Below the pieces are notes generated by a model that searched no databases, was not told the DNA's origin, and saw nothing but the letters and a program-made list of their open reading frames with translations. From Flaccisagitta enflata (taxonomy: Eukaryota), in assembly GCA_965153355.1 (NCBI GenBank), contig OZ231126.1, positions 27,714,001 to 27,778,000 of the forward strand: 64,000 nt of DNA. Direction: 5' to 3'. Numbering within the stretch: position 1 is the stretch's first letter; every line of letters begins with the position of its first letter. Below, one piece after another: positions 1-64,000 of the stretch. The translations under genes and the position numbers were made by a program.

Positions 1-505
1 ATGAGCTAAAATGCTACAAAACACCCTCATTGATGAGCAGCTATGCTTGTAAACATGTTTTCATATATTTGCATGCTCAAAAAAACTCAAATACACTCCT
101 TTATTGATTCTATTCAAAATCATGAAAAATTGAAAGAAAATTCAATATGAATTTTTCGTAAATAAATCTTTAAAAATTCATAACGCAAAAAATATTTGCT
201 GTAGAGCATTCTGCTTGGCGCCAAATGAAAGAGAATTATCACATTTACTTACCCTATCAATTTCATTCGAGGGTGCAATCAGCCCTATGAGTTCCCCAAC
301 TTCCTCATCAGAAAATAAAAGCCCTGTTTCTCTTGAATATGTCAAAAAGTTGAAGACTGACTTTTTTCATGATTAAAAAAATCTCAGCGTGAGAAAAAAT
401 TTGCCAGCAAGCTATTTCAAGTCCCAACACATCATAAAACACTAAAAACATGGCCTGATGAGGGGACATTGATGCCTGACTTTATAGGGCTAACGGGGAC
501 AGTGT
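1..505. mobile_element. Fragment of a dispersed repeat / non-autonomous DNA transposon
   Basis: Positions 1-370 are homologous to the sequence at ~9700-9757 joined to 13241-13555 (GATGAGCAGCTATGC..., GGCGCCAAATGAAAGAGAATTATC...). Confidence 0.6.
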
Positions 506-1164
506 GTGTCACCACGAACAGAAAATTTATTATTTCCCTTACTGACTTAGATGTAGCAGGTGAACAGCGCGATTGTAGCGTAAATAAGAGAAATGCGGTT
601 TTTACAGTGTGATGATTTTATTTTGGTCGTAGAAATAAATTGTCGTGAAGAAAGCGAAGGAAATGAAAGGTTTAAAAACGTTAGAGACGCGATAGAAAGC
701 TCGAAACAAAAGTACTAATGTAAGAAAGCAAATGTCTACATAAATGTCAAGTCTTGAATGTAACTTGTAGCCCTTTTGCGTGGTTCAAGCTTGACGATAA
801 ACAACATCACAGATATTGAATAGCGAAAAATGAACGCCTACAGCTAAAAAAAAAATTTAAAGAGAAAAAAAAGACTAGAAAAAAAATCAGATGGGGCAAG
901 ATATATCTGTGTAATATTCGGCTAATAACAATACGGTTCCAGAGTTGATCAAGTGGCATGCGACGAGTGTCACAAATCAGCCTTTGATAACGTAACAAAC
1001 TCGTTCACGCACGAATAAGAAGATTCTTCGGTTCGAGAGATTATGGCACGGTTATCTTTGGTTTCTTTGAATGAAATAAAAACAACTGCGTAATCCGAGC
1101 GTTTCGACAGGCTTTTAAAGCTCACACATGCGTGTAACGAAGCAAAACAAATGAAGCGCGAGCT

Positions 1165-4027
1165 TCATCCTTGAGCGCACATTCCTTCCCAAAGCATCGA
1201 GTCTTGAAAATGAACGAATTTGCCCTTTCTCGCGTCCATTGCGGCCTTTTCTAGACATTTCAAAGTCTTGACGTTCGTGTCCCAGAATGTGGCGGAGTGG
1301 TATGTCCGACCGTACTTGCCGCAGAAAGCCTCCACTCGCTCCCTCAGATCGCGCAAGCGATGGCGCGGCACGCGAGGGAATATGTGATGAGCTGGATACA
1401 AAGGAACAGATGAAAACGATTGATGAAATAGGCTTAAGGGAAACTTGGAGTGTTGTAATATGGCAGGTCGCAGGTGCATATCAAGATGTACGCTAGAATT
1501 ACAAATGTATTGGCATTATTCCCCAACCTGTTTGGAACTGAAGTCCGCCGTGAAACCAATCCATCCAGCGAGGACAATCGATATCGATGCAAGTTCGGAG
1601 CTGGTGGAGGAAATTATTGAAAAAATATAAGATTATTAAATCACTATCTCCGGTGAGGTTATCCTAAAAAAATCACTCACTTCGTTTCCATTCCATGTTT
1701 CATACCTGCGTGTCGAAAAATTGTTCATCGTCGTTTTTGTAAGTGATGTCCTCGAAAATCTCCATGGAAAAGTGGGAAAGGCAAATCTGCAAGAAGAATG
1801 ACAGAATCGGTGATTGGAGATCTTGCGCTTGTCGTATGTCGAAACCATTCTGACTTAACGTACCTGGACATGGAGAATACCAGCGATGGCGTGAGACAAG
1901 AGAAGGCATGAGATCAGCAATTTCCAAGTGAGACAGTGACTAAGCATCCACGAGACCCAACTCCAGTAGATGATGACACCGGCGATCTACAAAGAGTGAA
2001 GGATATGACACGTGAATGATTTTCTGTTCCCCGTGATTTGTGCAACTTCAATTATGTTTGCCCGATGGCCCTTTGAACAAACTTGCCTCGAGTTTTTTCC
2101 ACTCGGCGGTGTTTTTAATGAGAATGAGGATGTAGCCTTGAGCGTAAAGGTTGAATCTGATAAAGAGAGAATGAACTGATTATCTCGCCATTTTTATGAG
2201 CAGTAACTTTTTTTTAAATTTTCCGATCCTCGCATCTTTCTGAACAATGAAGCACCAATGATGGTCTCATTGATTCTCTGATTCGCTCTGCATTTGTGGC
2301 CATCGTGTTGCCTGCAGGCTATTTCGTATCCCCCCCCTTCCTCATTCTACCGTGGTAGATTTTTTACCTTAAATGGAAAACATGAGGACCCATCGTTGCC
2401 CTGTTATGAGATTTTATCGACAGACGTGGGTTGATAGACTTTGGTTCTAGCCATGCACGTGTTCGCTGCGCTGAGGTAAAAATTGTCAAATACCTGGCTA
2501 AAGCCATGACTGGATAGAAAAGGTAGTGTTGGTAGCCCACGAGGAATTTAGCGATGGGGTCGAAAGTGAGGACCCTGTTGTGGTACGTGCTCCACACGGA
2601 ATTGAAAAACTTGTTGGTGACGGCGAAAACCGGTAAATGTTGGATGTCTGGATCCGATTTGTACGCGTTGGGCACACTGTTAATAAGTGATTTGTAAACC
2701 AATATTTAAAATCACAGAATCCAAATCTTAGAAATTTCATGAACAATAGGATTCAATGAACCAGATTTAATGAACCATTAATGTGCTCAGTCCCAAACGT
2801 AATTACCTGTGATGGACATTGTGTGAATCTTTCCACCACGCCATTGAGATTCCAGTCATGCAATTCCCAACCATGACTCCATACATGGAGTCCAGGAATC
2901 TGTTGTGGAAAATGCAGGAATGGCCCGCGTCGTGGCCGAGGAATGCGGTTTGTTGAAGGTAAAGACCGTACATGATCGAACCAAATATCTGTGTAGAAGT
3001 TGTGGAAAGAATGGAATCAATTTGGTCTTTCCTCAGTTTTGGTGTGAAAATTGAAATGGTAAATTCTACAAGACCTCGATTACCCTACCTGAATCCATTC
3101 GTTCTGCATGGCTCTGCCTTTCAAGAAAAGGAAGATAGTCACAGCCAACAGGCAGTAAGATACCGCAGTTTTCATGATGTACCAGGAATAACTCGTTTCA
3201 AAGAAACCCTCGTCTTCAATCTCTTTTTGGAATTCTCTGCATGCTTGGACGTATTCAGACGTTTCTCGCTCTTTAATCTCGCCAATCTGGAGAAATCAGA
3301 GTTAAGCCCGAGTCAATATGTTGCTTATTTGGCTAATGCTGACCGTCTTTATGCGTGTCAGAGCCTAATGACAAACAAAGGCTAAACATGTAGATATGAC
3401 TTGTTAAGAAGAGAGTAAAAACTGTGCTTCTAAGAATACTATATGGATGACTTGGCACACCGATCTTGCGGAGATCGTATACATATGTAAACTTATCATG
3501 TTGACGGTTTACTTAAAACCGTATCAATTAATAAGTCACCTTCATGGTCTTGAGGTATTTAAAGGCAGAAGCTGGATGCATCTGCGTCATCAAATCGGTG
3601 GCGTCTCTTCCACCCAAACTGAGGATCACCGTCTTTCCACCTGACAAAAAAATGGGATAACAAAGGATTGTTTAATTTTGCAACTAAGTCTTTATTGAAT
3701 TTAGCAGAATACCAGCATTGCCTCACATCGTGATATTTTCTCTCTCTCTCTCTTACCTGGATGTCTGGGGATCCATTTTGTGACGTTGTAAACTGATCCG
3801 TCGACGATGAGCCAGCAATCGTCTTCTTTGTCGTGTTGCAGCACTTCTTCCGCCGTGTAATAAAACTGATCACGTGACTGACGCTGCGGAATCGCTTTCC
3901 GGTTTCTTGTAGACGTCACTTCATTAATTTCTTTGGCGCCGTCGTTGGGGACAACTTCCGTTTGGAGCTGGCTTCCTTGCAATAATTTTCCCGTGTTGTC
4001 CAAGTGGTCTAATGATGGCGGCGCCAT
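1165..4027 (-). CDS. Cytochrome b5-fusion desaturase of Delta-8 sphingolipid desaturase (SLD) type, 10 coding exons, ~502 aa
   Basis: Exons (minus): 4027-3757, 3640-3540, 3286-3089, 2988-2807, 2676-2494, 2156-2087, 1986-1864, 1786-1706, 1600-1528, 1391-1165. They total 1509 nt and all phases are compatible. Motifs: cytochrome b5 HPGG, His boxes HDAGH, HNVHH and QTAHH, plus DPDIQHLP, ARFNLYAQ, LHVQICLSHF and WMDWFHGGLQFQ. One intron (2086-1987) needs a GC donor. Probable 5'UTR intron at 4107-4035. Confidence 0.9.
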
Positions 4028-5417
4028 TACTAATCTGAAATGTAACGCAACGGAGAACGAGAATGAAATGAATGAATGAATTCGTTTGGAGCCACGGTGA
4101 ATCATACATATTTCTGTTTTGTTGTTGGGCCAAGCTGGCCGTTTTTCACGTCAGTACATTTCAAACTGAGAAAACACGCAATCGAACGATTTCTTTCATA
4201 ACAATAAAAGACGAGAGAAAAAAGAACGTAAAAAAGATCCCGACAATTTTTGAAAGCGAATAAAAAAAGCATTTTATAATAAAAAAATTGAAGAAGAATA
4301 AAAGCGTAAAAAACTGACAGGGTGTAGTCGTTCTCGCCCACCGTCCCTCGGTCGGGTGTGTCAATATGCAAAACATTAATCCCTGAGAGTATAACGCCCG
4401 GGCATCATGAGGTTACTCATTTAAATGCCTTCACCGTTTTTCTTATTTCAAATTTCGGTCATCATCCGTTTTTTCCAAAATCCCTGTTTTGCCCCTCATT
4501 TGCATAACGTTGTAATCACATTATCAACTTTTCATCCTTTGCCTTGTATAGTGGGGCATTCGAATCACTTTAAAATTCTGCCATCCTCTTTAAAGCTTCA
4601 CAGAGAAGTGTATTAGTTAATTGTATTAATTTCAATGAAATAGTAAAATAGTCTTTTTTGGGTAACAAATTTGTTTCTTGGAGAACGAGAGTGCAGACAT
4701 TGCTTTAGATTTCGATCGCGAAAAAAAACGGTTGCCTATGGAAATTTGGAAAAAGGAAAACGGTGATCGTTTTTGAATCGACAGCCCCATCTTGTGTCAG
4801 CGTTATGGTCTTAAATTCAGTCATCACCCGTATTTGACACACCTGAGTCCCTCGGTGTCCGTCTCCCAGCCAGCTGAGATTGTCTGGGTGCATGTGAGTG
4901 AATCGCGCGATATATTCTTTCTTTCTGCACTTCCTCCATTATTTCTCTTCTTCCTCCACACACACATAATCTCTTTTCTTCTTCCTCCACCGACTCTTCT
5001 CTCCACCCTCGTGCTACACAAAACCTTGCATTTGGGAACAAGCCGGTCGAATAAGATGCGGATTGGTTAACTCAGAGAAAAAGGATATGAAAAAGGCTCT
5101 GATTGGTCCACGGTAAATTTCGTTCTCAAATCGTCTATCCTTTTGTCTTTCCTTTTTCAGAAGTAAAGGGAGGAAGGCAAAGTGCAATAATTACCTTGGG
5201 CAATCTTTGGATACTGTCGTGGGTGCTTTGAGAGAAAATGTCACTCAAGACGCTGTGTGTTATTTCCACGACAGTATCGGACAAAACGTTGAGCTGTGAT
5301 CGCTGATTCAAATGCACTTTTTTTTTGTCCTCGACATACAGATTACGCCGAGGACTATGAGGGTTGTCACACCTTACTACACTACAGAATTTATGCGTGT
5401 ACCTAAGGGGGAAATTT

Positions 5418-5425
<8 letters not shown>

Positions 5426-5500
<75 letters not shown>
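5426..5500. repeat. (CT)n microsatellite
   Basis: Read directly from the sequence. Confidence 0.95.
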
Positions 5501-5501
<1 letters not shown>

Positions 5502-7035
5502 AAAGAGCAAAAAAAATTTTTTTTGGAAAGTTTTATTGGATATTTTTAGAAATTTTTTTTTTCAAAAAGAATTTTTTTTTTTTCGAAAAAAAAGTTTTCA
5601 TTTTAGAATTTTTTTTTACTTTCATCCATTCACCCTAATTTTTTGAGCTTTTAAGAATAAAATAATTGTTTTTTTTTCCTATCTTAGGTCTTTGTATTTC
5701 TTCATTGGATACTTCAATTATAGAAGTTACTGACCGACGGACCGACACGTTAAGTTATAGTCGCGTGTTCGCGACAAAAAGTGTAGCCTTAAAAGCTGAA
5801 ATGTGAATGTTCGACATCGAATGTTTTTTCGAGAGCTCAAGGAAAAGAATAGCTGGAATTGGGAGAGAAAAGTTTGAAAAATGGAGCTTTGTAGTTAAGA
5901 AGTTATTCTGTACTGAAACTGAAAGACAAAAAGTCGAACTTATTCTGGGATATAGTATGATGAAGCTAAGTGGTACTGTTACTACTGTAGGTCTCCTTTT
6001 AACATAGATAAAAGGGGCGTGCATACTGCATAACAAGTGATGACTTATAAATGCTATAAGATAGAATTAAATTTTGTCCGCAATTGTTAGTGAGTACTAT
6101 GGATGCACTTTATTTTAGCTATGGTCAAACGGAAATTGTGTGATGAAACTACAGAATAGAAATGCATTGGCACAGGTTTGAATGATGTTCTCGGTAGTTT
6201 TTTTTTATTGTTCTTGTTTATTACCAATGAATTAAGTCAATTTAGTTTATTATGATAGTGAAGTAAATTGTATAATTTAAACTGATAAAACAATCTTCGT
6301 TGATAGCGTTATGTCTAAGGACCTCGAGTCCACAGATTTAATAAAGAACATGCGTTGCTCTTTAGTCTCGCGCACGGTAAAGTTTTTTGCACTAATCTGA
6401 ATTTCACCTTTGCCCCCTTTTGGCGGAGAGCCCCAGAGAGAAATTAGTCATGACTCCTAAAGACACGTCCAATCACTCTGTGCACGCGACTCTAAACTTA
6501 GCTTTGTAGGTCCCTTCGTCAGTCTGTTGGCCTATTGTTCACATGGTTTTTTGACTAAGGTGGTTTTGCGTCTCAGGACCTACCCAAATAAGAACTCTCA
6601 GACCTCATTGCTCCTGCCCATTCACACATGTGGGATAGCCGTGTATCCGGCCTTTTTCAATCTCATTACAAACTCTTCATAAACTGAGAGCTAAAAAAGA
6701 GATTTGAGTATGCGTGGAGACAGAGGCACTTAAAATTGGGCGTTTGACATGAACCCCTTTTCGACCGCGATTGGGCTAGACTTATTTGGACCGAGGAATT
6801 TTCTGTTGATAAAATGGACCAAAGGCAGGACATTTTTAAGGTCATTAGCTATAAACATTGAACAAGGTCACTAACGACTCATTAGTTAGTCCGATCAAGC
6901 CATGAACATTTTGTCCATGTTCTCAACCGCTACTGGAGATTGCATATAAATGTGCCCTTTAACTACTGTTTGAAGCAAACATGTCTCTGTAACTACGATG
7001 ATCTAAACAACTCGATTTTTTCCTCCCCTTTTCAG

Positions 7036-21158
<14,123 letters not shown>

Positions 21159-23665
21159 GGCCCACAATCGTCGTTATAGAAGAAGTATATCCTAGGAAAC
21201 CTCATTACTGCCAACGATGATCATACACGCATTAAGCCCCTCCCCCTTCCTCCTAGGGAGAGTGATAAGGGGTAGCGAAAATAACTTGCTACAGATTTCC
21301 ACACAAAGAAAGCTCGAGCAAATTGTTTTTTTCGCCACCCATTCATGGTAACATTCGATATGTGCGGAAACTCGATTTCGATAGTGACTTGAATTGTCCA
21401 TAACTCGGATTTTCGAATTTTCCATCTCTCTCCCCCCCCCCTTTTTTTTTTTTCTCCCTCCCATTTTTCGGTCAACTTCTATGTCAGAAACTTTTTTTTC
21501 TCGAACCCGCGTGGTTTTCTTACTTTGAAAAGATGTTCTTCTTTGTAAATCCTGCATCGTATTCTTCCCCCGCTTGAAAATGAACGACTATACATTCTTT
21601 CTTCAAAATGTCTCATTTACATGTCGCCCTTGTTTTTGATTCCTCTTCCACCCATCTGAAATATCGCCGCAAACCGGTTGAAGAAGCAGCAAGATGTGTG
21701 CCGTACATCGATCCAGTTCTTTCTCTTACCGTCCCTTTATCAACATCCTTCTCTTCCGCCTCCTATCCCACCCGTATCGTCCCCCTTTCCCGCTGGTGTT
21801 CCCTACGCCCTGTCCAACTTTTTCCCATGTTCAAAGCGTCAAGTCCATTCATACTAACTCGCTGTGAAGGAGTCTTCTTTTTTTTAACGTCCATGGTGAT
21901 AAGACCCTAGTTAAAAATATCAGTCTTAGCCGTAAGCTTTTGTATTTATTGTGGAATTTTGAAGTTGGTGTACAGAGACGTATACTTAAAAGTATAGACA
22001 ACTTTTTCTCTCGAAAGTGCTTAAATATTATGAATATCAACCATACATTTCTTGCAACCGGGCCCTAACTGGAATTGTAGTATTACTGTACAAACGCGAA
22101 CGTTGTATGGTTTGTGAATTTTTTGTTTTTTCAAGTTTAGTCTAGATCGAGGCTTACCGAATATATTTCTTTCTTTTTTTAAACGACTTCAGTTTTGGAA
22201 TTTTCCATTTCTTTTTTTGCTCATTTACACACATACAAGAAAAAGAACAAATCGACAGCTTCTTAATAAGTCGTAAAATACCGTAATGTTAATGATAAGA
22301 GAGACACGATTTCTCCTCGGCCGTTTTGCTGATGCCTCGTTTTGACTTAGTGCATTGGCTGTAGATGGAGTCTTTCAAGAGGGGGCTAAAGCGGTTGAAG
22401 CGTACATTTCCGTTCAATATCCTTCCAACAAATAGGATTGAACCGCATTTTGTTAAGAAATAACATGCATAATCGAAGAAAAATACGGCAAGAACTAATT
22501 TGGACAGAATTATCTATTTTAGTTATATGGAAATGAACGCTTTTACCGCAAGTTATGTTTTTACTTTTACTGCCATTCAGTTTAGTGAATCCTCGACGTG
22601 TTGAGGCTTCACTTTTTAGCATGCCACAGTTCACAAGTTTCGATATTGATGTATTGCGTCATGAAAGTCTAACCGCAGTATCAGTTTTTTAATGGTTTTT
22701 GATTGCATTGTATAGGAACTGCGACAAGTCCGGAGATTTATACATTCTTATGAAGATATTTAGATATTTCAAAGTTCGATTATTAAGATTTAAGCGGAAA
22801 CGTCCACCATTCCGTGAATTTGAAATGAATTTATCGAGAATCGAGCAATGAATTCATCGAGAATCGAGCAACCGAATGCTGTCTATCTCCGATGCTCTAG
22901 ATGATGAAGTCCTCACTGAAACCCCTATCAGGTTGTTCTTAGGAAAAAAATATTCTATGGTGAAATATGAGTGGCAGTAGATTTTGCAAACTCGTATCCG
23001 ACAACTCAATTAAGATAACTAGATAGATTCGGATACGCCACTTTCGAACAGGAGCCAACCCACGTTATCCAAAGTCAAGTGATACAATCCAAGCTCAGAT
23101 CACTTTTAGCTTGCTTAAATCCGGGACATATCGGAAGTAAAGCATATCCAGTACTTAATATTATCAGATATGAGTGCTTGTAATAATAGCTAAAATAGTT
23201 ATAATAAAGTGGGTTCAATCTTTGATTCTTACTATTTTCTTAAGAGCTCTTTTAAGCTTTTTTAATGATTGTAATTTATATCCCATAAAATTAATTTCTG
23301 TATTGTTCATGATAAAAATTTCGTGTTTTAGACAAATTTGAGGATATTTTGCGTTGTATGCGGGTAGTGCCTTCTTGTTTGTTAGTCAGATGATTGTTGA
23401 TATTGGCAGATATTGTTAAATATTTCTATCTTTTTTAGTCATTTTTGTCACTTAGTATTATGTTTTGTAATATAGTGCAAATAATGCGGTGATAGGTTTG
23501 TACGAAAAAGAAAGTCTTTAGTTTCAGAGTGGGTATTTTAGGTTGGATAATAGACCGCTTTTTGTGAAGGCCTACTTTACTTCGAAATTTTATGTCACGC
23601 ATATTCTTTTTTAGCCAAATTAGCAAGTATGTAATGATGATATTATCTTACGAGTAGTGATAAGT

Positions 23666-23740
23666 AAATATGAGCAATAACTACAGATGCAAATATGAGC
23701 AATAACTACAGATGCAAATATGAGCAATAACTGCAGATGC
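23666..23740. repeat. 25-bp tandem triplication
   Basis: AAATATGAGCAATAACT(A/G)CAGATGC x3. Confidence 0.9.
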
Positions 23741-24478
23741 AAGATGTTATTCAATATCCGGAAAAACAAAAAGCAGTCGTTCAAAGCTATCCTTTTTACC
23801 TCGACCTCGCTAGATGTCTGGAAATAATCGGCGCAACAACACCCGGCCTTTCGTGTTGCATCAGCTCATCATGTTGTACATGTGATGGTTAAGGCCCATC
23901 GTATTTCTTGTGTTTCTACAAATTATGAAGGTTTTATCAGCTTGAAATGGTCGGTCAGTCAAGTGATACCCTGTGTCCCTATCATGCCCACATATATCTT
24001 CGTCTATTTCTAAATCTGTACGTTACCGCCTAAAAGATCAAATTGCCCACCACGTGGGCCTTTTAGAACCCGCTTTCATCGTCTCATTTCGTTTCACGTC
24101 ACTATACAAAAAAATTAGCTTTTTCCTCAACGATCTTTATGAAATTCCTTCACTTGGCTCACTTGTAAATCTAGTGCCATGACTGATATGTACTGATCCG
24201 AAATCTTCATTCGACCCCGAATACTCCTCATCCTTTATATGTCATTGAATTCATGACAGCACTTTTTAACGCTCAATCGGTTAAAAATTTTATCCTTTCA
24301 CAATTACAGTTATATCGCGTCAAGACGGATTTTAAACGTTTCACACATCCTAAATTATACTCTTCCGGTCTCGAGTGCATACGTACTGCTAGTACCTGTG
24401 ATAAAAGCCAACTTGGAAGAACTCTTAGACATTGAAGTCAATCCATCCCAATCAACGTCTTTATCTCTCGTCTCGGCC

Positions 24479-27172
24479 ATGACGGAATCTTGTACGGAAG
24501 CGGCACCGGCGAAGGAGGTACTGCCGATGGCGACGACGAGTCAACCTCATCTCGCCAAACAGGATCTTTCCACATTAGACGTCAAGTCGTTGACGCCGCT
24601 GTCGCCGGAAGTGATCAGTCGGCAGGCGACCATCAACATCGGCACCATCGGCCACGTGGCTCACGGCAAATCCACCGTCGTCAAGGCGCTCTCGGGAGTA
24701 CAAACCGTCAGATTCAAGAATGAATTGGAAAAGAACATCACCATCAAGTTGGGTTACGCCAACGCGAAAATCTACAAGTGCGACGACCCGAATTTCCCCC
24801 GTCCCGCCGCTTACATCTCCGCTGGCAGTTCGAAAGAAGACTCCTTTCCTTGCGAGGGTTCCAAAGGACATTATAAACTCGTTAGACACGTCTCTTTCGT
24901 CGATTGCCCCGGCCACGACATTCTTATGGCCACGAGTGAGTAAAAGCTTTTTGAGCCATTCTTTTCCGGAATCACTACGCTTTGGGTTTTTCTTATTTCC
25001 ACTTGTCTTGCTGCCTGGTTTAGTTTGTCATTTCGGATCTTCTGTCCTTTTGTGATTCGTTTTCTGATTCCTTTCCCCATATTTCTATTCTCACCATTTT
25101 ATTTCCTTTGTCACCCATGTCACTACATTTCCTTTATCACTCCAATACCGTTGTCATTTCATTTCCATGTCATGTCATGTCATTCTCTTTCCCATGTACC
25201 TCCGTGTCCAATATGCTAAAATCCTCCATATCCCATGTAATACCATTTTCCATGTCATTCCATTCAACGACATTCAATAATCCTCCGTGATAGCCCATGT
25301 CACTCCATTTTCCTTGTCAATGTCAATCCATACTAGTTTTTTTCCCTATCAATCGATGTCATTCTGTTGTCCTTCCATTTCCCATGGCATTCCTTGAACC
25401 ATCACAGCTCTCACGATGTTTCATACTCCATTCCAGTTCCCATGTCAGTCCTTATTCTATGCAATTCCATTTTCCACGCCGACCCATTTCTTTTGGCATT
25501 CCATATCCAGTGTCATTCCTTTTCTTGTGCCAATCTATTTTCCATGCCAAACCAATTTCCATGCCAAACCAATTTCCATGCCAATCCATTTTCCATGCCA
25601 ACCCATTTTCCATGCCAATCCATTTTCCATGCCAATCCATTTTCCATGCCAATCCATTTTCCATGCCAATCCATTTTCCATGCCAATCCATTTTCCATGC
25701 CAATCCATTTTCCATGCCAATCCATTTTCCATGCCAATCCATTTTCCATGCCAATCCATTTTCCATGCCAATCCATTTTCCACGCCAATCCATTTTCCAC
25801 GCCAATCCATTTTCCACGCCAATCCATTTTCCACGCCAATCCATTTTCCAAGCCAATCCATTTTCCACGCCAATCCATTTTCCACGCCAATCAATTTTCC
25901 ACGCCAATCAATTTTCCACGCCAATCAATTTTCCATGCCAATCCGTTTCCTGTGCCAATCCGTTTCCCATGCCAATCCATTATCCACGCCAATCCATTAT
26001 CCCTTGTCATTTCATTTCCCTATTCCCATGCCAGTTCATTCCATTCTCTCGCTCTATTCCATATCTGGAACTATTACATATACCGCTCCATTGTATTCCA
26101 AACCTTATTATCCGTTCTACGTTATTCCATTCCATGAAATGTGTCTTGAATTGTTTTTCTTTTCCTCTACCTTCTCCGCCCTCTCCCCCTTCATCCGTCA
26201 GTGTTGAACGGCGCCGCGGTGATGGACGCCGCCTTACTGCTTGTCGCCGGTAACGAGCCTTGCCCGCAGCCTCAGACGTCGGAGCATTTAGCCGCCGTGG
26301 AAATTATGAAGTTGAAACACATCATCATCCTTCAAAATAAAATCGATTTGGTGAAAGAGTCGGAAGCCACCAAGCAGCACGAGGACATTCTGGCGTTCGT
26401 CAAAGGCACCGTGGCCGAAGGGCAACCCATCATTCCGATATCGGCCCAGTTGAAGTACAACATCGAAGTCTTGTGCGAATACATTACCAAGAAGATTCCC
26501 ATCCCGATCCGAGACTTTACTTCCGACCCTCGCCTCATCGTCATTCGATCCTTCGACGTCAACAAACCGGGAGCGGAAGTGGACGATCTCAAAGGCGGCG
26601 TCGCCGGTGGATCCATCCTACGCGGCGTCCTCAAAGTCGGCCAGGAGATCGAGATTCGTCCCGGCATCGTGTCGAAAACGGAAGAAGGCAAGTTGCTGTG
26701 CAAACCCATCTTCAGTCACATCGTTTCGTTGTTCACGGAGCAAAACGAGCTCATGTACGCGGTCCCCGGCGGCCTCATCGGCGTCGGCACGAAAGTGGAT
26801 CCTACTCTGTGCCGTTCCGATCGAATGGTCGGCCAAGTTCTCGGCGCCGTCGGGTCGTTGCCGGAAATCTACACGGAATTGGAAATCACGTTCTTCTTAC
26901 TTCGTCGTCTGCTCGGCGTGAGAACGGAAGGGGACAAAAAGGCCGCCAAGGTCCAAAAGTTGTCGAAAAATGAAATCTTGATGGTGAACATTGGTTCGCT
27001 GTCCAGCGGCGGAAGAGTTCTCGCCGTCAAATCGGACTTGGCCAAAATCGCCCTTTCCAGTCCCGTGTGCACCGAAGTCGGCGAGAAAATCGCGCTGTCA
27101 AGAAGAGTCGACAAACATTGGCGTCTCATCGGATGGGGACAGATCAGGAGAGGAGTCAAAGTGCCGCTTTGA
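24479..27172 (+). CDS. EIF2S3: Eukaryotic translation initiation factor 2 subunit gamma, two exons, ~475 aa
   Basis: Exons 24479-24935 and 26202-27172. The GT-AG intron splits the Met codon (A|TG) of [15 protein letters not shown]. Motifs: [41 protein letters not shown]. Confidence 0.97.
25530..26000. repeat. 17-bp minisatellite (CCATGCCAATCCATTTT)n in the eIF2-gamma intron
   Basis: Roughly 27 units read directly; CCATG units are followed by CCACG units; the flanks are degenerate. Confidence 0.95.
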
Positions 27173-27986
27173 AACGGACTGAGAGTGGAAAAAGGAGATG
27201 CGCCAATGACGTAGGATGCTCAAAAGTAGCCTGATATGTCAACTTCAACTTAATTTTTAAAGTTATGTCGGCTTGTTTTAAAAATGTCCAGTAAGTCGTC
27301 CAGAAAGATTAAAAAATAATTTATATCCTTTTTACGGTGACCGGAATGAAAGTTTTTGTGAAATGTTAATATCCGCGATGCGATCATTTCCTTACAATAG
27401 TTTCAAATTATATGTTAGCAAATAAAAAATTTATTTTTCCATCGCCACATCTGTTATCACGGTTCGCGTCTCATATCAATAAATGTGAAAAACAATAGTG
27501 AATATCATTAGCTACTTTTGAGATGATCGATGAGTTAGGCTGTCTCTGAGAGAAAGTCAGCTTGCAGGGCGGGGTATGTTGTCTAGTTTCCTTTTGGCTC
27601 CAGACTTATTTGTCATTGGAACGGCGATGCGTGTATCAGTTTCCGGCTTTCCATTTAGCCCTTATTAGTTATTACTAGACCCAAATTAGTTTGTATGAAC
27701 GTTCAGTCTTTCGTTTGATAGCCTGTAAATAATTATACATAGAAAAACGACCAAAATCACTCAGTCCGGTCTAATGCGGTCGTGCGTGTACAGATGATTT
27801 GTCACGATGGGAAAACGGATTTAGTTTTTTTTTCTTAGTGACCTGTTTGTCTATATGGCGTTTCACTTAGAAATCGATCTAACATTTGCAGAACTACAGC
27901 GAAAGAAAAGATACAAAAACTTGCTTGTAAGACGTTGCGTCCTAGCAATAGGATATCCAATGACTCTCCCTTTGTAACTTAGAACA

Positions 27987-30900
27987 ATGTGTCAAGTGGA
28001 CGATGGCGATCTTTACATGCGCAAAGACGCTCCGCGCGTGCGCAAAACCGAGTCACGTGACGAATGCGTGAAATGTTCCAGTACAGACGTCGTTATTCCT
28101 CATGGAGGACACGCGGCTTTGTGCCGTGTTTGCTTCCTCGGCAATGTCAACCATAAATTCCGCGCCACCGTCGCCAAATCTCAGGTCAGGGCCAACGTCG
28201 TTTGATCGATGGAATGAAAATTAGTTGCATCCCCCTATGACGGATCCGAGACTGAGGGAAAATAGGTTTTGTTTTTGTTCTACTATACCTCGAATGCAGC
28301 TCGGAAAGGTTTTGCCCTGATGGTAACAGCTCATAATGATGGGTCTGGGGGGATTGATAGATGTGAACAGATTGATAGATATTTTAGTTAATGTGGATTG
28401 ATATTGAATTAAACTGATGTGATTACAATTACATCTATCATAAGTTACGGGGAGGGTTTAATTGTATTTGTAGTAGTCATCGTCAGGAAAACCATTATTG
28501 GTTGCTTTCATGAGCTGCAACTCGTCCTTGTGTCTTAGTGTTTGTTGTATGAAAAAAAAATGAATTCCCTTCCAGGTATTGCGTCAAGGCGAGACTGTGC
28601 TGTTGGCGTATTCTGGGGGCGTCGCTTCGGGCGCCATGTTGTCGCTCGTCGCCGAAGGAGTTCGCGAAGGAACGGCCAAGAAACTGCGATTTCGTCCTGG
28701 CGCCATCGTTTACGTCGACGAATCGTCGGCGACGTCTGTTTCAAGTTCCGGTCTAGACGACGACGCGGCGGAGGAAAACTCGCGTCGTGAAATCCTCGAG
28801 TCCCTCTCTCGACATTGCAGGACGATATTTGGTCAGGAATCAGTTGATGGAGGGGAGGTAGAAAAACCACCCCCTTACTCGCCTTCACTCTTCGTGGCTC
28901 CGCTGGAAAATGCGATGGCGATTGGAGAGCACGGACGGTCAGATGATATGAATTCCTCTTCTCCTTCCTCCATCGTCGAACCCAACAGTCCTTCCTCCAA
29001 ACTCTTTGTTGACGTCATGGAAAAATCTCTCGGAGTTGACGCTTATTTGGCTCTGAAGCGTGATAAAAAAACGATTCAAAATCGACGCAGATTGTCGACG
29101 TTTCTGACGAGTCTACGATCGGCGACGTCAAAGATTCGAGCCGTCCAACTTATCAGGAGAAAGTTGATTAGTCGGATAGCGAAACTTCATGGGTGAGAGT
29201 GTGATGAAACTTGACTATAAGATTAGGATTATATGCGGTTCTTCTTCATCTTTAACAAGGCCGGATACACGGCTACCGAAGTCGCGTGCGGGTGGGCGGG
29301 GGCAGTGATGAAATGTGCTAACTTAAGCATTTTAGCAAGAGCAGTAAAGTAAAAGACGCCTAAAACGCTGAAAACGCTATAACAGCATGATGACCGACCA
29401 TCCGACCGACCGACCGACCGACCGACCGACCAACATAGCGGGTTGTAGAGTCGCGAGCACGCGACTAAAAACAAGATGGTATTTTAGGCAGTTTTGATAT
29501 CAGAGTGAATAAACTGAGTATGTTCTTTGTATGGCAAGGGTACTGATGTGTTTGGGTCTGCTGAGAGAAGAACGATATTGCGCTGCGATTTTAATCTTTG
29601 AATTTGTTTTGCAAAAAGATCGTTCAGAACAGAGTTTTCTGGGTTTTTGCATTTATGCAGTTTTGTAAACGTAATGGAGGGTATGTCTTCTTCACAAGTT
29701 CGGATCTAGCTGACATGACTACATCCGGCAGGCTTATGGTGCCTCAAGAACCTCCTTGATTTTCATTATGTGTATATCTCTATAGTTATGTGCACGTGAT
29801 GGAGGGCGTTTCGTCTTCACGCGTGGCGATCGAGATTATGACTGATTTGGCGTTGGGTCGCGGAACTCAAATTCCTAAAGACGTGGGGCTCGTCGATGAT
29901 CGATTTCATTCGTTAGACGGCGTCACTGTCGTCAGACCACTCAGGGAATTCTCCAACAAGGAAATCGTCGTCTACAATAAGTACGCTGACGTCTGAGTTA
30001 TCAACAGACTGACAGTCTCCTTAAACTGGTTAGCGCCGTTTAATTTTCGAATCTCATCTTCATCTTTTTTGCAGCCTTGCAAAGGTTCCTACGTTGGTTA
30101 TGACGAATATGGAAACTGGCGCCTCTCCCTTAACGAGCATCCAAAGGGCCACGGAGCATTTCATTTTGGGTCTACAAGCCGACTTCTCATCCACCGTCAG
30201 CACTGTTTGCAAAACGGGCGAGAAACTCGCTGGTAACCAACTGAAAGGTACGCGTCTTTCTTCATTGTTGCTTCTTGGGTATGTTTACTTACATGGGCTT
30301 CCTTGCCCTCAATACTAGCGTGTATCGCATGTGAGATGGTGATCTGGCTGGGCCCAAAAGCAGAAGACGCTTGAAATGTTTTGGTTGCGTGCTAGATCGA
30401 TAAAAGCGTCTTCCAACTTCTAAATTATCTCATAGGAAGACCAGCAACATCGGACGAAGGCGTAGAGCGTTGTTGTTTGTGTAGCACGACGATGGACGTG
30501 GCCGAGTCACCGCTGGATGATGCAGAATTACTACATAAGATAACGTCGCCATCTCTCGGCGAAAGCAACAGTGGCAACGGAAATTTCTTGGCCACCGCCG
30601 CACGTGCTCTTGACGTCACTACTGTTATCTCGCGAGCATCCTCCCATGCTGAAGAGGTATCATGTTTTTGTAACGTGTTTGCGGTTGACGCCCGTGCATT
30701 TTGTCGTCGTTAAAGTACCAAAACGTTGATAAACCGCACTGACGAAGACAAAATTGCGCCCTTAGTGTATGCCCCCTTTGTCAACAGCTGCGCCATTTGT
30801 CAACATCCGCGCCCTCTGTCAATGTCGGTCCAATTTGCCATTGTCGGTTCCATTTGTCAACATCAGTCCCATTGTCCGGCGTCAGTCCTTTTTGTCAATG

Positions 30901-33796
30901 TCTGTCCAATTTTTTATCAGTCACTTTTGCCATTGTCAATCCCATTTGACAATGTCAGTCCCATTTGCCATTGTCAGTCCCATATAAAAATGTCAGTCCC
31001 GTTTGTCAACATCCGTCCCATTGGTTGACATCAGTCCTTTTTGTCAATGTCTGTCCTATTTGTTGGTGTTAGACCATTTTGTTATCAGTCAGTTTTGCCA
31101 TTGTCAGTCCCATTTGCCATTGTCAGTCCCATTAGCCATTGTCAGTCCCATTAGCCATTGTCATTCCCATTTGACAATGTTATTCCCATTTGACACTGTC
31201 AGTCCCATTTGACACTGTCAGTCCCATTTGACAATGTCATTCCCATTTGACAGTGTCATTCCCCTTTGACAATATCATTCCCATTTGACAATATCATTCC
31301 CACTTGACAATATCATCCCCATTTGACAATATCATTCCCACTTGACACTGTCAGTCCCACTTGACACTCTCAGTCCCACTTGACACTGTCAGTCCCACTT
31401 GACATGGCCAGTCCCATTTGACAATATCATTCCCACTTGACACTGTCAGTCCCATTTGACACTGTCAGTCCCATTTGACACTGTCAGTCCCATTTGACAC
31501 TGTCAGTCCCATTTGACACTGTCAGTCCCATTTGACACTGTCAGTCGTATTTGACACTGTCAGTCCCATTTGACGACCTCAATCCCACATGACGACGTCA
31601 GTCCCATTTGACATTGTCAGTCCCATTTGACAACACCAGTTCCATTTGACATTGTCAGTCCCATTTGACGACGCCAGTCCCATTTGACGATGTCAGTCCC
31701 ATTTGACGATGTCAGTCCTTTTTGGACGTCAGTCCCATTGGACGATGTCAGTCCCATTGGACGACGTCAGTCCCATTGGACGATGTCAGTCCCATTGGAC
31801 GATGTCAGTCCCATTGGACGACGTCAGTCCCATTGGATGACGTCAGTCCCATTGGACGACGCCAGTTCCATTGGACGACGTCAGTCCCATTGGACGACGC
31901 CAGTCCCATTTGACGATGTCAGTCCCATTTGATGACATCAGTCCCATTTGGCGACGTCAGTCCCATTTGATGACGTCAATCCCATTTAATGATGTCAGTC
32001 CCATTTGACGACGTTAGTCCTATTTGACGACGTCAGTCCTATTTGACGACGTCAGTCCCATTTGACGACGTCAGTCCCATTTGACGACGTCAGTCCCATT
32101 TGACGACGTCAGTCCCATTTGACGACGTCAGTCCCATTTGACGATGTCAGTCCCATTTGACGACGTCAGTCCCATTTGACGACGTCAGTCCCATTTGACG
32201 ACGTCAGTCCCATTTGACGACGTCAGTCCCATTTGACGACGTCAGTCCCATTTGACGACGTCAGTCCCATTTGACGACGTCAGTCCCATTTGACGACGTC
32301 AGTCCCATTTGACGACGTCAGTCCCATTTGACGACGTCAGTCCCATTTGACGACGTCAGTCCCATTTGACGACGTCAGTCCCATTTGACGACGTCAGTCC
32401 CATTTGACGACGTCAGTCCCATTTGACGACGTCAGTCCCATTTGACGACGTCAGTCCCATTTGACGACGTCAGTCCCATTTGACGACGTCAGTCCCATTT
32501 GACGACGTCAGTCCCATTTGCCATTGTCTGTCCCGTTTATCTTATATAAATCCTCACCATTTAAATTTTTTGAAATCTGATTTAAGATTTGTATTCCTGG
32601 TGAAATTTCCAACCGTTTGATAGGTCACACTATATAATTTCATGAAAAAAATCTACATATTTTGGGCCACCATTGTTTTTATTATAACGGTAGCTTTGAA
32701 AAGGAAAAAAAAAAATTCATAAACCACAGAGTGACCTATCAAATGATTGGAAATTTTATCAGGAATAACGAATCTTGAGTAAGAATTTAAAATCATATAA
32801 ATGGTGAGGATTGATATAAGATATTCAAAAATTTTGAAATATTTAAGCGATTTTTGCAAAAAAAATTCTAGGGAAATTTGTTGAAAAGGTCATTATCAAT
32901 TCTCTTTCTTAAAATGTTCCGACTTGTGTAAGTCATTGCTATCGGGGAATTTTTTTAACTCTTATCCAATTAAGGCCCACCAGGGGGGGCCGGCAACCCC
33001 CCAAACATGCCGTAAGAATTAATTTTTTTCTTGATTCACACAAATTCATGTCCAACTAAGAAGAATCTGCTGACAAATCAATTCTTACGGCCTAGGAAGA
33101 TAGCTAAAATTGATTTTAGTAATATCAAAAATCAAGAAAACCAGATTGCAATGGCAATCGTCACAGAAGAGGTTGAGGAAACATTTTAGTGTTCTTAACA
33201 AAATGCAGCAAAGGATAAATCATCAATGTTTCACCACATGCTCAACTGCACTATGACACACAAAAATCGGGTTTCATTAGTAATCAAAGATTAAAAATTG
33301 ATCGTAGAATTTGCTGATAGTGACTTTTTTGGACTATATAAAGTTAAAAAATCACAACTAAGTGGCAGAATTTGTTTCATAGAAAATAGTCGTACCCTAA
33401 AAAGGCTCTTTAGACATTATCAGCCTCCTTCCTCCTTCCTCCTCTGAAGGCCCCCTGTGTTCGCGTTATTCTCAGCCAAAACAAGTTCCTTTCCTTCATT
33501 ATCTTACCAATTTCATTTTCCTACTTAAGCCTCCATTGGAAATCAACGGTGATCTCACCCAACAAAAATTCGAGTCGGCCGTCTCTAGAGCGCTTTGCTA
33601 CAGCTGCCGATTGATCTGTCAAGAAACCAACGAACGTGGCTCAAAAGGGAGTAAGACGACTGAGAATCATGAAGCCCCGACAGCTTCATCTTGCCTGGAC
33701 AATTTACCATCTTTCGTGATTGAAGGCGCTCAGCAAAGGGACAATCAAATCATTCTAAAGAATAAGATAAAAGATTTCCTGTTGGATAACACGTGA
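27987..33796 (+). CDS. CTU2: Cytoplasmic tRNA 2-thiolation protein 2, six exons, ~556 aa
   Basis: Exons: 27987-28184, 28576-29192, 29786-29980, 30075-30247, 30436-30656, 33530-33796 (1671 nt, phases compatible). N-terminus MCQV...CVKC...CRVCF...HKFRA, then VLLAYSGG, LALGRG, VVRPLR, LQADFSSTVSTV and LCYSCR, all matching animal CTU2. Confidence 0.92.
29661..29720 (+). pseudogene. Decayed partial duplicate of CTU2 exon 3 (pseudo-exon)
   Basis: After an AG acceptor at 29659-29660 the sequence reads FVNVMEGMSSSQVRI* in the same phase as the real exon 3 (YVHVMEGVSSSRVAIE), which starts 125 nt downstream. Confidence 0.7.
30770..32535. repeat. 19-bp minisatellite (GACNNNGTCAGTCCCATTT)n in CTU2 intron 5
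   Basis: Roughly 90 units; degenerate at the 5' end and near-perfect from ~32045 to 32520. Confidence 0.95.
32539..32822. mobile_element. Palindromic repeat fragment related to the core of the 19911-20507 element
   Basis: Inverted arms ATCTTATATAAATCCTCACCATTTA...TAAATGGTGAGGATTGATATAAGAT. Shares the TTTGATAGGTC / GACCTATCAAA core. Confidence 0.55.
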
Positions 33797-34104
33797 TGTT
33801 TGGCCCTCCCGACTGCTAGAATGAAAAGCATCCAACGATGTGTTAGGACAGCTACATGCCGCAAGAACGGAGCCGAGAAAAATTGAAGTTCCCCCAGAAA
33901 AAATAAAAATCTTTATCCCTTCAATTCACTTCTTATTTCTTTTTCTTGGCTATGATAGTAATATGCTGATAACAAAGATTAATTAGACCTTAGATATCCT
34001 TTATTGTTGGGCTCAACTGTATTGCGCTTTTGTTGTTTTCTCTCAGGACACTAAGCTTGACAAGGCAGTTACAGCTAGCCACGGTCAGTGTAACTGATCA
34101 TTGA

Positions 34105-34600
34105 ATGTCATCTTACTGCCCTGGATAACTTACTCAATTTATTGCCAATTAAGCAGTGTTGGATATTGAGATAAGTAGTTATGCTTAGTCAGGGTGGCAG
34201 AAGGTTCCATACTCCTGAACCCTGAGACGCATAATTTTATGGTTAATTTAGGGAAACTGTGGTTTGGAGTGTTTTTCTGTGTTCATTTTGAATGTCTAAG
34301 ACAGATTTTTCATGCTTGCCAACTTGCCAAGCCAAATGTCATCTTACTGCCCTGTATAACTTACTCAATGGTAGTTTTGTCAACTTTCTAAATTTATTGC
34401 CACTGGTAGTTTTGTCAATTAAGCAGTGTTGGATATTGAGATAAGTATTTATGCTTAGTCAGGGTGGCAGAAGGTTCCATAGTCCCGAACTTTGAGACGC
34501 AAAATTTTATGGTTAATTTAGGGAAATACTGTGGTTTCGAGGGTTTTCTGTGTTCATCTTGAGTGTCAAGACGGATTTTTCATGCTTGCCAAATGCCAAA
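34105..34600. repeat. Diverged tandem duplication of ~230-260 bp downstream of CTU2
   Basis: ATGTCATCTTACTGCCCTG...AATTAAGCAGTGTTGGATATTGAG...CATGCTTGCCAA occurs twice in tandem. Confidence 0.85.
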
Positions 34601-35338
34601 CCAGTAAATGCCATAGATACCCTGCAATTGCGAGGTTGTCAGAATCTAAATTTTAGTAATTTAGCCTAGTTTTTATAGAGAAGGCCGTATAGAATATTGT
34701 GGCCATCAAGCCCCTGTGTTTGGCCTTTTCATTTCTTTCTACTCTTTGCTCGGATGTAACTTTTGATTCACCAATCTTATTGGTGAAGTTGTGTTGGAAA
34801 ATCACCCAAGAAGCAATTCAAGGTCAACAAGAATATGTTGTAAAGTTATATGTTGTATAAGTTATATGTTGTATAAGTTATATGTTGTAATGTTTTACAA
34901 ATGCTTTCCTGATTCATGGAAAACCAGGAGTGGTTCAGGTGGGTGGAGTGGGATTAAGTGGCGTTAGGTGTTTTTTTCCCATCAGGGTGGGATTTGATGG
35001 ACTGTGTAGTGTGTAGGTGGGTGGAGTGGGATGAAGTGGCGCTAGTTCTTTTTTTCCCATCAGAGACAGACAGACAGACAGACAGACAGATCACCGAGAC
35101 AGACCGCCGATACACAATGGGCATAATCAAGGCTGGGAATTAATAAGAAGGAGAAGAAAGGAGAGAGACAATGGAGAGTAAAAAGGAAGTGTAAATGAGA
35201 ATGGGGAAGAAAGCCAGAGAGAGAGCGAGAGAGAGCGTTTGCGATATTCTTTGTGTATGTCTGAGCGTTGGGGGTGGGTTGGATGCCCCTGCCCACCCGT
35301 CCGCAACGATATTGTGACCCCGTGTCACTTGTTTTAAG

Positions 35339-35844
35339 CAGGGGTGCGAAAGCTAAAAAGTTTTTAACCTTTTTTAACTTTTTTTAACTTTTTACAACTT
35401 TTAAAGTAAATTTAAAAAAAGTTAAAAAATGTTAAAAAAGGCTAAAAAGTTAAAAAAAGTTAAAAAATGTTAAAAAAGGTTAAAAAGTTAAAAAAAGTTA
35501 AAAAATATTAAAAAAAGTTAAAAAGTTAAAAAATCAGGTTAAAAAGTTAAAAAGTTGAAAAATTAAAAAATTAAAAAGTTAAAAAGCTTTGATAGCCCAT
35601 GGTTTTTAGTCAGTGCTTTTTTATTGCCAACTGCAGTTTTTTAATATTTTTTAACTTTTTTTAACATTTTTTAACTTTTTAACATTTTTTAACTTTTTAA
35701 CTTTTTTGTTTTTTAACTTTTTAATATTTTTTAACATTTTTTAACCTTTTTTAACTTTTTTTAACTTTTTACAACTTTTAAAAAAAAGGTTAAAAAGTTA
35801 AAAAGTTAAAAAAAGTTAAAAAATTTTTAGCTTTCGTACCCCTG
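35339..35844. mobile_element. TIR element filled with inverted AT-rich (GTTAAAAA)n tracts
   Basis: TIRs CAGGGGTGCGAAAGCTAAAAA / TTTTTAGCTTTCGTACCCCTG; TTTAAG is repeated on both flanks. Confidence 0.7.
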
Positions 35845-37109
35845 TTTAAGATTTAGTTACTTAGGCTCATAGATACCTCTGGGCTCACCTGTGGCTGCAA
35901 AGCTAGAAGTTTGCTTATCATGAAACATGAATCGTAATCAAAGGTGAAGCACTATGTTTCAAGATAAGCTAATGGAATGCTCGTCTTTAATCTTTTCTCT
36001 GGGTAAAGTCCTCAGAGAAAGACACACTGACTTACAAAATGACACATCTGGACAAGGACACTGTACGTTTGGGTTGATTTAAAATTTTGTATCTTTTATC
36101 ATTTAACCAAATTATATTATTAAAGTTTAGATCTAGGTAGAGATACTAGATCTGCAATCATTAGGAAACCCTTTTGTCTACATCAACAATCTAATATTTA
36201 AATCATTTGGATGTAAAGTTTACTAATAAAATCATGAATTATGGAAAAAGTGCAGGTTTTTTTTTCAGATGAGTGTCTTTATGAAAGCATCTTGTGGTAT
36301 TCTTAGTACTTTTGAACAGTATTCAATCACCTGCTGACCCAAAATTCCACATTATTCGCGATAAATACATAAAAAAAATGATCGGTGAAATCTGTAGACC
36401 TCACATTTTACTATCGTATATGAACTAGGAGAAAAACAAGGCCGGATACACGGCCATCAGTTGCGGACGGGTGGGCAGGGGCGGAAATGTGCATTTTCCC
36501 ACTTTTCGCCTCGATGGTGACGGACGGACGGACGGACGGACGGACAAAGCCTCTTAGAGTTGCGTGTCCGCAACTAAAAATGGAAAGTAGACCCAAAAAA
36601 AGGATTTTTTCACCGAGATGGAATAGAGCTATAGAATAGAGCTATAGAATAAAGCTGTAGCGCAGAGCTGTTGCGTAGAGCTGTAGAAAAATTAGAAGAG
36701 AGCTGTAGAATAGAGCACGACATAGTCCTTGTCAGTCGGTTGAGGAACTGGTCCTGCACGTCCGGGTCGGTAGATTAAGTATATCATTCTCGATTTTTAT
36801 ATCAAACAACATATGAGTGTCAAATTAAGTCCCAATTTTACTACAGTAAAAAATGTTTTGCCTAAAGTTAAGCCCCTGGTAGGGGACGAGCTACAACTTA
36901 AAATTTTTAAGGCTGAGAGCGCATCTCCTTTTGAAAAAAACTCGCCCCCTGAAGTGTTGTCATTGAAGGCGCGAATCACCACTGATCTAGGCGTTCTTGG
37001 TTTTGTTCGACAGAGATTCGATTTCTCTCGCCGTCGGCTCAACTATACATTATCATTTTCTTCTTAAGGGCCCCTAAGGGCCCCCAAAAAAGCCCTTATT
37101 GAGAATTTT

Positions 37110-37540
37110 TTATTTGAAAAAAAAAGTGGGGTGCAATCAATAAGAAATTTTTTGATTTGCCTAGATCCAAAATCTTGTATTTTATTTATTTTTTTTTTTT
37201 CAAAAAACTTTATAATCATTTTTGTGTCGCGCGTCAGGGACTTGAAAAAAAATAATAAAATATCCTTTTAAAAAATGATTTTTAAAAGTGAGATGCAATC
37301 AATAGGAAATTGTTTGATTTGCCTAGATCCAAAATCTTGTATTCTCATTTTTTTTTCTTCAAAAAACTTGAAATTTTGTGTCGCGCCACAGGGACTGAAA
37401 AAAAATCACAAAATATTTTTTTAAAAAATGTTTTTTAAAAGTGGGGTGCAATTGATAATAAATTGTTTAATTCGCCTAGATCCAAAATCCTGTAACCATT
37501 CTTTTTTTCAAAAAATTTTAAAAATTGAAGTGGGGGTGAG
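37110..37540. repeat. ~155-160-bp tandem repeat, three units
   Basis: AAGTG(G/A)G(G/A)TGCAAT...GCCTAGATCCAAAATC recurs at ~37124, 37286 and 37439. Confidence 0.8.
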
Positions 37541-38001
37541 TTCGAAGAAAAAACAGAAAAAAAGAATATCGGTTTTCTCTTTTACTTTTCAAGTATGAAA
37601 AAGGCCACAACTTCGTAACTATTGATGCTATTGTCCTGAAATTTGAAATACTAGCTGACATCATGGTCCTTGACGTACGAGCCAAAAATCTCGATTGTGA
37701 ACCGTCGTAAAGTCGAACACACTTCTTTGCCTACCTCTGGAGTAGGAAAAATTGATGATATCAACTGAGTGGCTGAAAAAGAATTGCGCTAAAGCCTTTG
37801 GTGACATGTCTTGGCATAATCCATTTTAGGACTCAGTAAGCAGTCACTTAAGCCAAATGGAGGCAGTCATAGCCCGGGCGGGACATCAGATAAGGTACTG
37901 AAAAGGATAAAACACCAACCCCTTTATATTTATTCAGTTAAGGAACATTTTCTGGACATTTTGAATGAGTCTCTGAACGATTTTGTTTTTCTTTCAGAAT
38001 C

Positions 38002-38203
38002 CTCCGCCAGAGCGAATTTAATTGGAATAGCTTCGGGTCGTAACACATAAAACCCAGCCAACCCTTAGCCCTAAAGCTAATCTTGTCCCTAACCTTAACC
38101 CTAAAACTATCCCCAACCCTAACCCTAAACCCACCCCTAACCCTAATTTAAAAAACCGCTTAAAAAGTCTTAAAAACAAAAGATCGACAGATGGTTGTTC
38201 AAG
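38002..38203 (-). repeat. Dispersed ~200-bp repeat with a degenerate TTAGGG core (inverted copy at 48556-48746)
   Basis: CCCTAA-like tract at 38060-38147. The flanks TCCGCCAGAGC and CGCTTAAAAAG recur reverse-complemented at 48.6-48.7 kb. Confidence 0.7.
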
Positions 38204-38442
38204 TGTACCCATTTTCTTTCTCTTTTTTTCTTCGGGGCCGCTGCCCTGCTCTCATTCCACTTCTTCACTGTATCACTCCCAGCAGGGCATCGAGTACCGC
38301 TGTCCATGTGCGATCCTTGGATGACTAGTTTTTTTTTCTTTTCCTCCCCAAAGGCGCGGAGCCCCCTGGGGCGCGGAGCCCCCTGGGGCACTGTCCCATC
38401 TGCCCCATGGTCAATTCGGCCCAGGGTTCCTGCCTGACCTGC

Positions 38443-38992
38443 TTTTGGGCAGCGGCCCCGAAGGGGTCGATGACCTATGCTTTCACACATATGGGGAATT
38501 TTCTCCTCCTCCTCCTTCTCCTTCTTCTCCGTCCCCCCCCCCCTTAAATCCCAGTCTCGAGGCCCAAATCCCAGTCTCGCGGCCCAAATTCCAGTCTTGT
38601 AGCCCAAATTCCAGTCTTGAGGCCTAAATTCCAGTCTCGAGGCCCAAATCCCAGTCTCGAGGCCCAAATCCCAGTCTCAGGCCCAAATCCCAGTCTAGAG
38701 GCCCACATCCTAACCTTGAGGCCCAAATCCTAGCCTTCAGGCCCAAATCCTGGCCTAAAGGCCAAAATCCTGGCCTGAAGTCCCAGATCCCAGATTTGAG
38801 GCCCAAATCCCATCCTCGAGGCCCAAATCCCAGCAAAGAGGTCCAATCCTAGGAGGAGAAAATTCCCCGTATGTGTGAAAGCATAGGTCATCGACCCCTT
38901 CGGGGCCGCTGCCCTGTTCCCCCTCAATTTCAAGCACAACCTACTCAGGCAGGGCACGGGTACCGCTGACCATCTGACGCTTTTGCGACTAT
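38443..38992 (+). mobile_element. Dispersed repeat family with inverted ~65-bp heads around a 20-bp tandem repeat
   Basis: Head GGGCAGCGGCCCCGAAGGGGTCGATGACCTATGCTTTCACAC, with an inverted copy at ~38850-38912, enclosing (CCCAGTCTCGAGGCCCAAAT)n. Related copies at ~10720-10905, a nested cluster at 40330-42070, and 51440-51910. Confidence 0.65.
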
Positions 38993-41900
38993 TCATCTTA
39001 ATGATATACGCCACCCGTGGTTACTTTTCTGCAAAATTAGGCAACCTCGCAACCTATGGGTTCCGCTTCGAAGGCCGTATCCGTGACGGACTAAAAGCGC
39101 ACCCAGATTTGCAACAGGAACTCCTTCAGTTGTGTCGTTTCAAATTAGAAGTAGAATCGGATTAAGTCAACTGAGCGATGTGATTGTTACAGGTGAGAAA
39201 CTTTATTTTGATGGCTTGGATGATAGTCTCTCGTGATGGTCTCTCGTTTCACGCGTTATTTAGGTAGAGGATTGATTTTTCAGGTGCCTCCGGGCGTACG
39301 CTCGCGTTCGGCATGGCTGAGAGGCGACGACATTTGTTTGGTTCGGCGACTGCATTTTCTGGAGTGCGCCACGAGTGTCGAACTCCGTGAAAACTTCTCT
39401 GGCGAAGAAAAGACTAAAAGAGGAGACCTGGGGAACTTGTGAACCGAGGAACGGAAGAGAAGGATCTTTTCTACATCGTGACGTCATGTTCAACATGGCT
39501 GGTGAGCCTACTGGTCCTCTCTGAATCATCTCTTGTAAAAAGAAAACTTTCTCTTGAATTGACGGAAAAAAACTAAAAACGGAGAAAATCCGTGACTGAG
39601 AAATGATTCTACGACGGGATCACTAAAAAGGATTATTGCAAAAAAAAATCCCAAACAACGAACGCACAATGGCCAAACCAGATATTTCCAAGGAATTACA
39701 TGGTATGTTCTATGCGTGGTGAAGGTTAAGCGTGTTTCATTTCCGATTAAGTGCAGATTGTCTCTTAAGACTAAGTTGAAATGACATGACAATGTACAGA
39801 GGGTTGTGGGTTAGCCTTGAGGAATAAGCATACCTGGCATCATCTTTCCATTCCGAGCCTCGGCATGGCATTTTAAGAAAACGGTAATCGAATAAACGGT
39901 TTTCATTTATGCTTAAGTTGGGCTTTTCTGATCAATGGGTCCCCGAGTCTAATTTGTGTTCTCTTGTATGAGATTAAGAATATGAGGGTCTAAATTTAGA
40001 TCTATGTTCTTCCAGTTCCTAACTGAACACGAATGCTATCTAGATATCTTTTCATCCAACCAATACATGCTGACCGGATTACGTTACCTCTACACGCCAA
40101 TCCCGTTATCTGAGTTAATTGAAAGCCTGATTATATATCGTGGCTTTAAACAAGTTGACAGCACTTTTAGGCTTCCTGCTTGGATTATACCCTGCTAGTA
40201 ATTGTTTTCAGGTGGCAATAGACATGTAAATCCAACTTTTGTAATAGCATCTGGGGGAAAAAGTGTCGCTTACAGTTGGCCAAAGACTTCCGAAAAAGTG
40301 AAAAATAGTCACATCATTGTTAGATGCTCAGCGGTACCCGATGCCCCCATATGGGGGGTGAGATGGCAGTGGGTCCGAAAGCATATGATTGTTCATGCTT
40401 GGGCTTTTGAGGAATCTTTTGCTCCTTGGGGTAAATGGTCTTTGGGCTACAATTTGGGCCACAATGCTGAGGTTTGGGCTCTTTGGCTTGGTTTTGAGTC
40501 AGGGGGGTTTGGGAGGAGGATAAGAAATTCTCCCCATGTGAAAGCTGAGGTTCTCAGCCCCTTCCGGGTTGCTGCCCGAGGCGGGATACACGGCTACTGA
40601 AGTCCGGTGCGGGTGGATAGGGGTAGTGATAAACAGGTCGCCCAAGGGCAATATGCGGTTAGCTATACCTGTTGCCCTGCTTTTCATGATTGTGAATTGG
40701 AGTGAGAGGAAGTAGGGCAGCAGCCCCGAATGGGGCAAAGTGTTGTTGAACACAGTACTTTAGTTTATCCATCGTTCCGTCTGTTCCCCCCAAGCCCTCT
40801 CAAGCCTGAAATTTGCCCTATCGGGCCTGAAATCTTTCCTATCAGGCCTTAAATCTATCCTCTTATGGCCAGAAATCTGCCCTCTCAAGCCTTGAATCTG
40901 TCCTTTTGGGCAACAGCCCCAAAGTGGTCGATGACCTATGCTTTCACACATATGGGGGATTTTGTCCTTCTCCTACGCCCAGCCTCGAGGCCCACATTCT
41001 GGTCTTGAGGCCCAAATCCCAGTCTTGATGCCCAAATCCCAGCCTCAAGGCCCAAATCCTGGCTTCAAGGCCCAAATCCTAGCCTGGAGGCCGATATTGT
41101 AGCCTTGAAGCCCAAATTTCTGCCTCCAGTTCAAAATCTCAGTCAAGAGGCCCAGATCCCAGCCTTGAGGCCCTAATCTAAGCCTCTAGGCAAAGATTCG
41201 GGCCTTGAGGCTGGGATTTTGGCCTGAAGACTGGGATTCGGGCCTCGAGATAGGGATTTGAGGGGGGGAGGAGGAGGAGAAAATCCCCCATATGTGTGAA
41301 AGCATAGGTCATCAACTCCTTCGGGGCCGCTGCCCTGCTCCCCCCTTAACTTCAATCATAACTCACCTCGGCAGGGCACGGGTATTGCTGACCATCTAAT
41401 GCTTTTGCGACTATTAGGCATGAAATCTGCTCTCTCAGGCCTAAAATATGTTCTCTCAGGCCTTACATCAGGGCAGATTCAAGGCTTGAGAGGGCAGATT
41501 TCAGGCCTAAAGGGACAGATTTCAGGCCTGACAGGGCAGATTACAGGCCTGAGAGGGCCTCAGGGGGGACAAACGGAATGATGGACGAATGGAGTGACAG
41601 ACAAAAAGTCCCCCTGTGTTTTATGGGACTTTGACCCTTTGGGGCCGCCGCCCATAAAGGTCAACCAATAATTTGGCAGAGGCAGCAAGGTAACAGGTCA
41701 CCCTGCTCTGAATGATTGTGAATTGGAGTGAGAGGAAGCAGGGCAGCGGCTCCAAAGGATATGAAGTTCTGTAGAACACGGGGACTTACATTTGTCCGTC
41801 CATCCGTCCATCCAACCAACCGTCCGCCCCCATGCCTTCACTGGCCTGAAATCTGCCCTCTCAGGCCTGAAAGGTGCCCTCTCTGGCCTTGAATCTTAGT

Positions 41901-43446
41901 GGGTAGATTTCAGTCCAGAGGGTGGATTTCAGTCCTGAGAGGGCAGGTTTAAGGCCTGAGCGGGCAGATTTCAGGCCTGTAAGGCCTGGGGGGAGGGACG
42001 AACGAAAGTCCCCCTGTATTCTACAGCAGTAACAGGACTTCTTCCCCTTCGGGGCCGCTGCTCAAAAAAGCTGAGCGTTACCGACAGACTGACCGACGGA
42101 CACGGCGGGTTATAGAGACGCGTGCACGCGACTAAAAATAAAACTCCTCTCTACCGTAGCCTTTGTCAGAATATTTTAATTCGTTTTCATAAACCATTCC
42201 GAATTGGGAATCCCACCCGAGTTAAAACGAAACGATCCAGCCCCTTAATTACGATTTCTGATTAATCGTAAGAAATCACGTTTCGGGAGGAGGTCATATT
42301 GGGTATATTTGAATTCGATAACCGCGCCTCAATTATCTCGTGAGGCCTCATTATTCGCAGTCCTCAGCTTTAATCCACGGCCGCTTATCAACTGTTGAAC
42401 CCCGCTCTAACGGAATTCCGCCTTTTTACACGGACTCAAAATAGAATAATGAGGCGCCTAACGTTTTAGCAACTCCTTACAGCAAAAATGGTTGAATGAA
42501 ATTTCTTTTTGAAAGTGGTTTTGAATGATTTAGTAGAATTTAAATGGCGTCATCAGAGGAATTTTGAGACTGTATCTAGATCCATGAAAATTACCACTTT
42601 TTATTCTATTTTTGCTACTAAAGTCTATATTTTCAGAGTAAAAGTGATAAATTTTAGGGTTCTAATTAAAATCTCAAAAATCGCTCTGATGACGCCATTT
42701 ATATTTCTGTAAATTACTCAAAATAACTTTTATTTAGAAATTTTAGTAAGCTAATATACCTGGGGGGGGGGTTGCTTAATTTTGTTTGCGTTTGGCCCCT
42801 CGTCACCTATTTTGCGTCCGTGTGTAATGGATGTAACTTCATAGCTTCTTAAATCTGTTTTTTTTTTATTTCTTATATTGGCTCAAACAGAATTCTACAT
42901 TAGGAGATAAGATTTGTTAGTTACTTGAAATCCGTTAGAGCGAGATTTCACTGTACTTTCTCAATGACACTAGCGCAACAGTTGTGAGTGGAAGGGGCAG
43001 TGATGTTGGACGATATTCTGGCACTTTTGCGGGAGCTGAATCTACGCAAAATAAACTAACGTGATGGACCGACCGATAGACCGAAAAGTTGCTCATAGTG
43101 TCGCGTTGTGTGACCTAAAATTAATAATACACGGTCATTTCAGTAAGTGCAGGCGAAATAAACGTGATGGAAATCGGAGGATATTAAGCTAACTAGCTTT
43201 TATGGCGGCTCTCACAAATCCATGTGCCTCATTAGGAAAAAGAAAGGGGGGGGGGCGGGAAGTCTGATGATACAAAAATATCTGAAACATGGGACTCTAC
43301 CACGTTCACTACACGCATTCCTCAATTTCCATATAAAATAGCTTCTTCTCTGCCTTTTCTCCATCTTGGACGCGCCTTTTTCGTAAACACAAATACCTAT
43401 TTAGACTCCAATAACCTTTGACATTTTTCGTTTCTCTAACCGAGTT

Positions 43447-43510
<64 letters not shown>

Positions 43511-45199
43511 AACAATCTCTTTAAATAAAAGATCTTTTCATCGGATGTACTCAAGCGCTGTTAGTGTTAGATCTTTATATATCCTCCTCACTCTAATTTT
43601 TCAAAAGGAAAAAATTACATACGAAGAATAAAACGGACAAAAATATAGAAATTTAAAGGTATATGTTGGAAAAGTCCTTATCAAGTTCATTTGGTCCTTT
43701 TTTGATCAACGGGTCTGGCCTCCCGTTGATAGTTGGTCGTCATCCTTGAAAATCATTTCGTGTTTTCTTTGTTTTGAGGTTTTTCGGCCCTTCAGTGAGT
43801 CAGATTCATCACTTTTCACTGGAGAGGGTGAGAGGGTCGAGGGTAGAGAAGGGGTGAGGAAGGGGGACGGCGAAGGACAGAGGGGGATAGCGAAGGACTG
43901 GGGGATGAAGATGACAAGAAAAATGCCACGGAGGGATGAGAACATTTGCGATGAACCTCTGCATGTGTAAATAAGAATATCAAATTCGGTTGGGGGGTGA
44001 AGCTGAGTATCTGGCCTTGTTTATTTATCCTGAGTGAAGAAATGGGTATGGTTAAACATTTTTTTCTCCCCTCAGATCAGGTGTAGCCCCATACCGTAGC
44101 TCAGGAGACATAAGACATCATCATAAATCGCCTTACCAATTTTATATTCCTGCTTTATTTCAAGCTTTTAATTCAGTACGGCGCTCTAAAAAGATAGAAG
44201 CCAAGGTTCAGGTTTTAGAGACATGCCATGTTTTAAATTGCCACCAAGTCCAAACAGTCTGATCAATTTCTTTCAATTTTATGATCAATTTTAAAAAAAC
44301 GGCATTAAAATCATCACCTCTTTTAGCCTTTCTCAGAAAATCATTTTATTCATGCATCGCATTATATGTTCTGTGGAGGTTGGGTTTTTAAGTGTTTTAG
44401 CAAAAGAAAATCAATTTTATCCCGATTTAGCCCTGCGTGAGTTTAACTGTCGATTCGCGGAAGTCTCCTTGGCAAGGCGGCCAAATGTATTTAAAACGAG
44501 TTGTTATGACGTCCTGATTCCGCGAGAGAGAGATTAATTATGTAACATCTTTAGTCCTTTTGGAATGTGTGTTTGTGATTATGAATTGAACAAGTGGAAG
44601 GGTTTTCTTATTTTTCTGGTCCAGCCGACCTTTAAAGGACTCGTTAATGGTTTAATAAACTGTTTGGCTAGGGTATTGTGTCGTCATAATCATCTCTGCG
44701 CAACTTTGAATAGCTAATTAGGAGAGGGTTGTTCACGTGTGCATTCGTGCTCTTTCGCCCTCCTTTGCTTTTTAGTAGCGAATTAGTGACTTTACAAATA
44801 GGCTTGTCGCCCCGTTGGTCCGTCCGTCGATTGGCACGTAATGAGTCGAGATGTGCGTTTCTCCATTGAATGTATCTCATTATGTTGCAAGAGCCTTATT
44901 CTATCGCGTTTCTACATTCCCCTCTACGGCTCTGGATTCCTCCCATCCTGTCCTGACAACCAATGCCACCGAGTGAATGGAGAAATTGTTTCAAGAAACA
45001 AATAGGAAGTAGCGTATTAATGTGAAAAATATTTACTACCCGCCAAGTCCTAGTTATGCTGGAAGGAGAATTGCTTCGAGAGTTGTCAACGAAAGATTAG
45101 TTTTCCAATATGAATTTCTTTCCCTGGCCTGGTTCTTGCCTTTTTCTTTTTGTCTGTTTCTATCTAACAGTAACACTTTGTCTATCAATATAGGTATCA

Positions 45200-45989
45200 C
45201 TTTTTGTCCCCAACGAACAGTTTTCGTCGGTGACTATGTGATAGCAGTGATCGTGTAGTCTGTTTGTCGTTTGTTGTTTAAAACCTTCTCATATTTTTGG
45301 AACCAGACTTCAGAATTTTATGAAACTTTGCTGGTGTTGTTTATAGGTCAATAGGAGCTTGTGTACCAATTTTCAGAAAAATTCACTAACTTTTACTACC
45401 CTTTGCCTATTATTTTTATGGTAATATTTTACTGGACTTAGGCGATTTACATAGGTAGGAGGGTAGTAAACTTATGTGAATTTCTTTTTTAATTTGGTAT
45501 ACAAGTAAGGGTCACTAAATAATCAGCCCCTGCAAAATTTGAATTAAATCTGAAGTCTGGTTCATGAGATATTAGCTAATTTATGTAGTAATATGTTACT
45601 GGGACTTAGGCAATTTACATAGGCAAAGGGTAGTAAAAGTTAGTGAATTTTTTAAAAATTTGGTATACAAGTAGAGGATAGTAAATAAACAACCCCTGCA
45701 AAATTCGAATTAAATCTGAACCCTGGTTTATGAGATATTAGCTTATTTATGTAGTAATATGTTACTAGGACTTAAGCAGTTTTCATAGGCAAAGGGTAGT
45801 AAAACTTCATGAATTTTTTTAAAACTTAGTAAACAGGTAAATAATGTCAATTAAACAGCTCCTGCAAAATTCGATTTAAATCTGAAGTCTGGTTTATGAG
45901 ATATAAACTTATTTATGTAGTAATATATTATTGTTGTGGGAGTACATACACACACACATACGCACGCACACGCACACACACGCATGCAT

Positions 45990-46077
<88 letters not shown>

Positions 46078-46660
46078 TGTGTGTTTTTTCTTCCCATGGA
46101 CTGTTTTAAAACCAGATATTGCTAATATTGCATAAAACAACCCATGCCATTCCTCTAAAAAAAGGTTTGCCGTCAAGGACTCCAAGGACCAAGATTTGCC
46201 TTCTTGGACTTCAGTGTTTAATGTTCAAGGTATGCCGTCATGGACTTTAAGGTATGCCGTCATGGACTTTAAGGTATGCCGTCATGGACTTTAGGGTATG
46301 CCGTCATGGACTTTAAAGTATGCCGTCATGGACTTTAAGGTATGCCGTCATGGACTTTAAGGTATGCCGTCATGGACTGTAAGGTATGCATGCCATCATG
46401 GACTGTAAGGTATGCATGCCATCATGGACATCAATTATTTTTTCAAATTAATTTTTTTGTTTAAATTTTGTTTATTTTTTTTTGAATTTTTTTTTCTTTT
46501 TTGAAATTTTTTTTTTTTTGAAATTTTTTTTTGAAAAATTTTTTTTGAAAAATTTTTTTTCAATTTTTTTTTTTTGGTGCATCTTCTCGAGTCGCGTTTA
46601 CGCGACGAGAAAGCTTCAAAAATTACAGTCCCCAGTCGGGGACTGTAATTTTGAAGCTTT
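45200..46660 (+). mobile_element. Long Helentron-like element carrying ~167-bp units, (CA)n and a 22-bp minisatellite
   Basis: 5' T-run + GTCCCCAACG...CGTCGGTGACTAT hairpin; 3' CAGTCGGGGACTGT...AAGCTTTTT. Internal units start at ~45434, 45602 and 45768. (GGTATGCCGTCATGGACTTTAA)n at 46229-46428. Confidence 0.6.
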
Positions 46661-46953
46661 TTTAGTTGCAGACACGCAACTCTATAAGAGGCTTTGTCCG
46701 TCCGTCGGTCCGTCAGTAATGATCGAGTTGGAAAGTGTGAAAACGCGCATTTCCGCCCCCGCCCACCCGTCCGCAACTGGTGGCCGTGTATCCGGCCTTG
46801 TTCTCTAGCACATTTTCTGTTGACCACTTAGTATGTCTATCACACTATCTGTCCTTCACACTGGCATGGAACACTGTCTGTCCGGCACATTGTTACTGTC
46901 TGGCACTCAGTCGGGCACGTTGTCTGGCACTCTGTTTTTCTATCGCTCTGTCA

Positions 46954-47045
<92 letters not shown>

Positions 47046-47556
47046 TGTGTCAACTTTTGGTTTTGGCAACCGGTGGAACGAGGAACCTTCGCGAGAGATG
47101 GGAAGTTTTGCAGTTGTCTCTTCTTTGCGTCGTTACTCGTTAATAAAAGATCGTAGAAAAAATGAATTGAAGAGGGAAAGAACGGCTCTGCTGAGGTGTT
47201 GATGGTCGAAGCTTAGCTTTGAGTTGGTAGAAGAAGATGGCTTAGAATAACTTGAGGTTTTCCAGTTAGAAGGTAGATTTTAGTGGTAAAGCTTCAGCCG
47301 GCGTCGCCGCCATTTCTTGTCTCGGTAAAATGGAATTAAAGACGACCAAAAATGGAAGCTCAATCTTTCGATTCTTAATGATGGGTTGCTAGACTGATAT
47401 TTCAATTTTCTTTCTCCAAATTGTTTGGGATTTTGGAAACCTCGGTTGTTTACATTGCCTTAATCTATCGAATCCGTTTCATATTTATCTCGGAAGAATG
47501 AAAAAATACACGCGTAGTTTCCGTTGTTTAGAGCCGCAACGCGATAGAGCAGGTAA

Positions 47557-48523
47557 CCTTGGCGTCATAAAAAATGGCGGATTTTAAAACTTATTTTAAC
47601 AAACTTAATTTAAGAGAAACTAAGGAAAATTGGTGATGTCTAGAAAGCTCTTCAAAAGATCTTTCATTTGAGTCGTGTTGCAACATTGTCACTCAAATGG
47701 TTAAGAAGCTACATCAATTTGAAAAACACTTCTCTTTTTTCACCCTTACGGTGTGTCAGCGATCATAACTTACACATAATCTCTTAAAAACCGTACTGAA
47801 CCTTATCCGATTAAGATAAGATTTGATATGGTGGTACAACATACCTGCCTTCAACAGCTCCTAAAATTTCATCCAAATCGGACAACTTTTACTATCATTT
47901 TCACCATGCGAAAGATTTTAATGTTGGTTTGCAAAACTGTGGTTTGAAAGAATCAGTGATTGGATTTTATTGAGCGTTTTGTTCATGAATATATGGTTAA
48001 AATTGTGACAAATCCATGACAGTTTTACAGTGCTTTCAAAGTTCTATATTAAGGGCCTTTTCCCAAAGAAGTAAACTGGGTGTGAGCTCAAATAATTCAG
48101 AAATAAACAAATTTTTTTGAAATTGCATCATTTTTCCAGAATTTGGATGATGGTTAGTAAAGGAACATGCAAAAACCATAGTAAAAAATTTCCGATTCTC
48201 ACGAAAATTGAACCAGTATCAGTAGACACACAATTTAGACATCACTGAAAATTTGAAGGCAATCGGATAAAATCTTCTATCATTTTGGTAATACTGAAAT
48301 TATTAGCATACTTTTTTTAATGACACACTGTAAGGGTAAAAAAATAGAGGTTTTCGTTGAATCACTGTAATTTCTAAACGGTTTGAGCTACTATGTCCAG
48401 ACACGACTCAAATGAAAGATCTTCCATAGAGCTTTCCAACCATCACCGATTTTTCTTAGTTTCTTTTAAATTAAGATGGTTAAAATAGGTTTTAAAAATC
48501 CGCCATTTTTTATGACGCCAAGG
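47557..48523. mobile_element. piggyBac-like non-autonomous element with long TIRs
   Basis: Ends CCTTGGCGTCATAAAAAATGGCGG...CCGCCATTTTTTATGACGCCAAGG, flanks GTAA / TTAA, inverted homology over >200 bp. Confidence 0.7.
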
Positions 48524-48981
48524 TTAAGTCACATAGGAAGAAGTCTCATAGTTATTCTTCAAAGAACCTTCGACGTCTTTTTTGTTTTTAAGTCTTTTTA
48601 AGCGATTTATTGATTTAGGGTTAGGGGTGGGGTTAGGGAAGGGGTTGGGTTGGTATTAGGGGTAGGGCTAGCGTTAGGGCTAGGGTGGGTTAGGTTTTAC
48701 ATATAACATTCCAAATGAGCTCGAATTAAAGCTTTGCTCTGGCGGAAAAAAAAAAACAAACAAATAAACGTCAACGTCTTTGTGAAGATTTCAGTGACGT
48801 ATGACGCCAAATAGGGGGGATTAAGTTAAGTCCCGTTCCTTTTGCTGACCTACACGTCGCACTGGTATCACTGACTCGCACTCGTACGCGTTTCTGAAAT
48901 TCTAAAGCAATTTGCAAAGTTTTATTAATTGAGTCAATTTGATAAAGTGTTACCTAACTGTTACCTACCCTGGTATTTCAG

Positions 48982-63473
<14,492 letters not shown>

Positions 63474-64000
63474 GTAGGAAATATATATCTATACAGATCG
63501 GGCAAACCAGTTTTTCTTGACGAGTATTGCCTGGCCAATTTTGAATTCTTGAAGTTTATATTTCTTAAACTTGGAAGATTAATTCAGGGGCGGACAGCCT
63601 GAATAGGGAAAAAACCCAGAAGAGAAAATCATTGATAAATAAAGAAATGAAATGATAAAGAGGGAGCAAGAATGAAATCGTAAAAGCGATAGCTGGAGGA
63701 TAAAAGAGAATTCTCTTACTAGAACAGATGGTCAATGATCGGCTTAGGGCGAAAGATAAAAAACTAGTAACCTGGGGTTGATGATATCGTCGACAAACCG
63801 AACGGACAAACCAACGTAGCCTCTTATGCAGTTGTGTGTCCCCAACTAAGAAAAAGCAGCGCTTTAAAACCTGTTTTCATACTTATCAACTTAAAAGCGG
63901 GTGCGCTCTAGTGGTTCTCCACTCGATATTGTGATAGCACTATGCCAGCAAAAAGGAATTCACTTCTGATTGTTGGTAGAAATAGATTGAACCAATCGCC

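Follow-up and report, generated by a model that had tools for sequence, protein, structure and literature searches.

Gene structure

In the 64-kb window, that is, the whole stretch of DNA analysed, a desaturase gene lies on the minus strand, its coding part occupying 1165..4027. Enumeration of frame-consistent donor/acceptor pairs, followed by translation, placed the ATG at 4027 and the stop codon at 1165-1167 and gave a coding sequence of 1509 nt, distributed over 10 exons and specifying 502 aa, with which RNA contigs and the metatranscriptome protein P0263 agree. The nine introns range from 77 to 337 nt; eight are of the GT-AG type and one, intron 6, is GC-AG (GCAAGT). An initial annotation had described an intact gene of 10 exons and nine coding introns that is invisible as a long ORF, and both statements held: the same 502-aa model was reproduced, and the longest stop-free frame in the gene region is 149 aa. 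A search of the whole window against Rfam returned no matches.

Exon 1 (3757..4027; all exons are on the minus strand) codes for a disordered N-terminus (aa 1-50) followed by the first half of a cytochrome b5 domain, up to the HPG of its HPGG motif (Pfam Cyt-b5, E 3.8e-11). The second half of this domain is encoded by exon 2 (3540..3640; Pfam Cyt-b5, E 1.4e-4) and contains H112, which is invariant in a 60-sequence alignment. Exon 3 (3089..3286) supplies a linker and the first long hydrophobic helix (aa 157-183), seen both as a hydropathy peak at 161-179 and in the AF2 model. Histidine boxes 1 (HDAGH, 2920-2934) and 2 (HNVHH, 2809-2823) both fall within exon 4 (2807..2988; Pfam FA_desaturase, E 1e-9). 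Exon 5 (2494..2676) carries the DPDIQHLPVFAV block found in the translation, with D259-Q263 invariant in the alignment, and used as the sole query of a homologue search it retrieved the family. Exon 6 (2087..2156), which codes for ARFNLYAQ, precedes the sole GC-AG intron, confirmed by an RNA contig joint at 1986/2087. According to translation, hydropathy and alignment, exon 7 (1864..1986) codes for hydrophobic helices and ends in GILHVQ, with an invariant H374; exon 8 (1706..1786) follows with ICLSHF and, in the alignment, an invariant H381. Histidine box 3 is interrupted by the phase-1 intron 9, its first part lying in exon 9 (1528..1600, WFHGGLQFQT; RNA contig joint 1391/1528) and the AHH of QTAHH in exon 10 (1165..1391; Pfam FA_desaturase, E 1.1e-6), which also encodes the C-terminal region and the stop codon.

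Expression, trans-splicing and host origin

Two marine metatranscriptome/transcriptome runs, X5 and X13, provided RNA contigs in which introns 1, 2, 3, 5, 6, 8 and 9 appear as joints, and intron 4 is bridged by consecutive pieces of one RNA contig, giving RNA support to 8 of the 9 introns; no row among the RNA contigs listed bridges intron 7. P0263, a 502-aa protein from a JGI metatranscriptome, is identical to the gene model at 498 of 502 positions and aligns gaplessly over its full length, so that the intron-7 junction is covered too. A second protein, P0262, is identical at 497 of 502 positions. In polyA RNA labelled as originating from the same organism (run X18), we found 13 reads that fit in part, with 95-99% identity, and that do not establish expression of this exact allele.

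The 5′ end of the transcript was provided by a single RNA contig of run X5. Its genomic match stops at 4033, delimiting a genomic 5′ UTR of 6 nt (4028..4033, minus strand), and the contig continues with 25 letters foreign to the genome. Of these letters, 24 are identical to positions 13-36, the 3′ part, of the chaetognath spliced leader SL2.0 as it appears in Table 3 of Marletaz et al. 2008 (PMC2481426). The 25-mer has no match in the 64-kb window with up to 3 mismatches allowed. The leader is joined at a genomic AG acceptor (4034-4035, minus strand) located 6 nt before the ATG, where the minus strand reads tttcag followed by ATTAGTA ATG. Maturation of the mRNA consists of the removal of nine cis-introns from the pre-mRNA and the addition of SL2.0 6 nt upstream of the start codon. 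Since its mRNA bears a chaetognath spliced leader, the gene belongs to the nuclear genome of an arrow worm and is expressed there, which rules out contamination. A copepod source, entertained at first, was abandoned when the leader proved to match that of chaetognaths.

Other properties of the locus agree with a host origin. In the bins of the gene, DNA words have a depth of 128-226 (about 160), compared to mostly ~98-197 in its unique flanks. GC3 of the desaturase coding sequence (0.60) is host-like, next to 0.63 for a septin exon and 0.70 for an eIF2-gamma exon, and the codon usage comparison gave an RSCU correlation of r = 0.63. The septin exon is located 12 kb from the gene, and the eIF2-gamma exons also lie in the 64-kb window; the eIF2-gamma exon is animal-like, being 86% identical to vertebrate, 80-84% to insect and 69-78% to named plant, fungal and algal subjects, all of which are 561-2000 aa long, i.e. 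over-long or fused gene models. The one observation in favour of a contaminant or an assembly artefact, in which the desaturase segment would be foreign to the animal genome, is a DNA contig of run X1 that links 871 to 4354 and omits the entire gene. However, this joint is supported by 20 letters of A-rich sequence, and the depth of the flanks shows no doubling. Considering also the RNA-confirmed spliceosomal introns, the chaetognath leader on the mRNA and the even DNA depth, we give this explanation next to no chance. The initial annotation had placed the gene in an animal genome and argued against simple contamination from its introns and its linkage to metazoan genes; trans-splicing, depth equal to that of the unique flanks and host-like GC3 put that conclusion on firmer ground. 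We are nearly certain that this is a real, expressed chaetognath front-end desaturase gene.

Protein architecture

Pfam analyses of P0263 revealed a Cyt-b5 domain (86.4 bits, cut-off 23.7) and an FA_desaturase domain (PF00487, 113.2 bits, cut-off 29.7), both above cut-off, as anticipated for the b5-fusion desaturase first proposed. By its domain content, the predicted protein is a Cyt-b5 plus FA_desaturase front-end desaturase. The HPGG motif is found at 89-92, and the heme histidines H89 and H112 are invariant among the 60 aligned sequences. The three histidine boxes are HDAGH at 209 (HX3H), HNVHH at 246 (HX2HH) and QTAHH at 426 (QX2HH), the latter with Gln in place of the first His. All box histidines and this Gln are invariant in the 60-sequence alignment, H209, D210, H213, H246, H249 and H250 being the invariant residues of boxes 1 and 2. 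The six peptides on which the desaturase assignment had been built all occur in the translation: GHDAGH at 208, GISMAWWKDSHNVHH at 236, DPDIQHLPVFAV at 259, ARFNLYAQ at 311, LHVQICLSHF at 373 and DIDCPRWMDWFHGGLQFQTAHH at 409. NCBIfam yielded only matches to bacterial DesA/DesB, far below threshold, and the b5 domain was the only part matched by a sequence search of the PDB.

The AF2 model has a pLDDT of 88.2 and a pTM of 0.84, with residues 5-50 below pLDDT 50. Among known structures, the fold of the desaturase domain is matched by 8xks_K (Z 23.1, 316 aligned aa), FtAlkB (Z 12.8) and SCD1 (Z 8.9), SCD1 being listed by VIA-align and absent from the Foldseek list, while the b5 domain has a match at Z 13.1 (rmsd 1.6, 81 aa). 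A Kyte-Doolittle profile, inspected for four membrane-spanning helices, peaked at 161-184, 307-325 and 359-377 only; the long helices of the AF2 model span 157-183, 187-212, 311-350 and 356-374. The product is predicted to be an ER-type membrane enzyme in which the N-terminal cytochrome b5, through its HPGG motif and second heme histidine, feeds electrons to a di-iron centre. This centre is held by HDAGH, HNVHH and QTAHH within a membrane desaturase/hydroxylase fold.

Relatives of the chaetognath protein

We compared the protein with the best 120 of 3074 homologue matches, in which "SLD" (sphingolipid Delta8 desaturase) labels are automatic annotations throughout. Sequences of its own clade are 75-84% identical. 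The closest beyond that clade, at about 45%, include a "Delta(8)-fatty-acid desaturase" of Trichoplax, cnidarian and bryozoan sequences and a "Sphingobase-D8 desaturase" of a green alga (best 120 of 3074). Delta8 names within the same 120 comprise one from Trichoplax, one from Klebsormidium and five JGI proteins called "delta8-fatty-acid desaturase"; two further JGI proteins bear the name "acyl-lipid Delta6-acetylenase / (9-3)-desaturase". The JGI names "delta8-fatty-acid desaturase" and "sphingolipid 8-(E)-desaturase" co-occur in one 90% cluster and are thus equivalent. Among the best 120 of 3074 matches, none is FADS-named and none is a vertebrate or a named copepod or mollusc Fads. Vertebrate FADS1, FADS2 and FADS3 are, like the chaetognath protein, b5-fused front-end desaturases, and FADS1/2 carry an HFQHH box. 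The initial annotation had favoured an SLD-type over a FADS1/2-type enzyme, and the names of the nearest named relatives, which are annotation labels within the best 120 of 3074, point the same way: the protein appears to belong to the SLD-like rather than the FADS1/2 branch of front-end desaturases.

At the level of clusters, a single close 50%-identity cluster is followed by others at 45-47%, and the Atlas cluster named "Fatty acid desaturase 1" comes 17th and 24th, after SLD-named clusters. As a lead only, with a bearing on the initial statement that vertebrates lack SLD, the commonest known phylum in the nearest Atlas cluster is Chordata. No fewer than five diverged transcript lineages (75-84% identity) retain all three histidine boxes, and the three of them that are full-length also have HPGG, P0003 and P0006 being N-terminally truncated and devoid of the b5 region. 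A scan of metagenome contigs with P0263 returned 16 loci, all b5-domain-only matches at 29-42% identity, and no genomic relative.

With plant and fungal SLD, called "Delta(8)-fatty-acid desaturase" in UniProt style and "sphingolipid 8-(E)-desaturase" in KEGG, the chaetognath protein shares the N-terminal cytochrome b5 with HPGG, the HX3H, HX2HH and QX2HH boxes and the DPDIQHLP block, and P0263 is ~40-41% identical to the Klebsormidium "Sphingobase-D8 desaturase" and to Chara. In contrast with plant and fungal SLD, the gene resides in an animal genome, contains nine introns, gives rise to a trans-spliced mRNA and sits on a long branch of its own. The same architecture and boxes are found in proteins of Trichoplax sp. 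H2, Nematostella, Acropora, Desmophyllum and the bryozoan Watersipora subatra, at 41-44% identity to P0002. The gene is thus not peculiar to this genome, with 40-45% relatives in Placozoa, Cnidaria and Bryozoa. The Nematostella, Acropora and Desmophyllum proteins are those that Surm et al. 2018 (PMC6010785) placed in a cnidarian "Fad clade A". Animal relatives had thus already been noticed in cnidarians in 2018, and the chaetognath gene adds a bilaterian phylum. Cnidarians and Trichoplax retain QxEHH, whereas the chaetognath and bryozoan groups lack the Glu. A Glu-less box 3, likened from the outset to fungal enzymes, was indeed seen throughout the clade holding the gene as well as in fungal-like sequences (QTIHH, QVIHH). 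The absence of this Glu from both the chaetognath/bryozoan clade and fungal enzymes might be the mark of a subgroup distinct in stereo- or regiochemistry.

Phylogeny and descent

In a careful 33-row tree, the gene and the bryozoan Watersipora sequence fall in one clade (UFBoot 98, SH-aLRT 99), in agreement with a quick 57-row tree. Functionally characterised SLD, FADS and copepod Fed sequences were absent from the trees, and placement outside the FADS clade is accordingly indirect, the trees having contained no FADS sequence. Cnidarians and Trichoplax branch apart from the chaetognath clade in the free tree, in which animals are non-monophyletic and the backbone is weak. Constraining the named animals to monophyly costs 10.7 lnL units and is not rejected (p-AU 0.294), for an animal group chosen after the tree was seen. 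The supported 12-row clade also holds sequences of two gregarine transcriptomes and a group with a member from MMETSP (protist culture), so that an all-animal clade is not demonstrable. EukProt species labels among the sister-group sequences queried are Selenidium, Siedleckia, Mantamonas and Incisomonas, of which the Selenidium and Siedleckia sequences could be gregarine transcripts or stem from annelid hosts.

Vertical inheritance from an ancestor early in animal evolution is the most likely origin of the gene, which would have been lost in vertebrates, insects and nematodes. Independently of its function, it could instead have been transferred horizontally from an alga or protist into an ancestral chaetognath, or into the ancestor of some wider spiralian group, and have acquired its introns, its trans-splice site and the codon usage of the host later. 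Such a transfer would fit the non-monophyly of animals in the free tree, the MMETSP-containing group and the whole ORFs on 10-26 kb contigs in the 12-row clade, and the fact that the nearest sequences beyond the gene's own clade are only ~45% identical and many of them algal (best 120 of 3074). Kabeya et al. were likewise unable to exclude transfer for copepod front-end desaturases, as far as the consulted portion of their report goes (PMC8080000). Yet the bryozoan sequence lies inside the clade with 98/99 support, animal monophyly comes at the modest likelihood cost and p-AU given above, and at least five orthologue lineages at 75-84% identity indicate that the gene is old in its lineage. Moreover, the exon 4/5 boundary recurs in a diverged transcript of run X18, composition is host-like, and relatives occur in Placozoa, Cnidaria and Bryozoa. 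We thus regard horizontal transfer as unlikely. Transfer of the bdelloid-rotifer type found no support.

Substrate and activity

The encoded enzyme would most likely desaturate ceramides or sphingoid bases at the Delta-8 position of the long-chain base, yielding 4,8-diene-type bases. Sequence is no predictor of substrate within the front-end desaturase family, since two of the best 120 of 3074 matches carry a Delta6-acetylenase/(9-3)-desaturase name and the borage Delta6 fatty-acid desaturase falls together with cnidarian clade A in the study of Surm et al. (PMC6010785). The protein could instead be a fatty-acyl front-end desaturase of chaetognath LC-PUFA metabolism, introducing Delta4, Delta5, Delta6 or Delta8 bonds into acyl-CoA or phospholipid PUFA, or Delta5 bonds for non-methylene-interrupted fatty acids. 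PUFA front-end desaturases have an identical architecture and histidine boxes, the acetylenase/(9-3)-desaturase names recur among its relatives (best 120 of 3074), and the cnidarian relatives were treated as Fads in the part of the study of Surm et al. consulted, where they group with the borage enzyme (PMC6010785). Functional copepod front-end desaturases outside the FADS clade (PMC8080000) indicate that marine invertebrates do have non-FADS PUFA desaturases, and work on sea urchins cautions that function is mispredicted from sequence alone (PMC11750391). The copepod enzymes Fed1-5 resemble the chaetognath protein in being marine-invertebrate front-end desaturases outside the FADS clade, a likeness drawn by description alone; they are proven PUFA Delta4/5/6/8 enzymes (PMC8080000), and no copepod protein occurs in the best 120 of 3074. 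Against a fatty-acyl substrate, most function-bearing names among the nearest matches are of the Delta8-sphingolipid type and named copepod, mollusc and vertebrate Fads are absent, both within the best 120 of 3074. The fungal-like "sphingolipid 8-(E)-desaturase" cluster likewise has the DPDIQHLPVFAV block and a box 3 lacking Glu. On balance, a fatty-acyl substrate seems rather doubtful to us.

A sphingolipid desaturase of another regiospecificity or with a double function is a further alternative, for instance Delta10, Delta8/Delta10 leading to 4,8,10-trienes, or a distal position as for the Delta14Z bond made by FADS3. Marine invertebrates contain 4,8,10-triene bases whose enzymes are unassigned in the consulted part of PMC2444003, and FADS3, a vertebrate b5-fused front-end desaturase, acts on sphingoid bases at Delta14Z (PMC11765627). 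The chaetognath clade also sits on a long branch, and identity beyond its own 50% cluster does not exceed 47%. No positive sign of a shift was found, however, and the nearest annotated relatives are of the Delta8 type; we consider another position distinctly improbable.

The preferred explanation, which combines a chaetognath gene, an SLD-like enzyme with Delta-8 sphingoid activity and vertical descent, would then have a probability of about 0.5 as a whole. Of the interpretation offered initially, an SLD-like b5-fusion desaturase in an animal genome stands, Delta-8 activity is a prediction only and the singularity of the gene was overstated.

Implications for animal sphingolipids

4,8-Sphingadienine is present in sea cucumbers (PMC8228791) and 4,8,10-trienes in starfish sperm and squid nerve (PMC2444003), as documented in the portions of these reports consulted. 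Across the open literature searched, partly in the form of excerpts, we found no characterised animal enzyme for the Delta8 step. The sole mention was the remark of Surm et al. 2018 (PMC6010785), who raised the question of whether the cnidarian genes might be the first b5-fused desaturases of sphingolipids in Metazoa. Ribes-Navarro 2023 used sphingolipid desaturases from crustaceans as an outgroup, and that set, like figure S1 of Kabeya 2021, may already include the present clade. A literature query on chaetognath sphingolipids yielded mostly unrelated papers and speaks neither for nor against Delta8 bases in the phylum. Judging from its sequence, the chaetognath gene is a good candidate for the formation of the unusual sphingolipid bases found in marine invertebrates. 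More tentatively, and at somewhat less than even odds, the family as a whole could be the animal sphingoid-base Delta8 desaturase, an ancestral eukaryotic SLD that was retained in placozoans, cnidarians, bryozoans, chaetognaths and probably further marine phyla but disappeared from vertebrates, insects and nematodes. Its members would catalyse the first committed step to 4,8-diene, 4,8,10-triene (and 9-methyl) bases.

Work on how aquatic animals synthesise LC-PUFA can easily mistake such genes for "Delta6 Fads", and the full-length, RNA-verified chaetognath coding sequence offers a clean construct for a test in yeast. As a bilaterian member of the family, it bears on the question of whether SLD was inherited by animals and then repeatedly lost.

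Structure and expression of the desaturase gene

The gene at 1165-4027 had been described as an intact 10-exon gene that is invisible as a long ORF, and both points held: the longest frame within 1165-4027 is 149 aa, and ten conserved pieces on the minus strand can be joined via canonical splice sites. Every frame-consistent donor/acceptor pair was enumerated, and a single model kept all conserved blocks. Its exons, all on the minus strand, lie at 4027-3757 (exon 1), 3640-3540 (exon 2), 3286-3089 (exon 3), 2988-2807 (exon 4), 2676-2494 (exon 5), 2156-2087 (exon 6), 1986-1864 (exon 7), 1786-1706 (exon 8), 1600-1528 (exon 9) and 1391-1165 (exon 10). The introns measure 77-337 nt, with a G+C content of 38%, and have GT-AG boundaries in eight cases and a GC-AG boundary in one (intron 6, GCAAGT). 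The 1509-nt coding sequence is translated into 502 aa that include every peptide string quoted in the initial annotation, as well as the cytochrome b5 heme motif HPGG.

We compared four public sequencing runs with positions 1-6000 of the window. Exact joints of introns 1, 2, 3, 5, 6, 8 and 9 were found in contigs of X5, a marine metatranscriptome, and X13, an oligo-dT marine transcriptome, while intron 4 is bridged by consecutive pieces of a single 1128-nt RNA contig. No bridging RNA contig for intron 7 was among those listed for these runs; its junction is spanned by P0263, a 502-aa JGI metatranscriptome protein that matches the model without gaps at 498 of 502 positions (497 of 502 for the near-identical P0262). 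The gene is transcribed and spliced as modelled. X18, a polyA RNA run that bears the same organism code, yielded only 13 partly fitting reads. Nine X18 reads match exon 4 at 95-99% and continue from the splice boundary at 2807 into a clearly different exon 5. They probably stem from a paralogue, or from a related or sister species, with a conserved exon 4/5 boundary, and are no record of expression of the window allele itself.

The desaturase mRNA carries a chaetognath spliced leader

The genome match of the 1128-nt RNA contig ends at 4033, just beyond a minus-strand tttcag acceptor, and is followed by 25 foreign letters whose reverse complement is absent from the 64-kb window, even with up to 3 mismatches allowed. 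Full-text searches with pieces of this extension returned one paper, on the chaetognath transcriptome, in which Table 3 gives SL2.0 as the dominant spliced leader in Spadella cephaloptera and Flaccisagitta enflata (Marletaz et al. 2008, PMC2481426). The last 24 nt of SL2.0 in that table are identical to the extension; the 25th letter, a G, is either leader-derived or genomic. The desaturase mRNA thus receives this leader by trans-splicing, at an AG acceptor that precedes the first ATG by 6 nt (4028-4040, minus strand), and the window belongs to the nuclear genome of a chaetognath.

This origin fits both the occurrence of the stretch in marine metagenomes and metatranscriptomes from several studies and the neighbouring genes. 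The linkage to metazoan genes claimed by the initial annotation was supported: a septin exon lies at 15893-16267, and exons of eIF2-gamma occur within 24.3-27.2 kb. The eIF2-gamma is closest to animal proteins: its large exon shares 86% identity with vertebrate, 80-84% with insect and 69-78% with named plant, fungal or algal sequences, in a comparison limited to proteins of 561-2000 aa and thus to over-long gene models. A tandem array at 25300-26150 (plus strand), which reads as ~17-aa repeats in three frames, lies within the intron that separates the two large exons of eIF2-gamma.

Simple contamination, against which intron content and linkage had already been invoked, is further opposed by the spliced leader on the mRNA, a DNA depth like that of unique sequence and host-like codon usage. 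Word depth in X1, the DNA run covering most of the stretch, is 128-226 in the gene bins and mostly ~98-197 in unique flanks, and exons and introns occur together on a single DNA contig of 1453 nt. The coding sequence has a G+C content of 0.48 and a GC3 of 0.60, compared to 0.48 and 0.63 for the septin exon, and its relative codon usage correlates with that of eIF2-gamma (r = 0.63). One X1 contig (depth 145) joins 871 to 4354, thereby bypassing the entire gene. The shorter side of this joint comprises just 20 letters of A-rich sequence, and depth in the flanks shows no doubling; the joint is probably a repeat artefact, the alternative being a gene-absent haplotype.

Positions 1-600 and 4200-5000, which flank the gene, reach an X1 word depth of 10^4 to 10^6 versus about 160 for unique sequence, and are very high-copy dispersed repeats. 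Elsewhere the window contains long (GA/CT)n and some (CA)n microsatellites (5400-5510, 8600-9000, 46950-47100, 57200-58000 and 59200-59700) and minisatellites with an 18-nt unit, 'DPATQS', at 55100-55450 and a 39-nt unit at 60430-60850. The open frames 16966-17385 (minus), 46452-46808 (plus) and 7549-8019 (plus) share motifs such as FLVADT.LY..C.SVG.SV and AVYPALF and appear to be copies of a single dispersed element; Pfam returned no match for the first and the last. Nor did it match, at E ≤ 0.001, the long open frames 28564-29196 and 33401-33796 (both plus), the former of which starts like a PP-loop ATPase (…LLAYSGGVAS…) and may be CTU2/NCS2-like.

Protein architecture

Pfam analysis of single exons placed Cyt-b5 in exons 1 and 2 and FA_desaturase in exons 4 and 10; on P0263 the two domains scored 86 and 113 bits, respectively. 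In a 60-sequence alignment, H89, P90 and G92 of the HPGG motif, H112, H209/D210/H213, H246/H249/H250, D259-Q263, H374, H381 and Q426/H429/H430 are all invariant. The AlphaFold2 model built from this alignment (pLDDT 88.2, pTM 0.84), disordered at residues 5-50, was compared with 48,161 PDB representatives. The desaturase domain (141-486) matched 8xks chain K (Z 23.1 over 316 aa, rmsd 3.6), FtAlkB (Z 12.8) and stearoyl-CoA desaturase 1 (Z 8.9), and the b5 domain matched cytochrome b5 (Z 13). By sequence, the PDB search found solved relatives of the b5 domain and none of the desaturase part. Conserved domains, ligands and fold make the standard mechanism of b5-fused desaturases well supported: electrons would flow from the fused b5 domain to a di-iron centre bound by histidines, and this centre would abstract two hydrogens from a lipid chain.

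Relatives and origin

Exon 5 alone retrieved 17 proteins, and P0002, a full-length transcript relative, retrieved 3074 at E ≤ 1e-10. The model shares 84%, 75% and 75% identity with the full-length transcript proteins P0002, P0004 and P0005, and two partial proteins match it at 81% and 76%; beyond its own clade identity drops to at most 45%. In agreement with this, an exhaustive HMMER search of 1.84 billion cluster representatives gave 556 proteins at E ≤ 1e-30, with a single close 50% cluster and the next at 45-47%. Among the best 120 of the 3074 P0002 matches were five named animals, Trichoplax sp. H2 ('Delta(8)-fatty-acid desaturase'), Watersipora subatra, Nematostella vectensis, Desmophyllum pertusum and Acropora muricata, together with green algae, including Klebsormidium ('Sphingobase-D8 desaturase'), and many protists; none was FADS-named (animal fatty-acid desaturases) or of vertebrate, arthropod or nematode origin. 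JGI names in this set were 'delta8-fatty-acid desaturase' (five), 'fatty acid desaturase' (four) and 'acyl-lipid Delta6-acetylenase/(9-3)-desaturase' (two). Since a single 90% cluster bears both 'delta8-fatty-acid desaturase' and 'sphingolipid 8-(E)-desaturase', these two are the same label. In a protein-language-model Atlas, whose ranks we take as leads only, the top cluster is an unnamed b5-desaturase with Chordata as its commonest known phylum, followed by plant clusters named as sphingolipid Delta8 desaturases (SLD) at ranks 2-3 and a chordate 'Fatty acid desaturase 1' cluster at ranks 17 and 24. The third box was said to lack Glu as in fungal enzymes, which is true of the whole supported clade, the fungal-like sequences and Chara (QTAHH, QVAHH, QTIHH, QVIHH, QVVHH); cnidarians, Trichoplax and Klebsormidium, unlike the chaetognath clade, have QxEHH.

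Three trees were built: a 127-row FastTree (model, P0263 and proteins of at least 370 aa from the exon 5 and P0002 searches, without the fragments P0001, P0007-P0011 and P0013), a quick 57-row mixture-model tree, and a careful 33-row IQ-TREE (model and 32 chosen proteins, including three fungal-like representatives). All three group the chaetognath clade with a trio and a Watersipora-bearing clade; support is 96 (SH-like or SH-aLRT) in both the FastTree and the mixture-model tree, and UFBoot 98/SH-aLRT 99 in the IQ-TREE. The trio comprises an unnamed transcript and two EukProt sequences filed as the gregarines Selenidium and Siedleckia, which are parasites of polychaetes; the two sequences may possibly be host transcripts. 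The Watersipora clade has a second subgroup with one 90% cluster containing an MMETSP transcript. Along the backbone, which lacks resolution, cnidarians, Trichoplax, green algae and fungal-like sequences form separate branches. Forcing eight named animal rows, a group chosen after the tree was seen, together against ten named non-animal rows cost 10.7 log-likelihood units (p-AU 0.294), so that a single animal origin is a possibility that this test does not reject. P0007-P0010, four N-terminal fragments that come from ENA genome contigs 40-380 kb long and are about 50% identical, form the sister lineage of the chaetognath clade in a separate quick tree (SH-aLRT 89). The stretch equivalent to exons 1-6 is a single uninterrupted open frame in these fragments, and in two of them HPAG replaces HPGG.

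Predicted function and significance

Nearest-relative annotation, shared sequence blocks and biochemical need suggest, with a probability of roughly one half, that the product is a Delta-8 sphingoid-base desaturase. 4,8-sphingadienine is a main base in sea-cucumber cerebrosides (PMC8228791), and starfish sperm and squid nerve contain 4E,8E,10E-d18:3 as well as its 9-methyl form (PMC2444003). Against this reading, substrates are poorly predicted from sequence in this family, a cnidarian Fad clade was found to group with borage Delta6 fatty-acid desaturase (Surm et al. 2018, PMC6010785), and some front-end desaturases of copepods that lie outside the FADS clade are proven to act on PUFA (Kabeya et al. 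2021, PMC8080000); a fatty-acid front-end desaturase is a possible, if less probable, identity. By analogy with mammalian FADS3, a Delta14Z sphingoid-base desaturase (PMC11765627), the product might also be a sphingolipid desaturase of another regiospecificity, which we regard as improbable.

In 2018, b5-fused sphingolipid desaturases were stated to 'have yet to be identified in metazoan taxa', and cnidarian sequences were proposed as possibly the first metazoan cases (Surm et al. 2018, PMC6010785). Unnamed proteins described as 'sphingolipid desaturases from crustaceans' later served as the outgroup of a front-end desaturase tree (Ribes-Navarro et al. 2023). Our searches, in open literature with subscription journals largely outside their scope, returned no functionally characterised animal SLD and no mention of SLD in chaetognaths. 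The chaetognath gene does not represent a new kind of system but is a new, well-documented addition to a known animal branch, so far of putative function, of a known enzyme family; it is valuable in that its coding sequence is verified and the experiment it calls for is clear.
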